A stretch of 64,000 bases of DNA, taken from assembly GCA_030704615.1 (NCBI GenBank), contig CM060731.1, positions 77,686,001-77,750,000 of the forward strand, in the 5' to 3' direction. Shown in pieces: positions 1-64,000 of the stretch; position 1 is the first letter of the stretch, and each line of letters begins with the position of its first letter. This DNA comes from Takakia lepidozioides. Lineage: Eukaryota; Plantae; Bryophyta. The notes below the pieces were generated by a model that was not told the DNA's origin, did not search any database, and saw only the letters and a program-made list of their open reading frames with translations. A program made the position numbers and the translations under genes.

Positions 1-650
1 GAGAAGTGAATGTGGGAACTGAAGGGGAACCGAGGATGGTGAAGGATTTGGAGCCAGAATTCTTTGAGGAAGCTAAGAGTCTGTTCATCAAATACAAAGA
101 TGTATTTGCTTGGAGCTATGAGGATCTGAAATGGATACCACCAGAGATCTGTCAGCATACGATTGAACTGGAACCAGGGTCAGTACCAATCAAACAGGCA
201 AGGTACAGAATGAATCCCAACTATGCACAGAAGGTTGGAGAAGAGATCAAGAAGTTGGCTGAGGCTAAGTTTATATACCCGATAGAGTATAAAACTTGGT
301 TGTCACCCATTGTGATAGTTCCCAAGAAGAATGGTAAACTGAGAGTTTGTGTGAACTATAAGAAGTTGAATGCTTGTACGAAGAAAGATCATTTCCCTTT
401 GCCATTCACAGAAGCGGTATTGGACACTGTGGCAGGCCATGAGATGTACTCATTTATGGATGGCTTCAGTGGTTATAATCAAGTGCAAGTGGCAAAAGAA
501 GACCAGGGAAAGACAACTTTCATCACAGACTGGGGTGCTTATGCATACAAAGTCATGCCTTTTGGACTTTGTAATGCACCAGCAACCTTTCAGAGAGTGA
601 TAAGTGAATTTTTTCATGAGTATCTGGATGATTTCATGCAGGTGTTCTTG
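1..650 (+). mobile_element. Ty3/Gypsy LTR retrotransposon reverse-transcriptase fragment (non-chromovirus-like), interrupted at 651
   Basis: ORF 6..692 has Gypsy RT motifs (WLSPIVIVPKKNGKLRVCV, DGFSGYNQV, MPFGLCNAPATFQR). Similarity stops at FMQVFL, exactly where the catalytic DD should follow, and TGTCGCGCAC begins at 651. Confidence 0.9.
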
Positions 651-1138
651 TGTCGCGCACCTCACTTCGGTAAACTCCCCTTCAAGTCATAGTTACTCGC
701 TTTGATGCGCGCGCCTGACTCCCAACCTGGCCGCCAGGCCAACTTGGAGCTTCGGCTGCTCACCGAGACATAACGGTCCCCCTTCGCTTCCCTCTAAAAC
801 CCTCCACCTAATTGGGACTAGGAGAATTCCCTTTGGTAGATGGCAGTCCGGAACAGCTCCCCACTCTTTGGTCGCTTTCCGGCTCGCTCGCTTACTCACT
901 AGTTTTTGGTCACCAACGGGCTTGCACCGTTCTCGGGGTTACTACTCCATATATATACTTCTGTAGCTGTCCGCGGGGGTTTCACAACCAGCCATGCCAT
1001 TTTATGGCGAACCACCACGAAGACCCTCGATTCCCGGTGGTGAGTCGCGGTGAGTCTTGGCCCGCTCACCACGGCCCCTATGGACCGTGATGAGTCCCAA
1101 GACTCCCCACGACTCCCACCACGAGGTCTCCGCCCCCA
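651..1138 (-). repeat. Distal part of the chromovirus 3' LTR, ending ...GCGCGACA
   Basis: On the minus strand the segment ends in CA exactly at the junction with the host RT fragment. GTGGGA-rich short repeats continue those at 2560-2590. Confidence 0.6.
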
Positions 1139-1462
1139 TTGGAGCTGCCGGCAAACAGCAAGGTGCACCCAGTATTCCATGTCTCTCTTTTGAAACCTTA
1201 CTTCAAAGATGAAGCGCGTCCGAATCGGCATCAAGTGTTGCGTCCGCCACCTATGCTGTTGGATCATGAAAATGAACCTGAGTACGAGGTGGAGGCAATA
1301 CTTAAGTCGAGGAGGTTCAGGAACCGAGAAACGGAGTATCTCGTCAAATGGAAGGGCTATCATCATGTGGAGGCATCTTGGGTGCGTGCCTCAGAAATGG
1401 GAAACGCATCCGAGGCGGTTGCAGCTTTCGAAGGGCGACCTCAAAAGCGGAAGAAGCGTTGA
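1139..1462 (+). pseudogene. Integrase C-terminus plus chromodomain of the chromovirus, in inverted orientation
   Basis: LELPANSKVHPVFHVSLLKP (Gypsy integrase tail) followed by YEVEAILKSRR...YLVKWKGY...ASW (chromodomain). A purine-rich PPT-like tract (~1486-1496) and TG at 1497 follow. Confidence 0.88.
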
Positions 1463-1496
1463 TGGGGACATCAACCTTGGAGCGTGGGGGAGGAAA

Positions 1497-2590
1497 TGCA
1501 TGCTTAGCCCGGTTTAGCTAGCTCAGGAATCCGATTGCAAAAACTTGTATTGTACAAAAATTTGTTATAAAGGAAATGGGTTCCAAATATTGTGCGTCCT
1601 ATTGTGTTTGGAATGGTGATGCATGGTGTGATTGGCTAGTGTGTAGAATACATGCTAGCTTACAAAAGTGGGAGAGGTAAATTGGGTTAATCGTGTGTTT
1701 GCGCAGTGCCGAAATCGGGTGACTTCCATCCAAGGGGCAAGGAAACTTGCGCCTTCTTTGGGAGTTCACGTGCTAGTGCGCACCTGGCGCGTGCGCGTAC
1801 TATAACTGCGCTACCGAGGGGGTTGCCTTGTAGTGCGGGCTAACGCGGAAGCTACGTGCTTCCGTTCACATACTATAATCGTGTAACCTCGGGACGAAGT
1901 CGTAGTGCGGCTTCGGCGTGTTCCCGTACCTCAGGCCAGCATTCCAAGGCGGACCCAATTGTAGTGATTGGGGCACACGGTTGGTTCAAGGTTATCTTCC
2001 TAGTCAAAGAGGGTTCCAGTGAACCCTTGCTCAAGGTGAATGCCAAAAGCGGCATCATGAGCGATCGCAAGCAATGTTGTTGCAGTAAGGCGATTCCATC
2101 CTCGGGGAGGATCGTTCCTTGACCTTGAAGTAGGCCAAGAGAGTGCACTGGGAGGAGCTGGAGAGGCTCCACCCTTGGCCGGGACTTGGAGGAAGTCGGC
2201 CGAACTAGCTAGTGGAGAGTAGAGTCAAGTGTGGGGTTTGGTTCTTTGCCATGGGACGCCATGGTACAGAAACAAACTCCTTGATGTGGGACGTCACAAC
2301 TTGGATGTTCGTTTCTACAAAATGGACAAGTCGATGAGGACATCGACTCCCTGTTGGTAGGGGTGTGTGTCGCAGCCCTTGCCTTGAGGGCAGGGGGTCG
2401 GGACACATGAGGGGCTGCCCCTGTGGTGGGGGCAGCGGCAGCGATAGGTATGGGGGGCTGAGGCACCCTTGAGTGCCCAAGGCACTCAGGGAAGCGGAGG
2501 CGCTCACTAGGTGGAGCCCCGCACACCGGGTTGCGGTGGGGGTGGCTCCACAAGGGGTGGTGGTAGCTTAGTGGGACTTAGTGGGGGTGG
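1497..2590 (+). repeat. Proximal part of the chromovirus 3' LTR (inside the inversion)
   Basis: Starts TG directly after a PPT-like GGGGGAGGAAA tract downstream of the chromodomain stop. No recognisable coding signal. TATAA at ~1801. Confidence 0.6.
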
Positions 2591-5500
2591 CATCATCCTC
2601 ATTCATAACCTTCCGAATGCGAAAGGGTCCCGCATACGGAGGCACGAACTTCGGACTCACTTCCGGAGGTAGTCGGAAATTCTTGATGTTCAACCAGACC
2701 TCTGTGCCTGCCTCAAACTTCACTTCCCTCCGCTTCCGATTCGCCTGCCTTTCATACCGTTTCCTAGCTTTGGCAATATTGTACTTTGCGAGCTTCAACA
2801 AACGCTCGCGTTCTTCCAGTACCGCCGCTACTGCCGGTTCCTCAACGTCCTGGGCGGCCCAACTTGTCGGCACCAGAGGTGCTTTTCCATAGACCAACAC
2901 GAAAGGGAAACTCCGTTGCGGAGTGTTCTGTGTTATTATAACAGAACTCTGCCGCGTCTAAGTGTTCCATCCAGTCTGATTGGTCTGCCGACACGTAATT
3001 CCGCAAGAATTGCTTCACTACGGAATTCACTCTTTCCGTTTGGCCGTCCGTTGTAGGTCGAAGGCGGTGCTCATCTTCAACTTGTCCCCATCTTCTTCCA
3101 AAGTGTCTTCCAAAAGTTACTCGTAAACTTTGGATCGCGATCCGAGACAATATCCTTCGGGACTCCATGATGTTTTAAGACGTGGGCGAAGTAAAGTCGC
3201 CCTGTCTCCTGCGCCGTTGCCGTCTCCTTGGTGGGGATGAATGAACCTATCCACCACCACCATGATTGCATCGAATCCTTTTGACAGCGGCATAGCAGTC
3301 ATGAAATCCATCGAGACGCTTTCCCAAGTCCCCTCTGGAATCGGCAAGGGTTGTAACAGCCCCGCTTGCTTTTTGTACTCGCTCCGGTTTTGTTGGCATG
3401 TGGTGCATGTCTTGACATACTCCTCTGCCTCCTCCCTCAGTTTGGGCCAGAAATACTTTTTCTCTCAAGAGTGCCGCAGTGCGCTTGGCTCCACCGTGGC
3501 CCGCAAGCGGGCTATCATGGCATTCTCTCAAGAGACTATCCCTGATCCTTCCCTTCGGCATGTAGAGACGCTTTTGCTTATACCGGAGGAGTCCATTTTG
3601 CAAGTGGAACTGCGATTTAACCCCCATCCTCAAGTCCTGCATCACGGACTTCGCCAGCTCATCCTTCCGGCAAGCCTTCCGGATCTTCCTTTGGAGTGCC
3701 GTCTCGCCCTTGTACACCAACAAGAGCTGCTGCTTTCTACTTAAAGCATCGGCCACCACATTGTCCCGTCCCGGTTTGTACTAGATATCCACGTCGAACA
3801 CTGCCAAAGTATCTTGCCACCTAAGTTGTTTTGGGGACAACTTGGGCTGCGTGGCAAAATACTTCACCGTGACATTGTCCGTGAACACCTTCACTGGGTT
3901 GGAACCAACATAGTGGCGCCAGAGCTCAAGGCAATGCACCACCGCCTTCATCTCTTTTTCGTGCGTCGGCCACCGTCGCTCCACTTCATTCAGTTTCTTA
4001 CTTTCGTAAGCCACTGGACGTCCATCTTGCATAAGTACACCCCCAATCGCGAAGTCCGATGCATCTGTATGAATCTCAAATGGACGATCGAACTCCGGGA
4101 TTTTCAAGACTGGAGCTTCCGTCATCCGCTGCTTCAATTCAGCAAAAGCTTGGCAACAAAAGGTGTTCCATGCCCAGACTTTAGATTTACACAGAAGGTC
4201 TGACAGCGGCCCCGCAATCTTGGCTAAATTTCTCACATACTTCCGGTAATAAGAGGCGAGTCCTAGGAAGGATCGCACTCCCGGGACCGAAGTCGGAGGC
4301 TCCCAGTCCAAGATCGCCCTCACCTTTCTGTCATCCATTTTGATCCCATCCTGTGTAATCACATGCCCCAAGAACTCCAATTTCGTGACCCCAAATTCGC
4401 ACTTTGAAGCTTTGGCATACAGCTTCCCTTCTCGCAATTTTTGGAACACCCTTTTGAGGTGCTCCCGGTGCTCCTCCTTTGTTTTCGAGTACACCAAGAT
4501 GTCGTCGATGTACAAGATCACAAAGTCATCCAACCACTCCTGGAAAAGGCTGTTCATCAGCGTGCTAAATGTCGCTGGTGCATTGGTGAACCCAAAAGGC
4601 ATCACCAAGAACTCATATGAACCATACCTTGTCCTGCACGCGGTCTTCTCCTCATCTCCTTCCGCCACCCGAATTGGTGATAGCCGGAGCGCAAGTCGAT
4701 CCGGCTGAAATACTTCGCTCCTGCTAACCGATCGAAGAGGTCGTCGATCCTCGGCAAAGGGTACCGGTTTTTGATAGTCACCTTATTCAGAGCCCTGTAA
4801 TCGACACACATCCGCAGTGTCCCATCCTTCTTGTCTGCGAATAGCACCGGGGCTCCGTAAGGTGACTTACTCGGCCGGATGTACCCCTTTGACATTAGAT
4901 CCTTGAGCTGAGTCTTCAGCTCGACCAACTCTCTGTGGCTCAACCGGTAGGGCGCCTTGGCAGGCGGTTCCGATCCCGGTATCACCTCAATCTTGTGGTC
5001 AACTCCTCTTCGCGGTGGCAAGCCGCTTGTAAATCCTCCGGCATCACATCCTGGTATTTCTCCAAAATCCCCTTGATCCAATCTGGGCTTGGTTCCCCAT
5101 CGCCTTCTCCTTTCACTTCTCTAATGTAAAGCAAAAACTGGGGCTCGTGTGCCTCCTCCACGGCCCACTCCTTTGCTGATAGAAGGTTTATTCGCCCTCC
5201 CACGGATTTGGGCGTTTCAGACACTCGTAAAACCTCGCCACCATTCCCACATGGCAGCGTGACTACTCTCTTGCGGCCATCTATGACCGCTCCGGATTTG
5301 CTCAAAAAGGTCATCCCCAAAATGAGATCCACTCCATCAATCTCGCAGATGGTGAAGTTCTCACGTCCCCCAACTCCCCAGTTGAAGAGGAACATCAATC
5401 GCCAACCTTGTCGCCAACTGTGGTTCTCATTTGGCAGAACACACCTCAATAGAGGCCCCAACGTCACTTGTCGGGAGTCCCAGCTTTTGTGCCGTTGCCG

Positions 5501-6005
5501 GTGTCATGAAGGAGTGCGACGCTCCTGTGTCCCAACAACGACACATTAGTTCCGGATATTATCCCATCCACAAACAATAACTGACTCCCTTTTCGTAAGG
5601 TGCCAGTTTCCTGATACAACTCACAAGAAAATTTGCCTACCTTGCAAGTCCTGGCGACCACCGCTTCCACCAAGCGACTGATGGTATCTTCCGACAGCTC
5701 CGTGGTCGCCCGAGTCATGTTCAATTGTCGGGGCTTCGTGCACTTCTTGGCCATGTGCCCGGGCTCCCCGCAATTGAAACACACTCCATCAAAGGTCGCC
5801 TTCTGTCCGCCATAAGCCGCTCCACCGCTTTTCCTTTCAAAGCACCGGGTGCCGCCTTGACGTGTGAAGGCCCTCCCTTCGATTTCCACGTGCCATTTTT
5901 GCCGCGTGGCCTATCCCACTTCTTTTCCGGTCGGAAGGAGTCACCTTCCCGCCGAATCTTCTTGTGGTTCAGCTCCGTACGGCCTTGTCTTTCACCCCTA
6001 GGGAC

Positions 6006-7861
6006 GAGGTTTGCTATTTCATGAGCATGAGCGGCATGAGCGGCATGAGCAGAGTAGTAACACAATCGGTTTTCATGAGCAGAAGTACAAATTTCGAAAA
6101 TAAAAAACAATAAAAAACAATAATTTAATGCAATGTGTCAGGAAAAACAAATATATTATTCGGCCCCTTGAAGGGAAAATTGCACTTTTGACAGTTGTGC
6201 TCATGAAATTTCGTCTTCCGCTCATGCCAATTCCCAGCGACATGTGCAAATATGGCGCCGAATTTCGCGGTAATAGGGTCCGTAACCTGAAAAAACGGCG
6301 ACGTATTTCGCGGCAATAGGTCTGTCTGGCGAAAAATGGTGCCGAATTCCGCGGCTATAGGTCCCCTCATGACAGGTAATTCGGCGCCATTTTTCCAGTG
6401 CATGTTCGGACTTAGCCAGTTTTCGGCCCAAAAAAAAGAAATTCGGCGCCATTTTTTCCAGACACGGTACCAGTGCATGTTGGGACTTAGCCAGTTTTCG
6501 GCCCAAAAAAGAGAAATTCGGCGCCATTTTCCCAAACACAGGTACCAGTGCATGTTGGGACTTAGCGAGTTTTCGGCCCCAAAAAGAGAAATTCGGCGCC
6601 ATTTTTTCCAGAAATGGCCCCACAACTGCTTCTGTTGGATCTCAGTTTGAATGGAATATTGCCTCATTCCAGGAGTTTTGGGGTGCATTTCATTACACTG
6701 CAAAAAAAAAGTCTGATACAGCAAAATGCATTTGAAAATATCCATATGGAGGATTCCGTTTGCCCCATCAATGATTTCTGGAATCCCTAAGGAGGAGTTT
6801 GTGCAGCTCGTTCACGCTCAACGCCGGTGCATGAATAAAGTCATCAATAGTCACGTTCATCTCAACCTCTTCAGGTAAATGTAATACAGATGCTTGCACG
6901 GATAATACTTCGAACCCTTCTTTGCTTCCATCAACGAGAAGTCCGTACAGTTGCAAGTCGGCTCCACTCCAATCGTAATTGTGTATACATCGTCGCGTAC
7001 AGCCGACCGGCCGTTGCCATCCGATACACACGCCAAGGCCGGGTGGGGGTACGTCCACGGAGCTCTGAATAGTGCAAGCCATCCCAAGAGCATTGGCAAT
7101 CCGAGTCTTATTCAACTGTTGGGAGGGTGTCGTCTCTTCACTCTTCCAAATCGCATTGTGGGATGTGCAGAATTGTCCAATCCGTCTCTACTGGACCGAG
7201 CAGTCTGCAATGGCTGGGTCTGAGGAACCGGAAATGCGTGGGCCGGGATGTCTGTGCGTTGCACCCATTCGAAATCCTGCTGCAGATAGAGCATCCGCCT
7301 CATTCTGAGAGAGGCTGCAACCCGGTGCAACAGGCCAGACGACCGGAGGCTCCGGCATTCCCTGAATCCCGTACTTGGGCTTGCCAAATCACAGGTTCAT
7401 TATGTCTGCCTACAGAACCAATGTCTGCGTTGTGGCGTGAGCAAATGTGGGAGTCAAAAATCTGCCGCTGAAACAAGGTGCAGGTACGCACCGTGTGGGT
7501 TCCTCCGAATCATCTCACGCACATCGTGCTCTCGTATCCACCCGGATGGCGCAACACTTCCCCTCGAAATGCCGGCACTTGTCCTCGCAATTCTCCACTG
7601 TGACTCCGACACTCTGTCTCCACAATGGGAATGTTGTATTGCTTTACTACAGATGGCTCGTTATGTTGCCGGGCAAACGCGCCCCTGTGCTCAAAGAGAT
7701 GGCGATCTTGAACGTGCAGGACTTCGGTGCTCGACGAGACCTCCTCGGACAACATCACCGGACCACGAGGGAGCGTGCGATATTCTTGTCAGCCTCGCCA
7801 TGAATCCTCTTCTTCCGCCAGTGCCTCGTCAAGTCTTCGTCTCACGGACGGGTATGAACAT
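6006..7861 (-). mobile_element. 3' portion and terminus of a MULE-like DNA transposon (divergent paralog of the 8362-12059 element), frameshifted
   Basis: Fragments such as SVRRRLDEALAEEEDSWR, NKTRIANALGMACTIQSSVDVPPPG, VYTITIGVEPTCNCTDF...PCKHLYYIYLKRLR and FIHAPALSVNELHKLL align by eye with ORF 9787..11208. Terminus GAGGTTTGCTATTTCATGAGCA at 6006. Confidence 0.82.
6378..6612. repeat. Subterminal tandem repeat, ~75-bp unit, about 3 copies
   Basis: AATTCGGCGCCAT recurs at 6378, 6440, 6515 and 6590, with a shared CCAGTGCATGTT(C/G)GGACTTAGC core. Confidence 0.9.
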
Positions 7862-8361
7862 NNNNNNNNNNNNNNNNNNNNNNNNNNNNNNNNNNNNNNN
7901 NNNNNNNNNNNNNNNNNNNNNNNNNNNNNNNNNNNNNNNNNNNNNNNNNNNNNNNNNNNNNNNNNNNNNNNNNNNNNNNNNNNNNNNNNNNNNNNNNNNN
8001 NNNNNNNNNNNNNNNNNNNNNNNNNNNNNNNNNNNNNNNNNNNNNNNNNNNNNNNNNNNNNNNNNNNNNNNNNNNNNNNNNNNNNNNNNNNNNNNNNNNN
8101 NNNNNNNNNNNNNNNNNNNNNNNNNNNNNNNNNNNNNNNNNNNNNNNNNNNNNNNNNNNNNNNNNNNNNNNNNNNNNNNNNNNNNNNNNNNNNNNNNNNN
8201 NNNNNNNNNNNNNNNNNNNNNNNNNNNNNNNNNNNNNNNNNNNNNNNNNNNNNNNNNNNNNNNNNNNNNNNNNNNNNNNNNNNNNNNNNNNNNNNNNNNN
8301 NNNNNNNNNNNNNNNNNNNNNNNNNNNNNNNNNNNNNNNNNNNNNNNNNNNNNNNNNNNNN
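7862..8361. other. Assembly gap (500 N)
   Basis: Run of exactly 500 N. Confidence 0.99.
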
Positions 8362-11208
8362 TGTGACGAAGACCAGTAGCACGAAAATTGCTGATGGTGT
8401 TCGTGTACGATATGTCCTCTGTGCGGGGAAGCTGAGGTGCCTCAATCCCACCTGCTTCCACTTTCTCTCCAAAGGAGAGCGGAGAAACGAGACGGATTGG
8501 ACTGGCACAACGCATCATCCATTCATTGTCTCCAGCCAAGCTCCTGCGGGTTCTTTCAAGTGTGCACATTGCAAAGAACCACCGACGTGCATGTCCATGT
8601 GCAGAGCCAAGCAATACTACGTTATCCATTTGCTCCCGGACTTGACTAGAGCTTGCATACACGTTGGGGTCCACTGCCACCCCTTGGCGAGAGGCAACAT
8701 GCGTGAGGCTGTGCAGGAAGCACACGACATCATAAAAGAGGAGGTCAAATTGAGCCCCGGAGCCAGACCAAAGCAGATTCAGCTGAAGGCAGCCCACAAG
8801 ATTGCTCTTGGCAAAATCATGTCTGAAGATGGTTCCGACCGAGAGCCCTTGACCGAAGACGAGATGCGTGACCTCTTGGAGTCCGTCTCGCACGTTTGTA
8901 GTCCGAATGTGCGGAATCACATCGTATCTTGCAAGCAGGAGTTCGGCAGGGGGTCGGACATGTACTCAATCCTGGAGGTGAAACGAATGACTGGATATGA
9001 CTACATCCAAGGTAGTAGGTTTCCAGGGCAAGGCAGCGAATCCGATCGTTGTTACATTTTCAAAATGTCGACGTGTGGGCCTGGGAGTGGAGTCGACTTG
9101 GTCACTCGCATGACAACTGGAAACTTGTCGAATGATTGGGTGATGTTTGATCACATCAAGCGAATTACAAACCATCAGTGGGTGACTATGGGTGCGCATG
9201 TTTATGACTATCACTCCAAGAGGCTCATGACGATTGCAATCTGCGAGATGAAAGGGGAGGACACACAGTCCGAGATGCATCTGTGGGAGGGCATAAACGA
9301 GCAGATGGCAAGGGCGGGATTGCCAGAGCCCAATTTCAGGGGATTCATGGCAGACAACGCTCAGGCCAACTGGGCAGCGGTGCGGCGTGTGTACGGTGAG
9401 GACCCCAATGTTCCAATGGAGGGGAAAGAGAGATCCTGTGGATTCCATTGGATGCAGAGTCTATCCCACTACACTACCAAATTTGTTGCTAGCTCATTCC
9501 AGGCTGAACACCGTGTCCTTTGTACGGCGTGGAAGGATGCACCCACATTTGATGACGCGGAGGTTAAGTTTGCTATCATCGAGGCTTGGTGGAACACGTC
9601 AGGTGCAGTGGAGACAACCAATCTGGGAGCATTGCACAGCTGGTTGGGGTGGTGGCATTTTCGGTATCGACAGTTCGGACAATACATGCGGGAGGTAGGC
9701 TGCTGTCATTTTCGTTCATTTGTCTTTCTGTTACGGACATTTCGATTGGTCCCTCACCATTGTTTGTGTCCTTCTAGGAGCGGTGCTTGGATTCCGACAC
9801 GGACATGCCGAACACGAATATGGCAGAATCGGTCCACTCCTCCTGGCGAGCGTCTTCTGCCGCACATCTGGTGGACGTAGTCACGGCCACAACGGAGGAC
9901 ATCGACAGAGCAATCATGCAGCAAGCCACGTACTACAAGTTCTTGAGCGGCAAACAATGGGGTTTTGGGCCGGACAGGGAGGAATTGTTGGTACGAACAG
10001 CTTCGAGGTCCAAGAATCCAGTGAAATGGGCGACACCATTGCGAGAGAAGATCAAAGGGACGCCTCTGCACCGCAGAGGTGAACACCTAGAGGGGGACGT
10101 CCGGACTCGCCCTGTCAGGCGGAGGATTGAAGAGGAACCCGGGTGCGAAGAGGATTCCTGGAGATCCGACAGGAACATTCGGACAGCACCTCGAGGTCCC
10201 GTCATGTTGCCGCACAATGTGTCTTCCAGCAGTGGAAGCCCAAGAAATTCCAGATCGCCGTCGCCTTCAACCGGGGATTTCGTGCAACAAATTCCCACCG
10301 CTCCCTTGCCCCACATTCCGCCCGCTGTTATGCAGTATGGCCAAGCCATTGTGGAGACGACTGTGTCTGCATCACAGTGGAGAATTGCTCGCACAAAGCC
10401 GTCGTTTCGAGGAAGGTGTTCCGCAATTCGTGTGGATACACGGCAACGTTGTTTAGAGATGATAAGGAGGAATCCAGATGGGGCTGTCCCTGCTCCTACT
10501 TTTACAGGAAGATTTGTCCATGCAAAGTTTGCGGAGGCGACAACCACCCAGTTCTGGTTCTGCAGGCACGACATTATGACTTGCGTGTATGGAAAGCCCA
10601 AGTACGGCATACAAACAATGCCAGAGGCTCCCCCGGTGTGGCCGGTGGAACCAGGCTGCGATCTGAGTCAGGTTGAGGCCGACGCCCTTACCGCCGCAGG
10701 ATTTCGGATGGTGCAGCGCACTGACGTCCCCAGACAACCATTTCCGCTTCCACAGCCTCCACCACCGACCCCTGTGAGAGCAAGAACAATGGGACACGAC
10801 AGCTCTAAGCATCCTACACACCGTTGGGGGAAACCGAAGAGGCGGCGACCTCCCTCAAAAGTGAACGAGACAAGGATGGGGAATGCACTTCGGATGAACT
10901 GTACAATCCAGAGCTCGACAGAAGTGCCCCCACCAGGATTCGGGCGTGTGTATCAGATGGCCACGACGGGCTCAGCTGTTCGCAGTGAGGTGTACACCAT
11001 CACCATTTCAGAATTACCCACCTGCAATTGCACCGACTTCCAGATCATGGCGAACAAGGGGGCATCATACTGCCCTTGCAAGCATTTGTACTACGTGTAC
11101 CTAAAGAGACTCCGTTGTAATTCCACAACTCATCACTTCATACATGCACCAGGGTTGAGCCCCCAGGAGGTTCACACTCTTCTGAATATGGATCCAGGGG
11201 ACCAGTGA
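8362..11208 (+). CDS. MULE/Mutator-like DDE transposase with GCM-like N-terminal Zn domain and C-terminal SWIM finger (5' end in gap; exons <8362-9694, 9778-11208)
   Basis: WVMFDHIK (D), FMADNAQA (D), CGFH (CxxH), then NTNMAESVH (E) after an in-frame 83-nt GT-AG intron at 9695-9777. SWIM motif CNCTDF...CPCKH. N-terminal CAGKLRC...CAHC...C...GVHCHP. About 920 codons are visible without a stop. Confidence 0.85.
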
Positions 11209-12059
11209 GCTTGGCTTGCGGTCCACATACAATGGTACGCCCATCCTTTTCGGATAGTAGAACTGTACTGCTGCCAGTACCTCAGACTCTGGCCACAGAA
11301 AGGTCCGACATATGTCTTGCCTACCAGTAACCTGTTTTGATCGAACTAAGATATTACTATATCGTTCACTTGTTTCCACGTGCATGTATTTTTGTATGTT
11401 GGAGGGTTCATGTTTTTCTGCTTTCCGAAAACTTGCTCTCCTCATTCGACCTCCGACAAGGAAATGCGGCGCCGAATTTCCAAGTATCGTCGTAGGTACC
11501 CCCAGAGGCGGCCTTCGCCAACACCAAACCGCTCCGAAATTTCGCACGTGCGAACCCTAATGCGGCACCCTATTTCCCAGTTCAGTTGCAAACCTTTCCC
11601 GCCGAATACCCGAAGAAGACAGAATTGTGAAGTACTGCAGACTGTATTGGTGCAGACTCCATTGGTTCAATCGCGGCAAAAGGGTCAGCTTCATTCCAAT
11701 GTTAAGGCATGTAAAACCGCGGAATACTCTATACAGGCCAGTATGCGACGTCCTTTTGCAGTGGTATACTGGATTTCCCGTTGCACGGTCACTTATTTCC
11801 ATGAGCGGATCTATAAAACCATGAGCGGACTTGTTACTGACGACATATCTTCGCCGCATTACATGATCTGGAACGTCCAAAAACGGCAAGGTCAAATAAA
11901 AAACTATTATTTTAATACTTGTTTAATCTGCCGCATTTCCAAATTTGGAGGAGTCCGCTCATGAAATCCGCGTATCTTAGACTTCGGCTCACCGCTCATG
12001 CGGCTCATGCGGCTCATGGCTCATGGCTCATGGTTTCTGCTCAATAAATAGTAAACCTC
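8362..12059 (+). mobile_element. MULE-like DNA transposon, right-hand copy with terminus ...TGCTCAATAAATAGTAAACCTC
   Basis: The terminal 22 bp are the reverse complement of 6006-6027 with 3 mismatches. Clustered GCTCATG subterminal motifs at ~11957-12032. Confidence 0.8.
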
Positions 12060-12348
12060 AGTGTGAAACTAGCTAGGAAATAGTTAGTTTTGATATATTG
12101 ATATTTGGGATTGACCCAAGTGTCAATCCAGGGGCCAATATATGTTTGGGCACCTGACGTTGTTATCTTCACGGTAGATCGCGGTGGGCTCATCTTTCTC
12201 GAGTTGAGCCTCACCGCATCTAGCTATGGCGCCGTAGTGGGGATTCTCCATGGCGTGGGGTGCACTTGGCTCGACTTAATATATGAGTGATGTTTTCATG
12301 TGCAAGTATGTGAGTTTGAGAGAGCTTGTGTGTTTGTTCATTGTGATG

Positions 12349-12512
12349 GACTAGAGTGGTGGCTAGTGGCAGCCTAGTGGTTGGACTAGTGGCTGCACTA
12401 GTGGTGGCTAGTGACAGCCTAGTGGTGGACTAGTGGCTGCACTAGTGGTGACTAGTGGTTGTCTAGTGGCAACCTAGTGGTGCACTAGTGGTGGACTAGT
12501 GATAGACTAGTG
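12349..12512. repeat. CTAGTGG-core minisatellite (11-12-bp units, ~14 copies)
   Basis: Repeated CTAGTG(G) separated by 4-5 variable bases. Confidence 0.9.
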
Positions 12513-15500
12513 TTTGGTGTGCACATGTGTTGTGTGGTTGTGGACAACGATGTAGTTGTGTAACGATATGTATGCACACGACAGGTAATGTATAGAAGCA
12601 AGTAATTTGATCTCTACCAATTAATTTTTTAGTGGATGAGATGATGAGATGAATGTCTAGTGACCTCGGGCACAAGATCCGGCTTCAAAATGTATATGAT
12701 AGATATGCCAATACTAAATGGTATAAACTTATGGGCTCATTCATGTTTTCTTATTAATTTTTAATTTTTAATTTTGTTTTTTGGTTTCCCGGTGAGCGAG
12801 GGAGTATGTTTGATTTCTAAGTATATTCATAATTTTGATGAGGGTATGTTCGTCAAAGACAATGTTGTGGGCCTGGATCATGGTCACAGGCATATGGGTT
12901 ATATGTGATGTCAATGATGAAGCTAGAAAAGAAAAGACATGGGGTATGATGCATAAGTAGGGTGAAAAACCAAATTTCTATTTAGTGGAACAATATGTTT
13001 TGTATTTTACAGTCTCTCTCTTAAAAATAATAAATAAATAAATAAATTCCAGAGAAAAATACCTATGAAAACTAGAAATAAAGTGGCATTTAGGTGGCAG
13101 TGATTGTGGTGGGAAATTGTTGATCTAGGGACTAAGAAATTAATTGAACTCCATGTGGTTTGGAGGACCAACTTTTGGAAAGCTAGATCAATAATGAAAA
13201 CAATTCAAAAACCTTTTTCAAGCAATCATGGCTGTTGTTTTTGGAGCTATAGAAGGTGGTGGGGGAATTCTACCTCTCTCTCCCCGGTCTTTTCTTTTTA
13301 TTGGTCCGCGAAGAGCAATTGCAACTTGTGCACGTAGTACATGTTGGATTGCCATGGTGAAAACTAGTGCAACTAGAACCTTATGTTCCCCTTGTCCACG
13401 CGGAGGGCTTACAAGAAGGAATATACCATACTTGCCCAAGCTATTCGTCAGGACCCTGCCGGACTTTTTAAGAAGGGTGGCAGGTACGGTAGATCTCAAT
13501 TATTATTTCTTGGTTGGGTGGTAAACGCTTTGACACATTATCTTTGGTCCCTATGACTCAATACTAATATTTTATATGCATCTAAAGTTAAGTTCAAGAG
13601 TACTGTGGGGCCAATAATGCTCAATCAAATTGGTCCCATTGTTTATTTATTTGTCCCTACAAGTGTAAAGGGGTCCATGCTCTTCATATAATTTCTAGAG
13701 TTTTGAGATTTTGACAGCTACTATCATTTATCCATTATCTAGTAGACAGAAAGTACAGTACAGACTCATCAATTAAAAAGATGATATTGGATGAAAAAAT
13801 ATGACAGAAAATATAGTCTTTGATGAATCTGTATTCCTATTTTTATTGGCTTGAGAGGATACAACAACTGAATGACGTGCTGGGGAAGAGTGTATCCTCA
13901 GAGTGAAATGATAACCACGACAACGCATTTTACACATATCAAGCTCTGTACAATACTATATCCTCTTAAAGTTTCCTGTGTTATAATACAAATACCTGTT
14001 CTAGAAGAAGAAGAAGACTCCGGCCAAAGCCCAAGTGATTTATACCTGGCACTCTCAAATGCTGATAGACTAAATACTGAATCTCAAGATATTATGAATG
14101 TACAAGTTTTTCACTTAAAAATAGTTAATTTAAGGAGGTTCATAAGGTGGCTAATTGTCGTCAAGATCTATCCCCACAAATAGAGATATAAAAATGTACA
14201 TATCTAAAGGAAACACCCCCGCAATCGCTCACAAATCGAGCCCCTTAATTATTATTTGCTTGTTTTCAAGCTCGATTAATTATCCAACTATAAAGAGTAT
14301 ATGTAGTACCCTCAGACTCCCAGCCTTCAGCATTGAAAACCCTTAAAAGAAAAAAAAAACTTTAGATTTCCAATAAGATAAACTAACAAAATTATGAAAT
14401 ATTCAGTTAGTCTGCTAGTTTATTTAGTCATTCACTGTTTTAGTGACTAGGGACTGCTTTCCCTCCCCTTTCTACCAAAAAACAGAGAAAAAAAACTGCT
14501 TTGACACTTGGCACCATATGAATACTAACAGTAGAATTAGACTAATTATTACTGAATATAATTAAAAACTGGAGCCTGATAAAGACAGAAAGTATCTATA
14601 TAGCGCAATAGACGTGTGGACTTTGTGAGGCAGACAAAGAGAGGAGCGCAGCTGTGCACGAGCTGCGTCTGTGGACGCCCACCAGACGGTCAAGGATCTG
14701 CCGTGGCACGTTGTTGACATGCGGGGTCGCTTCATGTTGAATTCAGACATGGCCCAACACTTGTATGCTGTCAGCCATGCTCGTGCATCTGCTGCAGAGA
14801 AAAGAGGGAGAAAAGGAAATCAAGGTTTTGTGGTTGGGTTGATAGAATTGGGTCAGGAGGACGAGTTTGCAGATTGGATCTGTAATTCCGAGAACACAGT
14901 GTTCACTCTCTAAGCTGTTCAACACTCCAAGCTGCTGTTCAATTCATGGTCAGGTGATCTTAACACTCCGCTCCACTGGCTTGATTACCACTAGAGATTT
15001 GTATGTTCATCTGTTGCAATTAAATTCTGGTGGTGCCTGAGTTGATCAAGCAGCTGCTTCGAGTTTTGATCCTCCCATTGTCAATTGTTTTGAGAAAAAT
15101 GGAAGAAGAGGTTCATGGGCTAATCCAGGGGTCTGTGAAACGAGTCACAACACATGTTGTGAAGGCTGAATCTTCTGCACCCACACTGAGAGACAGAAGA
15201 TTGACCAAATGATACGAGAGACTTTCCCTCAGAAGTCCAGATGCATGTCGGGGAGATTGTGATTATGAACGAGAGGAAAAAAAGTAGCAAAAGAGACGAG
15301 CACAGGGATCCGAAGAGCTAATTATGCGAGGAGGTGTTGAAATCTACGATATATAGAAACTAACTTTATGATCTCTGGACAATTAAAGCCCTTGGCAAGC
15401 AGTTTTCTACGGTCTCATGAGGCCGAGCGAGTGATGGGGTAGAGGGGAGATGTTGTATGAGTGCCCAGTGAGTGCTGAGGGGGGAAAGGAGACACGTGCA

Positions 15501-15621
15501 TGCGTCTTTCCGCACGTACTTCTGGCATGGATTACTTACAGAACATGGGTTTGTTGTGTTTGTTTGATTCCAGGAGTGAACAAAGGCTTGCAACAGAGTT
15601 TGAAACCATCGGGGTGTCATT

Positions 15622-16761
15622 ATGTCACTGCCGATGAATAACGAGCTGGCTGACTTAGACGAAACAGATGCAGAGTGCACTAGCAAGGGTTCAAATTATG
15701 GAGAAGATCCAGCGGGGTCGTTGCGGAAGCAGGATACGTTCTCTTATTGGTGGGACGTACTAGCAGAACAATTAGGAGATTTGCGCTTGTTGGGGCTAGC
15801 ATTAGGCTACTGCTTGTCAGCGTCCCTCCTCTCCATCATAAACAAGTGGGCCATCATGGAGTTTCCATACCCGGGCTCACTCACAGCGCTCCAGTACTTT
15901 ACCAGTGCAGCTGGAGTGTTTATCCTGGGCAGGACAAGATTGCTTGAACACGACCCCCTCTCACTTTACACCATGTGGAAGTTTCTTCCAGCAGCCATAT
16001 GCTACTACCTATCCCTCTTCACCAACAGTGAACTCCTCCTGCATGCCAATGTTGATACATTTATTGTGTTCAGATCAGCGGTGCCAATCTTCGTGGCCAT
16101 CGGAGAAACACTCTACTTGAAGCAGCCATGGCCATCCCTCACGACATGGTCCGCTTTGGGAGTAATTCTGGGGGGTTCTACGCTGTATGTTTTCACAGAT
16201 TCTCATTTCACATTTACAGCTTATGGCTGGGCATTTGCATATGTTGCTAGCATGGCGGTGGATTTTGTGTACGTGAAGCACATCGTGATGACAGTGGGAC
16301 TAAACACATGGGGCTTGGTGCTGTACAACAACTTGGAAGCACTCCTCCTCTTCCCTTTGGAGCTTCTGCTGATGGGGGAAGGCATGCAGCTGAAGAACGG
16401 GACTGACAACCTCTCCCTGGACTGGCTCTCTCTCAGGATGTGGCTGCCAGTGGGTCTGTCTTGCGCATTTGGTCTGGCAATCTCCTTTTTTGGCTTCTCC
16501 TGCCGCAGGACAATATCAGCCACTGGCTTCACCGTGCTGGGTGTGGTGAATAAGCTGCTGACTGTTGTCATCAACCTCCTGATCTGGACAAAGCATGGAT
16601 CCATGATTGGCACTTGTGGCCTGTTGATTTGTATTATCGGCGGTGTTCTCTACCAACAATCCACTGTGAAACCCAAGTTCATAATTACACCCCCCAGTTA
16701 TGCCCCTGTTGAAGATGTGGAGCAACCCCACAACATTGATCATGACAGCAAGTCTGGTTAG
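15622..16761 (+). CDS. GONST3: Golgi GDP-sugar transporter, GONST3/GGLT1 (GDP-L-galactose transporter) type; single coding exon
   Basis: GYCLSASLLSIINKWA, YLSLFTNSELLLHANVDTFIVFRSAVPIFVAIGE and the GVVNK GDP-binding motif match Arabidopsis GONST3 as recalled. Multiple hydrophobic helices. Confidence 0.92.
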   Translation: MSLPMNNELADLDETDAECTSKGSNYGEDPAGSLRKQDTFSYWWDVLAEQLGDLRLLGLALGYCLSASLLSIINKWAIMEFPYPGSLTALQYFTSAAGVFILGRTRLLEHDPLSLYTMWKFLPAAICYYLSLFTNSELLLHANVDTFIVFRSAVPIFVAIGETLYLKQPWPSLTTWSALGVILGGSTLYVFTDSHFTFTAYGWAFAYVASMAVDFVYVKHIVMTVGLNTWGLVLYNNLEALLLFPLELLLMGEGMQLKNGTDNLSLDWLSLRMWLPVGLSCAFGLAISFFGFSCRRTISATGFTVLGVVNKLLTVVINLLIWTKHGSMIGTCGLLICIIGGVLYQQSTVKPKFIITPPSYAPVEDVEQPHNIDHDSKSG

Positions 16762-17798
16762 ATCATCTAAAGTGCCTTGGCTTCACATCTCTACACCTTA
16801 GTTTATACTTCTATCTCTCTGACTACAACAGCGATATTTGCTTGCAGCCGGCGGAAGATCATGAAGTAAAATCCGCAACCATTAGCTCGCTCATTTATTT
16901 CATGCACCCTCCGGAAGCCCGATACCGAGTCTTCTCTAAGTTACACACCATTCATGAAATTGTTGTTTTTCTTCACCTCAGCACCGCGCACACCGAGGAG
17001 CTTGTTTGAATGGTGAGGGAGTGAGTAGAGAGCTCTTAAAACCATGCACCTCTGAAACATGTTAAGATCCTCTCAAACACTCTGGTGTGGGCACTAGAAA
17101 GAATGCCAGCAGTGTGTTTGAGTCTGAAATGAAGAGACATTCTGAAGATGTGCTCAGAATTGTACTGCCCTCCATAACACCACTAGTTTTGTGGCACTGT
17201 TGAACTTCTATGGCTCTGGTAAGCATGCAATTTGGCCCACGGACACTTCGCTTCACAAGCTACAATTGTTGCACAGAACTGCTTGCACTTTGGATAATCC
17301 CTAACAAATCAGATCTGATATTGAACCCACTGGCTAAGTGATCGCATAATTAGGAGAACCCCAGTAGGTGTAACCCCAGAGAGTGTCACCCCAACATGTG
17401 TGACCCCAATGTGTGTGCCACCAGTGTGAATTTTCAAAACTTGAATTGCGCGAAGAGCGTAAACTCAATTTCTGTGATCTATCAATCATTCAACCAAGCG
17501 TATAACAGATGCACCCTCTCAGTAACTCAGCTAAGAATTCCAATGAGGATTTGCAGGGTTGGTTCCAAATTTGGGCTACTCAAATAAGACAGTAGCAGTT
17601 ATAACCAAACATACAAGTTACTGATTGGTTATTAGTGTGGTACTTGTACAGCAGTAGCCACTGATATATTTCTATGTATTTACAGCCAATATGTACATGT
17701 CATGGGATCCCAAATTATTCACTACATTGATCAGTGAATAAAACCAAGGCCTAAATTGCATCCTTGCAACTCCTGATTTCTTGAAGTGAAATCTGGTT

Positions 17799-20700
17799 CT
17801 ACACATTAGGCTGCAAACTGGAATGCAATGCAACATCACGAGAGGTTCCATATCTCTTGTCTATGGCGTCCAGGCACCACACATGGCCATCATCCAAATT
17901 AGGCAAGCGTGCTTCCACAAGGGGGGTTACTGGAGTTTGGGTTTGGGGCATGGTGACACCGGCCACCAACCTCAACGCATTCGACGCATCAACATCCAGA
18001 CAAACATCAATCAGTGGTACACCCTTTGGTGCTGGAGGGATACCTGTAATCTTCAAGATTCCAAGCAAGTGATTATCTTTGACAGTCGTTCCCTCTCCTT
18101 CGTAGACAAGAATGATCGCCTCTGTCTGATTAGCCTGGCTTGTGGTTAACACGACATCTCTTCTTGTTGGGATAGTGGTGTTTCTTGGTAAAATCACTGT
18201 AAACTCACCCCCTGTACAGCTCAAGCACATGCATCTGAAATCACTTGAACTGAACATATATGTAGACAAACAGCAAAGAAGATAAACTGACCACATCAAA
18301 CACCTGCCAGAATCTTGGCAGGTCGCTATACAAATTCGCTGAAAACTATACCTTCTGTCAACCATGGTCGGACTGAATTGAGCACCGAAAGGACCATCAT
18401 CACCAATTGCACCTATTGGTGGATTGCTTAAAATATGCACGTTCGTTCTGCACAGGATCTGTACTGTACCTGAAAGTCGAACACCCAAGCTGAGGGGCGT
18501 GACCTGAATTGTGAGCAAATCCAGGCTGCCTGATGGATCTGTCAAACCAGCTGTAATGGCCCCTTCTAGTGCTGCACCACATACTGCTGCTTCCAGGGGG
18601 TCTATCCCTGTGTATGCCTATCAAAACATATCTTGCACAACTTCAAAAAACAATCTAAAATACATCTCTGACTGGAGTAGATTTATTTCTGGGAATCTAA
18701 ACATAGGGAGGTCAAGAAATTCTCAACACTACAACACAACTCAGTTCTTGGATATGCTGAAGAACTGAATGGTGAAATCTGCCCACTGATACTTGACATG
18801 TACGTTGCAACAAACTGATAAAACTAAATTTCATACAGTGTGACAGCAAGTACTGCTATGCAATAGAGATCACTCCCATAAAGATGCTGTCAAACTCCAC
18901 TACATCCTATACGTCTTCTACTCTGGGTAGCAGGATGGTGAACATTACCTCCTTGCCATGGCACATCTTCTGCAGCAATGCACGTATCTTGGGGATTCGG
19001 GAGCAGCCTCCCACAAGGATCACGTCATTGATATTGTCTGGATCCATGTTTGCATCATCTAAGCATTGCTGTACCAAAGCCTGGCAGCGCAGAAACACAG
19101 CTGAATTTACGGCCTGAAACACCTCTCTTGTGATGGTTTTGGAAAACTTGACTCCACCGGCTGTTGTCTCGATGTGGGTGCTATCATGATTAGACAAAGC
19201 TAGCATTGCCCTCTCAACGGTAAACTGCAGCTGGCTTACAATCCTTTTCAGAGCATTTTCATCTTTCTCCAACAGGGGTTGAGTCTCGAGCACCAGATAG
19301 CTGATCAGATTGTGAAGAAGATCCTCCCCACCAATCACATCTCCAGCAACGGCTTTGATCTCTGATATTCCCCCAGCAGTTGTAGTCAAGGAAACATCAG
19401 TGTAACCTGCTCCCATATTAAAGATGAGAGCGACTCTCTCCACACTGCTGCTGTCTACGTCTCCCTGTCAGCAGAATGCATGCCAATAAGCCAAGAGTCA
19501 ATATCTCCATGTCACCAGACAAATGTCCCCCAACTAAGAATCCACCCGTCTGGGTGGCCGGCTTTCATTCAGGTGGGGTAAGGTACAGTCTTCATTATCG
19601 CCTGCTTTGCAGCCCTGTTATGGAGTCCATGGTGTGATTGCTGCCATCAACAGGGGGATGACAGCTGAACTGTCATTGAACTTGGGCTGTTTCCCTTTGT
19701 CAGACAACCAAGTGACACCCACAAAATGCCATCAAAACCAATGTGACCCTTGTGTATGAAACAGCGTATCAAATGTTACCAGTTGGAGTGGTACTTTGCA
19801 TTTAAGGAGAAAAACATATCCCTGGATTGTTGCCCTCACTCTCCTGATCCCTCTTTCCTTTCACAGGGGCTCTCTAATTCTCTGTTTGATTGGCTAAATT
19901 TGCTCTGCCTTGTTTGAAAGCTTATTTCTTTCTTTCCGTCTCTTGGAAATCTTGGGGAATTCCCAAATAGCTCCACCCCGACTGCCCCTATGATGCCTGA
20001 TCCAAGTGCAACACAAAAGAAACAGAGGGCCCCACAAAGGCAAACCGACTCGAGCAGTGTCTGGGTTGGCTTGCCAATACATACTGTATTTGCTTGCATC
20101 CAGGAAGGGGTTTATCCAATATACCACTATCCATTAGAACTAAGGAAACCATGTAGTTTTGCAAAGCAAACGACACAGTGGCGTCACACATTGTGGTTGT
20201 GCCCTGTACCTTGTTAGCTTGTTGCTGTTGTTGTGCATACACCAGGGCCACTGCGCTGGGTTCTGGCATCAAACGTTGAACTTCAAGGCCGGCCATGGAG
20301 CACGCCCTCTCCACTCGGCTCTGTTGAAATCTGCTGAAGGAAACAGGGACAGTAAGCACTGCGGAACGGACCACTTGCCCAATGTGTGCTTCTGCCATAG
20401 CCTTAAGTTCCGAAAGCAATACGGCAAGCACCTCTTCGGGCGTGGTAGACCTCCATACATTGGTCCCCAAGGCTCCCAGGTAAGGACGCATGCCAACATC
20501 CACTGATTGAACTACAAAAGGATAATGTTTACAGCTGTGAACCACAGGGTCAGTGTCGATTCGACCCACCAGCCGCTTCACATTGAAGATTGCACTCCCA
20601 GAGAGCAGCTCTTGCTCACTAGCTCCACCCGTCAGGCTTAGCCCACCCGTGCTATTTTCCTTGAACATGACATTAGCGGGCAATCGGCGTCGGCACTGTG

Positions 20701-21933
20701 CATTTGCGAGTACTTCCACGCGGGAATCCCGCCAGACGGCTACGCTACAATATGCCGTACCTGCACAATGCAGGAAGAATGTAGCATCGGAAGATTGATC
20801 ACTTCGTAGAGCATGCAAACAAAGGAGAAGCCTGCCCCTGATCTGAGTGCTGATTGTGTATAAATGAGAAGAAGTCCGAGCTCTGTGATTTCAACTGTCA
20901 CAAAACCAAAATGCAGAAACTTCCCACTTAGAGGTTTCTATGCAAGGGAAGAGCCGAATACGTTTTGAATACGTTCCTTATCTGACTGTATGAGGAGACG
21001 AAATTCGATAGGACCGCAAGGAACACATGGGAAAGGAGAAATTCAATCAGTCGTTGGGCACTTCCTCTGGGGAAAACCTTGGGGTTTTCATTGTCAGAAG
21101 CATGACATGCTCCGAATGTGCGATCGAAGGATACTGAAGTTTGTACATACGATGGGTTTTGGAAAACTAAGGATTTCATGAGAAGCTTCAGAAAACCCAC
21201 AGTCCAATGATCAATACACCATGACATCTTGAGGTCATTCACTTTGAGATTACACATCATGCCTTCTAGCCTAATGTTGATGAAAACTGTGAATAGATCC
21301 GTTCTTGCCTTATCTCCAAGCCTCTTGAAGATTCTTCATCTTCTACTCTAGAGTAACTTGTCTACCAAAAACTTAGCCAGGAGCTGGTGTACTAATTCCC
21401 CAGAGAATACAGGGAGGTATAAGCATTATACAAAAAGCCCCTCTTTATATTGCCAGAAATTATATAGGCTCCAAGAACACAACAGATCATGTTTACATCT
21501 GAAGATTTTTGTGAAATATTATTCAAATCTCCTTCTCGTGCTCAAAAGTTCTCATAGTATGTGTATTCTTTCAGGCGATTCTCCGAGAGCTTCACAGTGG
21601 TCGATGCACGAGCTGCCAAATGAGGATTCCTGTGCCATAGCTGCGAAAAACTCCGACTTCACGAGAGCCAGTGGCCCCGATCGTTCGCAATCAAAAGTTG
21701 CACAGAACGAGTAGCGATTTCTTCACTGGATCTCAGCAGATTCCATTTGCTTCTCATATTCCTATGCACTCACACACGACGACGTCTCGAGCAAAGGGTG
21801 TGACGATATTATCATAATCTGCAGGAAACTCACCCACATCGACGCCCACAGCTGCTTCCGCATACTGACCTCCGCTGGAAGAGTGGTCAGCCGGATCACT
21901 CTCCGTTGCAACAGAATAAGAAGCAGCCTCCAT
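17799..21933 (-). CDS. HSP70T-2: Atypical Hsp70 (HSP70T-2/HSP70-8 type); exons 21933-21834, 20760-20210, 19464-18949, 18617-18470, 18211-17799
   Basis: The spliced model reads MEAASYSVATES...AVGVDVGTAYCS, AIFNVKRLVGRIDTDPVVH, LMPEPSAVALVYAQQQQ, LIFNMGAGY, ILVGGCSRIPK, LDLLTIQVTPLSLG. All introns are GT-AG and in phase. Confidence 0.9.
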
Positions 21934-23000
21934 AGCTGGTGCCAGATCTCAACCTCTACCACTCCAAATGCAATCCAGTGATGTCAATACTAAGGGACCA
22001 CAATCTTCTCCGCGAGAGAGACAGGACACATTGCCTTCCATAAACTGAGAAAGGGTGGCAGATGGAAGGCATGCAGTCTGCGTGCTGTCATGGGCCAGTG
22101 GGATCCATCCTTCCGGTTTATACAATGTAGTAAGATTTGATGAGCAGACTATTGCATGGCAGTACCCATGAGGAAATAGTGATTAAGTTGCCAATGGTTG
22201 TGAGGAAGACGAATGAAGACTGTTCACTTCTACTTAAGAGCATCAAGAGTTGTGAAGGCGGCACCCATTTCCATTTCTGTCATGTTCACTAATAGTGGTG
22301 GCTCATCCCAGGATGGCAGTACCTGTAGATGTGTTGGAGCATGCTGGCATGATCCTGCATGTGACTGATTTATGGGTTTTCGTGTAGGAACGTGGGAACT
22401 TAGAAACAGCGTGGGAGCAGGACTCAAACTGTTACTTGTGGACCAGAACTAGGAGAAGGTGGACGCAGAAGGTTCCCAGTAGGAAACTGGAGCAGTCGTT
22501 CATTGAGCTAAAACACCTCATGGATATGCATATCCTTCAACCAGGGTCTGTCACGGAAGTTCTTGTGTCAATCACTTTTGATTACCACCTTTGATTCTCG
22601 TCTCCAACAGTAACACACCCATAATCTTCAATGATGGAATAAGATGATCTTTCAATTTGAAAATGTACAGTGGGATCTTCTGCAGAAAGCCAAATAATAA
22701 TTATCAATTCTTGCAGGGGGTGCACTGCTCCTAGGCTTAGCTCTCCTGTGTGGCCACAGCCTTCTTTATAGCATTGTGCCACCTCTATCTGGCACAATCC
22801 TCAAGGAAGTCACCTTTACAGTACGCCTCACACTTGGATCTTCACCTTCCCAATACTACTAAGATGGCCCTCAAGCTTGCAGAGTACCTGTAATGTATGT
22901 TAGAAGATACATAGTTGCTGCAGGGCTAGTGTTCTGGTTCCCAGAAGGCACTGACTACTGACCTGAGATCCCCTCAAATTTGCTTCCAGTAAAACCTTGA

Positions 23001-25481
23001 CTACAATGCGAGTGAACTGGGAGACACCGATGGAGCCCAAACAAAGAACTCACACTGGCCACCACCTGTAATGGTCCACTTACCACAAGAAAAAAATTGC
23101 CGTCCCTGTGAAGGGCCAGGCTTTTTGACTAGTCGCTTTCTGCTTTGCACCCCACAGAAGCATAGTCCAACATTCTCAGTGGGAGCCCTCAGTCCAACTT
23201 GGGAACTCACATTCTCAGTACCAAGGCCACATGGAACACTTCTGGGGTTTTTCAATTTTGGTAGATAAAGCTTCGATCCATCAGCAGCGTAGATTTTGAA
23301 GCAATTAGTCACTTGTAGGCTGACTCCTTGTTTCACTAATTCAAGAGCAAGAAAAGCTGTGTTTCTGGCATCATCCAATCCACAGTGTTGCCGGCCTTCC
23401 CACTGACAACCAGCCAGCTCAACAGCCCCTTTCAGATTTGTTTTTATATCTCCATACATTTTCCGGAATGGGACCTTCAAATTCACCCACCTGCACCAAT
23501 CAACATCAAACATGAGCCTTTCTCACCAGAAAAGGTTGCTTTGGAAGTTTACTGCTAGAAATGTTTTACTGACAGAGCCCATTGCGAGTTGTGGTGACAT
23601 CTAGGATTGTAGAATGTCAGAGAAAGCAGGCATTGGGGGCCATCGACACAGCTCCCCCAGATGGATCATGACCCAGATTTCCGCACCTGTTGAAGTAGGG
23701 GGGCTTTTGCAAGCCTTTCCACTTGCACTCGGACTCCAGCATTACCTTGCAATCCCAATCTGACCATGTTACCACTACGAACTGCTTGTTCTTCACGCCC
23801 TGCTCTCCCAACCATGCATCATGCATGGCCAGAGCCTTCCCAAGTGGTACACCCCCATCAATCTATATTTAGCCATGTAAGTAAAGTCAGTTCAGCTGAT
23901 GGTCACAGTCCTCAAAGCAGTACAATGCCGTTGAAATCTTTCCTGTAAAATCCCCGTCACATAGTCTGTGACACATCCTTCCAAACATGTGTTTATGGGA
24001 CTTGATGACGGAATACAATAGGCAAGTGTACAAACGAGTGGTCTTTGCATGATAGTGGCCTTTTTGAAGCATAACAAAAATGCTGCTGAATGAAGCACCT
24101 ACAACCCCAGCATGTTATATTGTGTACCTTGTAGTGAGATGATGCTGGCAAGAGCAGATGCAAGTCCTAGTAACTCCTGATCATGTTACAACAAACAATG
24201 GCCACGTACACTGCCAGCGGGGAAACACACATCCTGGTTCTTTACCTAGGGACTTGGATACCCCCCTGGTACTCGAATTTGCAAGCCAATGGGACCCTAG
24301 TTAGTGGACCACAGCGTATGATCTCCATAATGGCCAATGTGGATTTGACCACCTACAGCTTGGGAGAGCACTCTAATCTCTGGGCTACCTGTTTGTGACA
24401 TCTCAGACACCCTCTCTGGTCTTCACAACATGGCTGACTACTCTGTGGTCAAAAAATTGACAACTATAAGCCAGACATTGAGGAGAGGGAAAGTGGGAAA
24501 GCATCACCTACAAGAGCTTATGGGACAAGAAGCACAAGTAACCAAACAAAGAACTAGAAGATTGCATCTAAATCACTGCACAAAGATGAAGATGGAACGT
24601 CTCACAAAGGTAAGATGCCAAGCAATTCAGGTCTTAAAACTACATGAGACCAAGAAAAGGAAGGAGAGAAATTTACTGAGTATGCGGGAGGCAAAGGGTC
24701 CAAGAAGGCTGACCCAAAGCAATGGAGCACCAGGAAACAGGAAAAGGCTAACCTGGGACTGCTGAATGCCCGTCAGCCGCTTGCAGAAATTGGTCAGCTG
24801 CGGATGGCAAATGGGCTTCACATATGTGCGAAAGCTTCCTTCCAATTTGCATGAATTAAGGTTGACCAACACAGAGGGAAACTCAATGATCTCTTGAGGG
24901 TGCAGCGCAGTAATACTGTCACAAGTCGCCTCAAAATCAATGACCACCAAGTAGTCAAATGGGGGGGGCGATTTACTCGCGCCAAAACGAGAGGACAAAG
25001 TTGGCTGTATTTGTTTTAGAACAGGCTCGCTAGGATGCCTGCTCCCGCAATTTCCTGGGATGCGCTGGAAATCTTTTTGAATACTTTGTAGTATTTTGGA
25101 AGGTGAGCATTCCTGCCTCTCACTTGACAATAAATTAAGTGGGTTCCCCACTGGAAGCAGTGAAGGCTTATCATTTGCTTTAAAGTGAGTAGAGCTTGCA
25201 AGACTTGTAGCAATGGCAGTTACTTCTCCAGGCGACCGTGAGCTAAAACACTCTCCCTCTTCCATCTGTTCCAGGTCATGGTAACGTGGTAATACCGGTG
25301 GCTCAGGGCGTGGGTTGGTCTTCACATTGGAAGTCACCTGCCAGTTATCTCGTTCAAAAGAGTCCCGAGTAATCCTCCCTTGAACTTGCAGACAACAGCT
25401 CTGGTTGCCTTCTGACGGGGTGGTTTTTTGAGACTGCCGGGCAAGGAGGCGGCAAAGAGCAACCTCTCGGTTCCTCTGCAT
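23001..25481 (-). CDS. ERI1/ERI2-family DEDDh 3'-5' exoribonuclease with C-terminal GRF zinc finger; exons 25481-24753, 23862-23687, 23490-23001
   Basis: ExoI VVIDFEATC, EIIEFPSV; ExoII VTWSDWD; ExoIII HCGLDDA; zf-GRF CFCG...GPSQGRQFFSC...CEFFVW. The start codon is uncertain. Confidence 0.88.
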
Positions 25482-27662
25482 TCGTTCTGCAATAATCCGA
25501 CGGCAACATACCTAATCAGCACTCAATTCTGGGTTCCCTCTTCTTTTCACGTCCCTTTCTTTTGCTTCTTGAATGCAGCACATAACAACTTTGGACCAAA
25601 AACACTTGAATCAAAGGCCTATCGTACACAACCACACACACACAAACGCTTTTTCAGTTGAAAAATGAAATCGGGCACGGGATACCGATGGCAAATGCTC
25701 AGTGGCTTAAACGGTGCAGTCAGATCCCCTTCCCCCCTCTCTCCAACTAAACCCCATGTTAGCACCCATGAAGCGTCTCCTTCTGCTCAACGTGACTGGT
25801 GAAGTCTAGAAATCCTACCTCTTTGAGAATCATCCATCGTATTCTCCCCAAAAAGCTTGCAATCACGTCTTCAACTGGCACCCCCACCACCAGAACTTCG
25901 TCAACAACTCCATTTTCCTGCTCACCTCCACCATCTCGCCCCCACATTCAGGCCTCTCCTCATCTTCATCTCCATCTCTCGAAGAAACTGTGTTCGGGAC
26001 ACCACCTTCACAAGGAGGAAGACGAGGAAGACTGCACACTGTAGTATCCATCGGTTCGATTACATAACCGAAGGATCTCCAGATGGACTCTTGCACCAGC
26101 GGGTAAACCGTCGCTTGGATGACTCTCGTTCACGAAGAGCCGCCGACGAATGAACAATAATATCAATTTTCCGCGCGAGCTATACATAACGGAAGGAAAC
26201 GAACATCTCCGACACCTAACGGAAGAATCGTATTGCGATCTACAGCGCCGTATATATCCTCCTTTCCGTACGCCACCTTTGTTTTCCGACTGCAATGTGA
26301 CTGTGCCAGGGGGGCGCGCGGAGGATGTGGCTATCCATCCGACCTCATCCAAGCCCGGGCCATCATGCAGAATAAGTGCGGATGTGGATGAGATGAGGCG
26401 CCAAGATGGATGACAATAAGTAGTGAGGATGAGTAGAGAGAGAGAGAGGGAGGGGGATGGGTCGTGAGGAGCGTGGTCCTTCGAGAGCATTTGAGTGCAG
26501 GCTTTCGCGCGCTGCTCTTCATCTTCCTCCACATCCTTTCACGATCAATCCGTCTCCTTCTGCACACAGATTGTACACGGGATGCTTTGAGATGGGCGGG
26601 AGGAAGTGTGCGTTCTTACAGCTGTTGGGAGGAGGCTTAGCAAAAGCTGTGGATGATTTAGTGTAGGAAATACTGTTTTGGTGTTTGATGGTGTGCGATA
26701 TTGTGAGAGAGAGAGAGAGAGAGATAGAGAGAGGAAGAGGTTTGGTTTGGTAGCTTATGGTTGTGGAGGTGGGACGGCAGAGATGGAGGGGAGCAGATTT
26801 GGGTTCTTGATACCGACAGCTGGAGAGATTTAGTGAGGGGCAGAAGGGATTCGGCACTAGTTTGTGTTCCGTTTCTGTAGAGGCAGACGGTGCGAGAAAG
26901 AGGGGGGAGAAATGAGGCTTGTATCTTAGGTTGTGATGGGGTGAGAGAGAGACGCATCCAGCTGTAGATAATTAGCAGGCATTTCTTCGTCGGTATCTGG
27001 CTGGGCTTCATCATCTGGCCTTGTCGGGTATGCGCGCCGTGTCTCGGTTTGTGGATGTGTCATGCGGAGATACAGGCAGCTGAAGCGATTTGCTTACAGT
27101 TTTTACGGCCGAGCTTCTTGTTTACAATCCAGCCTCAATCCTTCCTTCTTTTACACTCGGATGGTGCGGGGCAAGCAGAAAGAAGCTTCATATCTTAGCC
27201 TGTGGTTGGGTGATGCAGACACACACAGAGCTAAGGAGATTTAGTGGCACTTGGTTTCTTCCTCGCAATCCAGCTTTACTCCTTCCTCGTTTTGCACCCA
27301 GATTGTGATGGACTGGAAAGAACCAATGTCATTTCTCAGGTTATGGGACTGTAGCGCAGTGCCAGACAGCTAAAGAAGTTTATCCACACTCGCCCCGATG
27401 GAGTTTCGTCTTCCCACGGTCCAGCTTTAATCCTTGCTCGTTGTGCTCAAAGATTTGTAGAATTTCTCAGAAACATTGAGATCATAGCAACGTTTTTGGA
27501 GCTGGAATGTGAGAGAGACAGACACCCCAATAGCTTGTTAGAACTAGGCTTGATTCTTAGGTTTGGATATCGAGGTAGAGGGAGAGAAGTAGACGGACAA
27601 ACACTCAGAAGCAAGCATTCGGAGACAGTCGGAGACACGTACAGGGGTGACCAATTATAATT

Positions 27663-30600
27663 ATGACTTCCAGCAAGGCGAAACGCAAAGGAAAAGTCAT
27701 GGAACGGCATGCGGGGAGATTTGCAGGCCCTGCAGTGCTACCTGCCAATGATGCCGCTCTCATCAAAGACCAGCGGAGCCAATTCGGCGGTGGTCGTGGA
27801 GTACCCGGTTTTGCATCAACAGAGAGTCTTGGTACTGTGCAGTTTATGATTGGGGAGATGTCGATAAGCATCAATACTTCATCATCGTCACCAAGTTCGA
27901 CACGGGCAATTAGTGAAAGTGAGACGCCTGTTGTTGTTACTCAACCCCTGGCTGTTCCTGGCAGTCTCGTGGAAAGAGGGAAGGTCGATGCCAATCGGGA
28001 GCAGGTATGTAAACGGTCTGGGACTGTAAGCAGTGGCAACAGAAAAGTGGCTCAGACTCGTATTCTGAGTTCGGTGGCGGGGATCATCAAGGATGGTGAT
28101 TCTGCTGGGAAGTTGGAAAGCCCTGGCAGCCGGAAGTCGCATGGAATTGAAGAACCGAAAATAACTGGGCAAGTGGGAGCACAGTATCGAGGTGAGATTC
28201 ATTCAACATAATCACGCCTTGTTGTTTCTTTGCATCAGCGTCGTCGGCATTGGAACGATGGGGCGCAGCCCTCTCTCAGACAGAAAGTAATTAGTGAGGG
28301 CATCAATGTTTGTTATGAGTTTTTCCTATCTGATGTCACTTGAATCAACGATGAACATGCTGGGCATAAAGCAGCACAAAATTATGTGATATGCTGGGTG
28401 CAAGAGGACTTGTAAGTTAGAGGACACTGTGGCCTGAGAGATGAGAAGGAAAGTCACTGGCCAGGTTCTGGCATGACAGGGACACCTGGGAAGGGATTGC
28501 AAGTAGTCTAAGCTGAAGTCTTGTCAAAATCTGAAAGTGGCCCTGGGAGCAAAGTCTGGGTTCAGGGTTTAATGTCAAGAGTGAGCTGTCTCAAAGCCAT
28601 AATGTGGACAATCCTTTGGTACCATGGGTCTTCTATGCAGCTGTTGTTGATATGGAATTTTCTCAACCATTCTATCTGCTGATTCTATCTATCCTTTCTT
28701 AAGAACAAGTGGGGCTGAACAGTTATAGATTCTTGGTGTAGTTAGCTTCAGTAAGAAAATAAAAGCAGTGATGTATATGTCAGGCATTCAGTGCATGGTT
28801 TCAAATACTTTTTTCTGGATTATTTTTCTCTTGAGGCTCCAGGTTGTCCTTGACACATTGTCTGTGATAGCAGTGCAGTGCATGCTGTTGAATCCTTTGT
28901 GGCCTTGAGAACTTGCACTGGTGCTTACCAATGTGTTATGGCATGGGCAGACGAGCATTCATCAAGTGGAATTTTGAACTGCCCTCTTTGCTGGAGATGT
29001 ATGGAGACAGAGGCCTCCAGTCACAACACATATGAAACTGAAGTGTGCAGACATAGATTTTGTAAAGAATGCTTTTCAAACCTTATCAAAGGAATAATGT
29101 TGAGAGCACCATCTGAGTCAACAAGCATGGAAGACATGCGTTGTCCAGTTCCCAAGTAAGCTACTCTTTGCATGGCCTTTCGATTCAATCCAGATGCACT
29201 GCCGCATTTGCTGACAGTTTTGGAAGACCCAACTTAATTTTCTCTAGGGTCTGCTCATGTACTGGTTGTGCTTGGCAATGGGAAAGCGAGTCTGAAAACC
29301 CTAATCACTTAGCCGAAGGTCAAGGAAGCCTTTTGACTTTCAGTGAGGAGCTTGCACAGGCATGGAAGGTCAGCTGGGAAGGAAGATGTTATCTATGTTA
29401 ATCAACAAGGTCCTTCCTCCTTATTGAGAATTGAGACGGTATCATACACTTTTTTGAGTGCAGGTGTGGGGAACACTTTTCCCGCATGGATATCCAGCAA
29501 TCTGTTGGTGAACCTGGCCTCCTCCACTACGAGACCTGGCTACTTGCCTCCTTTTCTCGTGTTTTTGAGGCATCCTGGAAGAAAGTTTGTCCACGATGCA
29601 GTACCCAGGACTATCAGGCCTCTCTCGTCCGTGCATCAGACTTGAAGTATCTTGGCCTAGCTGAAGGTATTGGATTTCTGTTTGCAGATGGTATAATTGC
29701 TAATATGGCATGAGATGCTGGGTACTCGTGCTTTTCCCTAACAGTCGATTGGATTTGACTTCTCACATATTCCATGTGACTTTTTGGAGGACACAAACCC
29801 TTGATATTGTTTGTCATTCATGGGGTTACTTTGGAATGAGTAGGACTAGGATTGATTGCCTGTTTTCTCCAATCTGGGCCTAGAGGCACTTTTGCTTGTT
29901 CCACAACTACCTTTATGTTGTCTATCAATCTTTTTTCGTGTTGCAACCAATATTTCTGTACAGGCTGAACAATCTCATCCACTGGTGTTGCAGTTTACAG
30001 AGCAATGGAAGCTCGGGGCCTCCCTGTCAGTGGACGATCAAAGGAACAGGGGTTGCATGATTTGGAAATGGTGACAGGATCGCTGGTTACAACCCCCTGG
30101 CGCCTGATGTGTCTTACATGTGATTGTGTCCAGTGTGACACCTGTGGACTCCAGGTGCAACGTCAAAGCCATGCGTCTGCAAGATTCTCTTCTGCACATG
30201 TAACACTCGACGATTTTGGAATTGTTTTGCAAGGGAAGGAGATTAGAACCATAGAGGCTGGTACTGCTGTGGTGAGTGTGAAGCCAGAGGAGGAAGAGAC
30301 GCATCAGTCAGAGTGCAAGGGCCCCGAGACTTTCTCAAAAGCTGAGACATCTCACAAACAATGTGAGTCTTGGAGAAAGCAATGCTTTTCTGTGTTTTGT
30401 GCTGCGATGGAGATTGAAATGGCCCACAGGGGTGTTGTGCAGTTGCCTGTGTGGTCACCATCTACTGGTGTCAATGGAAGCACATCTGGGGAAGATCCCG
30501 GGTTGTGGCACTCTGGCAGTGCCAAGGTCCACCCTAAGCAAGCAGCAGTTTGGCCAGAGGATGCCGGGAAGCTGGATGTGCATCCACAGTCAAGAGGTGC

Positions 30601-32221
30601 TATGGTTAGATCTGCTTATAATCCCTGCCCCACATCTCCATCACGATCGTCTTACAGTGCCCCCTTGGTCCAGCACTCTTTGTTATTACCACCACAGCTG
30701 TCCAGTGTGTCCCACCAAGGTGTTACCACAGCTCTTACACTGGGTCATGAGTCTCAGGCTGTGATGCTGATGCCAAAATTGTTGGTGAGTTGCACCAATC
30801 AGGCTACAGGACCAAGTGCCTCCCCAAGCCCAGGTAAGGACATGCTGAGATTATTGCTCCCTTCTGTCAAGCCTGTGGACCATATGGAGACCATACCTTC
30901 TCCACATCAGCTTGGTGCAAGAGACCACAACATTGTTGTGTTGGGGCCACCACCTCTGACACTTGGATCTGGGGTGGACTCAAGAATGCTGACACAGGAA
31001 TCCCTGGCCTTGGGACCTGGGACTCTGCGTGTGTGGGATACACTGATGGATATTCCACCATCAATCCCTCTAAACCCACATCCTCTGCATGGTACGACAT
31101 ATGCAAGTATGGGAGTTGTAGGACCAAACTCAAAAGAATACTGGAGCCATAAAGCTGAAAGCTGGAATAAAGCAAGCGAGTACTGGAGTAGAGAAGCAGA
31201 CAGGTTCGCCGCAGCCTCCAACTGGTGGGATTTAGAATGCAAGGCTTGGGCTGGCAAATCAGAGGACATGGCACGTCTAGCAAGTTTCCGAGCGCAGTTG
31301 GAAGCACATTTTGCTCATTCGGCAGAGCGGGCTATGACCTTGAACAAGCTTTGGGCGTCACAAATTCAAGAATGGTCTCTATCGGCTGGAAGTTTGGCTG
31401 GATGTGGTGTCCACAGGACCCATCATTCAGAGCTTTTGACTAATATGGAACCCGGCAGCAACATTCCTGCTGCAAGCCCATCAGCTCTTCAGGTCTTGAA
31501 TCTGAGAAGTAGCTCTGATGGTGATGAATATTCTGATTCAATGGGTGCAGAGACAGAATGGAGAATGCCAGTGGAAGGCGAGAATGATTTGTGGTCGACC
31601 TCATCTGTTGCTTCTTTCACACACACCTCCTCTGCTTCTCCCCCAGATACCAGGGTTTCATCTCCATCTAGTTTGGACTGCCCTGGCTTGCATCCAGTGC
31701 TATGCGATCAATCAAAGGCTGTGTCCAGGGAAAAGCTCTGTGATGAACAGATGGTCAATGCTTTTTGGGATTTGACTAACATTTTAGAGGTGAATGCAGC
31801 ACTCAGTGTCAGTCTACCGGCTCCTGCTGTCTCTTTTCTCTGGGGTTTCAAGCCTCTCCGTGAGGTGCTAAGCTGGCTTCTTCAGAATGATTGTCTGTCA
31901 GACATCATGGCACGCCAATCCCTGTACTCCGAGCTCTTCTTTCTCTTGTGTGCAATAAGTGCTCACAACGACATCCTACCTATTCTTTGTATGCCAATCT
32001 CCAGCCCTAGTGTGGGGAAGTCTGGCAACTCCAGAAGGAAGGGTTCTCTTTTTGAAGCCTTCAAAAATCTCCACCTGCAAGCAGAGAACATGCTCTCTGG
32101 GGCTCTGACCACAGTGGAGGATGACCATGAGGCAACGCAGAAGAATGTGAACCTGATAGGTGATATGGAAGATGCTTTTGATGTTTTGCAAGCCCGGTTG
32201 GAGTCTGCATGCGTAGGATAA
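27663..32221 (+). CDS. Uncharacterised ~1078-aa protein with RING-type finger, IBR-like Cys cluster, Trp-heptad segment and BIRC6-like helical C-terminus; exons 27663-28191, 28879-29155, 29464-29666, 29994-32221
   Basis: Phase-compatible GT-AG splicing joins CPLC...CRHRFCKEC...CPVPKC (C3HC4-like), CPRC...CLTCDCVQCDTC and the 738-aa ORF. Exon 1 and the exon-2 acceptor (28879 or 28951) are less certain. Confidence 0.65.
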
Positions 32222-33837
32222 GACACGGCCTGGACGTTTGACCTTAGCGCTTTTCTAACTGAAGGTATGTTAATATCTATTTTTCTCTTGCCTCTTTACA
32301 ACTCTTTGACCCCCGTCACTCTTCATTACAAAGTTATCTTGCTGTCTTTCCTCTCAAAAACATTTTCTTCTACTGTCTGTCTCAGGGAGGCTGGCTGAGT
32401 CCATGATGGCACTTGACCTGTTACGATGTATCCCTCTCACTGTTCTAATTGTACCAGGGTTACATCTAACAATTGCCTGGAACAAACTTTGAATGCAGAT
32501 TGTTCCAAAAACCTACCACTGTTGAAGCTCCTGACCGTGGTAGCTGATATGGGCCTTGATGGGCACATGGGGAGAGTTCTTGGGTTGCGACACTCAATTG
32601 CTGACCTTATCCAAGATTGATGTCCAATTATGAAATGTAGTTACACCAATGGAGCAAAACACCTGCTAAGAGTTTAGTAAGGAAACTTGGACACGAGAGT
32701 GCTGCTTCACTTCCTGACCAGCCATCATGGAGCTCCTGCATTTCTTGCAGAAGAGGTCTGAGCACAAGGAGGGGGAGTTTTGAGTGATCCAGGTGATTTG
32801 TCCAGATATGGACCGAAAGATGTGGAATACATTCTGCAGGCTTTGAAGCCAAGTTCACTGTAGAACAGGATCAGATTTTGAGCAGTATGTCCTGGATGAG
32901 GTTTAAGCAAATTTGAAGATAGTCTGTCTCATTTCATGACACTTTCGAGTTAGCATTTGCTACTTCGCTATAGTGGCTAGTGGGTGATTCAAACACCTCA
33001 GTTTTGTGGTTAAAAGTATCCCTTAATGTGTTAGAGTTGAACGAACGTGTGTATACATTTTTACTGTATATTGAGAAGGCATGGATTTTACCCATGCATC
33101 CAACCAGAGCATTCTCTATGGGGGCGATCCAAGTATTCTGCCTTGTAATCTGTCTCTGTGATCTCCTTCAGCCTTCACGAATGTGTGTTCATACGAGAAG
33201 GGCTCTGGAGAAGTGACTCTCTTCTGGTCAGTCTTAATACCATCAAGAGCACACAACTGACTTGGAACACAGGAAACTTTCGAACTTGTATCTGTCTGCA
33301 TTTTTCAGCCCTGAATCCTTAACCCTATCACATGTGAAGGTGAGATTGCATGCAAGCTGAGCTTTCGGTAAGAGGTGAAATTTCTGTCCAAAGTGTTTTC
33401 CTGGGTTTGAGAATCCTGGGAGTCCAAGGGCAGAGAAAACACTTGACATGATCTGCCTTAGAAATATGGCTGTTTAAGGCATATTCAGCCAATGCCCTGC
33501 TTAAAAGCTGATATATGACATTCCATCATATTACTGCGGCAAAAACGGAAAATCCGTGGAATGGGGTTTTTCAGAGAGGGAGGTACTCCAAATTGACCAA
33601 GGAAATCTTCAGCCAGGTTTTTAAGACTATAATTGCATAAAACAAGCAGAGAAATTGTTCCAATCTTAAAGGCGACCGGCAGGTTTCCAATTTACCAGGT
33701 AGACCAAATGTGGGCCACAAACTGGATTTTTGAGATTGCAAATGCAGAGAAAGCGATTTCAACACTTATTGGAAGATACATATCTTACAGCAAACCAATG
33801 CAGCCATTGATGCTTTCTTGTAGGGATTATTGACAAC

Positions 33838-36800
33838 TCAAGGGAGTCTGGGGAATTTTGAGAAATCAGGGGGGCGGCCCTCTAAGAAAGCTGTTTTCCC
33901 CTCAATTGCCTCCTCTGAGTTGTAGAAGAGTAATGTTGCATTTCCAGCAAGCTCCTGCAAAACAGCACATACTATGAGTGGAAAAAAGGAGAGTGATACT
34001 TGATAGACCCTGGGGAGGCACATGACATGGACATTAGTTTCTTCTGTAACTGACATAAGGGCTTGACATATTCCAAGCCCTCTTTGAAACTGCTTGAGGG
34101 TATCATATGTAAGGGATGGTAACCCTTTGAGAGCCCATCTTCCTTTCACCCATGGTGTTAGCCTCTGGCCCCAATTGTCAAATGCTATTCCCACCTGCCA
34201 ACAGTCAGGTGAACGGGTTTGTTGGTGATGATTTGAGGGCTGCCATTGACATTGTAGTGGACAGCATAAAGATGTACTCACTGTGCACCTGTGGAAAATG
34301 GCTGTGAGGGCAGGGCAAAAGAGGCAGGCACACTTGCCTGAAGGCCGGCATGGCCATCTTCGACAGCATTGAGGGATGACTTGAGAAGCCGAATGGCCAT
34401 AGGGCTGTTGCGAAGCATCTCACGACACCAGACTACTGTTTCCTCCTCCAGCTTGTCAAGCTGCATTTACCCCAACCCTTGGTCACTTCAAGTCATCTCT
34501 TTGTCTCCTAAAAGCTCATGGCTTTACCTGGCCTTAACGATGAACTGCACGCCTTAAGCACCTCACCAACCAGAAAGATGTTCCACACAGATACAGCAAA
34601 CGGATGTTGAAAGGGAAGGCCAGTAGGCTAAAACATTATGGTTTGTTGGTTGCATCACAACTACCACAGAGGTCAATGTGGTTAGGTGGCCCAGCGCAGA
34701 TAAGTGAGACAGTGGATTGGCCCTAGGAAGAACTTGATAAGAAATGAAGGGTTTCATTTTCTGGCAGGATTGAGACTTCACAACTTCAATTGCTTCCTGA
34801 CAACCAGGCCAATCAGTTGGGAAACTAGCAAACTTTCTTCTGACCCTTAGGATTGGCTCCAAACAAGACGAAAATGTGAGGTCCTTACTGAAACTACGGT
34901 GTTGATGAGACCCATGTTGAGAGCTTCCTGGGCAGAATAAAAGCGAGCTAAGAACCACATTTCACGAGCCTTTTTCTGGCCAATCTGTCACCACCAAAAT
35001 CCAATGCAAACCAGTCAGAAGCCCCATTCAATCCATCTTTTACAGCTGTTACACCTTCAGTTCAAGAGTTTATCTACAAGGATGAAGTCACATGCCTCAA
35101 AAAAGATATGTGAACGGAATAAGCCTCATAAAAGACTTCTATCATCTGAATATGTACTGTATGAATGTATCTGCAATTGAGGATCACAAACTGTAGAGCT
35201 AAAAGATGCAGCCTTTCCATTACTTCCAAGGCAAGATGAATGGTGCCATTATAAACCCTTCTTTTGTACACACCTATCCAGACTCTACAAAAGAACAAAC
35301 CATACACTTCCAAACATTACAGTTTGTTTTGCAAAGGTTGAGCATTTATCAATCCTCCCATGAGAAAGTGGGTCATACCAAACGGGCCATCATGCTGCAA
35401 CCATAGCCAGCATCAAAGCTTCCGACCTGCCTCCACAATGGCCACATGACCAGAACATGATTAGCCTGTGAATGTATTCTTTTAGGATGACAAAGTTGGT
35501 GTGCAAAGACGAAAAACTCTACCAAGAACTTCTGTTCATAACAAAGGGCTGGTACAAAGTTCACATCAATGATGCAACTTCAGGAAGCTGGTCATGGTCA
35601 GTTTACCTTGGGTCCAGTTTGACCAAACACAGCATTGTCCGCAGCAATAGTAAGGTCACAAACCATGTGAAGTACATGCCCACCACCCACCGCATACCCT
35701 GCTACCTGCATTCTGAAAGCTTCCACTATTGCCAGGTGTCCTTGTACAAACTTCACTAATCAATTGCAGATCACTTCGTAGCAAATAGTACGTAGGCGAA
35801 TGTTATGAGTGCAAGTATTCAGTGTAGTCAGTCCCCCAAGAGGACCTTTATATCTTGAAATAAAGTATGTACATCCTCTCTACCTTCTTGATCTTCAATC
35901 ATCCATACTCAGAAACGTTGCTCCTTTGATCTAAGATTCTGACACCAAACCATAGGCAATGATAGGATGACCTAAATTTGACATAGGCAGAATATTTTTT
36001 GAAAGAGAGCTTCCAAGCCACTAGAGAACTCACAGGAGTGAGTTGGGATAGTGCCCTAGCAAAGTCCAAGACAGGAATTTCCCCTCTTGGCGAGTAGGCC
36101 CTCTAAAGAAAGACAGGCAGTACAATGATGAGTTCTACAACAAATTGCCAGCTAAGCTCACCATTGCAATGACTGGCTTCGGCAATCTCCGTATTTGTAT
36201 CTGCAGCAAACAAACATTTGTTCAACCCACAACTACACCCTTCAGAAGAATGCATCACAAGTGTCTGCAAAAGTCTCTATTGACACCCAAATGAGCATAA
36301 CTAATTCTTCTTTTAGTGGTTTGGATATCGAAAGGCCAAAACCACCCATGCATTCTCTTTCTTTGAACTGAAAGGTCCTGTACAGTTATTAACTAAGAAC
36401 CTTCTCCCCCCATAACTCTGCATCCCTCTATCCACAGAAGTTTGTACATGTATCGGAGCAATAAACCCTGTTTTTGGATGGGCAGAGAGTTTCCAAGTCA
36501 AGGCTTTCTGGGATAAATAAAGAAATAGGAGGGAAAAGAAGCAAAACCTGCACATCCAAAATATTGAGGCGCCCAACATTGTCAGAGCCTATATAACCAT
36601 GCTTCCCCCGAACACTCTGATCCCCTCCACTACAAAATGCCTCCGTCCCCTGCAGCTCCTGTGTTAGAAATGCTGGCATGCATCGGAACTGCACCTGTAT
36701 CTCTTAGAATTATAAATCTGTAATCTTTGATATATCACGCTGTCCTATAAGACCTGCTATTCATGCACATGACACACGGTCCATGGGGCTGATCGAGATT

Positions 36801-37844
36801 AAAAATTGGCATAGCTCCACAGCCCAGTTGACCATGCACAAGAACAATGAGCTCAACCGCTTCACCTCATTTGGAACTAGCATAGAGATAGGTAGACAGA
36901 CAGGATGTCAAGCACCACTGGTACACAGGGGGATGGAGTACCTTGCCTGTGAAGATGACAACACCCACTTCTGGGTCGTCCCGGGCATATTCAAAAGCCT
37001 GCTTCAGCTCCATCACCGTCTGAGGTCTGAATGCATTTCGTCTCTCAGGCCTGTTAATTGTTATCTGCCAACAAGGGAAATGGACAGTCTTCAGAAACAT
37101 GGTTGCATCAGGCTACACTCAATCAAAACTCCCAAAGGCAATCTCAGGGCAACTCATCTTGTGAGTCTTTGTAGTTCACTCATGCAATGCAGTATGTGAA
37201 ACTCGATCAGTTGACTACAATCAGTGCATTGGCTATACATAACAAGCAATTTCCCTGTAAGCCCCGAGTTGAGATGCCAAGCTACGGAGTGGCGCCCTCT
37301 CTACTAAAATTCTAGCGTGGAACTAAAACTTGATAGAGGAGTGCATGAAGAACCTGAAATATGATAATAACCAGTGAAGAATGTCAAAGAAGCTGATTCA
37401 AACGTGTAACAGAAAGAAAAAAGGAAGCACTTATCCACGGAAAGCTCAAATAGCTTACTGAAAAAAGAAAAGCAGTAGATAAGACAATAGGACCCTCAAC
37501 AAGCAGCCCGAAAACTGCAAAATGTGCAAAAGATAGTGCCAACTGGGGGGCGAGGGGAGGACCGAAGGCACGCTTACCTTGGCGATGCCTTCCCCAACAG
37601 ACTTCTCGTACAAAATGTCCTCGAATTCTGGAGACAACACCTGCCTCCACACGGGAAGCTCCCGGGAGACCTGCCCATGCACTCGTTCGTACTTGCTGCT
37701 CCTGCCATGAGCTTCGGAGCTACCACTTCCTGTTGAGCATGGGGAGCCGGCGACGAATGCTTCCTGTGCCCTGTGCTTGCAAGGTGCGAGGTGGGCGGTG
37801 AGAACCGCCACCCTCTGCAGCGCTGCTGTTCGCCGAGCCTCCAT
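33838..37844 (-). CDS. MenB: 1,4-dihydroxy-2-naphthoyl-CoA synthase (peroxisomal, phylloquinone pathway); 9 exons: 37844-37578, 37064-36942, 36649-36548, 36200-36162, 35705-35607, 35426-35379, 34984-34889, 34460-34338, 33954-33838
   Basis: [67 protein letters not shown]-terminal [12 protein letters not shown]-terminal PTS2 RVAVLTAHL. Confidence 0.96.
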
Positions 37845-38360
37845 AGCCACCCCCCTTCGTCTCTCTCTCTCTCTCTCTCTCTCTCTTCCCACCTCGCCCA
37901 CATTTGTATGAAGGAGGCCTGGATGAATAAAAGAGAACATCCAAAAGCTTTTTCTCATTCTAGGGTTGGAATTCCTAACTGTTTTCGGTGGACATCTAAC
38001 TCCCATTTGTGGATTTTTTGTTTGATGCAATCTGCAGGGATCCTCACACTGATGGGTTATTGTGAAGTCTTCTTCTACGGATTTTGAAATCTGTTTTATG
38101 TCTAGTCACATTTTTGGTGTCTTTGAAATCTTGGAACTGATGAGGAGAGATCTGCAGAAGAAGAAGGAGCGCTGTGAATGAGGCCAGCAATTTGATCTGA
38201 CATTCCCAGTCAAGAGCTCTACTTGCACGAGCAGTATGCTTTGATTGCTCTTCTCAGTGGACATCACACTCCACACTTTCCTTTCAAATTCACACGGCAT
38301 AAAAGCTGAGGCATCTGCCCATCGTCTCATCTCAGTTTCTGTCCAAGCTCAGTTTTCGCC

Positions 38361-40456
38361 ATGGCTGCCACCTCTGCAATACACAAGGTATCCTTCTCAC
38401 TTGGTTCTGAGAAGAGAGAGCAGAGGAACTGACAGGGAGGACACAGGCAAAGAGGAATGCGGATTTGGTTCTGTCACTGTGCTATATCCAGAAGTTGTTA
38501 TCCATTATTGATAAGAATACTCTTATATGCAACCTTCGGTACTTCAACCCTGCATTCTTCTAACGTATGCTGCACCCTACATTCTTAGTGCTTCAACCTG
38601 TTATCGGCATTTTCATACAGAAGGCACGATTGAAGAACTTGGGTCATCATGCTTGGACATAATGCTTCGGCTTCCAGATATGATAAAGAGTTTGTTGAAA
38701 TCTTAACCTTCCATACTGCGGCCAGGTTGTGGAAGAGAGCTTGGTGAATGTTGCGAAGGCTGTTGAAGAACAAATAGATGATGAGTTAGCTAAGCTGGAC
38801 AAGCTGGACGATGATGATTTCGAGAGGTTGCGAGAGCAGCGACTCCAGCAGATGAAGAAGCAAGCCTCACAGCGCCAGCAATGGTTGAGTATAGGTCATG
38901 GCGATTATCAGGAGATATTCTCTGAGAAGGACTTCTTTGCTAGGGTAAAGGGAAGCGACCGTGTCGTCTGCCATTTTTATCGCGATAATTGGCCTTGCAA
39001 GGTGCAATATCTTCTCCTCATCTTGAACGAGAGGCTTGCGTGGATTTTGTCTTACAGCTTCTTTCTTTCTCTCCCAAATAGAGGATTGCCGTCCTGATAG
39101 CTGTCCAGCTATCAGGACGTAAACATTATACTTTCAGTCTGATGTCAATGTCAGGTCTTGCCGTCACCTCTCAATTGCCTTGCCTGCTACTGGAAAAGTA
39201 GATCAGACTTATCTCTGGCCTGCCCCTGTTATGTAATGGTTAAGGCTAGTCATGAAGCACCCAGTTGGAAGGTTTGAATAGTTCATAATGTAGTTAGCAC
39301 TGACACCAGTAGTTATAGAAAATTTCTATGGATGTAAAAATACTATCTATGTCTTGGTGCCCACAACACTTGGCTCTCCTTCCTTTCCAGATAGTGTCTT
39401 ATCTTAGAATCGGCATTTCTGTGCTTGTTGCAATATAACACCGGGTTGACCAAGCTGTCATCTCTACCACAGGTGGTTGATAAACACTTGAACATACTGG
39501 CAAAGCAGCATCTGGAAACGAAATTTGTGAAGATCAATGCAGAAAAGAGTCCCTTTCTGACAGAAAAGCTGAAGATAGTCATGCTGCCAACACTGGCACT
39601 GGTGAAGAAAGGCAAAGTGGAAGATTATGTGGTATGTATTCAACTACAGGGTCTTTGTTAGTGGGTTGGGTAGACTAGGGTCAGAACTGTCACATACAAG
39701 GAAGTTGGGAAGAGGCAGATGAAAGGCAAGAAGAAAGGCTACCCCTGTCACTGTTGAGGGTCGCTCCGACTAGACTTCAGTGGATTCCAGTAGTTCTGGC
39801 CTTCCAACCACATGCTAAGTTTGTACAGAGCAGAAAATAGCTCCTCAGTACGACATCAATTTGATTCAAGTATAGAGCTCAATATTCTGCGCCCAATATT
39901 CTCAATACTGAGGTACAGTGGCAGATATTCAAAGAGGGCTCTCATTGTCTTGCTTAGAAGAGTAACCATCATAATCCATCAGAAAATGACTATCATGCCC
40001 ATTGGACATCTTTTCCAGTTGGGCCTCAGAGAGAGCACGGAGAGCGAGAGTGAGCTTTGGATGCTAGACTCCTGTTTGATACTGATGGGGTCATTTTTAC
40101 AGCAATCACATGAGCTGCACTGAGGCCTTTAGGCTTTGGGTACAAGTCTAGTTCATACATCACAGTTTGGAGAAAACAAATGACTTGTACATTATGTTCT
40201 CCAAGCCGAATGACGAACCTATAAACGAAACGGGTCTGATTCTAAACTTTCCTGATTTCCTTCTGTATAATAGGTGGGCTTTGATGGCCTTGGTGGCACT
40301 GACGACTTCAGCACAGAGGATCTTGAGGAGAGATTGGCAGCATCTGGGGTCATTGAAGGTGAAGGCAAGGTAGCCCGACTCCCAGCATCAGCTTCCCTAT
40401 CCAAACGCAGTGTGCGACAAGGCAGCAGCGGGCACAATGATTCAGATGAAGATTGA
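38361..40456 (+). CDS. TXNDC9: Thioredoxin-domain-containing protein 9 / phosducin-like; exons 38361-38387, 38726-39001, 39473-39631, 40274-40456
   Basis: LREQRLQQMKK, GHGDYQEI, VVCHFYRDNWPCKVVDKHL, AEKSPFL, LPTLAL, GFDGLGGTDDFST. Acidic C-terminus DSDED. Confidence 0.92.
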
Positions 40457-40844
40457 CTCCATAAAGAGATCACAGAAGTTGCTGATGCAAATGATGCAAA
40501 CTTCTTATTACAGTCTTCAAACTAAGTCTCCCGGTAAAATAGCTGCAACAAGAACAAAAACCAAACAGATGGTGGACCTTGTCCTGGTAGGAGACTGCAT
40601 ACCAGATCGATTTTTGCATCTTCTCTATTGAAATTCCAGAGATGACTGCTCTTTGCTGAGATAATGAAAACTCAGGGGCTGATTGTAGCCTCTATCAGTG
40701 GTTTGGAAGAAGTGTTTCTTGAGACTTTCAACGCAGCTTGCCCACAGCTCTTCTTCCCTGTTCTGCTTTGTCTTCCCAAGCTTTCTTTCCTTCCATGCCC
40801 CTCCCTCTAACTGATGAGTGCTCCGGGAAAGGAGAAGACTCCTT

Positions 40845-41023
40845 GACGAATGAGAACTAGTATTCATCCAAAATGCCCACTTTCGTCTACGTATAATCTG
40901 CGACGAATGAGAACTAGTATTCATTCACAATGCCCACTTTCGTCTACGTATAGTCTGCGGTGAATGAGAACTAGTATTCATCCACAATGCCCACTTTCGT
41001 CTACGTATAGTCTGCGACGAATG
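40845..41023. repeat. 57-bp tandem repeat, 3 copies
   Basis: GACGAATGAGAACTAGTATTCAT...CCCACTTTCGTCTACGTAT starts at 40845, 40902 and 40959, with a partial copy at 41016. Confidence 0.95.
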
Positions 41024-41139
41024 GCTGATGAATTCGTTCATCCGTGATCATCCATATATTATCCGAAGAAAATGAATGAGACAAAAGGTCGTTGAAAAGC
41101 ACAACGAAAAGAGAAAAGGAAAGGCGAATGGGTACAGAG

Positions 41140-41242
41140 CACGTGGCAAAACGGTGTCATGTATAGCCAGGCGAGGTCGCCACGTGCAGGGTCGGTTTCG
41201 CCAGTGGCGATTGCCAAAATGAGGGTTTTGGCTTTAGGGTTT
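41140..41242 (+). promoter_or_regulatory. Two G-box/ABRE motifs in opposite orientation plus a telo-box upstream of the BED exon
   Basis: CACGTGGC at 41140-41147, GCCACGTG at 41179-41186, TTAGGGTTT at ~41234-41242. Motif match only. Confidence 0.45.
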
Positions 41243-41666
41243 GCTGTGCTTCTTGAGTGACTTCTTGCAACCCCAGGCAGGTCTGTGGAGCTGGTCTGCC
41301 TGCCTGCCAAATTTGGGACTTGCTTTGCTGTTTTTGCAATTGCGTGTGAGCATTCGAGCATTCTGTGTTCTCGGGCGTGGGCTGGGGCAGTGGTGTTTCT
41401 CAAATTTGGAGCTCTCCGCGTGTCTTGGGGCATTCTGGGTGTCTATGGAGAGTAGGAACAGTGTTGCCAAATTTTGAAGCTTTTCTTGTTTTGGCGTTTT
41501 GCTTGTGAGATCTCGTCTGCAGACATTGCTCCTGCGAGAGAAATTTAGAGAGTATCCTGCGGTTGTTGCAATTGCGTTTGCTGAGCTTGTTGTCACGGCC
41601 GCTCTCCCTACGGACGCATTTTGGGTGTACTCACCAGCCGTTACGCTGGATCTCTCACTCTTTGGG

Positions 41667-42114
41667 ATGGACTCCAACATGTCCCCGGATGACGGGAACC
41701 ATGGAAGTGACTCGGAGATGCCAGCGGAATCCGTCAAGATGGAGGGCGATAAAGACGACGACGTGATTTCCCAGAGACTCGGGGGCATGGTGGCCAGCAC
41801 AGATGGCAAGAAGAAGAAGGGCAAGCGAGGAGGCAGACCTAAAGCTGATGTGTGGGAGCTGTTCAGCACCTACGGCGAGCGCAACGAGCGCACCCGCAGA
41901 TTCTTGGTAACCTGCAATGCTTGCGCTGCCATCATCGACGGCAGAGTGGACGGCATGGAGCGCCATGTTGGCTACGACTGCCAGAGACTGAACGAAGATG
42001 AGAAATCCAAATGGCAAGAGAAAGTGGTAGAGAAAGTGAGGAATGTGAAGGTGGAGGGCGGAGGTCTGCCCAGCACCAAAGGCCCTCCCAAGCGCGTGAA
42101 GAAGATGAAGAGGG
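41667..42114 (+). CDS. BED zinc-finger exon with basic NLS-like clusters (probable first exon of the aminoacylase gene)
   Basis: GGRPKADVWELF...VTCNAC...MERHVGYDC (W-x2-F, CxxC, H-x4-C). KKKKGKR and KRVKKMKR clusters. Phase-1 donor G|GTGAGG at 42114/42115. Confidence 0.75.
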
Positions 42115-44106
42115 GTGAGGCCTTCTTCCCACAACACAGCAGTTTGTTGGCAGCGGCTATGGCTTTTCAAGCTTTCGCCAGCTTTTGCCCCGCACCTTGT
42201 TTTCGCCAGCTGCCTGGTTTCGCCACCATGATCCGACCTCGCCATGGCGATGGCAGCCAACCTTTGTGCCAGAGGCTGTCTGTTTGTCTGTCTGTCTCTC
42301 TGTCTGCCTTTCTTCCTCCGCACTGGTTTTCTTTGTGATATTTTGGGGAGGTGGGTTAGAGGACAGAAGTTGTTATCTGTCAAACCCACCTTCGTTTTCT
42401 ATCTCAATGTCTGACAGATTCTTGCCTGCTCGTACTGCACGAAAAAAAGGGGCTTGTGATGGGGCCTGCTTCACTATAATGGTGGGTTGTTCAGTATGTA
42501 GAGTGGTGGGATATGAGATTGGGTTTTACTCTTGTTTTCTGCTCCTCCATCTCGGTGGCGGTGATGGCGTCTTCCACACGTCGCTTTCGGCCCCGCCAGC
42601 TCTGTCTCCTCCCGTCACTCTCAGGCCGCACTAGTCTGTTTTATAGCCGTCTGCTTCCTCGAACATTATTGCGGCCTTTTGTGTGCTTGTGAAACACGAT
42701 TGGTTGTGTGGATCTGAGGAACTTTGGCAGCATTTCTGTCCCGTATTTGAACCTCCATACTTCGGAGGTTGTCTCCGATCAGTGACAGTCGGCATTGTCT
42801 ACACTTTGGGTGTTCTGGTAGCTCTGTCTGTCTTGTAATGCCAAGAGAGATTGCTAGCTGCCGTGAACACCCATCTATGTCTAAGTTGCAACCGAGAAAC
42901 GGGCTACGAGATCACGGATTCGTTGGCCATAGCACAATGCCATATGGTATAGACCAAAGGATGTTCTTCAGTGAGTACGAGCTGATTTCATCATCAAATG
43001 GGAAGAGACTCAGTAAGAACGACTAGCACACCACCCTACTCGTACCCAACTCTTACATTGTTCTGCCGTTGTGGACAAACAATTGATCGCTTTGAGTGTA
43101 GTGATGATTACTATCTGGATAGTTTCTGGCATGGAGGTATGGAGATCCATTGCATCTTAAGCTGTTCAATGTGGCAATCAGATGCAAGGTGTCGAGTTGT
43201 TTCACTCGGGATGGGCCAAAGGGTTCTGCTGAGTGATGGTCTCTAGATGTTGCTGTTCAAGGATCTGTAACTCTAGTTATTTCTCCTTAAGCAGCTCTGC
43301 AGCTTTCACACTCTCGCATAGTAAATGGAATGTGGCGCAGTGATGGAAGCCACTGTAATCACTTGTTGGCAGTAGAAATTTCGGATCATTCTCAATAGGA
43401 AAGTGACCTAACAGGCATTAGCAAGCTCGATGGATTAGCACACTGGGACTAAAATCTGTAACCAGAAATGTTAGACTAGCAAGCTTACATTGGTGATGTT
43501 GGGTGTCACACTATGCCAATGGCGGATAGATAATAGGTCATGTGGAGTGGCAACATGTGCACCATGTACTGTGGCTATGAGCTGTTGAGTTCAGTGTCAG
43601 ATCCAAGAAGTAGAAGACAAGTTTGCGCCGATTGTTTAAATTTTGTTTCTGCATCATCCAGGCTGGCTCCATGTGGTTGGCGAAGCAGACTGTAGCCACA
43701 ATTTTGAGATAGGTTGTAACTATCTGTTTTGATCTGTTATCCACAACCGAGATTCTTATTTTCTTATTCTTTTTTTTAACAAAAAGCTTTTTGAAAAGCC
43801 CTCGGCTGTTCTCCAGGCGCCATTGCAGGGTGATTCTCTGCAACCTGTTTACCCAAGAGCTGATCTGTCCTTATTTGTCTCACATTCAGAGTACATCTCC
43901 ACCAACCAGTGGATCCTTTCTTCTTGTAGATTGCTTGCTCGTTGCCATGGACCTGGTTTTCTGATTAAATGCCTGTGTTGCAATGGTTATCATTTTTGCA
44001 TCACATGTTGGCACTACTGTTGATTGTAGAAGATATGAGCGCGTCCTCAGACTGATATTAACTCATTCTCCTTGTCTGCTACTGCTGTTTCTTTGTATGT
44101 TCACAG

Positions 44107-47100
44107 GGGTTACAAGTGATGAAGATGCTGTTGAGCGCTTCCGTGAATATTTGCGTATTCCTACAGTGCACCCTGACCCAGATTATAGTCCAGCTGTGCG
44201 ATTCCTACTCACACAAGCCTATTCAATTGGCCTTGATGCTCAGACAATTGAGTTTGTGAAGAAGAAGCCTGTTGTGCTGATTTCATGGAAGGGGGAACAT
44301 CCCTTCCTGCAGTCGGTACTACTCAACTCCCACATGGACGTTGTACCGGTGGAGAAAGACAAGTGGAAATATGACCCATTTGTTGCATACATGGACGACA
44401 ATGGCGACATTTTTTCAAGAGGCGCCCAGGTATCTATCCTTGTTAAGAGATGTAGATAATGCTGTTATGCGCAATTTCTCAATTCAGGGGGTGCCATTTA
44501 TTTCACAATGTACGGCTGACAGGTACAGTGTCAGACTGTCTGTCAAGACCTACTTGACACAATCTTTCCTAACTGGGAATCAACTCAAGTGTGTAATGAC
44601 CGCTCTCTTGGACCCCCTTTGTAAGATGAAATTGTCTGTAGCTTGTTTTGAACCCAAGTGTGGAAGTAGGTGGCATTGTAGAAGAGTGTCGAGCAAATTG
44701 GCACTGCCTCAACCAGTAAGACTTAAAATACTAGAAATGCCAAACGCATAATCAGAGTGTGTTGCTTTGCTATTGCACAGGTCTTGAGTTGACCTTTGAC
44801 AGCGAGAGAGCACTGGGGACCCGTATTAAAAGCTTCTGCCCGGAATTACTGAGTTGCATCATAGTGGATTCATCTGGACTTTCATGCACCTTACTTATCA
44901 AAACCCTGGCAAGGAAATTTGTGCAGCTGTTGATTGCAAACTAAACCTGTTTAGAGGAGCACATGACCGTACTCAGTATGTAGTAATTGCTCTGTCATGT
45001 AGGTGTATGCCATGCTTTTTGGTCATTGCAGAAAGCTTAAGGGGAACAGAAATTTTGTTGGTGTTTTTTCTTGTCAAGAAGGTGTCGTCATTGAGCACGA
45101 AAGTAATTCATCGTCAAAGGCATTTGTCCTCAGGCCCTTGCCTTAATCCTCTTAGTAGGGGAGGGAAGTTAAGATGGAGGTCCTTTTCTATCTCCTACCA
45201 GTGATTGAGAGTGACATATTGACTTGTTCCATTCCTACATGGGCAAGCAGGACATGAAGTCTGTGGGCATGCAATACCTAGAGGCAATTCGGAACCTGCG
45301 AGAGCAAGGATTCTCACCACTCCGAAGTGTACATGTCACATTTGTTCCCGACGAAGAGATTGGTGGGGGTGACGGATTTGCAAGATTCATTACTTCACCT
45401 GAATTCCAGGGTTTGAATGTTGGGGTTGCACTAGACAAGGGAGAGCCATGTCAGGAAGGGCACTACCGTGTCTTCAATGGAGAGAGGGCACCCTGGTGGC
45501 TAGTGATCAAAGCAGTAGGGGTGCCTGGCCATGGCTCTAAGCTGTTTGACAATAGTGCAGTGGAGAATCTTGAGAAGAGTATTGAAACAATATCACGGTT
45601 TCGGACAGCACAGTTTGATTTGATCAAGGCTGGAATGAAGGCGGAAGGAGAGATTGTGTCTGTCAATCCAGTATTTCTTAAAGCTGGCTTGCCAACTCCT
45701 ACTGTAGGTTCTGTTTCTTCAATGTAGCAATGTGATCCAGAGGTTATGGTGGTTCCAATTGGAAGCTATATGGAAGAAATTTGAACTGTCATGTTTGCCT
45801 CTCTTGGTCTTAAATGAATTTGCACCCACTGCAGAAATTCATCAACCTCTCAATTGCATGTCAGTCAATCTATGAGCTTATCTATGGTCTGCATTTGTCA
45901 GTAAGATTCCCAAGTCACATTTGTATGATGAGGGAGGCTTTGCTTGAAGAAAGGGTGACAAGTGAATGCAGTAACAAATGATATCTTCATCAACATAGTC
46001 AACCTTTGTGATAGTTCTGTAGACCTACATGTCATAAGCAGCTGATATTGATTTACTCACTGTTTACTCACATGGTGTTGCAATGGTGATTCAGGGCTTT
46101 GTAATGAACATGCAACCTTCAGAGGCTGAAGCTGGCTTTGATATTCGGGTACCCCCTTTTGCTGACCCACTTTCCCTTGAGAGACGAATTGCTGAGGAAT
46201 GGGCACCTGCTTCTCGCAACCTGTCTTACAAGGTTAGTGACATTGCCCTTGACGCTTGAAAGCGCTCTGTGAACATCCTAATGCTTGTTCAATCTTTGTT
46301 GTTCATTGTCTTGTCCTGGTTTTTTGGAGATCTTCAATTGGGATAAGCTAACAATCCATTAGATCCCAGGAGTATTTGTGGCTGGCACCTTGAGAGCGAC
46401 GGATTACACGGTGCTTCCTTTCTGCAGTCCCTCTACTTCCATGTCATTGATAAGTCTCGAGTGTTTGCATGTGACAGGTTTTAGTACTGAAAAATAGGCA
46501 AAGTGGGAAGGGGTAATTTTGTGTTTGGGAAGCATGAATGTTCTGAGTCTTCTTCCTCTTGGGATTGTGAGCGGGGCAGTATGAGCAAAAAGTGTATGGA
46601 CAAACAGCAGTTACACTGGTGGATTCATCCAACCCTTGGTGGGGCCTGTTTGAAGAGGCAGTGGCTAAGGCAGATGGCAAGCTTGGCCCACCAGAAATAT
46701 TTCCAGCAGCTACGGATGCACGCTTTATCCGAGCGTCAGGATTACCAGCATTCGGGTTTTCACCCATGGCAACCACACCCATCTTATTGCACGACCATAA
46801 CGAGGTGGGTCACTGTCTGATTGTGTTTTGTACATGCACAATTGACATGAGGGTGTTGTTGATGACAATATAACTGAACAGAGGAGTTTTCGCTGTGCTC
46901 TATTTACTGCATAGAGAGATTTTTGTTAGGTTTTTTTGAAATGTAGTGGTACTAGTGATAGTCAATCTGAAGTTCTCATGAATTTTTTCTTTTGAACCTC
47001 AAACAGATGACTTGGTCGCTAGGTTATGATGGTCACAGAGAGCGTTGTGAGGGGTTCAAATTATCTTGGGGCCTGAATCTGAGGCTACATTTCAGTGGGG

Positions 47101-47864
47101 ACATCCAGAGACTGGACAACTCCTCCAGTCTTTGCAAGTCGTCTTCACAAAGTGCAGCAAGCAATGCATCTAGGAGGCCCTCAGTTATGATAGATTCAAT
47201 CAGCTGCATCTCTCTTGACTCTTGGAGTGGTGCAATTCGGGCTACCTTTTAACATCCTGGCAGATTTTTCTGTTTTTCTCCGGAAAATTGGCAAAAACCT
47301 CAGTATGAAGATGTGGATAAATCGCATGCCCATGAATGTTGCGCATATGTGATCTACTCCTACTGTTGGAAGCCGATGAAATTGGTGGGGAGTGGTGGCA
47401 GCTTGTCACTGTTAGACATGATGAAGTTGATGGTTTCAGTCTTCATGATTAACAACACAATGTTAAGACTGCACTCTCCATGTAGCATTAGTTGAGGTAT
47501 CAACTTTGACTGGTGCAATTTGGTTAAACTTTAATGTCTGTATGGAGTTGTTACTCTTCACTTCCATAGAGATCTTCTCAACTCTTGTAGCGCTGAAGAT
47601 GAATGTGACTCAGGTTGAATACAGTCATGTGTCTTAGGTTGATTGTTGTAAGGTCCAGGAAGGCCAGGCTAACGTTGTAAGACTGGATGTCTGAAGTTGT
47701 TGCATGCCATTAGATGTGGGATCTGGGAGCACTTAATTAACATTAGACATTGTATTTGTCAGTTTATCAATGCGCAGGAGTTTCTTAAGGGCATCACAGT
47801 GTATGAGCACATCATCAAAGCCTTCTCAAGCTTTCCAGGTATTGAGGGTACGCTCTCCAATTGA
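44107..47864 (+). CDS. ACY1: Aminoacylase-1 (peptidase M20A); exons 44107-44429, 45251-45703, 46095-46232, 46580-46804, 47763-47864
   Basis: RFREYLRIPTVHP, LLNSHMDVVP, RGAQDMK, FVPDEEIGG, GHGSKL, IFPAATDARF, LLHDHNEF. Splice phases are consistent. The usual LDEG reads LDKG. Confidence 0.93.
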
Positions 47865-50432
47865 TGCCTCTTCTTAGTAGCGAAAGAATGTTAGTTTAAT
47901 TGTACAGGATAGAACCTTCAAAGGCATGTCTGGTGGATACATCTTTAGTTCTGTCCCTCAAAACTACCCCAGTCACCCAACTTATCTGATGTAACTAGTC
48001 AGCACTTCAGTTTTGGGATAGACAGGAAGTGCAAAATAGTTCAATATGCCATAGTGAGCAAGATTCTGATATGGCTTTAGTGACAGAATTGCTTATGCAG
48101 GCCAGAGTGAAAAAGGGTTCTTAAGCATAGTGAAGAGAGGTTCTAAGGGTTTGTAAGATACTTGTATCATGTTCCTTGGGTCCACTTATTGTATATAAGA
48201 GACCTCATTTTTCATTACAAATTAAATGATTTTGCAAGCTGCCAGATTTGGTGCTGCATGCTTTGATGACAGCAAGTTGTGAAGCAAAGATGTTTTAGGA
48301 CAGGCTCATCTTTCCATCTTTTCTTCAGCCTTTGAGCTCAGTGGAGCAGTGTGGAGTGAGTAACTTGGCGAGCTAATAATTTGTCTCTGAATATGTAACA
48401 TTTTATCTCATGTCTCCCCATGGTTGTCAATTGTTGATTGTAACGAGATTGATTGAATTGCCTCTTGTGTGGGAAGTGTATGTCAATTAAGTAATCCTTG
48501 GTTACCCAAGTTGACTTGGCTGGGTGCCAGGGCATGGAATGCCTTAATTTGTCCGATTCTTTTGCAGACCAGGGTTGCATGCAAGGCAGTGGCACGTCTT
48601 GAGTTCGTACAGAAATAATTGCGGCATGTCTTTGGGATTGTAACCTGAAACCAAAAAAAAAACTAGTCTGTTGCTTCAGCTCATCACTTCACTGGTTAGC
48701 TTCCATGTCTGTTGACATCCATGCTGGTGATGGCTGGCCAGTTCTGTCAGGGACAGTAATAACTTCAAACTTGTTAGCGGATCATAGCAAGTCTAATGAT
48801 AGTGTCCCACTGTTGCTTTCTCAGCAGGTGTAGGTATACCCGACTGTGGCCCGGAAACCCAGTTGACACCGCTAGACGGTTCTGGCTTCAAGACTAGAGT
48901 GAAGCATGCCGCAAGAGACAGAAACAGGTCCGAGCCTGTGGACACTTTATCTGTGGATTGAGCAGAGCACAGCCGTTTGCACCCCAGGCCAATGCTTTTT
49001 AAAGAGCTCTGGGGGCCAAAAACCATTTGCCAGATCAGGTTCTGGCCCATGCTAGCTATTCTTCCAGTTAGATGTAAATGCAAAGACCTGTGGAGGATGT
49101 TAGATGTCAATGCAAGACATCTGACTGCATGTCGAGATTAAAGATTCTCTGCCGAGCGCCTGGACAAAGGCATGTGTACGCTATGGAGTGGTGGAATGAG
49201 CTGCAAACGAAGTCTCACAGGGTTGTAGTCAGCTCCCTACACCTGAGGATCATGGCTGTGCATGGTGTATCATGATCAAGTCTGCTTGTGCTCACTGCGA
49301 ACCAGAAAGTTGGCTGCTGCCATCCCTAGAAGATCAGTCTACGCCATTTCGGTTAGCATATTACCATCCTCATACAGGGCCTTAATCTGTTATCTGTAGG
49401 AGTTTTACAGAGGAAATAGAAAGCCTCCCTTCCCTTCCTATGTAGGATGGCAAATGGTGAGATGATGCCAAGTTGCTTCTGAACGGAACTATCCTGTCAT
49501 GGTTACAAGGCAAGAGTGGAACAGGCATGGCGTCTTCCCTCTGTAGACCCTCCAATTTTGTCAGCCCACGGCTGGAATGACCAGCGGCAGAAAGGGTTCA
49601 GTGTGACCCATTGAAGATTATTACAGATTACTCTTACTGTCTAAAGATTGTTAGTGCTAACCCAGACATGCCTCTGATGTCAACAGTGCAAAAGAGGACA
49701 CTGGAAAACGACTGATTCTAATTCAATTTACAATGCAGAACAATTTCCTTATCCCATGGGGTTTGTATCATGCTGCTTCAGTCAGAGGCCTACTTGTGGA
49801 GGGATTAAGTGCAGTGATCACTTACATTAAAGACTGCACAGTAGCATCATCTGTGTTCTTGCTTGCCTGCAAATGTGGGTGAGCTCCCCATTGACATCTC
49901 CAATACCACAGCAAAGTAAGTTGCTTGCAAAAACTTCCAGAATCCTCTCTACGACCAGTGTCATGTTGCAGGTCTGGGTGTAGATGAACAACCCAGAAGG
50001 TTGCATCCATCCATCAAAGGATGAAAAGCTCAGCAGGGGCTCAGGAGATCCACATGCAGGTAATCCTTGCTGAAGAGGATGCTTGTGACCTGGAGTCAGC
50101 TGGGGGTGCATGTTGCTGTGGAGCAGAAAAAATCTGTGGTGAATTGGGTGGCTGTACTTGTGGATACCACAGAAGTTGCCACATAGCCATGGCTCTTCCT
50201 CAAGCAACCAATTTTCTCTTGCATAGCCCAGATCATGTCATCTTTGAGAAGGAGAGGGAGTCTGCAGACTGGATCCATGCACTGGAAAGTAAGCATGTGG
50301 GAGAGACATGGACATTGTGGGACCCCGAGTAGTGTAGACCTTCATGCACCGGTGCTTCAAATCACATCTCAAATCTGGAAAATGGAAGTGTTAACCTTGT
50401 CATTAGCCTGAGTCCCACACACTGCACACAGG

Positions 50433-56326
<5,894 letters not shown>

Positions 56327-56892
56327 GTGCTTCGGCTCTCCCTCTCCAGTGGAAAGCTCAATCTTATTGTAGACATCAGTCACCTAAGCATCTTTTGTGT
56401 AACATGCTGTATTTAGTGTAAATTCACCAAAACCACAATGATGCTTGTGTTGTATGCTAGCTTTCAGAGTCCAGCCTCAAATGCCTACTCTCTGATTGTA
56501 TGTGAGCATGAAGGCCTGACTCATGGAAGACACTTTCACAGCAGCTGAGAGAGACACACCACATAAATCAAGAGGGATGAAGGAAAAAAAGTTGCAACAG
56601 AAGTCCATATCTTCACTCCTTGGGTGGACTTGCATTCAGGTCTTCTTAATGTGGCATTGCCCAAGCTGTGCACAAGATTCAGAGGTGGCTTGGAATGTCA
56701 AAATAAGTGATACCTTCCCTCACCACCATCTCCTTCAGTACTAGGTCCTGTACTAAGCTCTCAGACATCAGAGGATCTCTTCTTGACATCAAACTCTTGT
56801 CAGTTGAGATTTTCTGAACATTTGCGAAATGCACCTTCAAATGAAACAATGGTGGCACCAAGACCTACTTATCGAATTGGAGTTGGTCGATC

Positions 56893-57069
56893 CTACCCAT
56901 CAAATGGGTGATCTCCCAAGAAAACTGTACCATAACCTGGAATGTTGCAAATACAATTGCCAGCAGCATCACAGATTGCCTTGCATTTTGGATCACATTC
57001 AGAAGAGTTCCCATATGCCACCAATGCCAGGGCCATAACCAAAAGAATACTCCAAGTGCTGCACCTCAT
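56893..57069 (-). CDS. Putative small secreted cysteine-rich peptide (58 aa)
   Basis: MRCSTWSILLVMALALVAYG-NSSECDPKCKAICDAAGNCICNIPGYGTVFLGDHPFDG*: signal-peptide-like N-terminus plus C-x3-C-x3-C-x5-C-x-C. Below the ORF-track cutoff. Confidence 0.4.
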   Translation of the reverse strand: MRCSTWSILLVMALALVAYGNSSECDPKCKAICDAAGNCICNIPGYGTVFLGDHPFDG

Positions 57070-59554
57070 TTTCCTGAAGATACACTAGCCCAAATTACCC
57101 CAGATCACAACAGAGGGAACCTCAATAATCTTTTCCAGCAGCTGAAGAATGGTCAAATGCACATTCTGCCAGTTTCAAGGAGCACTAATGCAGTGACTTA
57201 TCCTCTTGGAGGGGGAATGGAGCAACAGACTGACAAATTGTTGGTTACAAGTCAAGGCCCATGTATCTCAGGAACCAAGTGACTCAGATCTTCTGCATAT
57301 ACTCTGGGAGATTTTTAATGTAAATGTGCTGGTGTCAGCAGTAAACCAGTCTCGCTTGGGTCCAATGGAAGATTAAGCTTGGAAGGCAAATGATTCAGGC
57401 AATTATGCAAATGTCCTATAACCTTGCCTTCAAATTTCCTTCAGCGAAACTAGTTCACCCCTGCTTGCGCACTTCCAGGTGATTCATTCGGAGTGCACTT
57501 CAGAGATTTGTACACTTCAATCTCAACCATTGGCTTATTCTCAAGCAATCTTCTTATCTGCAAACTGCAGACAGCTATTACCCTCCGCAAGTAGCAATCT
57601 TCTATTCTTTTCTGAGAATATAGACCTTCGTATATCATTGAGATCTGCTTCAATAACACAGATACATATATTCTGCTTGCACTTTGGATTCATGGCACCT
57701 GCCCTCCCCTCTGATGGATAAAACTGAAGTAAAAATCGTGTATCTGTGATTATCCTCTTCCTCTATGCATGCCTGTACTCTCTCCTGCCCTCTTTCGGCA
57801 TTTCATCCACGGACGCCCTTGCAGAAGCATGGCATTGCTCTGTAGCAGCAAATGAATCCAAACTTAAAGAGTCGACTTGAGAAACCATAATAAATTTGCT
57901 TTTCAAGGCACAAAGAGACACATCCAATCATACTTTAGACCAAGGATTATACACATACACAAAGTTTCCAAATTTTGACATCCCTGTTTGAAGTATTACA
58001 AGGAACCCACGCAAAGGCCATGAAATTCATAACTAAGCAGGATATGAATAACACCTTTATCAGCAGGCAGGCTGTATTCTGAGAGGTAATATCTGACCTG
58101 GAACCCTTGAGTTTGAGGCAGTTGATCACGCAATCTGGGTCTATTTCAGGAGTGATCGATGTGTTCCACTGGTGTCGGCTGTATGTGGGACTGGACGACA
58201 TTTACATTCCACCCCTTTCGAACCTTGCGCGCACGCACATATCCCACACACTCTCCTCCTCCCAATGAGAAAGCGTAGACCACCTTGGTCACTTTCGGAT
58301 CGAAGAGTAGTTCTACCAAATGATAATGAAACTATATTCAAGTGATTGATGGAGGATCCTTTCCACAAATTCGAAGCATTGGATATGGACGGATGGCATG
58401 CTAGATGACGTTAGAGGAAGCAAACAGTAGGTTCATGAACAGCTGGAGAGGTGGAATGGCAGGAGGCCTCGCACCAAACCGTATTCGATGCAGACACATT
58501 ATAGCAAAAGAACAGACAGAGTATATCAAGAACAGCTCGGAGGGATGGGGAAGGAGTGCACAGCAAAAGCCTCAGTCCATACATAAAACTTTTACGAGAA
58601 CAGAGATGGAAAATCTAAAAAAGGGGAAGAAAGAGAGGATCGCCCACAAGAAGCCCATTCGTTAGAGAGTGCCGATCAGAGATCCGGCTATCGTGAGCAC
58701 GTAGCAGAACCTGACCTGGCCTTCTCGACATCGGCTACGCGTAGGAGCTAGGGAAAAGACAAGCATAGATCCTCCAATGCTGGCTGGACTCCCCAGGGAT
58801 GAACAATATGAATCACCTCTTCTTCTTCCGGGACTTGCAAAAGCTCTTGTAAACACTGTTGTGTTCCGTTTGATGTTGAAAGTCCCTTGGGAAGGCTGAA
58901 GTGCTTCTGCAACCGACACAGGACTCAGAAGGTTTAGATGTATGAATGCTCTAACACCTAATTGAAGTTGTAATACAAATCCTGTAGTGAGAAGGCACTT
59001 TTATAGATGATATTCATCTGTCTATCCATGAGCAGGTGGGTAGGTATATCGACCCACCCTGTCGATAGAGGAGCCCGATGGGAAGGCAGGCCGTCCTCGT
59101 GTCGGCGAGGCATGCAAAGACGGCTACTTAGGTTTTTTCAGAAAGCCTGGTGTGGGCTTTAGAACTCTGTCGAGACCGGTAGTTGGTGGCATGCCGTCCT
59201 CCCTCTTGTGTCTGGGACTGCTGCTGGTATGCTCTTCTTGGTAGCATAGGCGAATCAATCTCCTCTTCCCATTTCGGAGTGTGTGGAAAAATACTCATAG
59301 GATGTGCAGCCTTTGATCACGTACAGCCACACTCTTCAGACACATTTCCGCTGAAATGGGATCTATCAAAAAATTCATGCGGATGTGCAGCCGATGGTGA
59401 ACTATGCGAAGATGCGTGGCGAAGGAGAGAATGCTGGTGTCTGTGACTACATTGTGATTACATTGCAGTGTAAGTCCCTTTCCCTTGATTCCTTTGGTTA
59501 GTCAGCCCAGAGTAGTTAAAGGGGCCAATCGCAAACCAGCCTTTTGCATCCAAT

Positions 59555-59557
<3 letters not shown>

Positions 59558-59597
<40 letters not shown>
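59558..59597. repeat. (GA)n microsatellite
   Basis: About 20 GA units. Shorter (GA)/(CT) tracts occur at ~26705-26730 and ~37860-37886. Confidence 0.95.
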
Positions 59598-59599
<2 letters not shown>

Positions 59600-60020
59600 G
59601 CCAATGCAGTGGATCCGTCCAGTTTTGACCGCATTGATGACCTAGGGGATGACACTCAGGAAGGCATACGCCAAGTTGCAATACTTGGTACATAATGCCT
59701 TTATTATGACTCGCTCTTCACCTCATACACAGGACATCGTATGATGAGATATTGACGTTGTCTCCATTACTAGGTGGCTCTTTTGAGTTTGTAAATTTTT
59801 CTGGCAATTTTCGCATTATTACAAGTTCTTGGGTTAGAGCTCAACGCCTTGCAGGTACATAGAGGTGGCTGATTTGTCCTTCACGTGTCATTTCCAAGAT
59901 CAGGAACCATACTGTCTATGTCGGACCTGTCTGTGGTTCCACCTGCCAACGCAGTGGATCCGTTGAGTTTGGACCGCGGTGATGATCTAGGGGATGGCAG
60001 GTTAATTATTTCCCGTGTTG

Positions 60021-60227
60021 AACTAACAGTCGTTGTGAGTGGATCATTGTTTGTGAAGTTCTTGAAGATTGAGATGGCAAGGAGAAAAAACATGGAGGAG
60101 ATCACACTCAAATTCCAGGATAGACAATCCTTGGAATTGAGTTGTGATCTCCTCCATGCCTTTCTCCCTTGTCATCTCAATCTTCAAGAACTTCACAAAC
60201 AATGATCCACTCACGCGACTGTGAGTT
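60021..60227. repeat. Long near-perfect inverted repeat (~100-bp arms, ~5-nt loop); candidate hairpin/miRNA precursor
   Basis: GTGAGTGGATCATTGTTTGTGAAGTTCTTGAAGATTGAGATG... is reverse-complemented by ...CATCTCAATCTTCAAGAACTTCACAAACAATGATCCACTCAC. Loop near 60122-60126. Confidence 0.9.
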
Positions 60228-60405
60228 AATTCCAGGATGGACAATCCTTGGAATTGAGTTGTGATCTCTTGTTTACTTGCTTGATTGGGCGCAAGAACTG
60301 TAAGATCTTCTAACTCTCCATTCTTTTGAGAAGTTTAAAGTTTAGTGATCACTTAATGTATTTGGTCAATGTTATTAGTTATTTAGATCTAATGTTTTGT
60401 GCAGA

Positions 60406-61190
60406 TGAAATGGAGCTTCTGGATCTGATTCCGACAATACACAGCATGAAGCTCAGTTACGAGCATCGACTGGCCGCGTTCGGCCAGTCGCTCATCAGCT
60501 GTGTTAAAAAATTTATCCACGACCTGATGTATATGGGGAGGGTCAAACTTGCAGAGGCACGGCTGGAGGAGGGTGTTGATTCATGTCAAAAGTCTACTTC
60601 ATATCAGACGAAGCTGAGGCTGTCCTCGCGTTTCAGGGTTGGTCTCACCTTGAGGGAGGTGTTGGAAGCAGTCTTTGACATGAAATCTGAACTGTGTACG
60701 GGCCATACGTTGGCACCGATATTCCACCGACACTTCAAGATTCCAAAAGGATTTCAACACCAAAGGGAGCACAAAAGTGCCTATGTGAAATTCTGCAAGT
60801 GCTGGAAGAAGAGGAAGAAGAGGTAATCCATTTTGAGGTTATTAAGTGTCATTTCATTTCAGTTCCCTCTCCCTTATGGACGCCAGAAGGTTGCAACTCA
60901 TGTTCCCGGTCACACTGACATACAGTGCCAAGAACGGTGAGCTATTCAGGTTTCCACAGTACCATGTGCTTCTTTGTACATAGCTTGTATTTTAGTATAT
61001 ATGGAATACAAGTTAGACTTTTTGGGTTGACAGGTGGTGCAATGTGCTTGATCCCTCCATCAAAGTTGACAATTGGACACCCCAAAATATGCGCAGCTTG
61101 CAGAACTGGTCACCAAGTATGGAGCCCACCACTGGGCAGCTGTTACTAGTGAGATGGGCCATTGTACTGATAATCAATGCTTCGGGTCTC
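60406..61190 (+). pseudogene. Degenerate Myb/SANT-repeat gene fragment
   Basis: WTP followed by a frameshift into YAQLAELVTKYGAHHWAAVTSEMGHCTDNQC, which resembles a Myb repeat. Upstream exon-like segment after an AG at ~60405. The frames do not join cleanly. Confidence 0.45.
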
Positions 61191-62230
61191 ATATCTTTCC
61201 CTGTAAACCAGTTCTTGGTCTCCTGTTAGGTCGGCCTTGCAGCCTCACTGGATACTGTGGAGTATTTACAGCAGAAAATATTAGTTGAATAACTCTAGAC
61301 CACAGCATGCTATTTGGCAAATGTTGGATTAAAGGTAGGTCTCAGTGTGACTGTTTGGTGTGGCCATTTGTGGGTAGTGCAGGAGGGGTTCCACCATTGT
61401 TACTGTGTATAATCAGGTCTTGGTTCTTGCAGACCCTCGAAACCATTACACCCAAAGCAATATTCTCAGGAAATGGTGGATGAACTGAGTAGGTACACAG
61501 ATTCGAAGAATGAAGCAAGGCATCCGCACCATACAGTGGGTTTCGAAAAGGAAATCAAGATTCGGCGGGCTGTCTTTGCATCAAGCTTTGTGGGTCGTCT
61601 TCCACAGGGGCTGTCAATGAAACATCTGAAGAAGGGCCCTGCACATCAGTCTGCAGTCCAAGATTCTCAAAGAGGGGTAAGTGCATCTAAGAGAGCTCTT
61701 TTGGAACTTTGAAGCTTTGCATATTTATCTGTGTGGAACATGTTCCCTCAGCCCTTATTCAAGGATTTGTTAACCCCCTGCTAGAGAAGCAGTCTGAAAT
61801 CAATCTCAACCCCCTCTCTCTCTCCAATGTTAATGTAAAATCACAATTGGCACCTCTAATGTGAACATCAGCCCCAAAATTAACAAATCTTTCCTTGCAA
61901 CTGACAGTTGTGCCTTAGTGCTGGTGCACTTTCAGCTGAGATTTCACAGCCTGGTGGGTAGAAACAACCACCTTCGGTAGGGGGGTGATATCCTGTGGAA
62001 AACCACAGGATATCAAAGGAGTACACCTCTCAAAATTATGGGAGAAAGTAAGTGCCTTGCCTATCATACACAAATGCTGCCACACCACATGAAGCCAAAG
62101 CATCTTTCTTCTCCAAAAGGTTCAACACTGATATATAATAATAGGGTGGCCAAAAATTCAGAAAATAAAACTAATACCCCCATAGAAAATGCCTGTTTGC
62201 CTCACGTGCCTGAGAAACTAGATAGGGAGT

Positions 62231-64000
62231 GACCTCCCCGAGACCAAAATCCACATTAAAAAATGGGCCTATGCGGACGACTTAGCCATCCTTGCTCACA
62301 AACCCTAGCACCTTAACCGCCTAGCTGACAAATTATCCCGCTTCAACCAATGGTCCGACATGGAACTCAGTCTCCGCAAATGCGCCGTCACAGCAGCCAC
62401 CCACCACAGCAAGTTTACCCGAGCTATGATTGACTACCACTGCAAATTACACATCCAATACCAAAACAACCTTTTTCTTTTCTTAGGTCCTGACGAACCT
62501 TATACACTCCAGCTTGTTCCCTCACTCAAATGGCACGTCCAAAAGGCCACTACACTTACCAAACTAACTAACAAAAGCCTAACACTCCTTCAATCCCATG
62601 TCCCCATTAGACCAAAATTAGTGATTATTCAGTCGGTGCTCAAACCACAAGTCCAATACGCTTTCCACGCTGCTCTATTCTCCCTCCCTGACATATGCAT
62701 GCTTGACAAACATGTTATCCAACTTACCAAGCGAATTTGTGGACTCCCTACTAGTACCCCGAATGCCCTTACCCACCTAACCCACAGATAGTTATGGTAT
62801 CGGTTGTAGCCCGCTCATCACCTCTTACGCCCGCACCCTTGGTACTCAATTATTAGACCCTAGACGCCTAGGGCTCATCTACCGGGGTATCGTCAGACAC
62901 CTCGCCTCAAAATTCAATGGTCTCCACTCCCTTCCAATCCTTCACCCACAATCATGCCGTCACTCCCCAACCGCACGTTCTTTGCTCATCCTGCGACAAA
63001 TGTGCATTAGCCTGCAAACGGACCTTCCAGGTTATTCCTAACACGGTGTCTCCATTAGAAACCGCCTAGATCTCAAGCCCTTTCTTCCTCAATTTGAAGC
63101 ATCACACCCCTGCCAGAAAACAACCATCCTCAACTACTTTAAGGAATGCCATATCACTAACCTCACCCAACTCACCACTGCCACCGGTACCAAGCTAATA
63201 ACCCCCCGTGAATACACTTTGAAATACTCTAGAGCCACTACTAAGACCTACCGGTTCCTCCTATACCTCCGTACCTTATTTTGTTACCCCTCTACCTCAT
63301 GCACCCTAGATTGCGATCTCCCATGTCGGCTTTTCCCACACAGTCCACAAGACTTACTCCCTAAGTTCAGGTCAGCCCCGGCCCCCTCTATCCTCAATAA
63401 GCTCAGGACCTCTCGTACCACAACCCACCAAGAACCCACTACCCTAGAGTCTCCCTCTCAGTCTTCCCATGATACCATTGTCCTGTCACAATCCAATGAT
63501 CAACAACAATCGCCCTCCTCCCCCACCTGGTCTCCCCCATAGACATACACCCAACCCCCATCTACCCCCACTACACCACAATCTCACAACTCCACCCCCA
63601 CCAACCCCAACAACTCCAACGCCTTTGTCATTGAAGCTATACTGGGGATTAAAACCCAAACTTCCGCAGACTCTTTGGGTGCGACTTGTCTAGACTCATA
63701 CAATCTTTGCAAATGGGCGGGCTTTCCAGATAAAGACAATACCTGACAAATTGAGGACGACCTCTTTGGCTCGCATGATGACTGCGACCCTGACCACAAC
63801 ATAGCCCTCCTTATTGCCTTCCATAAACGTACTAATACCAACTACCTCACACACTCATATGTACAACTTATATCCCAAACCCAAACCCAAGACAACCGTC
63901 ATGTCTCTCGCCCGCTGCCTGCCGACAATATCCTAATTGACATCACTGAATGCAACCCTGACAAAGACATGCTCCATGTCTTTCCCACAATATGCGCCGG
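62231..64000 (+). mobile_element. 5'-truncated, decayed non-LTR (LINE-like) retrotransposon with a chromodomain downstream of RT
   Basis: WAYADDLAIL at 62264-62293, then KLSRFNQWSDMELSLRKC (RT domains 5-7). In-frame stops and strong A/C-rich sense-strand skew. Chromodomain-like FVIEAILG...LCKWAGFPDKDNT* at ~63624-63746. Continues past the window end. Confidence 0.8.

Follow-up and report, generated by a model that had tools for sequence, protein, structure and literature searches.

A divergent BED-type zinc finger exon spliced to an aminoacylase body in Takakia lepidozioides and its relatives

We analyzed a 64,000-nucleotide stretch of the Takakia lepidozioides genome (contig CM060731.1 of assembly GCA_030704615.1; hereafter the window) and found in it a single gene, on the forward strand, that encodes a chimeric protein. 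In this gene an exon for a BED-type zinc finger is spliced in phase 1 to the exons of a complete aminoacylase of the ACY1 type (M20A). The coding part of exon 1 (41667 to 42114) starts with the ATG at 41667 and contains 149 codons and one additional G. This G, at 42114, is directly followed by the GT of the donor (42115-42116). Intron 1 (42115 to 44106; 1992 nt, GT..AG, phase 1) ends downstream of a pyrimidine tract in a caCAG acceptor whose last base is 44106. At the junction, the G of exon 1 and the GG of exon 2 form a glycine codon, and the ACY1 body then starts with VTSDEDAVERF. Exon 2 (44107 to 44429) encodes His80 and Asp82 in NSHMDVV. Exon 3 (45251 to 45703) has Asp113 as its first codon, followed by Glu147/Glu148 (PDEEIGG), ALDKG in place of ALDEG, and His206 (PGHGS). 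Part of the dimerization domain, with Asn263 and Arg276 retained, is encoded by exon 4 (46095 to 46232), and His373 (LLHDHNE) by exon 5 (46580 to 46804). Exon 6 (47763 to 47864) contains the stop codon, and a loose contig end after 46804 matches its start. The exon model was checked by hand and gives a fused reading frame of 562 amino acids (149 + 1 + 107 + 151 + 46 + 75 + 33).

Spliced contigs from two independent studies, 1940 nt in run X1 and 1461 nt in run X2, connect exon 1 to exons 2 through 5. The X1 and X2 contigs have joints from 42113/4 to 44106/7, from 44426/9 to 45248/51, and from 46230/2 to 46578/80, all with GT..AG borders. The X2 contig also has a piece at 46095-46230, between the joints 45703 to 46095 and 46230 to 46578, where no X1 piece is listed. 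The depth of the spliced contigs was 45 and 12.5, compared to approximately 3.6 for stray contigs in introns 2 and 4, and they differed from the window at two positions (44144 and 44339), both synonymous third-position changes. That the two runs are RNA was a guess, and contigs do not reveal the ends of molecules; the skipping of GT..AG-bordered introns indicates that the runs show cDNA. The original prediction, made from the window alone, had proposed a phase-1 joint from 42114 to 44107 and an uninterrupted 562-residue protein. The joint is spanned by the contigs of both studies, in that phase and with GT..AG borders, and the contigs and the exon model together give the predicted frame.

The 5' leader is free of ATG codons and extends at least over 41523 to 41666, a minimum set by the reach of the X1 contig; there was no ATG in the interval 41446-41666. 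A block of DNA around the start codon (41645 to 41672) is near-invariant in a four-species alignment, although synonymous sites elsewhere are saturated. The block has a CTG at 41646-41648, an A at -3 and a G at +4, and in-frame residues LDLSLF before the methionine. The CTG is conserved, lies seven codons upstream of the AUG, and has a strong context. Intron 1 and the upstream DNA, compared by blastn with the loci of two relatives (L001 and L006), had no conservation besides this block. An additional segment of intron 1 (42354 to 43012) is transcribed: its contigs had a depth of 15-22 in X1 and 4-6 in X2, compared to approximately 3.6 for other intronic contigs, and in one run it was joined to the DNA downstream (43012 to 43662, GT..AG). 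Because intron 1 is unconserved in L001 and L006, this intronic transcript is not a conserved exon. A search of the whole window against Rfam gave no match.

The first description of the window had named an independent start of ACY1, for example at the ATG at 43983, as the finding that would speak against a fusion. There was no contig from X1 or X2 over 43864-44060, so a start at this ATG is unsupported. The signal-peptide-like leader that had been read from 43983, which we considered as a relic or alternative start, was rejected: it is a translated pyrimidine tract, is unconserved in relatives, and has no read cover.

Exon 1 encodes an acidic disordered leader (aa 1-45), a GRP/basic cluster (aa 47-59), the finger proper (aa 56-106; 41832 to 41984), a helix (aa 110-130), and a basic tail, PKRVKKMKR (aa 141-149). 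The two basic clusters, KKKKGKRGGRPK and PKRVKKMKR, resemble nuclear localization signals. The limits of the finger were drawn from the family alignment, an AlphaFold model (pLDDT > 90 at residues 60-125), and fold matches. Its ligands, C83-x2-C86 and H100-x4-C105 (CNAC...H-x4-C), are invariant in 24 family members. Invariant positions in the family alignment are G56, W63, C83, C86, H100, and C105, and F66 lies in the motif VWELF.

The Pfam zf-BED model (PF02892) had no match to exon 1 of the window at E ≤ 1, and searches of Pfam and of PDB sequences with exon 1, both as a single sequence and as a family profile, gave no significant match. Because these searches were empty, the BED assignment was made through homologues and fold. 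Five homologues found with phmmer exceed the zf-BED cut-off of 20.6 bits (P0007, 32.5; P0023, 24.4; P0014, 23.4; P0013, 21.1; P0021, 20.8), and since the exon itself falls below Pfam detection, membership of the window finger in the BED family depends on transitive homology. The three best Foldseek matches were ZBED1, ZBED2, and ZBED3, all of them weak (E 0.36-0.77), and the same three proteins were among the nine best matches with VIA, at Z scores (3.4-4.0) that are not above the background for small domains. More distant homologues of the finger, P0005 and P0006, were found on contigs whose shortness hides their splice partners. Several homologues run on into hAT-like sequence. In the window, no RNase-H-like DDE core or hATC domain was found between or after the exons, and the reading frame passes straight into ACY1; the part shared between the fused gene and the hAT-transposase-like proteins is the finger only. 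As judged by homology and fold, exon 1 is a divergent BED-type finger. The claim of a complete BED finger thus holds for the invariant signature and for homologues that pass Pfam, and does not extend to recognition of the window exon by zf-BED. Because the finger family includes hAT-transposase-like proteins, domestication of a transposase BED exon, as had been suggested, is a reasonable origin.

Exons 2 and 3 match Peptidase_M20 (PF01546), exon 3 with 38.6 bits against a cut-off of 24.6. Chains A and B of 1q7l match the ACY1 exons, and exons 2 through 6 align over their full length to canonical ACY1. The exons of the joined 562-residue model were searched separately, and a contiguous ORF from a related species (species B; contig L028) served as a full-length proxy; the species-B ORF matched Peptidase_M20 with 93.6 bits over residues 245-574. 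Canonical paralogues have a methionine and a hydrophobic leader in the exon equivalent to exon 2. Exon 2 of the window has no methionine before His80, and since the ordinary ACY1 signal peptide is also lost, the fusion is obligate.

The exon order and the phase-1 junction are common to three or four related species. In L001 and in species B (L002, L006, L008, L022, and L025), a BED exon precedes the ACY1 exons in the same orientation, and species C probably carries the same arrangement, as judged from L009 together with L010-L012 on separate contigs. The phase of the junction is conserved (KKMKR-G-VTSDED and KIKRGE-G-ITSEDD). L028 is an intron-less, cDNA-like contig with a single fused ORF of 586 amino acids, and this ORF is represented in the database by 21 member sequences. 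The fusion is therefore present in relatives, where the original prediction had proposed looking for it. In every exon, including exon 1, pN was 0.06-0.19, compared to a saturated pS of 0.42-0.78 (mostly 0.6-0.75), a pattern indicating that all exons are under purifying selection. The fusion genes form a clade within the plant-type ACY1 group (tree support 98/95). The Aldedh gene downstream of ACY1 in L001 has no counterpart in the window or in L006. Altogether, the fusion is expressed, obligate, and conserved in a small clade of plant-type organisms. A database search for annotated full-length fused proteins yielded only species-B ORFs, from metagenome and transcript assemblies, and the look-alikes of the fused protein in the Atlas were plain ACY1. 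That the combination of BED finger and aminoacylase is undescribed, as the original prediction had suggested, agrees with our searches of protein databases and literature, in which no annotated protein or paper had this architecture.

We take the metal ligands of ACY1, in human numbering, to be His80, Asp113, Glu148, Glu175, and His373. Four of the five are present in the window. The codon for Glu175 is replaced by a lysine codon (AAG, 45437 to 45439; residue 320 of the fused model, aligned to 1q7l), and the RNA-like contigs agree with the window at this codon. Among the 69 residues in this column (72 fragments plus the window, with 4 gaps) there are 67 glutamates, one aspartate, and one lysine, and glutamate is found in all 67 canonical loci. 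The window retains His80, Asp113, Glu147/148, His206, Asn263, Arg276, and His373, a set that includes the general base (Glu147) and the trans-acting residues (His206, Asn263, and Arg276). The window deviates at only one of 60 conserved columns, compared to a median of 0 deviations, with an intact site, in the 67 canonical loci. In the dinuclear site of the M20 enzyme DapE, Asp and Glu residues homologous to the ACY1 ligands bind metal, and the substitution H206A nearly inactivates ACY1 (PMC4012986).

Other members of the clade differ from the window in their active sites. Species B has D113Y, D174I, H206L, and R276W, confirmed in a transcript contig. L001 has D113G, as read from one genomic contig with an inferred acceptor. 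Species C keeps every metal ligand and catalytic residue. The replacement of active-site residues that are invariant elsewhere is confined to the fusion clade, and the alignments indicate that loss of the dinuclear metal site and of the trans-acting catalytic residues is under way separately in its lineages. Because species C keeps all of the catalytic residues, enzyme activity was probably present in the ancestral fusion and may persist in some members. With lysine at the position of Glu175, the window protein might have partial or altered activity.

Very few known eukaryotic regulators consist of a whole metabolic enzyme and a DNA-binding domain with catalysis lost. BAM7 and BAM8 are the textbook plant case of an enzyme-derived regulator. 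They are chimeras of a BZR1-type domain and a beta-amylase (PMC9478962, PMC10400034), and the fused gene resembles them in having an N-terminal domain of a DNA-binding type ahead of a complete enzyme body, in the apparent maintenance of that body by selection despite weak or missing catalysis, and in a nuclear form, here predicted, that takes the place of one with an organelle or secretory targeting signal. The analogy is one of design only: the N-terminal domain here is a BED finger rather than the atypical bHLH of BZR1, the enzyme has the M20A metallopeptidase fold rather than GH14, and the fusion is far narrower taxonomically and known from sequence alone. Compared to canonical plant ACY1, to which exons 2 through 6 align over their full length and within whose plant-type group the clade is nested, the fused gene has a splice acceptor and a BED exon in place of the methionine and signal-like leader, has lysine for the ligand Glu175 in the window, and has lost more catalytic residues in relatives. 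The domesticated hAT-derived BED proteins DAYSLEEPER/SLEEPER, the animal ZBEDs, and BED domains in NLRs (PMC3499209, PMC9296551) share with exon 1 the N-terminal signature (aromatic residue, CxxC, HxxxxC), homology to hAT-like fingers, and reuse in a host gene. They differ in that the gene described here has no hAT catalytic core, DUF659, or hATC, and in that the partner is a metabolic enzyme. In a survey covering 750 Zf-BED genes of plants, none of the 22 architectures pairs the finger with M20, and Physcomitrella is reported to have no such gene (PMC9296551).

Because the fusion is conserved while the metal site decays, the locus appears to be an enzyme turning into a nuclear regulator. We lean, by a small amount, toward the view that the product is a nuclear, BED-tethered, probably catalytically impaired aminoacylase-like regulator, analogous to BZR1-BAM7/8. 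The fused protein would enter the nucleus, where the BED finger would contact DNA. The M20 body is naturally a homodimer, and hATC is the dimerization domain of ordinary BED proteins; the M20 body could supply dimerization in place of hATC, and might also offer a pocket for N-acyl amino acids. Like the chimeras BAM7/BAM8, the protein would act as a regulator and not as a bulk enzyme. The confinement of active-site loss to this clade is circumstantial support for a non-catalytic role.

It is appreciably less probable, and still the most serious competing possibility, that the fused protein is a relocalized active enzyme, in which the BED/basic exon only replaces the secretory signal, the aminoacylase works in the nucleus or at chromatin, and the substitutions tune it. 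The complete set of ligands and catalytic residues in species C is consistent with this, as are the active-site residues, listed above, that the window retains and the strong purifying selection on the entire M20 body. However, the residue changed in the window is near-invariant (67 of 69; all canonical loci) and is homologous to a zinc ligand of M20 enzymes, and the species-B gene is intact and expressed despite having lost four or five such residues. That one and the same active site was hit independently in three lineages is consistent with a relaxation of catalytic constraint. BED domains can also serve as protein-binding modules, and we consider it rather improbable that the finger acts here in protein-protein contacts or localization, without binding DNA, as part of a non-transcriptional complex. 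The weak best structural matches do include ZBED3, a protein of the oocyte SCMC/cytoplasmic lattice, and the window finger is too divergent for Pfam. Yet the GRP/basic stretch before the finger and the conserved W and F are typical of BED fingers that bind DNA, and relatives of the finger are N-terminal in hAT-transposase-like proteins.

Two further possibilities concern the transcripts. The contigs at 42354-43012, present in both runs at one third to one half of the main depth and joined to 43662 in one of them, could reflect an intron 1 promoter that also gives an ACY1-only protein, with the BED form minor, for which maize BAM7/BAM2 is a precedent (PMC10400034). We think this very unlikely, since 43692-44106 has no contig at all, the sole ATG within 30 nt after 43662 would enter exon 2 out of frame, and exon 2 has no methionine ahead of His80. 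In addition, relatives do not conserve the in-frame leader that precedes the acceptor, where L001 has no methionine, and the sequence of intron 1 is itself unconserved. The guessed RNA nature of the runs and the invisibility of molecule ends in contigs would leave room for an artefact, in which a read-through or chimeric assembly of neighboring genes, or else a retrocopy, mimics a fusion and the fused protein does not exist. This is the least credible of the explanations that we weighed: the identical joint was found in two studies, other species share its phase, and species B provides an independent cDNA-like contig. Purifying selection on exon 1 and an ACY1 part that has no start codon of its own also argue against an artefact, and the low-depth intronic contigs point to pre-mRNA rather than to a retrocopy.

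If the product is a nuclear BED-tethered regulator, the locus would be a second, independent example beside BAM7/BAM8, built from another finger and another enzyme fold. The relatives are at apparent stages: species C has an intact site, the window lacks one ligand, and species B lacks four to six key residues. Together they could serve as a natural series for study of the change from enzyme to pseudoenzyme or sensor. Surveys of plant BED genes that use Pfam miss this divergent subfamily, and the BED-ACY1 architecture is hidden when gene callers treat the exons as separate ORFs.

A more elaborate version of the regulator, which we put forward as doubtful, would be a hitherto undescribed class of plant regulator, a dimeric BED transcription factor whose pseudo-aminoacylase body gates DNA binding through bound amino acids or their N-acyl forms, with an EAR-like repression motif (LDLSL), translated from the CUG, in part of the pool. 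The combination of BED finger and hydrolase body would then be a recurrent sensor design, since the nearest finger homologue is found on another metallo-hydrolase fold. This homologue, P0049/L003 from a public sequencing run, joins a BED-like finger to a protein of the metallo-beta-lactamase fold. It differs from the fused gene in its partner enzyme, in having the junction inside one exon, and in having Pfam matches below the cut-offs. No other non-orthologous homologue lies closer to the finger (39% identity, E 6e-16), and the layout is shared with the fused gene: a leader, GGRP, finger, helix, and basic stretch come before a metallo-hydrolase body.

The candidate fused gene lies on the + strand and has six exons, the borders of which were worked out by hand: exon 1 at 41667-42114 (149 codons from the ATG at 41667), exon 2 at 44107-44429, exon 3 at 45251-45703, exon 4 at 46095-46232, exon 5 at 46580-46804 and the final exon, exon 6, at 47763-47864. 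The exon pieces sum to a fused reading frame of 562 residues. Exon 1 encodes an acidic leader, basic clusters (KKKKGKRGGRPK and PKRVKKMKR) and a finger of the form CNAC...H-x4-C, and ends with a single extra G at 42114, followed by GT. The exon 2 acceptor ends at 44106 and is preceded by a pyrimidine tract; G joined to GG encodes glycine, and the downstream frame reads VTSDEDAVERF.

Two public runs, from two studies, contain this stretch, and their contigs were placed on 41500-47400. Contigs of 1940 nt and 1461 nt both carry the joints 42113/4 to 44106/7, 44426/9 to 45248/51 and 46230/2 to 46578/80, every one GT..AG. The piece 46095-46230 was present for the 1461-nt contig and none was listed for the 1940-nt contig; a loose contig end matches the beginning of exon 6. 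Depth was 45 and 12.5 for the spliced contigs, whereas stray contigs lying within introns 2 and 4 had approximately 3.6, and no contig from the two runs covered 43864-44060. The contigs differ from the window at two positions, both synonymous. That both runs are RNA is only a guess, but contigs in which introns are skipped at GT..AG borders are cDNA. The phase 1 join of 42114 to 44107 and the 562-residue frame in the original prediction are thus seen both in the sequence and in spliced contigs from two studies that span the junction.

A second transcript lies in intron 1 (42354-43012 and 43662-43691). In each run its depth is between one third and one half that of the main mRNA, and in one of them it is spliced from 43012 to 43662 (GT..AG). 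It lacks a convincing ORF and has no conserved counterpart in relatives; the sole ATG past 43662 would run into exon 2 in the wrong frame.

The fusion is conserved, and is expressed independently in another species. With exon 1 as query, a phmmer search of 1.84 billion representatives yielded 33 matches, the top two of which (74% and 73% identity) are ORFs reading through the donor. On their contigs the finger exon is followed by ACY1 exons on the same strand, with the phase 1 donor and acceptor preserved (KKMKR-G-VTSDED in the locus L001; KIKRGE-G-ITSEDD in species B). Absence from relatives, named beforehand as something that would weaken the claim, is not what was seen, since the L001 and species-B contigs carry the fusion. 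In species C, the finger exon (L009) and an ACY1 gene (L010-L012) come from one sample, on separate short contigs. A metagenome scan using the exon-3 alignment gave 80 ACY1 loci, among which the finger exon was present in species-B loci only. One of these, L028, is intron-less, with one fused ORF of 586 aa, which is represented by 21 member sequences in the protein collection; L028 served as a natural full-length stand-in, and the window exons were searched separately, not as a joined 562-aa model.

Between three lineages, pS was 0.42-0.78 (mostly 0.6-0.75; synonymous sites are saturated) and pN was 0.18-0.19 in exon 1 and 0.06-0.17 across the ACY1 exons. Because pS is saturated and pN is low in both, both halves are under purifying selection. 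The four lineages form a clade (support 98/95) within plant-type ACY1, and the look-alike in the Atlas is an ACY1 cluster from streptophytes. Third-position GC is much higher in the finger exon, at 0.72 (window) and 0.58 (relatives), than in ACY1 exons 2-5, at 0.33-0.50. This excess is seen in all three species (window, L001 and the species-B locus L006) and could reflect a 5'-3' gradient or separate origins of the two parts.

Judging from exon structure, the fusion is obligate. Exon 2 has no Met ahead of His80 (human ACY1 numbering). In canonical plant ACY1 genes, among them the paralogues in species-B assemblies, the equivalent exon carries a Met and a hydrophobic leader that looks like a signal peptide; in fused genes the acceptor stands where this leader would be. 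A separate ACY1 start at ATG 43983, one of the alternatives originally raised, was rejected: its signal-like leader is a translated pyrimidine tract and is not conserved, and the corresponding stretch of L001 is eight codons long without a Met. The assemblies carrying the species-B fused gene contain three or four canonical ACY1 paralogues (L024, L032/L033, L039, L042/L043 and L044), whose catalytic residues are intact and whose leaders resemble signal peptides; should they and the fused gene share a host, the latter would be a specialised extra copy.

A block of approximately 26 nt that includes the start codon (GCTGGATCTCTCACTCTTTGGGATGGA) is near-invariant DNA in four species (window 41645-41672; L001 ~2505-2532; L006 ~10051-10078; L009), despite the saturated synonymous sites. 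It contains a CTG flanked by A at -3 and G at +4, and in frame reads LDLSLF, an EAR-like LxLxL motif; transcript leaders are poor in AUG. The block may provide a near-cognate start or act as an element controlling translation.

The BED finger predicted for exon 1 stands in divergent form. Pfam made no zf-BED call on the window exon, and PDB sequence searches with it found nothing, but we call it a divergent BED-type finger because of its homologues, invariant residues and model fold. The homologues P0007, P0014, P0023, P0013 and P0021 score above the cut-off for zf-BED within the region that aligns, several homologues run on into hAT-like sequence, and one Botryococcus protein among them has DUF659. 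G56, W63, C83, C86, H100 and C105 are invariant in the family alignment. In an AlphaFold model built from this alignment, residues 60-125 have pLDDT above 90 and fold as a short helix, three strands, a helix and a long helix; the best PDB structure matches, ZBED1, ZBED3 and ZBED2, are weak (E 0.36-0.77, Z 3.4-4.0). The proposed derivation from a transposase is plausible in that homologues continue into hAT-like sequence. The fused protein has neither the transposase core nor the hATC domain. The leader (residues 1-48) and basic tail are predicted to be disordered, and by our reading the basic clusters resemble nuclear localisation signals. The nearest non-orthologous finger homologue, P0049 (L003 3459-5509; 39% identity), is fused to a metallo-beta-lactamase-fold protein in a single 454-aa transcript-derived ORF; in weaker homologues the partner is transthyretin/HIUase (P0032, chytrid), HSP20 (P0030) or the beginning of a beta-eliminating lyase (P0016).

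The aminoacylase part is losing its active site, a new finding, and this erosion is specific to the fused clade. Aligned to human ACY1 (1q7l), the window reads ALDKG compared to ALDEG in the enzyme, giving E175K in the window lineage; Glu175 is a metal ligand in ACY1 itself. Among 72 exon-3-like fragments, the Asp113 column had 57 D and one Y (species B), the Glu175 column 67 E, one D and one K (the window), and the His206 column 40 H and one L (species B). Species B carries D113Y, D174I, H206L and R276W, each confirmed in a transcript contig. The Asp113 codon of L001 would be GGT (Gly), after the sole available acceptor, as read from genomic sequence only. The catalytic site of species C is intact; a variant, L012 (~1136-1140), has an in-frame 42-nt deletion of 14 residues including His206 relative to L011 (1051-1088), to which it is otherwise 99.8% identical. 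At 60 columns, each ≥97% conserved in 67 canonical loci, there was one deviation in the window, one in L001 (plus Asp113), two in species C and five in species B (plus Asp113), with a median of 0 in canonical loci. ACY1 H206A is nearly inactive, and homologous Asp and Glu ligands have been described in the M20 dinuclear site (PMC4012986).

The gene is a single transcript with a single frame, conserved and obligate. Its role may be regulatory, not bulk-catalytic, and possibly gated by N-acyl amino acids: the basic clusters would direct nuclear import, the BED finger and GRP/basic arm would contact DNA, and the M20 dimerisation domain would replace hATC in dimerisation. Because the species-C protein is intact, the ancestor of the fused clade is suggested to have been an active, relocalised enzyme. 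Set beside that intact site and the substitutions in the window, L001 and species B, a nuclear enzyme that is still active seems unlikely, although it keeps some weight. We give distinctly less credence to a BED finger that binds protein. A two-promoter locus is very improbable, even with the intron 1 transcript, and with the exon joints recovered in two studies and the fusion found in relatives, an artefact is hardly credible.

The architecture had been put forward as undescribed, and this held up. The literature search found no paper combining zf-BED with aminoacylase, and none of the 22 architectures listed in a survey of 750 Zf-BED genes from plants has an M20 partner; that survey found no Zf-BED in Physcomitrella (PMC9296551). 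Searches of NCBI and UniRef found no protein with the N-terminus of the fused gene in either length range. BZR1-BAM7/8 is a known analogue of its design. Beta-amylase exons (Glyco_hydro_14, E 2e-12 and 2e-14) lie at 52757-54700 on the + strand, approximately 5 kb downstream of the fused gene; their presence beside the BAM7/8 analogy is a coincidence.
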